In this document: in pieces, positions 1-64,000 of the stretch
Layout: each line of letters begins with the position of its first letter
Numbering within the stretch: position 1 is the stretch's first letter
Source of the DNA: Phaeosaccion multiseriatum
Lineage: Eukaryota > Protista > Ochrophyta, other classes
Assembly (NCBI GenBank): GCA_965112735.1
Contig: OZ218952.1
Span: 2,914,001 to 2,978,000, forward strand
DNA length: 64,000 nt
Reading direction: 5' to 3'
The notes under the pieces: generated by a model
Told to the model about the DNA's origin: nothing
Databases searched by the model: none
What the model saw: only the letters and a program-made list of their open reading frames with translations
Program-made: the position numbers and the translations under genes

Positions 1-1318
1 CTCGCCGAATGGAGCGGAGCGAGCAAGCGCATGGGCAGGCTCAGGGAAGCGACGAGAGAGCAGCTGGGGCAGAGAGGCCCTCCTGTCAGAAGATGCTTGC
101 GACGCTGGGCTCACAGAAGCAGGCGAAGCAAGGCGGCAGTGGGCCTGACAGACTTGGCGACGATGATGTTCGCGCGTGGGGCTGAGGTGGGTTGGGAGGG
201 AGGGGAGGGACGGAGGGAGGTGGGAGAGGGGGAGGGAGGGAGGGAGGGAGGGAGGGAGGGAAGGAGGGAGGGAGGGAGGGCGAAAGGGCGGGAGGGAGGG
301 AGGTGGGGAGGAAGGGAGGAAGGGAGGGAAGGAGGGCGTCGGTAGGTCTGCCGAGTCGAATCAATGAAGATGCCATCTGTTCTCCATCTCTCTCCTCTAT
401 CGTGACGGGACAAATTGACTCGATCGAGGGGTCCTTCATTCAATCACTCCACAAAGCTGCTTCGATGAGCAATCAATCTTTGCGTGTATTTGTGTAGTTC
501 TTGCCGCCCACACCTTGTATTGCTTTGTAACGTGCTTTGCTTCGCGTTATTTTTGCTTTGCTTTGCTGCAGACGCTGGCGCTACACGGATGGCGCCGCTT
601 CGTCCGCTCGGCCCTGGCGAGCAAAGAGGTGTGTAGATAGGTATATCGAGCATGTGGTATATTTGATTTGGATGGATATCACCGGAACGGCTGGCCACCG
701 TCGGAGAAGCCTGCACCTAACCCTGGATGGAACCGTAATATATCCGTCATGCGTGCTCGCCTTGCTGTCAACAGGTGTTGCAGGGGGCCAGCGAGCACGC
801 TGCGGACAGGCGGGGACAGGTCGGTCTGGTCTGCTGGCGGAGGCACACAGCGGCACACACAGTGGCTAGGTGTCAGGCAAAGCTGGCTACTCTTCACTGG
901 ACCAAGGTAGGGTAATACGGGGAGGCGCAATAGATGTGTGTAGACAGGGTAGGGCATATTATGTACTGGCTCTTTTGTGTGGGGGAGGGAGCCCACCCAT
1001 TGCGTTGGTTGGTGTCCCTCCGTCCGTGACTTCTTCAAAATTAATGAATCAACACAAACACCCCTCCTGTAGCTCCAATTAACCCCCCCCCCCTTGTCTC
1101 CACTCTCTCTTTTCTCTCCTCTCTCTGCCCACACACCTGCCTGCCTTTATTTATTCCCACCTGCCTGCCTGCAGATCCTGTACCGTAAGGTTTTGGTGGG
1201 TTGGCTCGAGGAGGCGTCGCGTCAACGGTTGGAGCGGAGGAGGGAGACCGCGGAACACCGCATGCGAATGGCGGAGCTCTTGAGCCGCTGCCCACCTCAG
1301 CTGCCACCTCAATTGTGA
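1..1318 (+). CDS. Sfi1-like centrin-binding repeat protein, C-terminal part (5' end outside window)
   Basis: Phase-consistent GT-AG exons 1-186, 572-628, 775-906, 1175-1318. The joined peptide has Trp at positions 4, 36, 69, 102 and 135 (32-33 aa period; LRRW, LHGW, LVCW, LVGW), typical of Sfi1/centrin-binding repeats. Confidence 0.7.
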
Positions 1319-1410
1319 TTTGCTTTGTGATCATAGATCAATGTACACCCTTAAGTGCCATCTATGATTGTCTAAAAGTAATGTCTCACCAAGGGCTCAA
1401 CCCATAAACT

Positions 1411-2224
1411 ATGCTGCATTTTATGCTGCTCTCACTCGTACTTGGCACGTTTCTCTGTGCTCTTCACATTTCGGCCTTCACTGTGACACCAATTCAGACA
1501 TCCAGATCATCATTGACTAAGAGCAGGAGGATTATCGCACTGCAGAGCGAGGCAGCAACCGGAGAGAGAGGAGGAGGAGGAGGAGGAGGAGGAGAGGAAA
1601 TTGATGCGACGCCTGGGCCCCCGACAGTGAGGGGCTCCTATGTGACGGAGGACAGTCTGTTTCCGTACCCTATAGAAGCGTTTCCACAGAGAAGTGCAAG
1701 CGAGGTAAGAGGAATAGAGGCGACAGTTTAAAGTTGGTATGTGGATGCCGTATCTGCTCCTCTCCCCTCACCAAGAAGGCCCCTCCTTTCCCCTCGACCC
1801 CACCCCATACGGGCAGGCTTATTTTAACGGCACAACGGCGTCGTACTGGTGGTGTCAGGACCGAGATGCAGTAGGCGTGTACGTGCCTCTCTCGTCCCCC
1901 GACGTCACCAAGAAGGAGATTGTGTTCGAGGTCACGTCCTCGAAAGTAAAGCTGGTGGTGGAGGGGAAAGACGTGCTGCTGGGCACTCTCTTCAATACGG
2001 TGGACCCCTCCGAGAGTCTCTACCTTATCGACCGAGAGAACGACCCGCCCTTTATCCAGCTCGAGCTCTTCAAAAAGGCGTCCTTCCTTAACTGGCAGGA
2101 CCTTATCGAAGAGGACTCTCCTTACTTGGCGCACCGCATTGACGCTCGTGTCATGCGAGACACTGGAGACAATGATTTTGAGGCGTTACTCGATGAGGTG
2201 TCTATGGTACCAAAGGCAGATTAG
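1411..2224 (+). CDS. Plastid-targeted NudC-type CS (p23/HSP20-like) domain protein
   Basis: Exons 1411-1704 and 1817-2224 (phase 0). Signal peptide ending ISA-FT, then an S/T/R-rich transit peptide. NG..Y.W.Q...V.VYVP...LLG.LF..V...ES...LELFK...W matches the CS fold. Confidence 0.75.
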
Positions 2225-2613
2225 AAGGATTATCTAAGCTCGTATGTACTCGATTTAGAAGCAGAAGGAGGGGTGGGGGGAGGGGAAGACGGTGACGATA
2301 CTTTCGATCATCTCGTCATCTCATCTGCTCATGATCGCTGCATAAGAATCACTAAATCACATCTTCACTTGTACATTTGTGCTCTCTGTGTGTCTGTTTG
2401 TTTGCGGTGGGGATATTCCATGACATTGTAGAGGCATTTGCTTTGCTCTCGTGCTGACAGCTCCATATATTTTATTTCTCATAGTATACATCACACATTT
2501 TTAACAAACACATAGAGCGAAGACCGGAGGGAGGGGGGCACCGCATCTGCACCGGAGTACCACATCGCCCCTCCCTCCCTATCAGAACAAAATGACTCTC
2601 AAGGCATCACTCC

Positions 2614-2747
2614 TCAGCAGCAGAAAGGCCTCAGCAGAAGGAAGGGCATCACTCCTCAGCAGAAGGAAGGGCATCACTCCTCAGCAGAAGGAAGGGCATC
2701 ACTCCTCAGCAGAAGGAAGGGCATCACTCCTCAGCAGAAGGAAGGGC
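2614..2747. repeat. 25-bp minisatellite GCATCACTCCTCAGCAGAAGGAAGG, 4 exact copies (2646-2745) plus partial copies
   Basis: Read directly from the sequence; lies just beyond the stop of the minus-strand gene. Confidence 0.95.
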
Positions 2748-2764
2748 GTGTATGAGCCTCGACC

Positions 2765-3353
2765 CTACGCACCCTCGACGAGCGAAGGCGCCGACACGGA
2801 TCCCTCCATGCCAGTGGTCTGTAGCTTAGCCTCGCTCTTCCTGCTGCCGCTCGCCCCCCCTCCCTCAGTAGCTCCTGCTCCTGCTCCTAGGCCTACAGGC
2901 GATAGTCGGCGAGGGCTCTTCTTCACCTTACCCATATGACTAGGCGAGTCGAGGGGTAGGAGTGGCAGAGCAGACCCGTGACCATTGGTACCTGTTGCTG
3001 TTTTACCGCGAGTACTGCTGTTCTCTCGCTTAGCGGCCTCGACCGCCTTCTTGGGCCCCGAAGACACCTCCGCGGCCGCAGCCGTAAGGCCCGCATAGTG
3101 CTGGCGTAAGTGTGCAGAGGAGACGTTGATCGGACCACTGTGGCTGGTGCCACCACTAACGGAGGCATCGCACACACTGTAGCCTTTTCGACCCCCCGTC
3201 CGATTGAAGTCATCCATTTCCTTCGTGGTGCTTCCACTCGGGCCTTGAAGCTTCTGCATAGAGCGCAGGGCTTCTGCCGAGGCGCTCTCGGCATCAAGAC
3301 TCACGCGGTTCAGCTGCTTGCGCTCCTGTGCAAACGCCTGTGGTGTGTGTGTG

Positions 3354-3439
<86 letters not shown>

Positions 3440-6400
3440 GGGGAGGAGTAGAGCAGAGCAGGTGGGGGGGGAGGAAAGAGGAAAGGAAAGTTAGAAACAG
3501 TTTCAGAGACAGAGCTCGACCCTTGACCTGCTACCGGCCGACCAGCCGGCCAGCCAACCACCAGCTGCCACCGCCGGCGTGAGCTAGCGGCTACCTACTA
3601 CCGCCGGCGTGAGCTAGCGGCTACCTACTACCGCTGAGCCGGCGTGCTACCTGCCACCCGGTCCGGAGGGCCCGGTAGCATGCTACCGAGGATCGCTCGG
3701 TTAGCACGTCAGGGGTCGATTTCAGTTAGATCTCCCTGTGCCCTGCCCTGCCCTTCGACAAATGAGCAGAGGAGAAACTCACTCTCACTCACTCACTCAC
3801 TCACTCACTCTCTCACTCTCTCACTCACTCACTCACTCACTCACTCACTCACTCACTCCCTCACTCCCTTACTCACTCCCTCACTCCCTCACTCACTCCC
3901 TCACCGAGACTTTCAAGTTGAAGTCCACCAAACTGGAGCCTCTCTTGGCCATCTTGGGGAAGTGATGCAGCTGGCTCTCGTCCAACACGGCATCTTTGAC
4001 AATCACATCCTCCCAACTGAAAGTGTCCGATCCGACGCTTTGAAGAATGGGTTGGTTTACTCGAATCAATCTCTCCTTGGCTGAATCGACAGGAGCAGCC
4101 GCCTGGGGGGTGGCTCCACCTGCTTGTTCGACTTCCCCAGGCCCCGACCCTCCTCCTCCTCCGGGCGGTGCCGCTCCATCTACTGCTGGTAGGGTATCTC
4201 CTTCTCCTCCTCCTCCTCCTCCTCCTCCTCCACCACCTCCTCCACCTCCTCCTCCTCCTCCCCCTCCTCCTCCTCCTTCGTCCGCTTCAGTCTTCTTCTC
4301 CCCCCCTCCTTCTCCCTCCTCCTGCGGCGGCTGCTGCGTCTCGCCTGCCGGTACATCAGTGTCAAGCGGGCTCGGTGAGGCACCATCCGCATCCCCCTCC
4401 GTACCCTCCTCCTTCTTGCTCTGCTCTGGCTCCTCCTCCTGGATACCCCCAACCTTGAGCGCTTTGGCCTGATCCAGCAGGTTTAGATTGGAGGGCAGCT
4501 GCAAGCGAGATTCAAAGAATTCGGCGATCATCAGAGAGCGTGCCTGGAACAAACAAACAAACAAACAAACAAACAAACAAACAAACAAACAAACAAACAA
4601 ACAAACAAACAAACAAACAAACAAACAAACAAACAAACAAACAAACAAACAAACAAACAAACAAACAAACAAGCAAGCAAACAAACAAACAAACAAACAA
4701 ACAACAGCCAGTACACAGTCAGACGCGGAACATGTTGCAAGAGTCAAGTCCCGCGCGCATCACGGATTGACCCCACAGAGACTCAATGTGCCTCGCAGTA
4801 GTGGAACGAACGACCGAGCCCCTCAGCCATCCGATAGAGGGAGAAAGAGAGAGGGAGAGAAGGGGGGGGGAGAGCAAGCGATCGCGGGGTCTACTTCTCA
4901 CGGTGGTCACTACGTACACACATACGTACTTCGGTAAGTAAGTTAGTAAAGTACATACTCGTCTCTTCCTCCTCTCCCCTCCACTCCTCCCCTACCCTCC
5001 ACTCCTCCTCTCCTTCTCCTTCTCCTCCTCCTCCTCCTCCTCCTCCTCCTCCTCCTCCTCCTCCTCCTCCTCCTCCTCCTCCTCCTCACCTCAGCAAAGA
5101 TTTCCTTCTTAGCCTCCGCGTCAAGTATGGCCGCTTCGTCCTCCATCCGCTCCTTCTCTAGATCCGCCACCATCAGCATAAGGTGCTCCTTACGCCTGAA
5201 GATGGGTAACCCACTTGCTGTTACCACGATGGGCTTGAATTTGAGGTCCAGTTCGACGTGATAGGTCTGCAGCACGAGGTACGTTTGATCCTCGCTCTCA
5301 CAAATGGCGTAGTCCAGGTGGGCAGACGTTCTCCACAAGAATTTCGACCCTGTGAGTGTGGAGAGGAAAGGGGGGGGAGGAGGAGGGGAAGAAGCGATGA
5401 GGGATGAGGATCAACCGACCAACCGATCGACCGCCCGACGAACGATCAGAGTCCGTGCCATTGTGGCCGTGTGTGAGTGTGTCAGTGTGATATGGTCGAT
5501 GCAATGAGAACGGGAGCAGGGTACATGCATCAGATCGCTGGCTGGAACTGCGTACCTTTGGCAAGCACTGTCCCTGTCAGCTGGATCGTATTCGTTGTTG
5601 TGTCCTGCGCGCGCCCACAAGCAAAACACATACGCACGCACACAGACACGCACACGCACATGCACACACACACACACACAAGGAGGAGGAGCACGGTGGA
5701 AGCAAACAAAGCAACAAGAGGGCGAAGAGGTGTGCAGCAAGAAGAGAGTGGAGGTCAGAGCACACGTCACACACCGACCCAAACGACTCTAACCCATCCA
5801 AGAATGGGGCGGGGGGGGGGACTGTCCGCCTTCCTCCTACAGCTACTGCTCAACCTTCCACCCAAATCACGTCCTGGTACCCCACCCCACCCGACCCTGC
5901 CCCTCGCTCACCTCCTCTGGTGGAGGGGTCGGCTTCACAGGATGGAGCACTTCGCTCTCAATCTCCTTGGCGGCTCTGAGGATGCCTTCGGCGTCTTCGG
6001 GACTGAGTACCCCACGACGCATCCGCTCCGCCTTCCACGCCAGGGATGGTATAGCCAGGCAGAAGGCCGCGAATTCCCATAGCTCTATAGTCATGGAGGA
6101 GTCCGCGTCTACAAGGAAGGTGGGAGGAAGGGGGGAGGGCAGACGTCATTAGGAGAGTGAGCCAGGACAGGCAACGAACGGTGTTGCAGCGCAGCTGGGC
6201 GAGCGAGCGAAGGATTGAGCTAAACGTTCAGTAGGTCCAAACTCATGGCTGACTGACAGAGGCAAATGCCGCACGCGAAAGAGGACGTTGTCCTCCGTCC
6301 TCATCCCTCTTGACTTGTGCTTACCAATGTGGTGAAACACGCTGGCGCTGTCTTCCGGACTGAGCAGTTCCCCCTCCTTCATAATGGTATTAAGGCCCTC

Positions 6401-7045
6401 CGTGAAGGCTTCCAGCGTCACGTGGGGCTCCGTCGGCGGGGCAGGTGCTTGCTCCATTTCCTTCTTCGTCTGCTCCTCCTCCGCAGAGGCAGTCTCTTCT
6501 TCATTCTGCACGACTGGTGCGAAAGAGGAGGTCCTCCTGGTGCTGCTTCTTTGCAGCAGCCTAGAACTGCCACTCTTTTGCAGCTGGCTTTGCAGCTCCG
6601 AGGAGCTGGCTCCCTTTTCCAGCAGACCCCCTGCTCGACTCCCCCCCCTCTGAAGTAGGGAGGGACGACTCGGCGACCTGCTTGACGCAGTCACGCTGCC
6701 CCTGCCCTTGCTGGCACTGGCGAGTCTGCCCCTCGGCGGACTCAATGACGCTACTGAAGGCCTCTTGCCCGCACTCAAGGACGGTCTCCTGCTGTTGGAG
6801 GAGGATCTTCGTTGGGATGCTGGAACTTCCTCCACCACCTTGAGTAGGGGCTCGGCCATGGGCTCCGTCAAGAAGCGACCAAAGAGTTTCAGCACAGTCA
6901 TTCCACCGGCCTTGGCTTCTGTGAGTGCCGCCCTGACTTTGTCCACCGCAGCTTCCACAGACATATTCGCTGGAGCCGTCTGCTGCGTTCCCGCCTCCCC
7001 ATTTCCAAACTCTCCCTTCCCCTCCTTCGCCTCGTCCGATGTCAT
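2765..7045 (-). CDS. EF-hand-containing hypothetical protein with low-complexity regions
   Basis: Exons 7045-6325, 6108-5912, 5604-5556, 5349-5090, 4543-3905, 3337-2765, all phase-consistent. Splicing creates an EF-hand loop VFHHI-DADSSMTIELWEF. Start codon uncertain. Confidence 0.7.
3343..3432. repeat. (GT)n/(CA)n microsatellite abutting a 3' splice site
   Basis: Direct reading; acceptor AG at 3339-3338 on the minus strand. Confidence 0.95.
3516..3719. mobile_element. Non-autonomous TIR element (MITE), copy A, GGTAG/CTACC subfamily, intronic
   Basis: Ends TCGACCCTTGAC ... GTCAGGGGTCGA (11/12 inverted match). Internal 30-bp tandem duplication 3571-3630. Palindrome CTCGGTAGCATGCTACCG near one end. 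Homologous to copies at 32.3, 60.5 and 61.6 kb. Confidence 0.8.
3776..3904. repeat. (CACT)n/(GAGT)n microsatellite starting at a 5' splice site
   Basis: Direct reading; donor GT at 3904-3903 (minus strand). Confidence 0.9.
4547..4703. repeat. (AAAC)n microsatellite abutting a 3' splice site
   Basis: Direct reading; (GTTT)nGTTCCAG| on the minus strand. Confidence 0.95.
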
Positions 7046-7275
7046 TGAACCCCGTCCCCTGCAGCTTCTCTTCTGCTCCGTCTACAGAGTTCGGATCTTC
7101 ATGCTAGCCTGTTTTGTGCTCTTGCACTTCTGCTCCAATAGTGTGGGGTCTGGGTGAGAGCACAGCTCCACTCTGTGCTCTACAATGAAAGAAAAAAGTC
7201 CAGGCCTTGAATTTCTCCAGGTCATCATTGTCGGCAGTTTCAGGCCGGACAGTTTCCAGTTTCACGCGTTGATAA

Positions 7276-8667
7276 ATGGCACTCTACGTGGCAACCATGG
7301 AATCTGTGATGAAAAAAGCAACCCAAAATGAAGTAATATTGATGAGAAAAGGAGCGGGCGTGGCCCCTGAACCAGAAGGAGATGTGGACGTGCCCCCCAC
7401 CTTCCCACCGCTCGAGGAGTCTGGTCGTGTGGCCTTGCGCTACAGTATTCAAAGCCCCTCCCCCCCTTTAACTCTCTGGGGTCTTGCAAATGCTTTGGAG
7501 GCGGGAAAGGGAGCGAATGGCACGGGCTGCACGGGGCTGTCTCAGTGGAAGGTACACCTCTTCTCTTATGAATCCTCTTTCCTCTGCACCCCTCGGCAGT
7601 GCACCGCTCAAGCTCCCGCGCCCTTCCAACAACCCCCTCTGACACCACACACAGGCAACCCTCCATCTCGCTGACTTCCTCTGCGAGCACCCACACATCG
7701 TCCAGGGCAAGCGGGTCTTGGAAGTAGGCTGTGGAATGGGGCTTCTGGGGTTGGTTTGCATGCGCTTAGGAGCAAAGGTAAGTAAAGACGGTGGGATTTG
7801 GCGCTTAAGAGTTGTTTGGTCACGACTTTTCCTACTCCTCAGGCCGTGGTCATGACAGACGGCGATAGCAGTGGTGAGGTGGAGCGGCGCCTCGTTGCGA
7901 ACATGGCAGCCAACGGACTGATACGAAAGAGAGAGGGAGGAGTAGAGGGAACCCAAGGAGGGCACGAGTATCGAAAACTTCAGTGGGGCAATGAGACTGA
8001 CATGGCGTCGCTTCTCCTGGAAGAAGCGTTTGACTGCATTGTGGGCGGGGATGTGATCTATGATGGCAACAGAGCATGCGTGGCGCCCCTGTTCGCTACC
8101 GCCAAAGTAAGTCTCAAGCTTGGATATGGAGTAAGTCAAGCTAAGCTGGGGCACCGGAGCACCACCACCTCCTCTTCGTCAGCACCCGACCGTTTGTGCA
8201 TGCTTCTTCCTTTCCGCAATGCAGGCCCTTCACATCCTCAATTGTAAGTGTGACCCCACGCCTGATATCATATCTCGGTGCTTCCCTCTCCTCCTCAGGC
8301 GCTGTCCAAACCGCACGCCCCTTTCTACGTCGCCTTCGAACGGCGCCTCGTCCCGGTGCTCGACCTGCAGGCAGCCGCCAGAAAGACCAACGATTGGGGA
8401 ACAAAGCTCCTGCAGGTAAGAAGGAAGGAAGGAAGGAAAGTGGGGATAGGGACGCCAGCAGGCAGGCAGGCAGGGCAGTGTCATGGATTGACGAGAGCGA
8501 GACAAGCAACCTGACGCTTGAACTGAGCCCCAAGAAGGTGTTTATAGTACCCCAACCAGACAAGCGCTCAGATACATCCCCTCTTATGAGCCGGACCGTC
8601 GGTCGCCATGGTCGCTGTTCTCTATTGTCTGCTCCTGCTGCTGCGTCTGCACCCGCGCGTGTACACC

Positions 8668-8706
<39 letters not shown>

Positions 8707-8978
8707 CCCTTGCTTCTCCCCTGTGTTCCATCCCTCCCTTCCGGCCGGAGTCCCTCACCATCTCCCCCCCCTCGCCACCTGCTGCCCCTTCTGAAAGGCT
8801 CACTCCACTTTGTCTGGCCCTCGCCTGTCCCGGTTCTTGCCGTGCCCCACACAACTTACGTCAGGTTTGGGACCTCTTCGACAACGACGTTGACGAGCTC
8901 ACCGTGTGCTGGGAGCAAGTCCTGTTGCTCTTCGGCCAAGGGGTAGAGGACAGCTGTCTTAAGCCTGTGGAGTTTTAG
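7276..8978 (+). CDS. Class I SAM-dependent protein lysine methyltransferase (Methyltransf_16/METTL21-EFM-like)
   Basis: Exons 7276-7551, 7655-7777, 7843-8106, 8299-8415, 8865-8978. Motifs TGLSQW.ATLHLADFL, KRVLEVGCGMGLLG, VVMTDG, LQWG, FDCIVGGDVIY. Last exon less certain. Confidence 0.85.
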
Positions 8979-9181
8979 TAGCTCAGCCGGTCGAACGTCA
9001 AGCTTGCGGCAGGCACCGAGGGAACTACCCTGAGAGTTCCAGAGGGGGCAGTCGGTAGGCGGTACGATAGCACCAGTACGATACCACGGCAGCGGCAAGC
9101 AGCCAATGTTCCCAAGCCCAGCACGCTCCTGTCGTCCCAATCTTCTGCCAATCGAGGCAGCAGAGACCGACAGCGAAGGGC

Positions 9182-9223
<42 letters not shown>

Positions 9224-9639
9224 CAGCAAGCAAACAGGAGCGAAGGAAGGCTCAGAAGCGGTCCCTCGGGCTTGAAACGCGTGGTTCCCGTTGGTGCCGC
9301 GGAACGTTTACTCTCATTGTTGATGAGAGTGTTCGCTGCATCGGTGGGAACTTTATGGTCCGACTTTCGATATCACTATAAGTAATATTTCCGACCACAC
9401 GTACGTAAAGAATAAGCTTGGCTTTTTGACACAGTCAAGGAGCGACATGAGAGACGAAGTCTTGCACTCAGAGACCACGAGAGAGCTCCGGGCTGAACAA
9501 ACACTGCGACTGAGCACACTGGACCAAGCCGACAGCACGGCAGCAGGCACCGTTCGATCTTCGAGGCATTGGGCCCAATCGCAACCTCCTGAGCGCGGAG
9601 TAGGAAGTACAACTTGTCAGCACCACTCACTTGTCAACG

Positions 9640-9963
9640 CCTTTTGCGCTCGCCCTTCCGCTCCGTCGGAGCGATATGTGGGGATGCGAATGTGTTGAGC
9701 AGAACGGGGGGGGGTTAAGTGTTGGGCGGTACTTGGCTTGGTCGGTACAGCACTACTCGCCGGTGGGCGGTATGGGGCTGTAGGTCGGCTTAGCACATAG
9801 CTCGCGGGCCGGCGAAGAGCGCGAGGCACAAAGGGCGACGGCGGCTTCGATCATATCACCAACATTACATGGCGTAACGTTGGGGTCATATGGGGACGAC
9901 ACTAACGCCTGCGGCCGACTGGGCTCCGTCGCGCGGCCCCGAATGGCAGTCCATTTTTTTTTT
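9640..9963 (+). ncRNA. Candidate structured non-coding RNA ending in T10 (unidentified)
   Basis: Several nested stems with G-U pairs on the + strand, followed by a T10 run (9954-9963). No convincing ORF and no recognised snRNA/SRP/RNase P motif. Confidence 0.25.
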
Positions 9964-10318
9964 ATGTGGCTCCTCTAAACAGCTAGCTCATCATCCGTCG
10001 TCCTTTTGAGTGGAGACCCGAGGAAGGCAACTCTCCGCAAAGGTTTGGGTGTTTGTTCAGTTCGCATGGTGTGCACTTACTTGACGGTACCCCGCTTCAA
10101 GAAAGACAGCTCTGCAGATGGTCGAAGAGGAGGGGACGGGAGGGGGTGTCTTCATTCACTTACACTAAAGTAAGAAAAGCGTTGTATCCCTCCAAACAAA
10201 GACTGTGACGGGGTTCTACATTGTACCCTGGTGCCGCTTCCTGTCTTTGCGAAGGAAGGTGTGCGTAGTGTTACATGTGATACACTCAGCCAGATCAACC
10301 ACTGCGTATTTCGTCCAC

Positions 10319-13300
10319 TCATGCAACGGGCGGGGACCCGGGGGGGGACTTCATGTCATGAACCCTTTCTCTCTCTCGAGGACTGACGCTTCCGTCTGCC
10401 CCATTGACGCTGTTCGAAGCCGACATGCTCGTGTCGAGTGGTGATAGCCACGATTGGAACGATTCGTTCTTGTTCGATTTCTCATCGCTCTTCTGCCATC
10501 CCCGTGAGTTGAGACAGTTATCATCACCATCATCACCATCACCACCACCAGCTGCAGCAGCAGCAGCAGCAGCAGTAGCAGCGGAAAGGACCTCCGAGCT
10601 CGACGGCTGACGTTGGACCAGTGGCTCTCTTTCCATAACTTCACTCTCCTCCACAACGGTCACCGCCCCTCCGCTCTCTGGTGCGATGAGGGCCTCTTCC
10701 GCCGTGGTGGTGCCATAGGAGGACGAAGAGGCCGAGGTTTTGGCGAGGATGGCGGGTAGCCAACGCTTCGTCGGCCGCGCGGTTGCCGACGTAATGTTCA
10801 TTTCATCAAGCAAGGCTGAGGAGCCTCGACGGGAAGAGCCTTTCCATCCCCGACCCCGCTGATGCTGAGACGAAGGAGACAACGCCACAGACTGCCCTCC
10901 CGCCGTCTCCTCGCCCACCTCTTCCTCTGCCTGCTCCCGTCCAAGGCTTGCCACGGCGGCCTCCGCCGCAGCTCTGAAGCCCCCGCTGCCTCTGCTGCTG
11001 ACGTCACCCATGCTCGACGAAGCCGGGCTGACTGCCGCTGTAAGAGTGCCGTCGCCCCCAATGCTGCTGCCCCGTCTGCTTGCTCCGGATAGAAACCATT
11101 GCTGCTGTGATGTTGCGGAGAAGCTCACATGCGCTTTCTTGCCGTGAGGAGACCCTCCTGGGCCGATGGCATGCTAGTGAGAGGGATGGGATCAGAGGGA
11201 GAAGGAGAAGGAGAGAAAGAGGGGGAGAAGATGGGGAGGGAGAGAGAGGGGGGGGGGAGGGAGAGTGGTCAGAAGAAGACTGTTGAGCCAAGAAGCCGCT
11301 TGACGAGAGGATTCGTGCAGACCCACCCACACACTCCCGCACACAATACACGCACGCGCATACACGCACATACAAAAACACACACGCGTTGGTAATACAC
11401 ACATACCTCTAGCATAACGGAAGTAAGCATGTGGTAGAGTGCTCTGGAGGTGTTCTTGCCGTCCTTGGCGCTCACTTCCATGTAGGGGATGCCAAGCTGC
11501 TCGGCGAAGCTCTTGCCCTGGGCATCTGAGACCTGCCTCTCCTCGGGGCTACGGCGAAGGAAGAAGGGACAAGATGCACAGGGGAGGGGAGGGGAGAGAG
11601 AAGAGAGCAAACGGGTGCGTAGAGAAGCGAGGGAGAGAGAGAGAAGCGACTGGTGTGCATGAGGCCACCTTTTCTTGATATTTCCCATGAATCATCTCAA
11701 CGTACGAGCGATCGATCCTCTCCTCTGGACCCCACGCACCTACAGTCGCACTTATTGCCGAGCAGGATCATCTTGACGGAAGGGCGGAGGTGCCCGACAA
11801 TGTCCGGCCGAGCGAGCATCTCCTGAAGTTGGTCTAGGGATTCGGAGCTCGTAACGTCAAACACCAGGAACAGGCCATCGACCATGCGAAGGTACGGGGC
11901 AGAGACGCTCCAAAAGCGCGAGCCTCCAGCAAAGTCACACTGGATAGATGAGTGGGAGAGGGAGAGGGAGGGAGGAAGGGAGGGAGGGGAGGGGAGGAGA
12001 GAGGGAGGTGAAGGAGGGAGGGGGGGAGTGAGGTGAGGGAAAGCAAGAGGGAGAGAAGGAAGGAGATGAGGGGAGGGAGAGGAAAGGGGAGAGGGAGGGA
12101 GGCGAGGGGAGAAGAGAGGGAGGAAGGAAGGGAGGGAGGGAGGGAGGGAGGGAGGGAGGGAGGGAGGGAGGGGAAAGGGGAGAGGGAGGGAGGGAGGGAG
12201 GGAGGGAGGGAGGGAGGGAGGGAGGGAGGGAGGGAGGGAGGGAGGGAGGGAGGGAGGGAGGGAGGGAGGGAGGGAGGGAGGGAGGGAGGGAGGGAGGGAG
12301 GGAGGGAGGGAGGGAGGGAGGGAGGGAGGGAGGGAGGGAGGGAGGGAGGGAGGGAGGGAGGGAGGGAGGGAGGGAGGGAGGGGAAGGAAGGAAGGGAGGG
12401 AGGGAGGGAGGGAGGAAGGAAGGAAGGAAGGAAGGAAGGAAGGAAGGAAGGAAGGAAGGAAGGAAGGAAGGAAGGAAGGAAGGAAGGAAGGAAGGAAGGA
12501 AGGAAGGAAGGAAGGAAGGAAGGAAGGAAGGAAGGAAGGAAGGAAGGAAGGAAGGAAGGAAGGAAGGAAGGAAGGAAGGAAGGAAGGAAGGAAGGAAGGA
12601 AGGAAGGAAGGAAGGAAGGAAGGAAGGAAGGAAGGAAGGAAGGAAGGAAGGAAGGAAGGAAGGAAGGAAGGAAGGAAGGAAGGAAGGAAGGAAGGAAGGA
12701 AGGAAGGAAGGAAGGAAGGAAGGAAGGAAGGAAGGAAGGAAGGAAGGAAGGAAGGAAGGAAGGAAGGAAGGAAGGAAGGTGGAAGAAGGATGGGTCTTAC
12801 AAAGTGTTTGCATGTCATCGTTTGGCTGGACTTACGATTTGCAGTTTCAGATGAGTTTCGGCAATAGTCATCTTCTTGACGTTCTGCGGGACACAGGTCG
12901 GTCGATAGGTAACAACAAGTAGAGCATCAATTGGCGGGGGGGCGCACACGGGGAGGCAGGACGAAGCGAGAGGAAGTATGCGTGGGTAAAGGGACAAGGA
13001 GGCGTAGCTGAGGCTGGCAAAACGCTGAACACGTTATACTCGACTGGCAGCAGCGTGGACTCACATAGTCAATACCGGATGTTGAGCCTGGGTCAGGCGT
13101 CCATCGATCCTCGACGAGCCTGTTTCTGAGGCAGGTTTTTCCACAGGAGCCACCAAAGACTCCAATCTTGAAGAATACCTCACTGTAGACGGTATACGAG
13201 GGGAAGAGGAGAAGATTGGGCAATTGATCATCGAGGATAATGGGGTAGTGAGAGGACACGCCAAGGAGCGGGGGGGGGGGAAGTGGAAGAGGAGAGAGTG

Positions 13301-13534
13301 AGAACAAGCACGAGAAATCCAGTCCGGGAGGCAGCAGAGGATTTGGACCTGCCCCTGGCCAACCTCTTCTCCTCCGGCACTGGGTTGGATCAGAGAGGGA
13401 GAGAAAGTGATGAGTTGTTCTTACGATTTGCCGTCTCCATTCTCTCCTCCTCCGTTGGTGTTGCAGTACTCGTACGCGTGGCCCGCCTTTGCCTCCTCCC
13501 TTGGACACAAGCAAGGGCAGCAGCAGCGTAACAT
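10319..13534 (-). CDS. Atypical Rab-like small GTPase with N-terminal Cys cluster and long disordered C-tail
   Basis: Exons 13534-13425, 13182-13065, 12883-12836, 11939-11740, 11548-11407, 11173-10319. Motifs FKIGVFGGSCGKT, TSGIDY, KLQICDFAGG, LVFDVT, LLGNKCD, YMEVSAK. Last exon acceptor inferred. Confidence 0.85.
11955..12780. repeat. ~830-bp polypurine tract: degenerate GA-rich, then (GGGA)n, then (GGAA)n
   Basis: Direct reading; fills almost all of Rab intron 3. Confidence 0.97.
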
Positions 13535-13748
13535 CGATATTCCTCTAAAGAGACCAACTTTCTTTTTTTCTTCTTTTTTCTTTTTGATCCAGCCATCGAT
13601 CCTCTTTAGCGTTTCGCCAGTTTCAGTTTCCGCTGCGCTTTTCCTTTCCCCCCTGTTGGCGGTAAACGATACAAAATAAGTAACAAAGCAACCCGCGAAG
13701 AAAAGAAGCAAAAAAGCTACCTTCCTCTGTGTGATACAGAAGGTATAG

Positions 13749-16497
13749 ATGGCAGACAATGCCCAAGGGCCGCCGCAAGGTCGGGGCATGGCTCGTCAGG
13801 AAGAGAAGGTACTAGGCGAGGAACGGGAGGGGGGAACAGGTGCGGCGGAGACAGTCGAAGGGGGAAGAAAAGGAGGCAAGCTCAAGGCCTCAGCCAGCGT
13901 GATTGCCGAGAAGCGCTCCCGGATGCTGAGGCCAGCTCCTTTGAGGGTCCCTCCGGAGTGGGAACAGCAACAGGAGGAGCCCGAAGGGGATCAGCCTGGT
14001 GGTGGGACTTCGCGGGAAGACGACTTTCTGCACGCGCGGTTCAAAGAGACCTCTGTGGGAGGAGAGGGGCCACCGCCGCTGCTGGGGATGACCCCACGCG
14101 ATGTCGCTATCAACATCACCGCTCCTAAGACACCAACCACGCCCCTTGCCGTAGCGAATGGCGGAGGGGAAGGAGGGCGATCGGCGCTGCCCTCAACGCC
14201 GCAGTATGATCCAGGAAGGGCAGAGAGTAGTCTGCGGGATGTGGGGGGCGAGGAGGGGGGCAGGGAAGATGCGAGTGGGGGCGGATGCAGGCAGTCCGAG
14301 GGCGTCTTCAATGTCAGTCAGCCCGTTGGTGAGAAGAGCGGACTCGGAGGGATGAGGTGCCGACCGGAGAGCGAGGACGAGAACGGGGGGCAGAAGGACA
14401 CCAGGAAGCGACGCAGGGAGCGCACTCATGAAGATGACCAGGGTGGGCAGGCTGGTGATGAGGGGGGGGCGTTCGAGAAGGAGGGGAAGGACGACGTGAT
14501 TGCGCAAGACGATGTGGAGAGCACAGAGGCTGGGGCAACCACCAACGATGCGACAACGAGCCCATCACCAACACCACAGCAGCTGGAGAAGGTGAGCACC
14601 GCGGCTCTGATGTTCACTCCTCAAGCTCCGTCTGAGCATGTGATGGAGCGATCCCTGCCGCCAGAGGAGACGCAAGAGGGGCGGCAGGAAACGGTAGCGG
14701 CAGGGGTGGTAGGTGCAGCAGGCGGGACAGCTTTGGAGTCGACAGGTGGTGCTGGTGAGACGGGAGGGAACGGGGTGAGGCCAGCCTCCGCTACTGTCCT
14801 GCCTCAGCGCCTGGATGCTTTGTACTCGCCCGTGCTGCGCTCCGCACCTCCGCCTCCTTCTACGCGCGAGGGTTCGTGCTCCAAGGACTGGGAAGAAGAG
14901 ACTTGTGCCACCACCAGGGAGAAGGAGAGGGGGGGGGAGGGTTGTGGTGCGTCGCAGAGTGAACCTGCCTCGCTCACCGGCAATCACAGCGAGAGCGGCG
15001 GCGAGAATCAGCAGCGGGGATCCGAGTCAGTCACGCGTCCACCGCTCGAAGATGAAGCAGCGCGAGGAGACAGCTCCTCGTCCCACGGGGTAGATGCTGC
15101 TGCTGCTGCTGCTGCTGCTACGACAGCCACTGAGTCTCTCACTACCGCACCCACTCCAGCCGCAGCGCTTGGAGATGATGACCCCGTTGATCATGAGAGA
15201 GGCACCACCACCGTTGTCATTGAGAAGGACATCAGTGCATTGCCCCACAGCATGGCGGATCAGGAAACTGGCGCAGGTAGTGATGCGACGATCCAGGACA
15301 GCGATGACGATGACTACCCGGCAGAGAATAGAGGCAAGGACCAAGCATGCCAAGGGGAGGGGCGGGAGGGGGGGGCAGCAGGTCGTGGAAGCGGGTTACC
15401 GAAGGGGAAGCAGAGCGTTCGCTTCACGCTTCCCCTCGAGGAGGAGCGAGTGAGCGCGCCCAAGACCGTACGCTGGAGAGCGAAGAGGAAAGAGCAAAAG
15501 CGGAAGAACAGAGGCTTTCCGAGGGAGGCGACCGCCAAGCTCTTGCCGGACTCCGAGTCGCCCCCCTCTGAGTCGACGACTGGTGGTGACCAGCAAGCCA
15601 GCTCAACTTGTCCTTCTCTTGGGCCCCACCAGCAGCTGGACATACAGCAGCGTCCACCTCAGCAGGACAAGCGCTCAAGTAGTGACGCGTGGACAACGCA
15701 AAGCGAGAGCCAGGGAGGGGGCGATGGAGGGCGAGGCGGCCCCAGTAGGCAAGAGAGCGGAGTGGGGACGAAGCGAAAGAGCGGCCCCGAGGCGGGGAAG
15801 GGGGGGGAGGGGGGGGGGGAGGAACAGGAGATGAAGGAGGCGAGACTAGCAGTCGGAGCCAAGAGGAGCAAGTCTTCCGCTGCGGGATGTGACGAAGGCA
15901 AGGAGAACGACATGGCGGGTGCTGTTTCCAACGCTCCTTTCGCGAGTGGAATGGGCCGAGGAAGCTTCGAAGGAGGGCGGGGAATCTTCTCTAGGCAAGA
16001 TGAATCCTCGCACTCGTCCTCCCTGCTCCTGCACAGCGCCACCGCGGGCAGCCGTCCAGACACAAGCGGTGGCTTCGGTGGAAGAGGGGCAGGAGGGGGG
16101 GCGGGAAGCAACAGCAGCCACACCCATTGCAGAGGGGAGGGAGTCAGCCTCTTCGCCGGACTGGTCATGGACCCTACCGATGTAGCTGAAAGGAGAAGCA
16201 GCAGCAAAGACTATGTCATTTGTTTGGATGACGTGAGCCCGAATGCGCCCAGTCGTCGCATCACAACAGGCACTGCGAGTAGTACAAGGGCGAAGGGCGT
16301 GTGGAGAGCGCCTCGTGTCTGCCTTCCGGTGGCCGCGCCTGTACCACCTACTACGCCACCGCGTTCATCAGCGGCCTCCTCCTCTCTTCCTTCGCCCGCC
16401 AGTGCCAGTGCCAGTGGGGCGGTCAGTGCTCCTCTTGGGACTCCATCGCCAAGAGATGCGCCAGTGTCCGCAGTCCCCAGCACTTCGCCACTGTTCC

Positions 16498-16548
<51 letters not shown>

Positions 16549-18776
16549 AGACAGGCGGAGAGGAGAGCGGAAGACAGTCGGTCGCATGTCATCATCAAAC
16601 AGGCACGGATGATGCCACTTGCGACGACACAGGGGCGAAAGCAGGGCAAGGACTTGTGGTGCGAGCGGCACACCAGCTCGTTCAGGTGAGCAACGGCATA
16701 TGCCGCACCTTGTCAGGGTCAGAACACCGTGAGTCGTACTAAGCAGCATCGCCTTCACCACGCTGCCCCCCGCAAGCTCTTTCAATTGCCTCGCATTATC
16801 CACCCCACCCCTCTGCTGCCCCCGTTCTCGACACACCTTGCGTCGGTGCGCCGGCAAGCTAGCGTCTTTGTGTACGTTGTGGTGCCCATCGACTGACACT
16901 GTACCGCACTGCTGCGCCAATCTTCTTTCCCTCTCTCTGTTAAACTTTGACTCTGTATTGATTGCTTCAATGACTCACGACCATGACCCGAAGATGACCC
17001 CACCGCCACGCAAAGGCAGCGCCACGCAGCCTCTCGTCAGGGGATCCTCGGAGGGCCAACAAGCGGAGACCGACTCGATGGCAGTCAACGACAATGACAA
17101 CGCAGGAGGAGTGGGCGGAGGAGCGGCAATGCGGGGCGGGGGCGGGGGCGGGGTGGGGAAAGCGGCACCCGTCCGAGGCTTCACTCGGCTGAGTCATGCC
17201 TTGCTGGGAAAGGGAAGAGTGGACAGCTCTTCAGCAACTGCCCCACCGCCGGTGCCGCCGTCGCCGGAAGCAATGGAGAGTCTGCAGGGGGAGGTGGTGC
17301 AGCTGAGGCAGCAAAGGGTACGCCTCCACGACGCCATGGCAGCGGAGTTCGAGGTCAAGCTCCACAATCAGGTAGGTGGTAGAGGTGACTGACTCAGGAA
17401 CTTACAGGTGACCGACCGTATGGGAGCTGACGCGTCCGCAGACAGAAAGGGTGCATACATTGAGCAAAAGCAACAATGCCGTTGTTGCGTTGTTGCTTTT
17501 TCGACCAGCTGCCAACCACGAGCGATGGAGAGCTCTCTGTCCTGTCTATCGTCTCTTCGGTGCCCAATCCACGCGCACTACGTCGATTTCCTTGTCGTCA
17601 ACACGGTCGTTGTTTCCTGAACTTGTCGCGAGCGAGTCGTCGGCGTGTCTGAGGTCATGCTTGCCCCTTCCTTGCCCCCCCTCTCTTGCCCCACTCTTCT
17701 CCTCCCGTGCGTGGCTCTTGCTCCCTTACTCTTCTGCTTCACCCCCCCCCCCCCCCGGCATGCTCTGCTCAAACGCCTGTCAGAGCGCCACAATGACGAA
17801 GCAGTTTGAGTATCTGCTCGGAGAGGTGCGCTCCGAGGCCGAGGCGGGGGTGAACGAGGCCCGGACTGTCTTTGAGCGAGCAGCGATGCAACCCGTCCTC
17901 GACACCCGAGCAGACTGCGAAGGAGGTGCGCGGGGAAGCAGGGCGGTGCGTGTGTGCGTGTGTGCGTGGCTGGGCTGCTGGGCTGCTGGGGTGTTCGGCT
18001 GTTCGGCTGTGGCTGCCTGGAGTGAAAGGCAGATAGAGAGATAGAGAGATAGAGAGAGAGAGAAAGAGAGATAGAGACGTGGTGTTCGTGTGCACGACTG
18101 TGACTGCTGAGTGGGGGCGAAGGAGGAGAGAGGCGCTGCTGTGGGTAGCTCCGCAGGCAACAGAGACAGTTTGATCGTCGCCTTTTTACATTTTTTTCAC
18201 GCAACTGATAATGTGACGGGCTGCCCATGCGCAGACCTCGGTGCGGAGGTGCGGGCCCTCAGGCAGGAGTGCGCTCGACAGCAGAGGAGCATCGCAGACA
18301 AAGTCCGTGCAGAGTACGCGGACCGGAAGGAGGTCATGGTGCTCTGCCGAGCGCTTCAGGTATGTCCAACTCAAGTAGTAATAGAGTGGTACGCAGCAGG
18401 CAGGGGCTCAAAGGTGTGTCACCAACCGAGGCTGACTGAGTGGATACGGCTGCTGCCGTGTGGAGACCGACTTTGATCGGATGCTGGTCGACTTGTGTGC
18501 AACCGAGTACAAGTACCCGGGGGGGTGCAGCTTATTCCTCCTTCCTTTTGCTTTGCTTGGCTTAGCTTCGCTTCGACCATTGACTGTCTATACTCTCTGC
18601 TCATTTCATGCAGGAGGAAGCGATTGAGCAGAATTCCTCTGCGCTGCGTGAGCTGAGGCGAGAGGTGGAGAGAGAGGTGATGGCCGAGCAGGGGTCTGTT
18701 CTCGTGGCACAGCGTCAGGAGTGGGAGGAGGAGAAGGAAATGGCGCTCTCGTTGCAAGCGGTCCGGCACGACAAAG

Positions 18777-18860
<84 letters not shown>

Positions 18861-19942
18861 ATGCGCGTGCGTGCGTGCGTGTGTGCGTGTGCTTGTGTGT
18901 GTGCGCGCGTGTGCGTGTGCGTGCATGCGTGTGTGTATGGGGGGAGGGGGGGGGATGGTGTGTGGGTGTGAGTGCTTGTGTGTGTGTGCGCGCGCGCGTG
19001 CGTGCGTCTGTGTGGATGTGTGTCTGTGCGTGTGTGCGTGTGCGCGCGTGTGCGTGTTTGTGTGCGCGAGACTGACTATCCGTCTGTAGTCGAGACAGTG
19101 GGGAGGGGAGATCGATATAGGCACCACGGCCACGCCCATGCTCATTGCTTTATATAGTACACGAGGTCGTGTCCCTCCGACTCGTCAGTCGTCCCCATTG
19201 GTATAAAGTTGATGCCAGCTAGAACCCCCCCTCATTCCACTAAATCACTGACTTACAACAGGTGCTTCAGCTCATGAGCAGGATCAGGGCCTTGGAGCAG
19301 GTATGAACATTGAAGAGTAGGGAGAGAGAGAGGAGGGGGGGGGGGGGGGGGCTGAGGGTTGAATGAGGCGCTTGTCAGTGCTTTGCGGCCGTGCGATGGG
19401 CAGGCGAGAGATACGGGCCACCAAGGAGGGGGGTAACAAGTCCTTTCGTCGTTCGTTCGTTCGTTTGGTCGTTGGTTCCAAGGAGTTCTGACGTAACTTC
19501 CCTGTCTACCTGTCTCTCCGTCTGTCTGTGCCATGGGTCTTCCCTGCCCTCCCCCTTGCATGTCTTCCTCGGTTTCCAGGCTTCCACCAGTTGCAAAGAG
19601 GAACGAGGCGGCGGCGGGGACGGAGGCGACTCAGGTGTTGCCAGCAGCAATCACGGTGGCACTTGTCCATCAGATAGGACCAAATCGCCCTCCAAGAAGC
19701 GCCGTTTCAAATCCCCGGCGTCCGTCAGCCCGCCCCCGGGAGCAGAAGCAGTAGCGGTCTCGGAAGGGAAAGCAGTGAAGAAGAGGAAGGCAAAGGCCTC
19801 CTCGTCTTCTTCTCCTTCGTCTTCGTCTTCCTCTTCCTCCTCCAGCGCGGGTGCTGCCAGTACCAAGCGCAAGACAACAGCCGCCATCTCCTCCTCTGCG
19901 GCTGCTTCCCAAACAGCCCACTCCAAGGCGGACTCTCTGTGA
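13749..19942 (+). CDS. Large hypothetical protein: ~980-aa disordered N-terminus, coiled-coil core, basic/Ser-rich C-terminus (NLS-like KKRR)
   Basis: Exons 13749-16685, ~16994-17371 (acceptor uncertain), 17784-17925, 18235-18359, 18614-18778, 19262-19300, 19580-19942. Heptad-like E/R/Q/L-rich internal exons join in phase. Confidence 0.65.
18779..19068. repeat. (GT)n then degenerate (GT/GC)n microsatellite beginning exactly at a donor GT
   Basis: GAG|GTGTGTGT... at 18778/18779. Confidence 0.95.
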
Positions 19943-20776
19943 GCATTTTTGGTTAGAGCGGTATCAGAGCACAGCGACGACTCGCCCGCGAGGCCGGATG
20001 GTTCGTGGTCACTTCTCGTGTCTTCTCACAAGCTAGTGAACGGAGTTACGTGGTAGGCGGCCTTGACGACGGTGTGCCCTTTCAAGGGGTGCAGCACAAG
20101 ACCACTCGGGGGGGTGGGAGGGGGAGGGGGAGGGGGAGGGTACACTTGAAGAGCTGTGTCCTCCAGTCTTCACGCCTTCCCCCATCTACACTTCCTTTGC
20201 CCAGAGCTTTCCAAGCTCGTCCAAGATGGACTCTCTGACGCCCGCAGTGATGCGCAGAAAGATGAGACAGGCTCTCTTCTTTCTGGCGGAGCAGCTCTCC
20301 ATCCTTTCTTGCCTCCTCCTTGCGCTGCTCAATAGCAACCAGAGGTGTCATCATCATCACCCACCATCATCATTCGCCGAAAGCACAAGGATGAGGGTGT
20401 CATTCTCCCCTCGGATCCCCCCCAATGAATACGAAGTTTTAGTTTTCCAGCCCAGCGTTTCCAACAGAGCAATACATGTCCTCAGCAACAGCAGCAGAAA
20501 CCGCACCGCAAGCAGCACACGGCAGGAAATGCTCGAGAAACGGAGTCTCCTTTCCCGCGGCCTCCACCCCACCACGGTGATCAATAAAGCAGAAATAGTT
20601 GTCTGACTTGTCTGCCCGAAGCCCAAAGACATGCTCCCATTCCCCTTCCGTCAGAGGCCCTTGGATTGCTTGGCACCTCCCACTCCACTCGTCTCCTCCA
20701 AGGTGGGCCCACAACACGCGTGCATGATCGAGTCAGCCTTCTTTTACCATCCTTTCGTCTTGGCCTTCCTGTCAAT

Positions 20777-22300
20777 CTACGAGAACCAGTCGTTCCAGTC
20801 CTCTGCACCTTCCCTTGCCCTCGCTCTCCTCTGCCTGGCAGCTTCGGCGTCGGCGTCTTGGGAAGGAAGTTCGAGGCGGCAAACAGGACAGGTACTCCGG
20901 CGCTTAAGCCAATGAATTATGCAGCTGTTTTGTTTGAGAGAGGAGAGAGGGTGGGGGGGTAGGTGGGTGTGTTATTGCAGAGAAAGAGGGAGAAAAGCAT
21001 GCACCGAGAGAGAGAGAGGGAGAGAGAGGATAAAGATAGAGAGGGAGAGGGAGAGGGAGAGGGAGAGGGAGAGGGAGAGGGAGAGGGAGAGGGAGAGAGA
21101 GAGAGAAAGAGAGAACCCTGCGGTACGACAATTACAGCAGGCCAAAAGAACAAGGAAGGACTCGGCGTGCCATTGTCTTAACTCTTCATGGTAGAGATGC
21201 CCGCACGGCAGACGCACGACCGTGGTGCCCACTTGGAATAGCTCCTGGCACACCACGCAGTCCTTCTCTGACGCGTTGACGGTCATTTCGCAGATCAGAG
21301 CAGCAGCCGCAGCAGGGGCAGAGGCCGATGTAAGCTGCTTTCCCTGTCCCTCCGTGGCCCCCTTTAGCATGGCCTTGATGAGCTTACCCACACGCTGGTC
21401 GACCATACACACGGGGATGCTCAGGCCCCCCTCCGCAGCCTCTCCCTTGCTGTCTTTCATCTGCGAAGGGTGGGGAGGGGGGTCAGGGTAGGGCAGGGCA
21501 GCAGGTGTGTGGTGAAGTGTGAGAGAGCGCAGCAGGCCAGTAGGCAAAGAAAGCACAGTCCGCAAAGGAGGAGCCAATCGAGACTACAACGCTACACTCA
21601 CCACATAGGGCCACACATCCACCGTCTGGACGATGATTACGGCCTTGGCGCCTGCCTTTTGTGCCTCGAGTGCCTTCGTCGCGAAGGTCGACCCCCCGCG
21701 GTCCACCACCACAATACAGCCGCAGAGAGAGTTCTTCCCTTCCTCCCCCGTCCCGTTCATGTAGCGGGGATGGCCCGTGGGAGGGTCAGCGAGGACGAGG
21801 GCTGCAAGGAGGGGCCCAGCAGCGGGGGGGGTGCCGAAGTCTGCGAAGAGCGCATCAACGCACACTGCATCTTGAGGAGTCGCCTTGGTGAAGAGCTTGA
21901 GAGAGGTCTGGAACAAAATCCAACTGTTCTCCTCCACCGTAAAGCGAGGCAGCTTATCTACCGCCACTTGCTGCGCTGCTGCTGCTGTCGCCTCCCCCCC
22001 AGCTCCGAAAGCCCCCTCAAGACCACCCCCCTGTGCAGCCATCGCCATCATGCCCGCGATGTCCGGGTTCCCCTCGAACTGCTGCTGCAGCCAAGACAGA
22101 GCCTCTCGTCCGGAGCCCAGGTGCTGCAGTTCCTCGGGTATGGAGGGGTCGGTGTCATCCTGAGCAGCCTCTTCAGGAAGAGGTGGTGTTGCTGTCTCAC
22201 TCACTCCAGGGCGCTGTAGAAGGCCCTCTCCACAAACCGGGCAGCAATTTGGTGCCACGGGGTCCTCCTCCCTATCTTCACTACAAGCGTCGCACCACAT
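20777..22300 (-). CDS. RING-H2 E3 ubiquitin ligase with N-terminal zinc ribbon and PA domain
   Basis: Exons 22300-21602, 21460-21183, 20924-20777. MWCDAC...CPVCG zinc ribbon; PA domain (VVVDRGGSTFATKALEAQKAGAKAVII); CVVC...LPCGHLYH.DCIIHWL...CPVCR.ELP RING-H2. Confidence 0.9.
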
Positions 22301-22487
22301 AGAGAAAAGGAGGGAGAGACAAGATAAGAGAAGGGGAGAAGGAGAGAAGTCGGGAGAAGGAAGCGCCGCATCACAAAAACTACAGTATTTTACTTTTAGG
22401 CATCGAATTTTACTTTTAGGCATCAAGCCGACCCATCGATCCCATCGAGCCCCGCAGAAGAAGTGGGAGAGGAGAGATCGAAGAGCC

Positions 22488-23140
22488 ATGAAGGATCCAG
22501 GAGGGGTAGATGCTTCCGATGAGGGTGTCACTTCAGCTGAAGAAGTTGCTGAAGTACGCATCATCGTACCGGGTGAGGCGATGGCTCACGGAAACTTTAC
22601 TCGGGTCCTGCTCGACTCCTCCACCAAGGCCAGCGATATCAAGGCGCAGCTGGCGGAGAGGATGCGCCTGAGCGAGGAGGAGGCAGGCTTCTTTGACTTG
22701 CTGATCTCCTACCCGGACACGAGGGTGCGCGATGCCCCGGTTTCGAAGAAGAGGAGCAGGGCCATCGCGTACCAACGGTGTTCGTCTGGGGGCCCAGGTG
22801 AAGAAAATGACCACAGCCCGCCCCCGCCGCCTCCTGGCCTCGATGACCACGAGATGAAAAACGGGGGGGGGTCGCAGCAACAGCAGGAGCAGGAGCAGGA
22901 GCAGAATCAGGAGGAGGAGGCGGAGGAGGAGGAGGAGGAGGAGGAGGAGGAGGAGGAGGAGGAGGATGAACCATTCGACGTACGATACATTTTACATTTG
23001 TTCACGGATGAGGAGCAGCTGAGCAGCTGGTCTAAGCTGTACGACAGGTGGACTCCAGCAGTCAGTACTAGTAGCGGAGGGAACGAAGGTGGTAGGGTCA
23101 GCGGGGATGTGAGCCAAGGCCGCCAGCAGCAGGTGGTGAC

Positions 23141-23200
<60 letters not shown>

Positions 23201-25166
23201 ACACTTAGAGAGCGGGATATGGTATTTTAAGGACAGCAGGACCCCTCCCTTCGAGCTTGATGCCGAGGTATCGGGCAGTGACGATTCCGACAACGACCAG
23301 ACCATCGTGAGGTGAGTGGAGGAGAGAGAGAGAAATGGAAAGAGAGAGACATACACACAGAGAGAAGGACAGGTGAAAGAGAGCATGGAGTGGTGCATCC
23401 AACCCAGATGGATTCGTTTCATAGCATGTCGGACCATCATCCTACTACTTGGATCGCCCTGGTCCTTTTCATTCAATGTCTTGACTGAATGCTCGTGCAG
23501 GGTGCCCGACTGTAACGACCTTCGCGGTCTGGGGCAGGGAGACTACAGTGGCTACCTCTATCGCCGGAGCGGCTCTAACAGACACCTCTGGAGGCGCCGG
23601 TGGTACGTCCTTTCAGGCGAGCGATTGTGGATGACCAAGTATCGATGGCCTCCCTGGATGGAGCGTCGTAAGCGTGGCCTGGGAGGGGGGCTAAGCGGCA
23701 GTAACACCACCATCACCACCACCAGCAGCAGCAGGAGTAGCAGTAGCAACACCAGCAGCTACGTGGGGGGAGGACAAGAAGCAGCGAAGCCCAAGGTACA
23801 AGCAGTGAGAACTTCGGTAGGAGCTGTGCTGGCTGCTGTAGTGGGGGGGGAAAGTGGAGGAGAGAGCGAGCCCGCCGCAGTGCAGGGGGGGGGCAGCGGC
23901 AGCGGGCGCATTACTGCTCACGGCAGCGGTCGCATCAGCACCAGCGGTAGCGGGTGTATTAATGCGAGCGGCAGCGGGCCCATCAACGCGAGCCACAGTA
24001 GAGGGACTGGAGGTAGAGGAAGAAGGAGGAAGAGGAGCGAGGGGGGTGTGTCGCACATACACCTTCCCGGACTGAGTATCAGCGAGGGGCTTAGTGACAG
24101 CAGCGGACAGCAGGTGAGGTCACGGCTAGGGTGATGGACAAGCAGCACCAACGTCCCTAAGTGTCCCCTTGCCTGAACCTATGGTAGTACCGCAAGATAA
24201 CCAGGATGAGTGTGTATATTTGCCCCTCCTCCTCCGTCTCCTCCTCCTCCTCCTCCTCCTCCTCCTCCTCCTCCTCCTTCTCCTCTCTCCAATGTGTCCC
24301 ACCTGCCACCCTCAGAGCGTTCCGTTTGCGTTTGAGTTGCATTGTCCTCAAGATAAGCTTATTTTTCGAGCAGAGAGCAGAGCCAAGCAGGTGAGAGCGC
24401 AAGGGTGGGGAGGGGTGAGAAGGCTAGGAAGACGGCAAGGAAGGGAGAGAGGGAGGAGGAGGAGGAGGAGGAGGAGGAGGAGGAGGAGGAGGAGGAGGAA
24501 AGTGGGCGAAGATAAAAGGAGGGGCGGGGGTGACAGAACCTGCACAATCGATGCTTAAGTTTCAGTTCATTGACCTATGTCGACGTCCATACATCGTATG
24601 GATATCAATCGACAAAAGCTCCTCCGTCTTAATTCTTTCTCGCTGCGTATCTACATGCTGAACAACTAAATTAGGTGGTGTGGATGCAAGCACTGGAGAG
24701 AAGCATCCTCCTCGCCACCGAGAATAACCTCCTTGCCGTGGCAGAACACATCATCTGCGACGAGCAGTACTCCAGGAGCCGCCTAGCACTGGGAATAGGC
24801 AGGGGAGGAGCCAACAAGGGGGCACGGGGAGTGGCGGGCAAGAGCTGGAGTCGGCGGAAGAGCAAAAGCCGCAGGAGCGAGAGGCGTGAGTCCAGGCAAC
24901 AACCAAGTGCCAAGTCTATGGTGTTGTCGTTCGCAGAGGCAGAGGCAATAGCAGCGACCACAGCAATAGCAGCAACATCAGCAGAAGGAGGGGAAGGGGA
25001 AGGGGGAGGGGAGGGTGGCAGCACGGGAGAAGGGGTGGGGATGGCAGTGGACGCGCTGAACGCGACGTGGCCTACGACCCCTTTAGGCCGCTTGGGGCCG
25101 GGCCTAAAGCGAAACGCCTTTAATGGACTCGACTTCCCTGCGTCTTCTCCTCGAGAAAAGGAATAG
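22488..25166 (+). CDS. PH-domain protein with N-terminal RA/FERM-N-like region
   Basis: Exons 22488-23311, 23501-24113, 24316-24390, 24675-25166. SGYLYRRS...WRRRWYVL and FAFELH...LIFRAES...WMQALERSI are the two halves of a PH fold. Confidence 0.75.
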
Positions 25167-25637
25167 CAACCCCCCTCCCAGGGGGCGCAGCTGTTCTTTA
25201 GTAACTAATAATGACTGTGTATATTGTAATAGAGTAAAAAGAGGTCTACTGGCCGAAGAGCATTGCTCCGCTATAAAAACACCCGCCCCGCCGCTGCCCC
25301 TCCTCACCAGCGAAAGAGCCGAGACAGGAAGGAAGACACAACAAGGAGGCCCAGCGGCACAACCCCCCCACCCCCCTCTAGCACTCCTATACAGACAGTA
25401 CAGGCACAACCTACCACCACCGAGCACACACACACACGTATCCGTATCTGACTGTTTTAACTTGAATTCACGTCCGTTTAGCATCGCTCTGTCCACATCG
25501 CGTACGCCGAGGGGTGGGGGGGGGGGGGGCGACCAATGAGGCAATGGGGCGGTGAACTGTCTCTTGCGGGATGCCGTTTCGTCCGTTTCGTCCTTTTCGT
25601 GTCTCTCCTAGCAAGCGCTTCTTGTGTCTCCCTTTCC

Positions 25638-28600
25638 CTACAAGGACGAGAGCCTGGGCACTGAGGTACAGAGAATGCATTGATTGACACAGAGAAGAGG
25701 GGGAGGGGCGAACGGACGGAAAGGAAGGTAGACAACAAGGGGGTTGGGGCGTGGGCGTGGGTGGGGGATGGGAGAAGGGAGGGGGGTGGGCATGGTTCTC
25801 GCGCACGTTTCAGAATGTCAAAAAGACATCACATTCGTTTCTTTGGGATTGGGACTTCCACTGGCACACCACAAGAAAGCTGCAGAAAGCTCTGCAAAAG
25901 CCCCACAAAAAGAAAGGTTTGCAATCAGGCCTACACACTCGTATTAGACCTTACTACACTCCACCCCTCTCTCATCAGAGCCTCACACCTATCAGACCTC
26001 CTTCTTCAACCAATCAATCAATCAATCAATCAATCTATCTATCTATCTATCACAACGTACCTGCAGCAACCTCCCCGACGGCGGCCATGCTGAGCTTCGA
26101 CTTGGTGACCTTCGCTGCCACGCTGGCCACATCGGCCGCCTGCACCCCGTCCACAGAGGACGCCAGGTTGAGCGCTCCGGAGTAGAGAGCCGCCACACAC
26201 TCGGAGGGCGACGACACGCCCTGGGGGGTGGGGTGGGGTGGGGTTGGGCAAAGGAGGGGGAGGGGTGAGTGAGTGACGAAGGGGTGTGAGAACGGCGAAC
26301 GAAGCGAAAATGATTCTACACTTCCACCTACACCCACACAAAAACACACACACACACAAATACACACACACCTGCAGCAGCTCGAGCTTGTATGCCGCCT
26401 TTGCCCCCTCCACCTCAGCGGCAGTGGGCTTGGACGACGATAGACCCTTGAGGCAAGAGGACATGGCCGCCAGCAGGCCGCCCATGCCTGCGTCATGGTC
26501 TTCGTCGCTCACTGGGGCCTGGCCAGTCACGCCCAGGAGGCCCGTATCGGAGAGAGACAAGCCGAAACTGTTCATGGAACACCTCGGTGAGATGGATCCG
26601 GCGGCGGCGATGGACACGCGCTGGGAGAGGACGTGCTGTGGGAGGAGGGAGGGAGAGAGGAGGAGGGGAGGGTGGGGGGGGGGGAGTAAGTGGCAAACTC
26701 TTGATATAAAATAAAAATAAGCATACATTGCCCATGCACGGTGGACTGTTTTGTCATGTTTTTAGTCTTTCCTCGGCCCCAACTAGTCCCGCCCGTGCCC
26801 CTCCGCCGCCCTCACTCCCCTTCCTCCTCCTCCGCCTCCTCCTCCTCCCCCTCCTCCTCCTTCTCGTCCTGCTTCTCGTCTTCCTCCTTCTCTTCCTCCT
26901 CCTCTTCCTCACTCCTCACTCCTCACTCCTCCACTCACCTTGAGCACTCCAAAGGCCGCTGCGTCCGGCTCGCACCCGCCCACCCCCTCAAAGGCCAGAG
27001 ACACCTGCGTGTAAGGAGAGATGGCCGCCTGTACGCGCACCTCGCCTCCGGTGTAGGGGCTCTCCACAAGCACAGGCGCAGGGCCGCTCTCCACCTTGCC
27101 AAAGCTCTCCTCGGCAAGGGTAAGGAGGTCGGCATGAGCAATGCCGCTGCCCACCAGCGTCATGTTGTTGGAGGTACGGGTAGCGTCGAGGTAAGGGAAG
27201 ACAGAGGAGGTCTTCGCGGGGAGGAAGATAGAGTGCCCGAGAGCGGAGTTCTCTCCGTAGGCGGCCGAGTAGAGTGCCTCGTTCACAGACACCTGTGGAG
27301 GGAGGAGGAGGAGGGGAGGGGAGGGGGGAGGAGAAGGAGGAGGGGGGAGGGAGGAAGAGGAGGAGGAGGAGGAGGAGGAGGGGGGGGGAGGGAGGAAGAG
27401 GGGGAGGAGGAGGAGGAGGAGGAGGGGGAGGAGGATGAGGAGGAGGATGAGGAGGAGGAGGAGGAGGAGGAGGAGGAGGAGGAGGAGGAGGAGGAGGAGG
27501 AGGGGGTTTTCCAGCTTCCGTTTTTGAAGGAACAAAAAACGCCTCTGCCGCGGCAGCTATAGCGCATTTGATGTAGTCTCACAGATTGCAAACACCCTCT
27601 GTCGTCACCTCTCCCCCCTTCCCTTCCCTTCCCTTCTGACCACCTCCCTGTCCGTCCGCCCCGCCTCTTCTTCTTCCCCCGCTCCTTCCATCGCCTCCAC
27701 CCCATCCCATCGCATGGCATCCCTCTGGTGTGTGTGCCTCGTGCGTGTGTGTATGCCTCACTCACCTTGGCCGACCGATGCGCCTCTGTCAAGTCAATCT
27801 CGGACACCTTCTTTGAGATTTCCTCCAGCTCGAAGCCCCCTGCGCAGTAGAGCGTGGTCTCTGCCAGCGTCCCTACCGCCATTTCCGCCAACTCCGGTCC
27901 GGCCCTGCCGTGCACCTGCATCAGAGTCATCTCCCGTCCGCCGCTCGCCGCTCCGGTGGCTCCAGCGTCCTCCAGGGACCTGATGTTGGGAAGAAATGGG
28001 AGGCAAGAAGGAAGGAAGGAAGGAAGGAAGAAATGAAGGAAAGAGGCAGCCACGCCACCGCAAAAGCCCATAGCAGCGTGAGTGATGGAGGTTTCACGGA
28101 ACGCATTTCACTGACCCCACACTACTTAACAACCCCACAGACAAAGGAACATAGGCCCCACAAAAGCAATGCTTGCTTTGCTTCTCTCATTCGCCTCACA
28201 CTTCCCACCCAAACGACAAAAGAAACAGAGACCTTGCAATGCCTTGCTTGTGCTGCTCTTGCTCCTACTTGCCCCACCCGCCCACCTACCTTGTGATTTG
28301 CAGAGTGGAACGGTTTGTTGTGGTTCGGAAAGCGAGGTTCTGCGCAAAGAGAGCACAACCACGCTGGAACGGGTCCTCTGCCCGGGAGCCTGAGCTCAGC
28401 ACGACACCATAGGATGCAATAGCGCTGCCACTGTCGTAGGACAAGACCTTGACCCCATTTGCCAGAGAAGACACTTGAGAGGCGGGTGCGCTTGGTTGGG
28501 AGGGAGGGTGTTTTGGGGTTCTGCAAAACACACACAAAGGACAGCAAAAAGGCAGGCCAGGCAAAGAAGGAGGAAAGGGACGGAAGAAACAAGGGTGAGG

Positions 28601-29027
28601 GGGAGGGGAGAGAAAAGGAGGAGGGGAAGAACATGCGCAAGGAGGAAGACCAATGAGGAGAGAGGAGAGCTGGGCAGCATGGTGAGAACACATAATTTCC
28701 CTCGCCTTCTCTCTATCCCTTCACCCCCCCCGTGGGCATTTACTTGGGTGGAGCAATCATCCAGGGCGAGGAAGATAGATGGCTTGCGAACAACGGGGCA
28801 TGCCTTACGAGTCTTTTATGAAGTAACCTCCCAGCCAAGTGCAATCAGTCTGCAGCTTTTATGTTTGCATTCTCCTTCTTCGTCTCTCTTTTTTCGGCCC
28901 ACCTCACTCACCCCTCAAATTCCTCCTCCAACGTGAGCAGCGAGGAAAAGCTCCTACGGCCTGCAGCAGCCGCAGCCGACCCTGCAGATCTTGCGCTGAG
29001 GCAGCGTGGGATCCTCCTCATCATCAT
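25638..29027 (-). CDS. Mitochondrial M16 family inactive subunit (complex III core protein 2 / MPP-alpha-like)
   Basis: Exons 29027-28912, 28520-28290, 27979-27766, 27292-26939, 26635-26372, 26220-26061, 25660-25638. Presequence MMMRRIPRCLSARS...RRSFSS; LANGVKV, GSRAE, LAFRTT.NRS, YTGGEVR, SDTGLLG. HxxEH replaced by LFAQN; no MPP-alpha glycine-rich loop. Confidence 0.85.
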
Positions 29028-29179
29028 CTTGTCGTCTCCCTACAAACTCCCCGTACGAGGCTGTTTTGCCAACTACCCCCCCGGGTAAACCCAATTGTGA
29101 TCCGTCTAACCAACGTCTATACCAATCCCCATCACGCGCCTGCCGCACGATCAAAAAAAGTGTCTCTGGGTGGCCTAAC

Positions 29180-31612
29180 ATGATGGACACCTCTTCTTTT
29201 GGCGGACGGTTGATGAGGCTCGGCCTGCTTGTGCTCTTGGGCGGGCACGGGATTGTTACCGCCCACGACGACCATGATGACAACCCCAGTTGCAATGCGG
29301 AGCTGGACGAGGAGGCCTGCCGGGCCTACGCCTCCGACTCCGCCACGGACAACACCTTCTACTTCTGCACGGACGCCTACGTGTGGGAGTGGAGCAACGA
29401 CGCGATTACCATGCCGACAGCGGCGAGCGACTCCAGCTGCCTTACCATGGACAAGAACGTGATCGAGGGCCTCGAGGAGGACGTGATGCTCGTGCTCGGG
29501 GGCTGCGACGCCGAGTTTCAGGAAGATAATTGCTCCAGCGTCACGGAGGCCGCCATGGAATACAGCCCCAGCAACGACGCCTTCACACTCCTCGATGACA
29601 TGCCACGACAGCGGTACCGCTTTGCCGCGGTCAATGTATCCAAGTGAGTTAGAGGTCGGCCAATCTTCTTCCCACCACGCTCCTTGAGGTGCGGAACCAG
29701 AATCAACATCACCTTGACGCCGCCTTTCTTTTTTTCTTCTTTCCTTTCTCTCTCCCTTTTGTGTGTGTGTGTGTTTTGGTCGCTTTGCGTTGCCCCCCCC
29801 CATCCGCCCCTACGCCCTTTGCACCCCTCCCAACCCGTCCAAGCTACGTGTACCTGCTCGGCGGGAGGAACGAGTCGGACGGCCTCGTCAAACAGATAGA
29901 CTTTTTCGACGTCCTGACCTCCTCCTGGGACACTCTGGATGACGAGTGGGAAGGGGCAACGTCCGATAACGCAGGCTTCAGCACGCAAGACGGCTCCATC
30001 TACGTCGTGGGCGGGTACGATGCCAGCTACGCTGATTTTGCCAACACCTACAAGGTGAGAGAGAGGGAGAGAGGCAGGGAGGGGAGACCAAGAGACGGGG
30101 GGGGGAGAGAGAGGGGGGAAGGGGAGGGAGGTATCCCCTCCCCTCTGAGCTATCCCACCTCCCCTCCCTCTCAAGAAAGTGACCGCGCTTCCTATTCTCG
30201 AGCTCATCCCCCCCCCCTTCCCTCCTTCCTCCCCTCCCCGCCCCCTCTCACACTCAAGGTGACGGTTGACCCCGATGCCAAGTCTGCAAGCTTCGAGGAA
30301 GTGGCGAGTATGGAAGCGTCTCGAGGGGACCACTCGTGCATCAAGACTCCGGGAGATGACTACGCCTATTGCATGGGTGAGCAGGAGGGAGTCTCTCTGC
30401 TTGTGCCTGTATGTGTGTGTCGACTTGTTGTCCTTGTGTTCTCCTTTCGTATGGGTTATGTTTGGGCTTTTTCTTCGCCTTGCGTGTCTCTCTCTCTGTC
30501 TCTCTCTCTACCTGTAACCCGCCCCCCTTTCTCTCTCTTTCCCCCAGCCTCTCTCTCTGTGTGTATCTTCTCTTTTCTTTTCGCGACAAGAGCACCACCA
30601 CGCTCTTACCAAAGCGTCTCCAACCTCCCCACCCACCCACTCACTCGCCCACCCATGCCCTCTATCCCCACCCATAGGCGGTTTCACCAATGGGCCCAAC
30701 GCGGTGGACAGTCTCGAACGTTACGACACCTCTACGGACACTTGGACAACGCTGGAACACATGCAACAGGCCAGGGGCGACTTCGCCGTCGGATATCTCA
30801 ACTCAAGAATACACGTGGTGGGAGGTGAAGACGCGGAGGGCTCAATCGCCAATGTGGAGTGGTATGACGGTGAGTCTTCACTCCTCACCTCCCTCACTCA
30901 CTCACCCAACCACCCACCCCCCCACTCTTACCCACTCGCTCGCTCACCCACCCACTCACTCACTCGCTCACTCGCTCACCCCCTCACTGACCCAGTCCCT
31001 CCCGCCCTCCCTCCCTCCCTCAGTTGAGAATGACTGCTGGACTGGCAGCGACCTCTTTGACATTCCGTTTGATCGATTCCGTTACTGCGGTGCCACCAAC
31101 ACGGTAAGATAACAGTCCATGGGGTGGGTGTGTGGCTGTGTAGCTGTGATACTGTTCGTGTTCCCTTTCATATCATGTAGTCCCTTTGTATAGACGCCTT
31201 CTTTCTAAGCGCTGACCGGCGTTGTGCTTCACTGGGGCGTTCCGTTATTCTATTCTAAAGTGTTTCGCTCACTTGCGCTCTTCTGTCTCTCTCTCTCTCT
31301 TCCTCCTCACTCCCTTTCATTGTCTCCCGACCCCCCTCCCCTCCCCTCTCTCTCCCTGTCTATATCTTATATCAGGCTGATGACCGCATCTACGCCTTTG
31401 GCGGGCAGTCGTCGGCGAGGGCTTTTACATCCGACGGCGGAAACGTTTCGCAGGTGACCGACATCAGCGACGGGGTGCTCTGGTACCAGGAGATTGCCAC
31501 GTCCTCGACTGGCACTGCGGGAAACGCTGCACCCGCTGCGCTGAGCCTTGGCTCCTGTGCCGCCCCTCTGCTGCTCTCGGCGGTCGTGGCGGCTGTGATG
31601 CTGGCCGCTTAG
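29180..31612 (+). CDS. Secreted, probably GPI-anchored kelch-repeat beta-propeller protein
   Basis: Exons 29180-29643, 29844-30054, 30259-30376, 30678-30869, 31024-31103, 31376-31612. Signal peptide; repeated VLGG/YLLGG/IYVVGG/YCMGG/IHVVGG/IYAFGG kelch blades; hydrophobic C-terminus running to the stop. Confidence 0.85.
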
Positions 31613-32189
31613 CTACTGTAGCGCTGGTTGGTAGCTTAGCTAGGCTTCGGAGCCGCAAGGGTTGGCAAAGGTTCATGGAGCGTATTATGACTGTGTTTTC
31701 CAAGCTGCAGCAAGGTCCTTCTCACTTTCTCATGCTGTAGCAAAGTCAAATTGACTAGATAAACCACCACGCCGTAAATCAATGCTTTGGCATGAACGGC
31801 GTGGTTGGACAAGAGCCCAAAGTGAATTGTTAGAAAGGGTTGGGATAGGGTTGTGAAAATTGAGGGACAAACACGTAAATATACACAAATGGAGGGACAA
31901 ATACGGCGTACACAGAGAGGAGTGAATCTTCTTCATCTTCCACAGCGTGCTCTGCTGGCCGTCGGCGGTAGCAGGTAGCAGGTAGCAGGCCCATCATACC
32001 GTATCCCCCCTTAGGAGTAGAGGGCTTTTTGCTCATGTCCTGTTTTCTTCCTGTTGATGTCGTCCGGTGCTTCCGTGCGGACTGTGGTCACGAAGCTTTC
32101 TGGGCACGTCGCCCCTCATCCGACAGGGGAGGGGGGAAAGGAAGCTCCGAGGGGAAGCTCAGACAAGCACTTCTTTTCTACTTATGGCG

Positions 32190-32317
32190 TGCCACCTGCT
32201 ACCCTGCTACCCTGCTACCTTGCCTTCGCCAGCTTTCTGCCAGAGATGTTCAGTGCCGGCTCAGGGCCTTTTACATGCTACCGAAGAATAGCAGCTCGGT
32301 AAATTGTCAGGGGTCGA
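32190..32317. mobile_element. Degenerate single end of the TCGACCCCTGAC-TIR element, copy D (GGTAG subfamily)
   Basis: AGGGCC...CATGCTACCGA..GA...GCTCGGT...GTCAGGGGTCGA is colinear with the end of copy A. CTGCTACC repeats at 32196-32220 and inverted GGTAGCAG repeats at 31967-31989. Confidence 0.6.
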
Positions 32318-32615
32318 ATCTCACTACCCTCAGTGCATCCCCCTGTGCCCCCCCCCATCCACGCCGACACTTCTCCTGCTTATATTAGTCCCTTCGATTC
32401 GTACGCCCCCTCTCCCGCCCCACTGACTCGTTTGTAAATTAAAGCCTTCCAAACCTCTACTTCTCTCCGACAGAGCAACTTGGATCTAGCTGTGTACGAT
32501 ATAATACATATAATAATTCGTTGTAATACTTTATACATACGTTAGTTGTTGGGGGGTGTTTTGCTGCAATCCAGAGGCTATGGTGGTGTATGTGTGCAAG
32601 CAAGGACGTGAGAAG

Positions 32616-33530
32616 CTAACATTTATACAGGCATATGGCAGTCTTCCCGTGATAGAAGAAGATGAAGTGCTTGCTCGCGTGTGTAACATAGGCCTTAAAG
32701 TCCGTTCCCAAGATGCAAAACCATGTCGGCCCATACTGCGCACACGGAGGAAAGGAAAGGGGGGTCAAGCCGGCGGAAGGACGGGGAGGGGGGTTTAGGA
32801 TCGACCAATCGACGGACGGGAGCCAGGCCTCAGAGGACAGCACGACTTCGAGGCAACACTGAGGTCGTAGAGCAGTCCACTGGCTTATCTAGGCATCGAC
32901 ATTCGGGTCTGGGAATGCCCATCAATATACAGGGATTAGCAAGTGGAAGGGTAGAGAGGAGCGTCTGGAGAGAGAGAGAGAGAGAGAGAGTTTCGACACG
33001 AAGAGATACGGTAGCTACGACTGCTGTGCAAGAAGCGAAGCGCCGGGGGCTAAGTGGGGTCGGTGCGTCCCGAGCTCCGTTGAAGACTCCCCGCCTACCC
33101 CCCTAAACGTCCTACTACCCATCAAACCCAGCCAATGCCGTAGTACCTTCTCATCGAATTTCATCTTTAGCTCCTTCGAAATTGCCTTTTCCTCTGCGTG
33201 TGTATTGATCGCTGCTTCTGCCCATGCTTCTGCGTCGTTCTTCATGTCTCCGTGCTCGTCCACTGTGTGGTACGCAAACGACAGCCGAAGGGAGCGGGGG
33301 AGACGTGATGAGGCAGGGGTATGATGGTGGGGAGGGTAGGGCAGACAGGAACCATGTCTGCTTTACAAGCCAAGTCAGCGAAGAAGAGCACCCGCCTCCT
33401 GCCAAGCACTATCTTATCTTCTCATGAGCCTCATCCTTTCTCCCATACAACCCACGGAGAATCCCACGCAAAAACTCCGGTCGGACTCACTGTCAAAGAC
33501 GAGCTTCGCGGAGGTTCCTGATGACTCCAT
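32616..33530 (-). CDS. Dynein light chain type 1 (LC8 family)
   Basis: Exons 33530-33491, 33262-33147, 32735-32616. EKAISKELKMKFDEKYGPTWFCILGTDFKAYVTHASKHFIFFY.GKTAICLYKC. Confidence 0.92.
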
Positions 33531-33847
33531 GGCCTTCTCCTGCTTCTTTTCCCCTACGTCTTTTCTTGTCTTCGCCTTCCCAATTCCAGCCGTTAGGAAT
33601 TGCTGACTTATTATTTTCAGTACAAAATTCACGCTTCCCTCTTCTCTTTTTCTATTTTTCTGGGCTCACGCAATACGTCGCAAAACAGAAAGCGGGTGAG
33701 CACAGAAGCCCTATGTGCGAAGATAATATCACCACCCCACATGCTTGTGGTGCTGGTGCTGGTGCTGTGTGTCTCTGCGGCGGCCGGTGCCTGCGCTGTG
33801 CGGTCTAGGTGAGGTAGACAGGCGGCGGACAAGCCAGAACACACACA

Positions 33848-36800
33848 ATGACGACGGAAAAGGAGGGGGAGGGGGAGAAGCAGGGAATGGAAAAGGGCGA
33901 AGGAGGCAGGGATAAGACTGGAGAGGCAGAGGTGGAGAGCAGTGGGGAAGGGGCGATTGCGGCAGCTGAGAGCCAAAGGAGGTGGAGCAGTGCTGGAACA
34001 ACTGCTCCCGACTCCGGTCACCGTGCCTCCGGAGGTATCCTCAGCCCTCAGCGCATCAGGGAGAGGGGAAGGAGGAACAGGAGCGATAGCGATACCATAC
34101 TGCGCGAAGCTGTAGCAGGAGGGGGTTCGTCGGTCACCCTCTCTCCCCGCGCACGGCTCCATTCCTTGGGCTTGCTGCCCTTGCCCATAGGTATCGGTGG
34201 GGACAACGAGGGCGGTGAAGGAGCGGCTCCACAGCAGGAAGCGGTCAGATCCATTTCTCCGCCGTCAGACTCATTGTTTGGGGCCCCGAACCCATCGACC
34301 CCGCCTCCGCAGCACAACGGATCCGGAACCATAGCAAGAGGAACCTCACACTCTCGTTCACCGAGCACTTTTGCCAACGGCGGCAGGCACGGAGCGCAGG
34401 TCCCAACGCTGGGAACTACCAAAGGGGTTAGAGAAGGGGATTTAGCAGTATCAGCGGCAGCAGCGGTAGCGGCAGGACACGTAAGCGATGGCAGCGATGC
34501 TCAGGGACTCACCATTGATGGGCAGCTGTACCATCCGGTCGTGCAAGTGGGTCACGAAGCAGGGCAGAGAGACGTGGAAAGGGACAATTCTGAGCTAGAG
34601 GGGAAGCCTGTGCCACTCGGACCTACTGTGCCGCTTTGCTACTCGTGCGGCAAGATGATGTTACCAAGTGCCGAGGCCTGTTTGGACTCCAGTGGGACAG
34701 GGCCAATGTCCAGTATTGCCCCTCCCTCTCTAGAGTCTCTAAGGGGTGCAAACTGTGGAGTAGGCTTCCACAATCAGGCGGGAGGGAGTGGCATGGGGAG
34801 CGGGGGCAGCTGGATGAATCCTCCTACGTCAGGGCAGAGTCTGGTCAGTCCGAGTCCCCTCAACGCTCATCACAACGTGCACGGGGGCGGGGGTGGCAAA
34901 TGGAACGCGAGGGCGGGCAGAGTGAGGAAGGGGCGATGGAAGAGGGGCAAGGTGATTGGAGAGGGGGCCGTGGGGAAAGTGTACCTTGGCATGAATGAAG
35001 AAACGGGTGCACTGATGGCCGTCAAGGAGATCAACTTGCATCGTAGAGAGAAGGAGTTGAGGGAGCTGTACACGGAGATTCAGGTCATGCATCAGCTTCG
35101 GCACAAGCACATTGTGGCCTACCTCGGGGCCGAGCTCATTGAAGAGAGGAACATTCTCTGTCTGTTTCAGGAGTGGGCCCCCGCCGGGTCGTTGTACCAA
35201 CTGCTGGAGCACTTTGGAGCCATGAGCGAGAGCATGGTGGCCAAGTACACATCAGAGGTCCTTGACGGTTTGGCCTACTTGCACGAGAATCACGTCATCC
35301 ACAGAGACATCAAGTGCAAGAACATACTCGTGGACGATGCGGGCGTAGCCAAGCTTGCGGACTTTGGCTGTGCTCTGCTCATGGAGGAAGGAGAGATGGA
35401 AGACATGGTAATGACCATGACGGGCACTCCCAGCTTCATGGCGCCGGAGATTCTGCTTCGACGCAAGTCGGGTCGAAGGATGGATATCTGGTCCCTGGGC
35501 TGTGTGGTGATGGAAATGGCAACCTGTATGGCGCCTTGGGAGGACACCTTTCGCACCCCATGGGAGCTTGTGAACCACTTCAAGACGAGCGAGGAGCCTC
35601 CTGAGATTCCGGCGACCATTGGAAAAGAGTTGTCAGCTTTTCTGCGGCGTTGCTTCACGTTTGACCCATTGCAGCGGCCTCGGGCAGTGGAGCTTCTAGA
35701 GGACCCATTCCTGCTCTGTAGTGTGGACACCTTTTCTACTTCACGGGTCTTCCCTTCCTGCAGTAGCAACGGTCTGTCGAGTATGATCAGCCGCCAACAC
35801 ATGAGTACCGACTCGCTGGTGCCACCGGGTGGTGCAGGGCAATGTCCGCTGGAGGAGGATTACGCACTTGGCCTTGGCAGCACCAGCGTCACTCCTTCTG
35901 CAAGTATGGGAGGCGGCATACGCACCTCGCAGAGCAGCGGCACCCTGGGGGGACTCCTCGGCCCTCCGCATTTATCTTTGCGGGTGAGGACGGCTCCCAT
36001 CATGGCTACGTCTCCTGGCTTTGGGCAGGGGCAGGGGCAGCAGCAGGAGGAGAAGGGAGAGGACAGCGAGGTGCCGCTCGAGGAGATGGGAAAGGCAGAG
36101 GCCATCAGCCGCCTGAGGCGAGCCTGCAGCTCCGATTTGTTGAAGAATATGGACCGGACCAACTGTAATGGTACGCCAGGAAGCAGTCGGAGGTTTAGGA
36201 GGCGGCGCCGGAGTGCCTCGGGCCGTATACGGTCTCCTTCAGAGGCGAGCGGAGGAGGGGGCGGGGGGGGCTTTGGCAACTCCAGCGACGATGATAATTC
36301 GCTCTATCTAAAGGGCGGCCGCCTGAACCAGAGGCGAACACACGGGTATGGCGAGGACAGCGGCTTGCACAGGAGGGCGGGAAGCATCGGAGGGGGAGGG
36401 GGGCAGACCTACTCCATTGTGGGAGGTGGTTTTGGTGGTGGTGGAGGAGGAGGAGGAGGAGGAGGAGGAGGAGGAGGAGGAGGAGGAGGAGGACCGGAAG
36501 GAGGGGCAACGGGTGGTGGGATCCCCAACTTCCCCATCACCCCTCCTGCCCATCGTCGAGTTGTGCGCTACCATCATGAAAAGGGCGTCAGTCGCAGCGG
36601 CGGTGACCGGCGTCGGATGCGGAGGAGAAGCACTGCTACTTGCGGGGTGGCGAGAGGAGAGGACCCGCTGGTGGTGGACGGGCTCGCGGCGCAGGTCCTC
36701 CTCGATAAAGATGCCCTCGAGGGGGCTGAGCTACACCACAACTCGCACCACCTCTCTTCTGCCGACTTGCATTCCTTGGGGAGCAACAACTTGGTGGGCA

Positions 36801-38203
36801 ATTTGAGCTTGGTGTCCCCCTTGCCTGGCATCAAGGCCTCGCCCTCCACGTGTAGCCCCCAGCCTCGTCAGATGCCGGCGGGACTCCAGATGCCTTCTCC
36901 GACGAGTCCGCCGATGGACCAGCAGATGGCCATTGGCAGTCATGGTCACGGGAATGGTGGTTGTAGCGGGGGTAAGGGGGGCAAGGCGTTTGCAGCGGAT
37001 AAGATGGACACGCCCAACGAGCTGCGCAACTATGCCAGCGGGCAGGGGCCGAGAGGAGGAGGAGGAGGAGGAGGAGGAGGACTGGGAGGAGAGGAGCACT
37101 TTCTTCACGGTGGTGGTGGGGGAGGAGGTGGAGGAGGAGGAGGAGGAGGAGGAGGAGGAGGAGGAGGAGGCAGCAGGGGGGGTGGCGTGCACCTGCTGGA
37201 CAGATTGAAGGAAAAGAGACTGGCCTTCGGTGGTGGTGGTGGTGGTGGTGGTGCCGGCACGATGAACGGAGGAGGACGCGGCAGCAGCAACAGCAACAGC
37301 ACCTGCACCACAGCCACGAGCAAGTGGTCCATGAGTAACCCTTTTGGGTGGGATGGAGGGCCTGCGAGTCCGGATGAAGCGCACGGGTTGGCAGCAGTGC
37401 TAAGGGAGAGGAGGAAGAGGAGCAATAGCGCAGCCAGCTCTGTGGAGGTGGAGGGTTTTGAAGCTTTCCCTCCTCCTCCTCACGGTGGGGGTGGTGGGGG
37501 TGGGAGTGGATCCGATGCCTACGCGGCGAGTCTCTTTGCAGGAGCAGGGCTTACTCTCCAGCTACAGAAGGAGCGCCGCATCCCACGATCGCAATCCCAG
37601 GGTTTGGGTGGTAGCAGCAACAGCATGAGCAGCAACAGCACCAGCAGCAGGGGGGGAGGAGGAGGGGGCCTGCGCTTGGGGTTGGGGTCGAATCAAGGGG
37701 GAGGGGGAGGGGGAGGCATGAAGCCAGAAGCTGGATCATACCGCAGATCGCTGAGTCAGAGCGACTCTCGTGAGCTGCTTGGTGCGTGGCCTGCCAGCTG
37801 TGGGGACATGCCAGCGATGATGGCGTACGATCATCAAGCGGGTGGGGGGCTGGATCCAAGCGCTGCTGCTGCGGCGGCGGCGGCGGCGGCTGCGGCGTCC
37901 TCTGCACAGGCGACGAACGCCTACCCGACTGAGGGGGGGGGGGGGATCGGGCGTGATGCTGCTCCTTCATTGGGAAGGACGGCAACGGTCACTGGAAAAC
38001 TTGGAGAGCTGTTTAGGGGCGGGGGGGGCGGGGGGGGGGGGGTAGCAGCAGCAGCAGGAGGGGGAGGAAAAGAAGGAGCAGCAGCAGCAACACCACCCCC
38101 TCCTCCCGCCGAGAAGACTAACCTGAATCTACAGGCTGTGTCTTCGGCTGCAAGCGAACTCGTTTCGGACCTCAAGAAGAGATTCTCCTCCTTCGGGAAT
38201 TGA
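33848..38203 (+). CDS. MAP kinase kinase kinase (STE11/MEKK/NPK1-like), single exon, 1451 aa
   Basis: RWKRGKVIGEGAVGKVYLG, LMAVKEI, HRDIKCKNIL, KLADFG, GTPSFMAPE, DIWSLGC; long Gly/Ser-rich flanks. Confidence 0.93.
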   Translation: MTTEKEGEGEKQGMEKGEGGRDKTGEAEVESSGEGAIAAAESQRRWSSAGTTAPDSGHRASGGILSPQRIRERGRRNRSDSDTILREAVAGGGSSVTLSPRARLHSLGLLPLPIGIGGDNEGGEGAAPQQEAVRSISPPSDSLFGAPNPSTPPPQHNGSGTIARGTSHSRSPSTFANGGRHGAQVPTLGTTKGVREGDLAVSAAAAVAAGHVSDGSDAQGLTIDGQLYHPVVQVGHEAGQRDVERDNSELEGKPVPLGPTVPLCYSCGKMMLPSAEACLDSSGTGPMSSIAPPSLESLRGANCGVGFHNQAGGSGMGSGGSWMNPPTSGQSLVSPSPLNAHHNVHGGGGGKWNARAGRVRKGRWKRGKVIGEGAVGKVYLGMNEETGALMAVKEINLHRREKELRELYTEIQVMHQLRHKHIVAYLGAELIEERNILCLFQEWAPAGSLYQLLEHFGAMSESMVAKYTSEVLDGLAYLHENHVIHRDIKCKNILVDDAGVAKLADFGCALLMEEGEMEDMVMTMTGTPSFMAPEILLRRKSGRRMDIWSLGCVVMEMATCMAPWEDTFRTPWELVNHFKTSEEPPEIPATIGKELSAFLRRCFTFDPLQRPRAVELLEDPFLLCSVDTFSTSRVFPSCSSNGLSSMISRQHMSTDSLVPPGGAGQCPLEEDYALGLGSTSVTPSASMGGGIRTSQSSGTLGGLLGPPHLSLRVRTAPIMATSPGFGQGQGQQQEEKGEDSEVPLEEMGKAEAISRLRRACSSDLLKNMDRTNCNGTPGSSRRFRRRRRSASGRIRSPSEASGGGGGGGFGNSSDDDNSLYLKGGRLNQRRTHGYGEDSGLHRRAGSIGGGGGQTYSIVGGGFGGGGGGGGGGGGGGGGGGGGPEGGATGGGIPNFPITPPAHRRVVRYHHEKGVSRSGGDRRRMRRRSTATCGVARGEDPLVVDGLAAQVLLDKDALEGAELHHNSHHLSSADLHSLGSNNLVGNLSLVSPLPGIKASPSTCSPQPRQMPAGLQMPSPTSPPMDQQMAIGSHGHGNGGCSGGKGGKAFAADKMDTPNELRNYASGQGPRGGGGGGGGGLGGEEHFLHGGGGGGGGGGGGGGGGGGGGGSRGGGVHLLDRLKEKRLAFGGGGGGGGAGTMNGGGRGSSNSNSTCTTATSKWSMSNPFGWDGGPASPDEAHGLAAVLRERRKRSNSAASSVEVEGFEAFPPPPHGGGGGGGSGSDAYAASLFAGAGLTLQLQKERRIPRSQSQGLGGSSNSMSSNSTSSRGGGGGGLRLGLGSNQGGGGGGGMKPEAGSYRRSLSQSDSRELLGAWPASCGDMPAMMAYDHQAGGGLDPSAAAAAAAAAAAASSAQATNAYPTEGGGGIGRDAAPSLGRTATVTGKLGELFRGGGGGGGGVAAAAGGGGKEGAAAATPPPPPAEKTNLNLQAVSSAASELVSDLKKRFSSFGN

Positions 38204-38400
38204 CGGACCTTAAATTCGTCATATCAATACATGTTTAGTGAGTGTTTGTGATTCATATATATCAATACATGTGCAGGAAGTGGAATCATACCGTCATACA
38301 CTCGAGAGGCTTTATTGCGCCCTGTGGGGGAAGAACAACTTTATTGACTTAATAGGAATCACCTAAGAAAGGAGCGGGGGGGGGGGGGGAAGGTTTCTCG

Positions 38401-38423
38401 GAAACTGAAACTGAAACTGAAAC
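38401..38423. promoter_or_regulatory. (GAAACT)4 candidate promoter element about 100 bp upstream of an ATG
   Basis: The same CAGTTTC/GAAACTG motif recurs in divergent promoters at 7235-7265, 13618-13631 and 53166-53184. Confidence 0.4.
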
Positions 38424-38474
38424 GTCGCCTCCTTATCCTAAGTCAACAACGCCCTCAATAAATTCAATCGCCCG

Positions 38475-38521
<47 letters not shown>

Positions 38522-38522
38522 C

Positions 38523-39314
38523 ATGGGCTTGATGGACACCCTCAGGATGGCCTTTGGGCTAGTTACGGGAAGAAAGGGTGTCGGGAGCGTGGCTGAACTT
38601 TGGGACTCGCTCGGGGGGGACGGTTTGGGGCGATGGATCTTCCATACAGCTGTGTCCTTCTTGAGCCCGTACACCGGCTCGATCAGAGGCAGAGTGCGGT
38701 CACTCACTGCCGAAGAGTGCTACATGGTCATGCAAGAGAGGAGAGCGGTGAGTGAGAGATTCGGACTTGCCAGGAAGCACTTCCTTTTATTCCGTCTTCC
38801 TTCCATCTCTTCTTCCTCCTCCTTTCTTTCTTTAATCTTATTTTCCTCCTCGCCCTTCCCTGCTGTCTCACCTCTTGTTCCGGTGTCAAATGCAGTTGCG
38901 CAATCCATTCAATAGCATTCATGCTGTCGCTCTCGTGAACCTTGCGGAAGCGGCCTCAGGTAAGCATCCTCTCCCTGACTGGCTTTCCCTGACTCTGCCC
39001 TAACTCTTGGCTAATATCTCCACCATCCGCACGCAGGACTCGCCGCGATGTACAAGCTTGGGAACACGTACAGAGTCATTCTTACGGACATAGACAGCCA
39101 CTTTGAGAGCAAAGCCCGAGGCCTGATCCACGCCAAAGCCACAGTGCCTGAGATTGAGCGAGAAGACGAGAGTCTTTTCGTGCGCATCCCCGTGGTGCTG
39201 ACGGACGACAAGGGCATGGACGTGGCTAGGATGGTGTGCAAGTGGCGGGTCTCGCCAAAGCCATCACCAAAGCTGGCCAGCAGCAGTAGTGACGAGTCGT
39301 CCAAAACCAAGTAA
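38523..39314 (+). CDS. Hotdog-fold thioesterase (DUF4442/PaaI-like)
   Basis: Exons 38523-38747, 38896-38959, 39037-39314. PYTGSI, RNPFNSIHAVALVNLAEAASG, FESKARG, VVLTD...VAR...W. Confidence 0.85.
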
Positions 39315-39569
39315 ATAGGCGGGCGGAAGGGGGAAGGGGGGCAGGTGCACCTGGGACGGTCAGAGAGAGCAGTAGCGCCGATAGACTAAGGGCGGGCGAT
39401 GTTGTGTGACGGCTCCCCTAGACAGAGAGGAGCCCCAGGGAAGACAGACAGGAGGAGCGCAGCGGCAGACCGAAGGTGCAGGGGGAGGAGGGCGCCGACA
39501 ACCCCTACGCTGAGCCGTATGCCATGTAAGTACAGTACTACTTCGAAGTATGTGAGAGAGGAGGACAGA

Positions 39570-39832
39570 GAAAGGAGGGGGTCTCAATGAGCGTGGGAGG
39601 AGGGGTCTCAGTGAGAGACGGAGAGGAGAGGGGAGTCAGTGAGGGACGGAGAGGAGGGGTCTCAGAGAGGGAGGACGGGGTCTCAGTGAGAGAGGGAGAG
39701 GAGGGGTCCACGTGAGAGAGGGAGGGGGTCTCATTGGGAGGAGGGGGATCAGTGAGAGAGGGAGAGGAGGGGTCCAAGTGAGAGAGGGAGGGGGTCTCAT
39801 TGGAGAGGAGGGGGATCAGTGAGAGAGGGGAG
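39570..39832. repeat. Imperfect GA-rich minisatellite (core GAGGGGGTCTCAGTGAGAGAGGGA)
   Basis: About ten variant units visible between convergent genes. Confidence 0.8.
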
Positions 39833-40544
39833 ACCTCCTGTACTGGCTACGTTCAGCCTCGCAGCTCCTGATAGAACGTAAAAGCTCCTGAATTGTTTTA
39901 ATTTAATTAATTAAATAAACAACCGCGCAGCAATTGTATCTGTACGTGCGTTTGTATGGCGCAGTTCCTTTGTGGTGTAATCTGAGCGGTGAGTGAGCGC
40001 CTGACTGAGCGCTTGCTTCTTCTGCCCGTAGCTGAACGCCCAAACAAAAAGCCGAAGCCCGAAGACTCCTACAAGGTTAAGGCTTCCCCTCTTCAAACCA
40101 CAACCCACTGTGTGTGTCGCCAAGGACTGCTGGGTACTCTTTTCTTTCAAGATCATAGGGTGTGTCGAAAAGGACTGTGCTGCCTCTACGTCCTCTGTAA
40201 TCCACACTGCGCGTCGATAAGGACAGTGCTGGCTGTGCCATAATCTTCTATGCACAATCACCCCCTACGGGAAGAGCTCCTGAGGTCTCTGTCAAAGCCC
40301 TGAAGACCCAACCGCCAAAGGCTTCCTCCAAATCACAAATCACAGGGAGTGTCGAAAAGGAGAGAAATGGACAGTGTTGAGCACAGTGCCCTGGCTCTAC
40401 CACACTCTTCCTCGTGTGTCAGCACTTGGCTTCTACCAACTCACACACCTTCCGGAAGAGCTGCCAAAGGCATCCACGTCGAAGCCCGAAGACCCAACAC
40501 GCAAAGGCTTCCGTACTCCTTCAAATCTTCAAAGCACAGACCAA

Positions 40545-42472
40545 TCACACTACTTTGCGGAAGAGCTGCCAGAGGTCTCCATCCACAAAGTCGTTATCGA
40601 TGATGGCCACCAGGAAGAAGGTGTCGTGAATCTCGTGAAGCACCGCCGAGGACTTGCTCTCCTCGTCATAGAGATTGGCCCACAGCCGCCGCCACAAGTC
40701 GAAGGCCTCCGTCTTCCACACCTGGGAAAGGATCGATGAAAGGGGCCGAGTTGCAGGGTGGGCGAAGGGGGGAGGGGAGAGGCGGGGAGAGGGATGGGCG
40801 GGGGGGGGGGGGGAGGAGGATGAGAGGTGGAGGCGGAGGAGCAGGAGGAGGAGTAGGAGTAGGAGGAGGAGGAGGAGGGGGGGGGGTGAGGAGGAGCAAG
40901 AGGAGGAGGATGAGGAGGTGGAGGAGGTGGAGGGGGAGGAGGAGAAAGAGGAAGAGGAGGAGGAGCAGCAGCAGCACCAGGAGGAGGAGGAGGAGGAGGA
41001 GGAGGAGGAGGAGGAGGAGGAGGAGGAGGAGGAGGAGGACGGGGAGGAGTAGCAGCAGCACCAGGAGGAGGAGGAGGAGGAGGAGGAGGAGGAGGAGGAG
41101 GAGGAGGAGGAGGAGGAGGAGGAGGAGGAGGAGAGACTTGAAGGAAAGGAAAAGTGCGCAACTTCGAGGAGTGGGGGGGGGAAGAGGAGAATGAGGGGCT
41201 GCCACAGCAAACCATACATACTCAGTGTTGTTACCAAAGACTCGCCGTCGAGGCCTAGAAACTGAAACTGAAAGTGAACGTCCACACACTCACTCACTCA
41301 CTCACTCACTCACTCACCGCGAAGGTGTCTGCATCGAATATGGTGGGCTGTTGCACCTCCTTCTCCGGGAACACTCCCCAGGTCAAGGCACACGTGCCTG
41401 AGGCCCCTTTGCTCTTGATGGTGCCCGAGGCATCGATGGCAAAGTAGGCAAGGGAGGAGGACGAGGAAGAAGAAGAGCCGTCCATGTCTGTGTTCATGGA
41501 GTCGATGAGCTCCTGCAGCTTCTGCTCTCTCGTCAGTGGTCGGTTGGTTGGTTGGTTGGTTGGTTGGTTGGTTGGTTGGTTTGTCGGGTGTTGTTTGGTG
41601 GAGTGATCAAGGGCAATCCCAAGGGAGGGACGGAGCGGCGGGACAGCACAGAGCAGAGCAGGAAGATGATGAGAAAGAGGGAGGTCGCAAGTAAGCAGCA
41701 GCAATCAAGAGTAATCAAGAGCTGACCTCCACTACCCTCCCCTTTCTGCCCATACACCTCCCCCTCCCCCCTCTCATCCCCTCCCCTTACCTGTGGCGAA
41801 CAGAAGAACTCGAGATAGGCCTTTTGATACACCCTCCCGCCCGCCCCGCCCCACCCGAAGGAAGGGTCATCGCTGCGAGCCCCGTTGACCTTGGGCTGGC
41901 TGTTGATGGTGAGGTATCCTCTCCGATTGATGTCCGCAAGCTCATCCCTCATCACTGATGATGGGACCGATCGGGGGCCGCGTGTGTTCGTGTTGCGACA
42001 AGCGAAGAAGAAGAAGAAGCGCAAGAGCAAGAACAAGAGACACAGAGAGGGGGGGGGGGGGTACGTGAGACAAGGAGAGGATACTTCTAACGGCAGGAGG
42101 AGAGATGGGTCAAGGATGGTGATGTTATACCACTCTACGTACCCATTGTTTCTGATAGAAGCTGATTTTCGCACCATGGCAGCATAGGAATTCTCCCTTC
42201 CACGTACTTGGCAAAAACCTGCGTGTTGGTGTGTGCGGTTGTTGTGTTGTTGTGTTGTTGTGTTGTTGTGTGTTGTGTTGTCGTGTTGGTGTTGTGTGGT
42301 TGTTGTGTTGTTGTCGTGTTGGTGTGTGTGGTTGTTGTGTTGGGGGTGGACGGAAGGGAAGGGGACGGGCACGCACGAGAGGGTGCGATGCGGTGAGTAA
42401 GCAAATCAACCACATACAAAAACACGCAACCCGACATTGATCGGGAGAGAGATGAGACAGAGAGAGAAGAGA

Positions 42473-42519
<47 letters not shown>

Positions 42520-43830
42520 AGAGAAGAGAGAGGGTATGTAGCGATGGGCTGACGAGACGCTCGCAGCAGTACGCTACGCTGACGGTGAGAGGAAAGCGGT
42601 GGAGAGGGGGGGTGGTGGACTTAGAGACTTACATGCATGTATGCACGTCAACAGCCACATATAGTGAATCACCACCATACCGAGGGCTCGTGCGACCGGC
42701 TGCGGCGTGACAAGGCCCCCACCGCAAATCACAACCAATGACAAGGCGAATCCATCACACACAAACCGCAAGAATAAAAACGACACCACAGAATGGATGG
42801 AGAGAGAGGATGAACACGGAGAGGGGGGGCAGGATGAAGGGACGAAGGTGGGAGGAGGAAGGAAGGAAGGAAGGAAGGAAGGAAGGAAGGAAGGAAGGAA
42901 GGAAGGAAGGAAGGAAGGAAGGAAGGAAGGAAGGAAGGAAGGAAGGAAGGAAGGAAGGAAGGAAGGAAGGAAGGAAGGAAGGAAGGAAGGAAGGAAGAAG
43001 GGCAACGGGAGAGGGTCGGTCTTGTCGCTCTCTATAGTCTCTGTCTATGTGGACAGGAGAGGTGAGTGAGGCCGCAGAGGAAGTATGCGCGTACGGTGGT
43101 GTGATGGGTACCGTACCTCGTAAATCTCTTGCGCGTCTTGTGGGGCCTCCCCCCACATCGCCTGCAACACGCACACAAGGAGGAGGAGGAGGAGGAGACA
43201 CGCACACACATACGTACACACGCACACGAGAAGAAGGAAGAGGAGGAGGAGCACAGCCAGGGGAGAAGCACGAAGCGAAAGTCGGGTATGGGCATTGTGA
43301 GACACAAACCCCCCCCCCAAGGTCCCCATTAAGATTAGACACCCCAAACAACCGAGGCCCAACCAACCATCCACTTTGTGTCATTCTTTTGACGCCAGCC
43401 GCCCTTGGTTGTTTCCCGTTTGTCTTGTGCCCCTACACCCCTCCAACCCAAAGAACGCGTGTCTCCTCTCCCCTCCCTCCCGTGGCTCACCTTCCGATCG
43501 GCCTTGGTCCCGCCAGAGAAGCGGTAGAAGTGGCTGTCGCTTAGCTCTCCAAAAGCTGGTGACCTGATGGGAGCCGCCAGCCACACACACAGGAAGGAAG
43601 GGAAGCGTTTTGTGAGAAGAAGAGGAAAACGAGCAAAGAAGTAAGGAGCGAGGAAGGAGCGAAGAGAGCCCCATAGAGAGAGAGAGAGAGCCCAAGTTGA
43701 TAGCGCAACACCCCCCACTGTATCCTTCCTGTGTCGAACGTGCGTGTGAAGGACGTCTACACTGCTGGGAGTGAGGCAAGTCTCACGAGCAGAGGAAAAG
43801 ACAGTGCCCGTGAGCTTGTTGCTGATGCTC

Positions 43831-43877
<47 letters not shown>

Positions 43878-46800
43878 GTTACTACTGTTACTGCCACTCT
43901 CTGCCTCACCTTCCATCCCCCCACCGACCGTTCGGGAACTCGTCCCAAATCTCTGTCCTCGAGATGTAGCTGTGCGGCCGATTGGCCCAGTGAATAGGCC
44001 TGACGTCCTCCTTCTCTCGACTCGCCAGCGCTGACGCCCTCCACGGATAGAGCCTCCGACTCGCTGCACACTCCGTGTAGCACGGGAACGTCTCCCCGTT
44101 TACCTGCAGCACAGCACAGCATAAGCAGTTGGTGATACAGCACACCGAGGGGCGCATTTCGCACGTACAGCACATGGAGAGGGAGAGAGAGAGATGAGCA
44201 TAGGAAGGCCATCAGCCATCATAGCATCAGCGCATCGAGAGGGAAGAGGGAAGTAAAAATATTGGTGACAAAGATGGACAGTCCGTCGTGTCTTCAGAGG
44301 TGCATAGCACAGCGCACCCAGAGGGGAGCGAGTGAGTAAGTCAGTGGGTGAGTGGGTGGGTGAGTGAGTAAGTGAGTGAGTGAGGAAGTGAGTGGGTGAG
44401 TGAGTGAGTGGGTGGGTGAGTGAGTGAGCGGGTGGGTGCGTAAGTGAGTGGGTGGGTGAGTGAGTGGGTGAGTGAGTGAGTGAGTAGGTGAGTAAGTTAG
44501 TGAGTGAGTAAGTGAGTGAGTAAGTGAGTGAGTGAGGAAGTGAATGAGTGAGTAAGCGAGCGAGCGAGTGGAGTGAGTGAATGAGTGAGTAAGCGAATGA
44601 GCGAGTGGAGTGAGTGAGACGGTGAGAGGCAGGGCGGAGGGGACTCTCTCACCTCTCCGCCCTCTAAGATGAGCCTGACGGAACGCTCAAGATTGAGGGT
44701 GTAAAAGTGCAGACCTGGCGCTCCGGCTGCTACGAGTGTCTTGCACATGTTCATCGCCTGGCCAGGACGAGAAAGAGGGTTGATCGGCAGCAGTAGAGGG
44801 GTTAGCTGATAGCAGTGCAGACGATGAAAGTAGCGAGAAAAGCGTGGGAATGAAGAAGGGAAGGCCCTGTTAAGTGAGGGCGTGAAGGCAAGGAAGAAGA
44901 GCCGTACGCACGCGAACATACGGCAACATGCCCAATATACACACACGCAACATGCCCACAAATAACTACACACGTACCAGCTCCACCCCAAACTGCTTGA
45001 CGGCCTCGTCGTCGTGCTTGACAGGCTCCAGCGCCTCCATCACCTCGGGGGGCACTCTCGTTTTGGCAAAGGACGTCATCCTCACTAAGGCCGTGTGGTT
45101 CTGAATGGGCATAATGCCCGGGATGATGGGGCACTTGATGCCCACTTCGAGGCACGCCTTGACGTAGTCTGTATAGGCGCTCGTGTCGTAGAAGAACTGT
45201 TGGGAGGGGGTGGGGGTGGGGGTAGGGTATCGTGGCACAGCTTAGGCTCAATCTAAACGGTAGTGAGAGCGAAGAAGGACAGTGCTGGCTCTGCCACTCT
45301 TGCTTCTCTACTCCCACCCCCACCCACCCCCCCCCCAAGAAATTCCACACCACTGTCTGCTTCAGAGCTTCAGCTGTCACCTGTGTGATGATAAAGTCCG
45401 CCCCTGCGTCGACCTGATGGCGAAGAAGCACACATGACGAATGGATGGGTACAGTGACGAATGGATGGGTACAGTGACGAATGGATGGGTATAGTGAGAG
45501 TTCAGTGACGAATGGGAGGGGCAGGTGAAGCCTTGTGCGCCTTGGTGGTGTACACAGCGTAGGGGAATGAATGGAAGGAGGTAGGCAGCACCAACATCAT
45601 CATCATCGTCCGTCCGTGAGTCCTTCACAAAGGCATTATGACCTCCTTCCCCAAGAGCCCGACACGTGAATAAATACTCGTGCGTTTCGTCTTCTTCCGC
45701 TCCCTCCCTCCCTCCCTCCCGGTCATTCATCCATTCATTCCTGCCCTCCGCCTTGCGTCTTGTACCTGCTGTTCGCTCACTCACTCACCACTCACTCTCC
45801 TCACTACTCACTCACTCACTCACCACTCACTCACCCACTCACTCACTCTCATTCCACTCACTCACTCACTCACTCCCTCCCTCCCTCCCTCACCTTTTCC
45901 TTGAGATACTTGAGCTCTTCTTCTCTGCTTGTCCTGTCGGCGTGTCCCTCAGGGTGCCCGGCCACTGCGATACCAAAGTAATCGCCGTGCTCCTCCCTAG
46001 CCAGGCGCACGAGGTCAGCGGCATAGCTTTGGGTAGGTGCATAGAGAGAGAGGGGGGGGGGAGGAAAGAGAGAGATGGAGAGAGAGAGGGGGGGGGAGGT
46101 GGAAAGAGAGGGAGAGGGAGGGAGAGAGAGGGAGAGGGAGGGAGAGATACACGTGAGAGAGTTACACATCGACGCAGATAGTTTCAAACAGCGCAGCACA
46201 GAGCGTTGGAGAGGAGAAGAGAGATGAGGAGAGCGTGTGACGGGTTCCTTGGCAGTTTAGCGCCCCAGCACTAAGTAGGCTGCTTACATCGGCCTCGATT
46301 TCGGCCGTCTCTCCCTCCCAAGTTCCCTCCCACATTCTCTCTCTCCTTCCCTCCCTCCCTTCCTCACCTGACCCCCCCCTTCGCTGGTTCCCACGACGCG
46401 TCGCCCTTGGCGGGGTCGCCTCGAAGAGCCAGGATATTCTGAACCCCTGCCTCCCGCGCCTGAGATGAAGCAGGCATCATTGGAGAGCATCATGGGCGAG
46501 AAGTAAGGAGTGAAAGGGAGGCTCAAGCATCACTATCCGAGAGGGGAGAGAGGGGGGATGGGGTGGGGTGGGACCGTAGGCATGCTTGGCCAGAAGGGGA
46601 GGGGCGCTGGTACTATTGCTTGTTTGACTTGCCTGTCTGAGCGCCGTCTTGAGCTCGTCTATGGTGAGGTCCGTGCAGGTGAGATGCATGAGCACCTCCA
46701 CTCCGAGGTACTTCTGGGCCTTGGCACTAATCGCTTGGGTCAGGTCGGCAGTGCTGCCGCCTGCGCCCCAGGTCACGTCCACAAACAAAGGCTCCAGAGA

Positions 46801-47139
46801 GGCCATTCGCTCCATCCGCAAGTGCCTAGCCAGCACGGGCATGGAGGCAATGGAGAAAGAAGCAAAGCGAAGGAGAGAAGGGTAACTTAGCCGATGACCA
46901 CAAATATTGATAGGCAGAGACGAGGGGGGGTGTGGGAGAGCGCAGGGATGTGAAATGTGAGGCAATTCCGTCGCTCCCAGCAACGACAGAGTCCACGAGG
47001 ACGTCACAGAGCTTGCACAGGGGCAAGGAGCGACTCACAAGTTTTCTACGCCCGACTCTGTCTTCGGAGGGAAGAACTCGAAGGAGTAGAAGGTGTGCTT
47101 GTCCTTCATAGCCTCTTTCATCTTGTCAATGATCTTCAT
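40545..47139 (-). CDS. MTHFR: Methylenetetrahydrofolate reductase (catalytic + regulatory domains), 14 exons
   Basis: Exons 47139-47039, 46825-46633, 46459-46368, 46026-45894, 45413-45381, 45196-44978, 44757-44653, 44103-43910, 43563-43491, 43161-43117, 42218-42143, 41954-41791, 41521-41318, 40721-40545. Motifs [95 protein letters not shown]. Confidence 0.97.
42855..42997. repeat. (GGAA)n microsatellite in an MTHFR intron
   Basis: Direct reading. Confidence 0.95.
44330..44617. repeat. Degenerate (GAGT/GGGT)n microsatellite in an MTHFR intron
   Basis: Direct reading. Confidence 0.9.
45437..45496. repeat. 20-bp tandem repeat GACGAATGGATGGGTACAGT x3 near the acceptor of a 33-nt MTHFR microexon
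   Basis: Direct reading (third copy has one mismatch). Confidence 0.85.
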
Positions 47140-47403
47140 CGCTCTCTGCTGCGCTGTCGGCAGAGACGATTGCTGTCTGCTACGCTCTTCGCAGAAAGGG
47201 CCAGGAAGAGCGTCTTCCCTCTACTACAACGTCCTTTGGCCGAGAGAGAGGAGCTACGCAATCGGAGCGAGCCCAAATTAGAGAGCGCGCAAAGTATCCA
47301 AAGTGAGCGCCCCTTGCCGGCCCATACTCCCCCAAACGCGGATAAAAGTAACGCTGGGAGGAGAGAACACCTCAGCAATACACAATATATACAATACAGG
47401 AAG

Positions 47404-48888
47404 ATGAACAATGGCTGGTTTTGCTGCGCCCTGCTGTTGCTTGTGGCAGAGGCAGGGGCGTTTGCCTTCTCGCCCGCTTTGCAAATCACAGGCACAGGTA
47501 GGAGCAGTGTGAGAAGCTCGCGCTCGACCTCTCTGCGTATGACAGCTGCCGATGGGCCCTGGTCCCGAAGGCAGCTTCTGGAGAAAGGGACAAAAGCTGC
47601 GGGCTTCGCGGGGGCGGCCTTTGGGCTTCGATCAGTGGCCTTCCACGGAGCGATGTACGGTGGGTCCCCCGACTTGACGGGAAAGGTGAGGTTGACTCAA
47701 GGAAAAGCAAGGGTGTGGCTTGCGGTTGTTGAACGAGGCCTTGCATCCGTACCATACGCCCCCGCCCCTTTAGATTCTTCGAAACTCACGACGGCTGTGA
47801 TCACAGGAGCTGCTTGCGGTTGTTTGAACTGATCCGTATCGTACGCCCCTCCCTCTTTGCTTCTTGGAAACTCAGACAGCTGTGATTACAGGTGCAAACA
47901 CTGGGCTGGGGAAGTGTGCAGCGGAGCGTTTGGCAGGCCTGGGGGCAGATGTCGTCCTCGCGTGTCGGAGCCAAGAGAAGGCGGAGGCAGCCATTAAAGA
48001 CATCAAGGAAGCGGTTGGGCAGCAAGCCAAGGTGACCTTTCAATCTCTCGATCTCAACAGCTTGGCCTCAGTGGAGAAGTTTGCAAAGTCCTTCGAGAAG
48101 GAGGGTACGATTGACATACTCATGAACAATGCGGGCGTCATGGCCATCCCAACCAAAGAGATGACGGTCGACGGTCACGAGAAGCAGTTTGGCATCAACC
48201 ACCTCGGGCATTGTAAGTGTGTATTTCAACCCGCTACTGCTGTTGTTTGCGCTTTCTCTTTTGCTCCCAAGTAGTCGCTGTGGGTGACTCAAGGGATGTC
48301 TCACACTCGTTCCTGTACACCTCTTGTCCCACAGTTCACCTCACCAATCTGCTCCTGCCGAGCCTGAAGCGCTCCAACGAAGCTCGAGTGATCTCTGTGT
48401 CCAGCAGTGCCCACACCATCCCCGGCTCCCTGTCCAAGGAGCCCGTGAACTGGGAAGACCCCCAGATGGACGGCAAGTACGCGCCCTGGATATCATATGG
48501 ACAGTCCAAACTGGCAAACGTCCTCTTCACGCGAGAGCTGCACAGCCGTCTGGTCAGCAGCGGCAACGGGTCCATCACGGCCACATGCCTTCACCCCGGT
48601 GCATGCACCACCGAACTGGGGAGATATCTCTTTGACGCAGACAATATTTCTCCCTTGGCGTACCCACTGCTGCTCGGAGCCACCTACCTCACCAAGACTC
48701 CCCGGGCCGGGGCACAGACACAAATTAGACTCGCGGCAGACCCGCGGCTGACAGGGGAGGCAGCCGGTGGCAAGTACTTTGAAGAGTGCCACGAGAGTGT
48801 CACCTCTTCTCTCGCCAAGGACACTGCATTGGGCAAGGAGCTGTGGGCCCTCTCAGAGAAGCTCACCAAGAAGCCTTTCACCGTTTGA
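47404..48888 (+). CDS. Plastid-targeted short-chain dehydrogenase/reductase (retinol dehydrogenase/Tic32-like)
   Basis: Exons 47404-47685, 47876-48212, 48335-48888. Signal peptide AGA-FAF; TAVITGANTGLG, LACRS, IDILMNNAGVM, QFGINHLGHF, VSSSAH, YGQSKLANVLF, LHPG. Confidence 0.92.
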
Positions 48889-49280
48889 GTAGGGCCTTGC
48901 GGTAGAGATAGTGAGGGCGGTGAGGAAGGGTATTGAGGCGGCATCGGCTCGACCAAGTCGGTCCGATTCGATTCAATCGATGGAGCGAGGCTGGTTGGTC
49001 ACGGCACAAAACACGCACACAAACACACACATCATCATGATCACAAGGCGGCATTTTTGAGCTTCCCCCGTCGCCTTTCGTGCAGAGCGTAGTGCAAGAC
49101 TTTCCCCTCTCTCTCCCTCTCTCTCTCTCTCGCCCCAACTGAATTTATCAACATTCTCTTGTTCAAAGCATTTTCACATGTACGGTCTAAATGTCTCTGA
49201 GTGTGGTGGGATCGCAGCAACGAAGCTCCCCCCACCCGGAGCCCGTCCACAATCTCAATCTGTCTACAGTTGTACCTCCC

Positions 49281-50064
49281 TTATAGTTGTAACTCCCCAA
49301 GGTCTTCGTTGGGGTCTAATAATGGCGCCGCCTCCATCTCGTCAACAATACCCTCTCTCTCCTTCCTCTCCTTCTCCTCGGCCTCGTATTTTTGTCGTGC
49401 ACTGTCCAAAAACCCTCTGCAAAAGGATTGGGAAACATACACCACGGGCATCCACAAAAAAACAAGAAAGGCGGGGGAGGAGGGGGGAAATTGGAGATTG
49501 CAGAGGCAGCGAAAGGGCAAGAGCAGGGGGGGGGGGGATAAGGAGACGTCAGCGAAGGGTGGAGCAGACATGCGGGGGAAGGTGTTGTCACACCGAAACG
49601 GACACCAGAGCAGGAGCAAGGTATCAAGCACACTGACACACAAAGACACGGAAACGTGCTGTGAAAACATGGCGTGCACATGTTGTGAGCATGGCGTGAC
49701 AGTTGTGACTGGGACACAGACATCTCATGTGCTTGATTCAAGAGCATAGACTTGCGCGGTGATTGATTGAATATTCATGTTCAATGAATATTCTGTTCAA
49801 TGGCGCAGACCGGCAGACAGACAGACAGACAGGCGAGGCAGGCAGGCGAGGCAGGCAACGTAGAGTGAACGAGAACGTGGAGCGTGAGCATCACTTTTCT
49901 ACTCACGAGAAGAAGTCAGGCTCCTCTGGGTCGAGTGTCTCCTTCCACTCCTCCATCTGCTCCAATGCGTCAGGGAACTGCTTCAAGATGCCCCTTTTGA
50001 TCATCCATGGCACGTACTGGTGTTGGTGATACGGCCACGGGCATGGCAACGTCAGTCAACGAAA

Positions 50065-50110
<46 letters not shown>

Positions 50111-53100
50111 AGGGGAATTGGTTATAGGCCCAGGTCAACGAGAGCGAAGAAGGAACTGAAGTCAGCGAACATCAGAGAGGAGGGTAGGGGAGGGCAGCGG
50201 GGGAGGCCCTGGCTCTATGGCAAGTCAAAGCAAAGGTAAGAGGAAGGTGGGTGAGCGAAGGTGAGGAGAAGAGGGAGGGGAGGCAGCTCTTGGGCATAGT
50301 GACTACAGAAGGCACAGGGGGTCCAGTGATAGGCTACAGCTCTTGACAAGAGGCAAGAGACAAGCTGGGAATATTCAGCAGCAGCTGCTGCTACTGCTGC
50401 TGCTGCTGTTGGTGGTACTCCTGTTGCCTCGACCACTGCCTCACTGCCTCTGAGCCTCTTCACAGACGATTTGATTGTACCTGCTTGGGGGTAAATATAT
50501 AAACGTTCGCTTCGCAGGAGCGGTTGAGGTGGTGCGTGCGTGTGCGTGCGCGCGTGCGCTCAGGAGCTGCCTACCTCGAAAGAGACGAGGTTAAGCTCGT
50601 CATCCTTGTCGAAGTCCATCTCGTCGCCTCTCTCGTGGAGACCTTCAGCCTTGTACCCATCGTAGTACCACGACAGGTCATTCACAAGCGAGTGCTTAGG
50701 CTTCCAGCCTAGCAGACGCTTGGCCTGTGTCGGAGAGGAAAGAGGAGAGAGGCCGCCGAAGAAAGGCAAAGAATGAAACGAAAGCAAGGGGGGACGATGG
50801 AGTGTGTGTGAGACAGGGGGGGGGGGGGGGTGGCGGGAGGAGGAGGAGGTTCCCTCCCTGGTGAAGCTTGGCGGAGGCCAAAGGTGACGCCACACTTGCA
50901 CTCGGTACCACACACAAGCCCCTCTTTAGGTGGTGCTGTGGTACCGGGGCGTGGTGTGATACAATCAATGACATATCAGTCTCTCTTACCTTCTCGGGAT
51001 TGACGAAAAAGTGGTTGTTCCTGAACGGGAACCAGCCCTTGGGGAGTGTAAAGTCATCGGGGTCGTAATAGTTCATCTCGGGCACTTCCTTCCCCATGAC
51101 TTTAGCCACTTGCTTAACCAACCCGTTGTAGGAGATGTAACGGTCGGTGCCGCAGTTGAAGACCTGCCCGGGCGCCTTGTCGTTTCCAATGACGCTTGCC
51201 AACATGCTGGCGACGTCTTCGGCGTGGGTGATGCTCACCAATTGATCACCATGTAAGGGGATATTGTAGGGGTATACATCGTACTGGAGTCTGGGTGGTG
51301 ACGAAGGGAGGGAGGGAGGGAGGCACGAGAAGATCATGCATGCATTCATTCGTTCGTTCGTTCGCGAGTCCGTCAAAAGGGAAGGAAGGAGAAGGAGGCA
51401 GAGGGAAAAGATAGAGCGAGGGAGAGAGAGAGAGAGAGAGAGGGAGACGGTGATGAGAAAGCAGGTCCCACAAGAGGGGAAGAAGAGGCTTCAGACCAGG
51501 TCTGTTCCTTCAGCAGGAAGCACGCATTTCGACGAGTGTGGAACATTCTCTTGACTCCTTCCTGCTCCAAGTAGCAAGGCCTTAACAGGCAAGAGCGTCT
51601 CCCTCGCTAAACACACCTACAGCCCAACCCAACCCAACCCAACCAAGCTCAGCTCAGCCAAACCCATTCGTACCTATCAACAAAGTAGTCGAGGTATGCT
51701 CTCTTGTTGGTCTTGGGTCCGTAGATGTACTGCGGCCGAAAGGATGTCCAGGGTAGTCCCTCCTTCTCCGCAAGCATCTCCACTGTGCGCTGGCCTGTCT
51801 CCTTCACGGCGGATTCCTCTGTGAGAGGCACCTGTTTGGATCACCACATCACCACATCACCACATCACCACATCGCGGGAAAGAAAGAAGGAGGGAGGGA
51901 GGGCGGGAGGGAGGGAGGGAAAGTGCCAAGAAGGGGCACATGGGGGGGGGGATTGGGTAGTCAGAAGTGGAGGCGTAGAGGCACACGCAAGTATCACTGC
52001 TGCCGGTCTTTCGTGGCTTGTGTATCCCGAGCGGTCAGTTCGTCAGAGGTTTTGATGCATCATTAATGCATTCAGACTCGTGAAATTTATAGTTTGTTCA
52101 TCAACCCGCGGTAAGGTGCACACAGCTGGCAGTGGCGCAAATGTGGGGGAAAGAGGGGTGTGTTTGTGGAGGGTGACGCTTTGAGAGGGAAAGCTTCTGC
52201 TGCTGCCCTTGAGCCACGCATACAAGAAGGTGTCTCTCCCCTGCCATTGGGAAGTCAAGGCGAAGGGACAGCACCCTCTCTGCTTCTTCGGTTTCGGTCC
52301 TCACCTCATCGCTGTCCTTATACATGCCCCCCGATGAGACGTAGACATAGTTCGATACGCCCCATTTCTTGGCCGCATCCACCACATCCTGGACGGGGTA
52401 GGGATAGGAACGTAGGCAGGTAGATAGGTAGGAAGGTAGGTAAGTAGGTAGGGAGAAGGGAAAAAAAAGCGAAGGGCAAGAAGATGAGTACAGGGGGGGG
52501 GCGGCGCACTTAGGAGTGACGAGGAGCAAGATTGCACAACAACCAAAGCAGGACGCCAGAGTTCGCTTACCTGTGCGGTACTGACGTCTTTGGCGTAGTT
52601 GTCGAACACGTAGTCGAAGCTCTGCCCCTCCGGGATGAGCTTCCCCACGCCCTCGCCAAAGTCTCCCCACACCACCTTCACGCCCTTGCCCTCGAGGTCT
52701 CCGTACGATGCAAAGGGCTCCTTGGCCTTGTTCTTGCCGGCTCCGTCTTGCAGCAATACGACCTGCGCAAGTTGAGCAAAAGAGAGACAGGAAGAGCGTC
52801 AGCGTCAGTCCTTGCTTGGTTAGGGAGGAAGAAATGCGAGAAATGCTTCCTTCCGGCGGTCCTCGTTTCTATTCATGAGCCCCGTACCTCAATATCCTTG
52901 CCGACGAGGATGTTAGCGAGGTGGAAGCCAATCTCTCCATGGCCGCCTCCCTTGTTCTGCACGATGAGTGCCTTGCCTGCAGACATGTGCAAAGCCGCAC
53001 CTTTACTCATGCTACGGCTGCTGCTGCCACTCCTCGCGCCTAGCAGCGGCGTGGCAACTTGGAACCCCGAGCATGATGACATCAGGCATGATGCCACCAC

Positions 53101-53124
53101 CGCAACCACGGTATATACTCCCAT
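49281..53124 (-). CDS. CSP41a: Chloroplast stem-loop binding protein 41a (extended SDR fold), with probable spliced C-terminal extension
   Basis: Exons 53124-52888, 52762-52571, 52388-52305, 51831-51674, 51290-50990, 50724-50575, then either stop at 50560 or in-phase exons 50016-49907 and 49416-49281. LIVQNKGGGHGEIGFHLA (41a-type), VWGD, FDNYAKD, SSGGMY, FRPQYIYG, FPFRNNHFF; bipartite targeting CSG-FQV. Confidence 0.88.
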
Positions 53125-53270
53125 TCTTCTCCTAATTGTTGGAAGAGGCTGGGCCGAGGTCACGATTTTCAGTTTCCAGTTTCCGCTCTTTGACGTGTAA
53201 GGGAGCGCGAGCGAGATCGGCAAACGGAGCAAATCAAGAGAGATAGAGAGAAACAGAGAGAGAGGGGAAG

Positions 53271-54581
53271 ATGGTAAGTGCCGTGTCCGAAACTCTTCTC
53301 GCTGTTCGATACGCGTGATTGAGGTCCAAGATCTCCTTCTTCTCATTGTCGCTGCACACTGCCTCCCTTCTTCCTCCTCCTTGCCCTCCCTCCTCCCTCT
53401 CCGCCTCTTGCACAGCTTCCGCTTTCGCTGCTGAAGACGGCGCAGGGCCACCCTATGCTGGTAGAGCTAAAGAATGGGGACACGTACAACGGACGCTTAG
53501 AGGCATGTGACCACTGGATGAACATCAAACTTCGGGAGGTGATTTGGACCTCGAGGGTAAGCTTTGTGTCCAACACCGTTTAGCTGCTCCTGCTTGCTTT
53601 TGCTTCAGCAGCAGACATGTCGTGGGGTCTTGGGGAATGGACCGCTCGAGGGAAGGCTCTGGACCCAACCTTTCTGCTTGAAGAGAGGGACATACCCCTT
53701 TAACTGCGCTTTATATAGACATTGGGGGATGGGCTTGCTCGAGGCCAAGATCTGGACGTCTTCGTAGAGCCATAGAAGGGGCAGCCGCTGTGCCTGCTCC
53801 TTATTGGCAATTCTTTTCCCCTCCATGCCTCTAGCCTCAGCTTATGGTTGCTGTCTCTGCTCGCCCTCCCTCAATGCAATGCAGGACGGAGACCGCTTCT
53901 TTAAACTACCGGAGGTGTTCGTTCGTGGCAATAGTATCAAATACATGACAATTCCGGATGAAGTCATCGATTTGGTGTCGGAGGAGGAGCTAGCGAAGCG
54001 AGGTAGGTGGAAGGGCGACAAGTTCGGTGACATCTCCGTCCTCTGTCTTCCTTCCAACCCAAGCGAAAGCGAAGTGTGGGGCGTAGTCTACATCCTTCGT
54101 CCCACGTACACCGAACCACACACCAGCTCAAATCTGTTGGAGCTTTGTCGTTTGTCTCTGCCGATCAACGAGGCGTATCTCCATCTCTCTCTCTCTCTCA
54201 CACACACACACACCAATGCTGAATCCACTTGCCCATCACCTGCTTCCCTGACCCCTCCCGTCTCCTGGCTTCATCTCACACTCCCTTGGTGGTATTGTAC
54301 TCTTTCCGATGGCAGAACGGTCGAAAGGAGGGCGCGGAAGAGGAAGGGGAAGAGGAGGGCAGCTGGGGGAGCGCGGCGGCAGGGGGGGTGGAAGGGGGGG
54401 TGCTGGGAGGGGCGGTGGCAGAGGCGGGCGAGGGGGTGGCAGGGGGCGAGGCGAGGGGCGAGGGAGAGGTAGAGGAGGAGGGGGAGGAGAAGGCCGAGGA
54501 GGAGGAGGACGAGGAGGAGGAGGAGGAGGAGGAGGAGGAGGAGGAGGAGGAGGAGGAGGAGGAGGAGGGGGGGGGGGATAG
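53271..54581 (+). CDS. LSM4: U6 snRNA-associated Sm-like protein LSm4
   Basis: Exons 53271-53273 (ATG only), 53416-53556, 53885-54002, 54316-54581. [27 protein letters not shown]...WMNI.LREVI.TS.DGDRF...RGNSIKY..IPDEVID plus an RG/G-rich tail. Confidence 0.95.
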
Positions 54582-55017
54582 AGGGATAGAGGCAGGCAGG
54601 GTTGGGCTTTGGACGCCTTTCCCTCGGCATAATATATGCGACACACTTTCCTTCCCCCATGGTGTTGTGGTCTAGTGTATTGAGTGTAGTTACGCTGTCC
54701 TGCGGCGCGACTACATCTGTGCAAAGAGCCAGGAAGATAGCCAACTCATTCTCTCGTGGTTGGGGACCAAGGAAGAGGAGAAGGAGGGAGAAGGAGGGAG
54801 AGGAGAGGTACCCCCTCGCCATTTGCAAAATACAACCAACTGGCCGATTTGCCTCTCGGGATAATTTTTCGAAACTGTATCCGAGCACAGGAGTAGATAG
54901 GCAAAAAAGCATAGGAGAAAGAAGCGCCACCAAGGAAAAGAAAAGAAAAATTGCGAATGTGAAGAGAAGAGAGGTGTAGACAAGCGACAGAGGTGAAGAA
55001 AAACAAATAGCAGAAAG

Positions 55018-56394
55018 ATGAGGGGAAGCCAGAGCACGTCTGCGTTGCACGTGAAGAAGCCAGGCAACAAGAGCTCCAGACGTACTCCGGCGCTGTTTCG
55101 GAATAGAACCGCGCCAGGAGGACACTTGCTGCCGGTTTTGCAGCGTGAGGTGGGGGCGGTGAAGAAATGGGAGGCTCGACACCATACTGCCTTCGAGCTG
55201 CGAGACTTTACCAAGAAAGAGATTATGGGTATAACAGGAAAGGATTACAGAGGGAGAGGACTCGACATGGACACAAGCACGCAGGGTGGGGGAAAGAAGC
55301 TGCAGAACAAGCAGGTTTGTGAATTGTCAAAGAAAGCACAAGCCTGGCTGTCCGCTGGTCGTCGACAGCTCCTCTCACTCATGATCTCATCCGTAAGTAC
55401 ACCGACGGTTGATGCTTGTGTACTCGCTCTTCGTTTGCGGCAGGACTATGTGGACTATGCGAAAGCGCATTTGAAAAGCGAGGACCCCGTGGCTGAGGTT
55501 GAGTGGCATGGCCAGTCTCTGGGAGCCGCGACATCAACCTACACACTGCGTCTGTACGCTTCCTACTACGGGAGGAATCACTCCCCCCTTCTCATCGCAA
55601 CAGACGAGGAATCTGGTGAGGAGTTCTTCTGCTCACTCTCCCCGAGCAAGATTGCGGTAAGGAAGTTAGGGGAAGGGCCATGGCGGCATGGGAGGCATGG
55701 GAGGCAAAGGCCGGCGGAGAGGCCGTGGCCGGAGCCAAGGGCGAGCCTCCTTCGAACAGCTTTGCTTCCTCCGTTCCCCAATTCCCTTCCCTACGCCCCA
55801 TCGTACTCATTCGTCTGCTACCCACCCACCCATCCCCCCCCCCCCTCCGCCCCTCGACATGGCGCAGAGATGGCATCTGCCGCCTCTGCCAAGGGACCAG
55901 CAGAAGTGGTCTCAATGGAGCTCCACTTTCGCTCATCGCGTGCGCTTTTCTCCCATGAATGGGCGGCTGGAAGTGGCGTCAGAGGCTCTGGACCCAAGCA
56001 CAGGCCTGCCCGCCGCATTCACCCTCGCGCGTCTGTCCCGCAGAGATCGCTGCCTCGGTACCTCGTGGGAGAACCCCAGACTTGTCGAGCTCTCCGGAAA
56101 GAGAGTCAGTGACTTCTTCCGCTACTTCTGAATCTCGTGTTTCATTACTTTTAGCCCACACAAGTAGAGCACCGAATGGAGGCTCCCTCTCTTACGAATC
56201 TCGTTCTGACTGCAAGGAAGTGCTTCATTTCCATCCTCCTTGTAGGTAGGGTGCGTGGTGTGAAATTCAACTCGCCTCCGTCAACGACGAGCAGCAAACC
56301 CCCCCCCCAAAGGGTGCGTGTGTATGCACACTACCGAAGCTTCGCTCTGCAGAATACTGCACATAGCATGGCCTTGCACCACAGCCGTACATGA
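55018..56394 (+). CDS. Hypothetical protein
   Basis: Plausible exons 55018-55314, 55444-55656 and from 55868. 3' end uncertain (stop at 56131 unspliced, or 56394 via a further intron). No recognised domain. Confidence 0.45.
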
Positions 56395-56807
56395 CGTGCC
56401 AGTGACTGGCCTTGAGCGCCGTGGTCATCCCAAAGAGCACTGCAGGCGTGTACATGGTGTCCTTCGCTCCGCCCCTCCTAGCCCGTCGCTAAGCCGCCTC
56501 GCTGACTGGCCTCACTGAGGGGGCGCTTGGCTCAGGACAGTCTTCCAACTGCGGCCCTCTCGCGCGTCGCTACACTGGTATGCTTGAGGGGGGAGATGGC
56601 CCAACTGCGCCAGCACAAACAACAACCAGCGGGAGACCCACCCAAACGCAGTGGTGCAGCCGCCACAATCCGTAGATAGGCTGCAAGCCGTCCAAGATCG
56701 TAGTAAATGATATCCAGCGAGAAGTACAGCCAGCGAGGGCCACATGCGCAAAGACGAGGAAGAGAGGGGTGTGTGTCTAGGTCCAGCCCGACATTCCTCC
56801 TCGCCCC

Positions 56808-57630
56808 TCACTTCCAGTCCCACCAAACGAGAAGGGTGAACACCAACACCACTAGGCCCGTGTACATTGCACACCCTGTCTTCCGTCGTGCAGGTGAAGA
56901 AGATGGCTCCGCGGTTCTTACTGCCCACTGTGTACAGATGGCACAGTATCAGAAAGGACGGGGGGGGGGTGGTAGGAGAGGGCGTAAATCTACACGTCGA
57001 ATGCTCGGCGAATAGTTCAAGGAAAGCCAAACGAAACAGGACCGCGGGAGGCGTACAGCTTCGAGGAGAAGGGATAAGGTGTAATCCATCCACTTCAGGT
57101 TGCTCACACCACCCCACACGCACCGGAGTCAGCTTATAGTCCATGCTGCGGCCCAGGCTCGGTCCAGAGGGAGCCCCGTCGACCTTTCGCCTTCGAGGTT
57201 GGGCTGTTTCGGTGGGAGTTGTCTCTCTCGCTGTTTGCTGGAACATGTCCACGACCTCATCCCCTTCCTCGTCCGAGGAGCGGCGTGAAACTACTGGGGT
57301 GCCGCCATTCGCGTGCAGAGGGTGCTCTGGGTCTGCCCCTCTCTCCAGCAGGCAACGTACAATCTCCATGTTGCCACGAGCGACGGCACGGTCGAAGGCC
57401 GTTTGTCCAGCCATGTTTTCTCCGTCCACATCGGCTCCGGCCTGGATCAGCATCTCTACGATACTGACGCTTCCGCTATCAGCTGCCTCGATCAGAGCTG
57501 TGGTTCCTCCCTCCTGCCGATTGACTAGTAGCGCAAGCCCTAACCCACCCCGCCCGCGCTTCTGGTTCAGTATCTCTTGCACCTCCTTCTCGGCTCCCAT
57601 CCCGGCCGCCATGATCAGCATGTCGCTCAT
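56808..57630 (-). CDS. Ankyrin-repeat protein with probable C-terminal transmembrane tail anchor
   Basis: Exon 57630-57124 has GTTALIEAADSGSVSIVEMLIQAGADVD and GQTAFDRAVARGNMEIVRCLLERGADP. In-phase exon 56927-56808 ends YTGLVVLVFTLLVWWDWK-stop. Confidence 0.75.
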
Positions 57631-57850
57631 CTTAGGGGAGCAAATTGCCGAGATACTCAAACCCCGTGGTGGTGGAGAGGCCAACCTGGTCGGCACAGGA
57701 TCTTGCGTTCGGCAGTGGACCTTTCTCCTCCCTCCAAGTCCCCCTCTCTGTAATCTTGTGGGCGGGCGGTTGGATCTCGGTTGCCTCGATTTTACTTTTA
57801 CGTAGCCCTCCTCCCTTTCCCGTACACTCTCTCTTCCTTCCTCTCTCCTG

Positions 57851-60486
57851 ATGAAGCTATTACGCTCAGCACCAGGGCTTCTGCTAAGCTGGGTGAGCTT
57901 GGAGCTGATCTCACTCCGGGGCAGCAGCCATGCCTTCTCTCATGTGGCTTTGTTTAGCAAATTACATGAGTCGCCGCAGCCTCGATCATCCCTGAAGCGA
58001 AAGAGAGGCACGGCCGTGAGGTCTTCAGACGCAGACGCGTCTGACAGTGCTGATAGAATAGGTGCTTTCAATGTGTGGTTAGGGGAGCAAGGGGTGCAGC
58101 GAGACGGACTGCAAGTCACGACGTTCAACGATGGTCTGAGGGGGGTCATCGCAACCAAGGACTTTGAGAAGGGAAGTGTTGTCTTGCGCGTGCCGCTCAA
58201 GGCTGTATTATCAGGTGAGCGGATTGGACGAGGGAAAAGGATTGAGTCAGGAAGCGGATGGAAAGAGAGAGAGAACCCGAGAGGACTCTACTGTTGATGG
58301 ACGAAGGTTGATGGAAGGTCTTGCTCCCCCCCCTTATGACTCTTTTACGTAGCCTGACAAGCATCTCCCACCCCCTCGCGCAGATGCTCCCGACCAATTC
58401 GCTGAGGCCATTGCTGTTCCACCGGCCAAGGCGAAGGAGAGCGCAAGAGACGTGCACTGGATTGGGCGCTTGTCCGCCGTCCTAGCTCACCACCGCAGCC
58501 TTGGCAAGGCCTCTCGCTTTCAGCCCTACGTAGACATGCTGCAGGACCCGCCTTCGCTGCCAGCGGAGTGGACGGAGGAGGACGTTGCTGCGCTGCAAAA
58601 TCCAGCTTTGGCAGGCCGAGTGCAACTTGTGCGGGACATGAAGGTATCGATCTGTCAGAGGAGGATGCGTCCGCTGGCGACACCCGTGAGGAAGGGATTG
58701 CACTGCTTGCATCTCTCTCTCTCGTTCTCCCTCGCCCCCCTTCTCCCTCTCTCTCTCAAATTGAGCCTGCCTTCCCTTAATGCGTGCTTTGGAACATTAA
58801 CAACAGAGCGATCTTTTTAGACAAGTGGAGCAGCTGCAGGAGTGGGAAGGAAGCAGGAGCGGCGGCGGGGGCTTCGGAGGTGGTCCCCAGCGGGGGAGCA
58901 TTACATTGGAACACTTTGAACACAGCTTCAAGAACGTCTTATCCCGGACCTATCTAGTAGACCCCATAGAACGGCGCTGCCTTGTGCCCCTGCTCGACAT
59001 GATGAACCACAACACCCTCGGGAACACACCCACGGACGTGCGCCTCACAGATGATGAGGTCTGTCTAACCACCAACTACCCCATCAAGAGGGGAGATCAA
59101 GTTTACCTCAACTATGGAGAAAAGGTACGGGGCAAGGGCCCAGCCAGCGCGCTGAGAGTCGAGTCGGTTTGGGTCTGTTTCTGCTGCTGCCGCTGGCAGG
59201 GTCTTGTGTCTTGCTAGTCTGGCTTGTCCAGCTTGTCTTGCTTGCTTCATCGCCGACCTCTCGCGTCTCTGGCGGGCTGCTCTGACGCCCGTGTCAGCAA
59301 CGACGAGGGGAGGGACACGCCTAAGGAGATCCTCCCGTCTCAAGAGAAGCGAATGTGTTCCCAAACTCCCTCCCTCCCTCCTCATTTCCCTGTCCCGCCT
59401 TGCACTCTTTCTTCTCTTGGCTCAGGACAATGACGACCTGCTTCTATACTACGGTTTTATTCCCGCCAACAATCCATCCGATAACGTGCGGCTCGTAGGG
59501 GGTTTCGGTCCACATGACCTTGAACACATTGAGTCTGATGAACAAATGCCCCCACAGAAGGTGAGAGGGGTGGCGGCGGGGAGGTGCATGTATTGCTTCC
59601 ATGGGCCGCTCTATGCCACATTACTAAAGTTGCCTCTGAGGGAGCAGACACACAAGGGCAGGACACGGTGCAATTGTCAATTGTCTGATTTCAAGAGCGT
59701 TAAAGAGTGGGTGTCTGTCTCTGCGTCAGGGGATACCGTGCATGCTTGTATCCGTGTGTACGTGTGTGTGCGCGTGTGTGTATGGGAGAGATTGGCTTCG
59801 CTTGGCTTGGCTTTTGGCGGCTTGCCCATGTACCTCTTGTGTCTCTGCTTACGGGCGGTGGGGAAGCTTTCTTCCAGTCCCACACCTACAAACCTGGGAA
59901 GGGGAATCGCTCACACATCACCGCCATCGTCTCGCACCCCTTCCCCGGTCGTGCTCGTGCCTGATCCTGTCTGTCTGCCACCCCCCCCCCCCCCGTTCAA
60001 TTCCTCTTTCCTCTCACCCCCCCAAAGATTGGGGCACTGGAGCGGCTCGTGCTCATGTGTCAGAATTCCTTTTTGGTGTTCGGCCACGCCATCCAAGCAG
60101 AGCTCGTCACCGCCCTGCGTATCTTCTACGCCACCCCTGCAGAGTGTCAGGACCGAACGGAGCAGCTGAGCTCTTGGAACGACTTCACAGACCCAGTGTC
60201 AGAGGCCAACGAAGGCCTTGTGCTAAAGTCGTTACAGAAACGGCTGAAAGAGCAAATGGAGGAAGGGTGGAGCACTACCCTGGAGCAGGATCGACAGGCC
60301 CTGGTGGAACTGTCCAAAGGGGCTCAGGTGACACGGGATAGTGGGAGCAGCGAGACGGATGACATTCGGAAGCTCGAAGCGTTACGCTTCTGCATAGCCA
60401 AGAAGGAGATTTTGGACAAGCAGCGCCTCGTCCTCTCCAAGGGAGAGATTACTGTCATGGAGGGCCTGGCTGGTAGCCTGGAATAA
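57851..60486 (+). CDS. Plastid-targeted SET-domain lysine methyltransferase (Rubisco LSMT/SETD3-like)
   Basis: Exons 57851-58214, 58384-58643, 58807-59124, 59426-59560, 60028-60486. SHA-FS targeting; GLRGVIATKD, SRFQPYVDML, LVPLLDMMNH, YLNYG.KDNDDLLLYYGF, STTLEQD, ALRF...KKEIL. Confidence 0.9.
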
Positions 60487-60494
60487 AACCCTGA

Positions 60495-60593
60495 TCGACC
60501 CCTGACGTCTTTTCTCGATAGCATACTATCGGGCCCTGAGGGCCCGATGGCAGATAGCACGCCGGCTCACGCTGGCGATAGCAGATAGCAACG
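60495..60593. mobile_element. Truncated TCGACCCCTGAC-TIR element, copy B (GATAG subfamily)
   Basis: Starts TCGACCCCTGACGT and aligns to the reverse complement of the copy A end, with every GGTAG/CTACC read as GATAG/CTATC. Confidence 0.75.
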
Positions 60594-61564
60594 CCCGCCT
60601 GAAATAGACCAAATGACCAAATTGGTACAAAAGTCGTTGCCAGTTGGGAAACTTGAAGGACCAACCCGTCTACATGAAGTCTTCTTCGGAGACATCCATT
60701 ATGAGTATCATTTCGTTCCTTTTGAGATGGAACAGCAAGGCGCATTTGGTCCGTCACGGACCAAATGCGCCTTGCTGTTCACGGACCAAATGCGCCTTGC
60801 TGTTCCATCCCAAATGAAACGAAATGGTACCTCGTGGGGTCATAATGGATGTCTCCACCCTGGCCTTCCATGCCTTTCGGTGGCACCCCATACTTGGTGC
60901 GCTTGGTTGCTTCAGCCTTCTTGGCTGCCGCGAGTGCCTCCTTCGATGCCTTGGCCCTATTGGTGATGTTGGTAGCATCAGTGAGCGTGATGTCAATCAG
61001 CAAAGACTTGTGGCCATCCCCATATTCGTGGTCGAATGGAAGCTCAAACATCCAGGGGGGAGTCGCAATGTCCATCTCCATTTGTTTGGCCACGTGGGCG
61101 TCACCCCTCACGCCGTTGCTCCCCCCTCTCCCCCGTCTCGCGGTGACTGTTCTTGCCCTCATGAAGAAGGGGAAGCTGGTGTTCTGCACTATCCCTCTGC
61201 CCAGGCCCTCACTCTTCTTCTGCGCGACGACAAGTGCCTTCTGCACAGCGTCATGTTGGGGTGTGCTGAGCCCCGTCTTCGTGCAGGTGATGATATGCCC
61301 CTCCGTCAGCGCCTTGCCGGGGCACTTATGGCAATCCTTGCTGTAGATGGGGTCGATACCGAGTCGTCTCCGAATGGCACCTCTGTGTTCCCCGTCCGTG
61401 AGGTGGAGTGCTCCCCCTGCCTTCTTGGTCGGCCGAAGAAGGAGCCACGCACCAGCCCCCTTCATGCTTTGGCTTAGGGCTCTGGCCAGGCCTTCTCCCG
61501 TTCGTCCTGCGCTGGGATCGCTTTCAGGCGTTCCAGAAAGTTTGTCTTCGCCTTCGACGTGAGG

Positions 61565-61644
61565 TCGACCCCTGACGCGCTATCGGGCCCCCCCGCCCCC
61601 GATAGCGCGCTATCGGCCACGGCGGATAGCGTGTCAGGGGGCGA
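61565..61644. mobile_element. Complete 80-bp TIR element, copy C (GATAG subfamily), with 6-bp TSD GTGAGG
   Basis: TCGACCCCTGAC ... GTCAGGGGGCGA flanked by GTGAGG at 61559-61564 and 61645-61650. Removing the element plus one TSD restores QKRLTKLLT-SKAKTNFLERL in the retrotransposon frame. Confidence 0.88.
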
Positions 61645-62065
61645 GTGAGGAGCTTGGTCAAGCGCTTCTGGGCGCCTCGCCTTTCCCCGTGTCGGCTCTG
61701 TGGGATAAAGGGTCCACCCCCGTCCAACATCTTCGTCTCCTCTGTCCGCCAGCGTGTCTGGCTCCCTCCATCATCGTCATCAACTCCCGGTTCCTCTTCA
61801 TGCTCACCCCCCCCCCCCCCCCTGGGTCTTCGTCACTCCGACCCCCTGGGTCTGCATCGCTATCTGCTTGTTGGCTCATCTGCGGTCCCCTGCTGCACAC
61901 TCTCTTGCCGTCGCACTCGTCTACCAGCTGCGTCGCTCCCATCCACCCCCACCCCAGGTTGTGCCACTTCGGCCCCAGAGTCGCCCTTTTCGTCTGAGTC
62001 TGCTCCATCCCCCTCGGACTGTGTCCCGCCCCCCGGCTCACCCGCAACCGGCTGGTCTCCTCCAG

Positions 62066-62398
62066 CGGAGGCCCTTCTCCTCCCCAAGGGAGGAAGCTGG
62101 CTGCGAGGTGCGCTCGGGCCCACATACTGTGACCTCCCTCCATGGGCAATCACAGCATCGATGTACAGCACGGCGCCCATCATCTCCCACATGAACGGCA
62201 GTGATGGAGAGAGTACATCGATGCTGTGATTGCCCATGGAGGGAGGTCACAGGCTCCATCTGTTGCCGTTCATGTGGGAGATGATGGGCGCCGCGCTGTA
62301 CATCGATGCTGTGACTGCCCATGGAGGGAGGTCACAGTATGTGGGCCGGAGCGCACCTTGCAGCCAGCTTCCTCCCTTGGGGAGGAGAAGGGCCTCCG
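62066..62398. repeat. Long inverted repeat (~140-bp arms) with an internal 40-bp duplicate
   Basis: 62066-62209 is the reverse complement of 62254-62398 with a few mismatches; the spacer repeats part of an arm. Confidence 0.92.
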
Positions 62399-62817
62399 GT
62401 CTGCTGACGTGGCCGTGGGTGAGCAACACAGCCCATCCTCTAGGGAGGGACTTGAGGAAGCGCTCCTGCTGGGTGAGAGCACCTTCGGCTGCGTCGGCCT
62501 TGGGCGTGCTGGGGAGTTGGTCATAGATACGAGCTGCAGCTTGTATTAGACGGAGATGGTAGCCCAAATGGCTGGGGGGCACGAACATCTGCACATGAGG
62601 GCTGTTGCGAGAGCTGTTTGCGTCATTCGGCGGCGATTGGCCGTGGCGCTCCAGGCGAACGTTACTTTTAGACAACCTGAAGACAATCATCCGAAGGGAG
62701 AAAAATACAAAAGGCACTTTACGGGTGTTATATAAACCTCTTCTCTTCTTCTCCGCTTCCCTCTTCTAGAGGGGCCCTTGCCCCTTTCCCTCTGAAGGGA
62801 GCTTTATTCAACCTGTC

Positions 62818-64000
62818 ATGTTTGGGGGCGGCAGGGAGAGCAAGAGCAAACATGCGGGCAAGGAGAAGGCCCGCTTGCTGGAGGAAGCGAAGCGACGGAG
62901 GGAAGAGAGAGAAGCAAAGAAGAGAAGCCACGCAACCCTGAAGCGAGCGCAGGCACTAATCAGGGGCAGGGTGACCAGAAAACGACTCGGAAAGCAGTGG
63001 AGAGAGGAGCTGGACAAAAAATTGCATGACACTAGCAAGGTCTTGGCCATGCTCCCGGCAGACTCCGGGGTGCTTCCGTTGTCTGCGCTACTTCCCTTCG
63101 TGAGGCTACTCACCTGCCTGCAGCCCAGTGAGGCGGATAGAAGTCGAGTGGTGACTATGTGTGGCTTTCTACTCCCTTCTCTGCTGCTGCTCCAAAGTGA
63201 ACCTGGAGCTGCCGAACAAAGGTCTACATCCTTCTTGCTCTTCAGGATGTGCAACTTATGCCTGAATGTTGCGACGCAGCTGACTCTCGAGAGTCACTTC
63301 CCAACACACAGCGGGGGTATTGATCAGCTGCTCCTGCTCGCCTCCATCCTTGGGAAGAAGAAAGGCGTTGCCCAACGACTGAGCGCGGCTCACCATCACC
63401 CTCGAGTGCTCGGCCTTGTGCAAGTCTGTCTTCGTGTTTGGCTGGGGAGGCACTGTATGGAGCCCAGCGGCGGAGTTGAGGAGGAGGAGGAGGAGGAGGA
63501 GGATGGGGGGGAGAGGGCGGTGGATGGAGATGACACGCCTCAGGCCCTCTCAGGCGTCCGGGCAGATATCGTATCTTTGCTGTTTTCCTTGGCGCTAGGT
63601 TCGGCAGGCTTGGAAGCACCACCATTGCTACCAGCACCACCACCACCACCACCACCACCTCCACCACAATCAGTGCCTCCCAGAGAGCCAGAAAAGGCAG
63701 CGCAATTGCTGTGTGACGCTATAGCCTCTGGGGAGTCTGGGCTGAGCTGCCTGGGCAAGGCTTCCCTCTCTCTCGCCCTTGGAGGGGCAAGATGCGGAGA
63801 GCTGTTGCGAGAACTACCCCCCGGGAGGATGAGTAGCAGCGGATGCTGGCAAGAGCTGGTCGTGCTGTTGATGCAGACATCCCCAAGAGGAGGAGGAGGA
63901 GGAGGAGGAGGAGGAGGAGGAGGAGGAGGAGGAGGAGGAGGGGGAGGGGGTGCAGCAACAGCAGGAGTGGGAGTAGGAGGGGGAGGAGGTACCGATTCGA
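62818..64000 (+). CDS. UBE3B/UBE3C (UPL6/7)-type HECT E3 ligase, N-terminal part (runs off window)
   Basis: Open frame absent from the ORF track: MFGGGRESKSKHAGKEKARLLEEAKRRREEREAKKRSHATLKRAQALIRGRVTRK (basic helix plus IQ-like motif), characteristic of this family's N-terminus. The HECT domain is not in the window. Confidence 0.65.
   Translation, partial: MFGGGRESKSKHAGKEKARLLEEAKRRREEREAKKRSHATLKRAQALIRGRVTRKRLGKQWREELDKKLHDTSKVLAMLPADSGVLPLSALLPFVRLLTCLQPSEADRSRVVTMCGFLLPSLLLLQSEPGAAEQRSTSFLLFRMCNLCLNVATQLTLESHFPTHSGGIDQLLLLASILGKKKGVAQRLSAAHHHPRVLGLVQVCLRVWLGRHCMEPSGGVEEEEEEEEDGGERAVDGDDTPQALSGVRADIVSLLFSLALGSAGLEAPPLLPAPPPPPPPPPPQSVPPREPEKAAQLLCDAIASGESGLSCLGKASLSLALGGARCGELLRELPPGRMSSSGCWQELVVLLMQTSPRGGGGGGGGGGGGGGGGGGGGGAATAGVGVGGGGGTDS

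Follow-up and report, generated by a model that had tools for sequence, protein, structure and literature searches.

Why should copies of one short repeat, scattered through a single stretch of DNA, fall into two sets that differ by the same base at every one of their internal motifs? The window analysed here (the whole stretch of DNA, 64 kb in length) holds four copies of one short inverted-repeat element at positions unrelated to each other. Copy A (3516-3719, minus strand) is complete at 204 bp, and copy C (61565-61644, plus strand) is complete at 80 bp. Copy D (about 31955-32317, minus strand) has the left terminus only, as a search for a recognisable right terminus found none, and copy B (60495 to about 60600, plus strand) is likewise a left end only, with similarity to the family ending near position 60600. 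The exact 12-mer TCGACCCCTGAC forms the left terminus of all four copies and occurs four times in the window, where by our own estimate about 0.01 occurrences would be expected by chance. The right ends of copies A and C are the same terminus inverted, with one mismatch each (11/12 matches); the two termini of copy A are TCGACCCCTGAC and, as the reverse complement, TCGACCCTTGAC. The original prediction held that the termini are unchanged between copies, and this is true of the left termini, which are identical in 4/4 copies, but not of the right ends of A and C, where each carries its single mismatch.

Similarity between the copies extends inward to different degrees. Copies A and B share 84% identity over 56 bp (nhmmer E = 3e-10), while copies C and D match copy A with weak nhmmer E-values (0.04 to 0.3) and are assigned to the family, as putative members, mainly on the terminus and the internal motif. 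Neither copy C (80 bp) nor copy A (204 bp) contains a meaningful open reading frame (ORF). Because the elements have inverted termini, lack coding capacity and lie dispersed near genes, we regard them as MITEs, and the four copies probably represent an undescribed MITE family of familiar transposon architecture. Querying the literature with the terminus sequence brought up unrelated primers only. Searches of the window with each copy as query (nhmmer and blastn-short) revealed no further copies. One stretch that weakly resembles the copy B core (11141-11182, minus strand, beginning CTAGCATGCCATCGGCCC; nhmmer E = 0.5) was set aside; it may be a decayed relic but is probably a chance match.

The flanks of the two complete copies leave the target-site duplication ambiguous. 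Copy C is flanked on both sides by the 6-bp repeat GTGAGG if TCGA is counted as part of the terminus. At copy A, TCGA (4 bp) is duplicated only if the terminus begins at CCCC, and a 6-mer from the flank, CTGAAA, recurs 9 nt beyond the right end. The duplication could therefore be 6 bp, as for C, or TCGA, as for A; an 8-bp target duplication of the hAT type was found at neither A nor C under any boundary tried.

Inside the conserved terminus TCGACCCCTGAC, the elements carry a subterminal repeat of the form G-(G/A)-T-(A/G)-G-C on both strands, and it is here that the copies divide. Copy A has eight GGTAG/CTACC sites, three GGTGG variants and no GATAG, and copy D has seven GGTAG/CTACC sites, one GGTGG and no GATAG. 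Copy B, by contrast, has five GATAG/CTATC sites, one GATGG and no GGTAG, and copy C has four GATAG/CTATC sites, no GGTAG and no variant site. This census bears out what had been claimed for copy C (four GATAG sites and no GGTAG) and for copy D (GGTAG type), and the two strings originally quoted for copies A (about 3635-3690, minus strand) and B (60514-60569) are both present as written. No copy mixes the two motifs. The count comes from just two copies of each type, four in all, so very few independent lineages stand behind the all-or-none claim.

The motif is concentrated where a transposition signal would be expected to lie. It is over-represented near both ends of the elements and in both orientations, and, each for its own motif, the copies exceed the density in the rest of the window 13- to 45-fold (Poisson P 2e-9 to 2e-6). 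One site abuts the terminus directly, within the extended inverted repeat, and reads CTACC at the right end of copy A versus CTATC at both ends of copy C. About 30 nt from the terminus, a pair of motifs in copy A forms the perfect palindrome GGTAGCATGCTACC (3674-3687). The corresponding palindrome in copy B, GATAGCATACTATC (60517-60530), is imperfect: preservation of the palindrome, as initially described, holds for 6/7 pairs, while the central pair has been lost through an extra G>A change. Copy A also contains an internal tandem duplication of ~30 bp (about 3576-3635, minus strand) with two GGTAG sites per unit, which shows that local duplication enlarges the repeat arrays. The array of copy D comprises one GGTAGCATG site, three tandem GGTAGCAG units and one GGTGGCACGCC, followed about 210 bp further in by three inverted CTGCTACC units. 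Units have thus been duplicated in the arrays of both D and A, so some motif sites are not independent of one another.

Copies A and B can be aligned site by site, and this alignment provides evidence for a concerted switch. All six homologous motif positions differ between the two copies, compared with 13 of 95 other columns (Fisher p = 2e-5). Every one of the six differences is G>A in the orientation of the motif, including one site on the opposite strand, and the probability of six such independent changes at the background rate is about 1e-7 to 1e-8. The unique flanks of 6/6 sites are conserved, with only the single base differing. Furthermore, A and B alike preserve the difference at motif position 4 between the adjacent units GGTGGCAG and GGTAGCAC; the units have therefore not been homogenised against each other, yet both have switched at position 2. 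The original prediction that all sites of A and B, including the GGTGG/GATGG variant, changed alike is therefore confirmed. These results demonstrate that the motif switch is real and statistically solid.

We propose that the copies represent two lineages of one MITE family, GG (copies A and D) and GA (copies B and C), that would dock two transposase variants at putative binding sites, a reading to which we give about an even chance. By analogy with characterised DNA transposons, the conserved terminus TCGACCCCTGAC would be the cleavage site, and the short subterminal repeats would be where the mobilising transposase docks with its DNA-binding domain. The family would then have split in two at the second base of every repeat. 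If a transposase had to occupy several sites at once for mobilisation, only elements in which all sites match the available transposase variant would be amplified, and such a multi-site binding requirement would filter out mixed elements and leave all-or-none copies. A reading with two specificities had been put forward at the outset, and it fits the data best, in that every homologous site has switched in motif orientation on both strands with the neighbouring bases untouched; from this pattern we infer that the motif is bound by a transposase and that transposases of two specificities exist.

Among the alternatives, the one that survives best is concerted evolution with no change in protein specificity, in which a variant unit spread by slippage or duplication together with hairpin-templated (quasi-palindrome) correction, the base at position 2 being neutral. 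Array turnover of the kind this requires is seen in the tandem GGTAGCAG units of copy D and in the two-site duplication of copy A. The motif sites can also pair: sites 1-2 form the palindrome, sites 2-3 form a hairpin, and copy C adopts a tight two-hairpin fold in which all four GATAG/CTATC sites are paired (z-score -5.7), so that one arm could serve as the template for copying a change into its partner. As single strands, copies A, B and D fold no better than shuffles. Against this account, the one-base change sits inside conserved unique flanks at all six A-B sites, and neighbouring GGTGG and GGTAG units have kept their position-4 difference, which speaks against conversion of one unit by another. 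Most sites in copy A, moreover, lie in one orientation without an inverted partner and are thus out of reach of hairpin correction. We consider concerted evolution of this kind unlikely, although it is the least unlikely of the alternatives.

The motif could instead be bound by a host factor or serve some other role, with the two types being independently founded MITE families that have a common terminus. The G-to-A change does create AGATAG, a WGATAR-like site for GATA factors, which is seen as CAGATAGC at sites 4 and 6 of copy B, and the copies adjoin genes: copy B is found directly 3' of a SET-domain gene, and copy D lies ~1.5 kb upstream of a kinase ORF. However, the homology of copies A and B extends to each individual site, so they were not independently founded. 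Motifs gather at the termini, also within the extended inverted repeat, which is the pattern of a transposition signal, and there is no sign of a regulatory role for the motif. This makes a host-factor role improbable, about half as credible as concerted evolution.

A mutational process specific to the motif, converting CTACC to CTATC in one set of copies through methylation and deamination or through damage at a protein-bound site, appears slightly less probable still. In its favour, a single kind of transition (G>A or C>T) accounts for all six changes, with an orientation that follows the motif and not the strand, and motif sites that show transitions only are reminiscent of repeat-induced point mutation (RIP) and other deamination-type mutagenesis. 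A C-to-T process acting on the repeats had been suggested along with the two-specificity reading, but the data lend it no support. Across the window outside the copies, CTACC is not depleted, with GGTAG/CTACC at expectation (observed/expected 1.08), and GATAG/CTATC is not in excess (1.12). The affected cytosines occur in CCG, CCT and CCC contexts, which fits no CG or CHG rule, and 8 of the 13 background differences between A and B are transversions; a general signature of deamination is therefore missing. The copies differ from the products of RIP-type mutagenesis in that the changes follow no dinucleotide context rule, transitions are not in excess in the remainder of the element, and the target motif is not depleted elsewhere. 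In 4/4 copies, moreover, the ACC within the terminus has stayed unchanged. Ectocarpus, the nearest relative with a name, is reported to have no detectable cytosine methylation, which we count against deamination. A process aimed only at the MITE repeats would be compatible with the sequence data. Finally, that the pattern reflects chance or ascertainment in a very small sample of four copies, two per type, is scarcely credible given the Fisher test of motif positions against other columns (p = 2e-5) and a probability of ~1e-7 for six identical independent changes even when the choice of position and of change is allowed for.

The reading with two MITE lineages and two transposase variants has partial parallels among known transposons. 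hAT transposases bind family-specific short subterminal motifs, and the Herves transposase, for example, binds CG/AATTCAT (PMC3143072). The BED domains of Hermes bind AAGT repeats, including a quasi-palindromic pair beside the TIR that is bound cooperatively, an earlier GTGGC proposal having since been re-evaluated (PMC10368747). Ends with short subterminal repeats are also found in Ac, Tag1 and Tol2, as cited in the Hermes and Herves papers, and in such hAT ends a 4-8 bp motif is bound by the N-terminal DNA-binding domain of the transposase. The MITE family resembles the ends of Hermes and Herves in combining a short conserved terminus with many subterminal copies of a motif on both strands, and its palindromic pair GGTAGCATGCTACC recalls the quasi-palindromic pair of Hermes. 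It is unlike hAT elements in that copies A and C have no 8-bp target duplication. The terminus TCGACCCCTGAC (TCGAC..., or CCCCTGAC if TCGA is the duplicated target) is presumably also unlike the hAT consensus. Unusually in comparison with the hAT systems, two lineages with the same terminus differ by one base at every site.

Two further systems are instructive. The Arabidopsis MITE Emigrant has TIRs and subterminal repeated motifs bound by proteins of the related autonomous element Lemi1 (PMC1636448). The family described here is similar to Emigrant and the pogo-like Lemi1 in being a MITE with subterminal repeated motifs, here putative binding sites, and differs from them in that they belong to another superfamily with a TA target. 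In maize Mutator, clades of ends are preferentially mobilised by their own transposase, with co-evolution of TIR and MURA (PMC10401008). The Mu binding site, however, is a single ~30-bp stretch in a long TIR, whereas the MITE family has a dispersed 5-6 bp motif with one base switched throughout.

An autonomous partner was sought in the window, and further copies were sought beyond it. Scanning 19 ORFs of the window, including 16 of the 23 longest, revealed no transposase domain. Viral contigs gave only chance matches to the terminus-plus-motif pattern and no match to a 19-mer core; a 24-mer core was found in neither metagenomes nor prokaryote genomes; and the 12 metagenome matches to the terminus plus two motifs were all due to chance. 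The terminus TCGACCCCTGAC was also absent from one Ectocarpus contig of 11.5 kb. These viral contigs, metagenomes, prokaryote genomes and the one Ectocarpus contig yielded neither an autonomous partner nor another copy.

The surrounding DNA is eukaryotic and ~57% G+C; microsatellites of the (GGGA)n, (GGAA)n and (GAG)n types are numerous, and genes are broken by introns. Pfam matches in the window include a protein kinase, ankyrin repeats, Kelch, a PH domain, MTHFR and a SET / Rubisco-LSMT-like gene. The SET-domain gene, with a Rubisco LSMT substrate-binding-like region, runs from 58825 to 60486 on the plus strand (stop codon 60484-60486). Copy B starts 9 nt past this stop codon and therefore probably lies within the 3' untranslated region. 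The ORF downstream of copy D encodes 1451 aa with a protein kinase domain (33848-38203, plus strand), and its best named relatives are from three Ectocarpus species (56-58% identity), the next best reaching <=44%. The DNA therefore comes from a stramenopile near the brown algae. A look-up for an identical copy of this ORF in the public gene collection gave no match. No known RNA families were found anywhere in the window, and a scan for prokaryote-type promoters and terminators was empty, which is irrelevant to eukaryotic DNA. A very long (GGGA)n / (GGAA)n tract at 11935-12850 produces a strong spike of GC and AT skew in the 12-14 kb bin, and similar purine-rich tracts occur at 170-360, 27250-27550 and 40750-41100.

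Between copies B and C lies an ORF of 228 aa (60779-61465, minus strand) with a C-x2-C...H-x3-C motif. It has no Pfam match, and a word search returned nothing. A large representative search revealed one real homologue, P0035 (E = 2.7e-15), which comes from a 930-bp JGI metagenome contig and shows 36% identity by BLASTP over residues 41-228; the other six matches were repetitive multi-stretch alignments to unrelated proteins. With no Pfam match and only one real homologue, this ORF was ruled out as the transposase of the family; possibly it is a piece of a different mobile element. The 3' end of the ORF is duplicated in inverted orientation over ~70 bp around 60690-60860, with a near-palindromic junction at 60735-60810. 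We also considered whether the left end of copy B and the right end of copy C delimit a single 1150-bp element. This was ruled out because copy C is bounded by a left terminus and a flanking repeat of its own and folds perfectly, and the outer flanks have no common duplication. The stretch between B and C belongs to something other than the MITE family. A separate foldback lies 420 bp downstream of copy C (62066-62398), with 135-nt arms that are 97% complementary around a 63-nt spacer; it contains no GGTAG or GATAG motifs, and its terminus is not that of the MITE family.

As it stands, this is a tidy case of subfamily structure among the transposons of an algal lineage that has been little studied, and it involves no new mechanism: the switch is best explained by subfamily structure in a MITE family whose subterminal repeats are putative binding sites. 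If two transposase variants read GGTAG and GATAG, respectively, specificity and dispersed targets would have changed together while the cleavage terminus stayed fixed. It is possible, though less likely than not, that the two types form a natural pair of orthogonal transposase/binding-site codes with a common cleavage terminus, one base apart at each putative docking site. If so, the four copies would offer a snapshot of a DNA-transposon lineage in the act of splitting, with non-autonomous riders sorting between two transposases, and might provide a template for orthogonal transposon tools.
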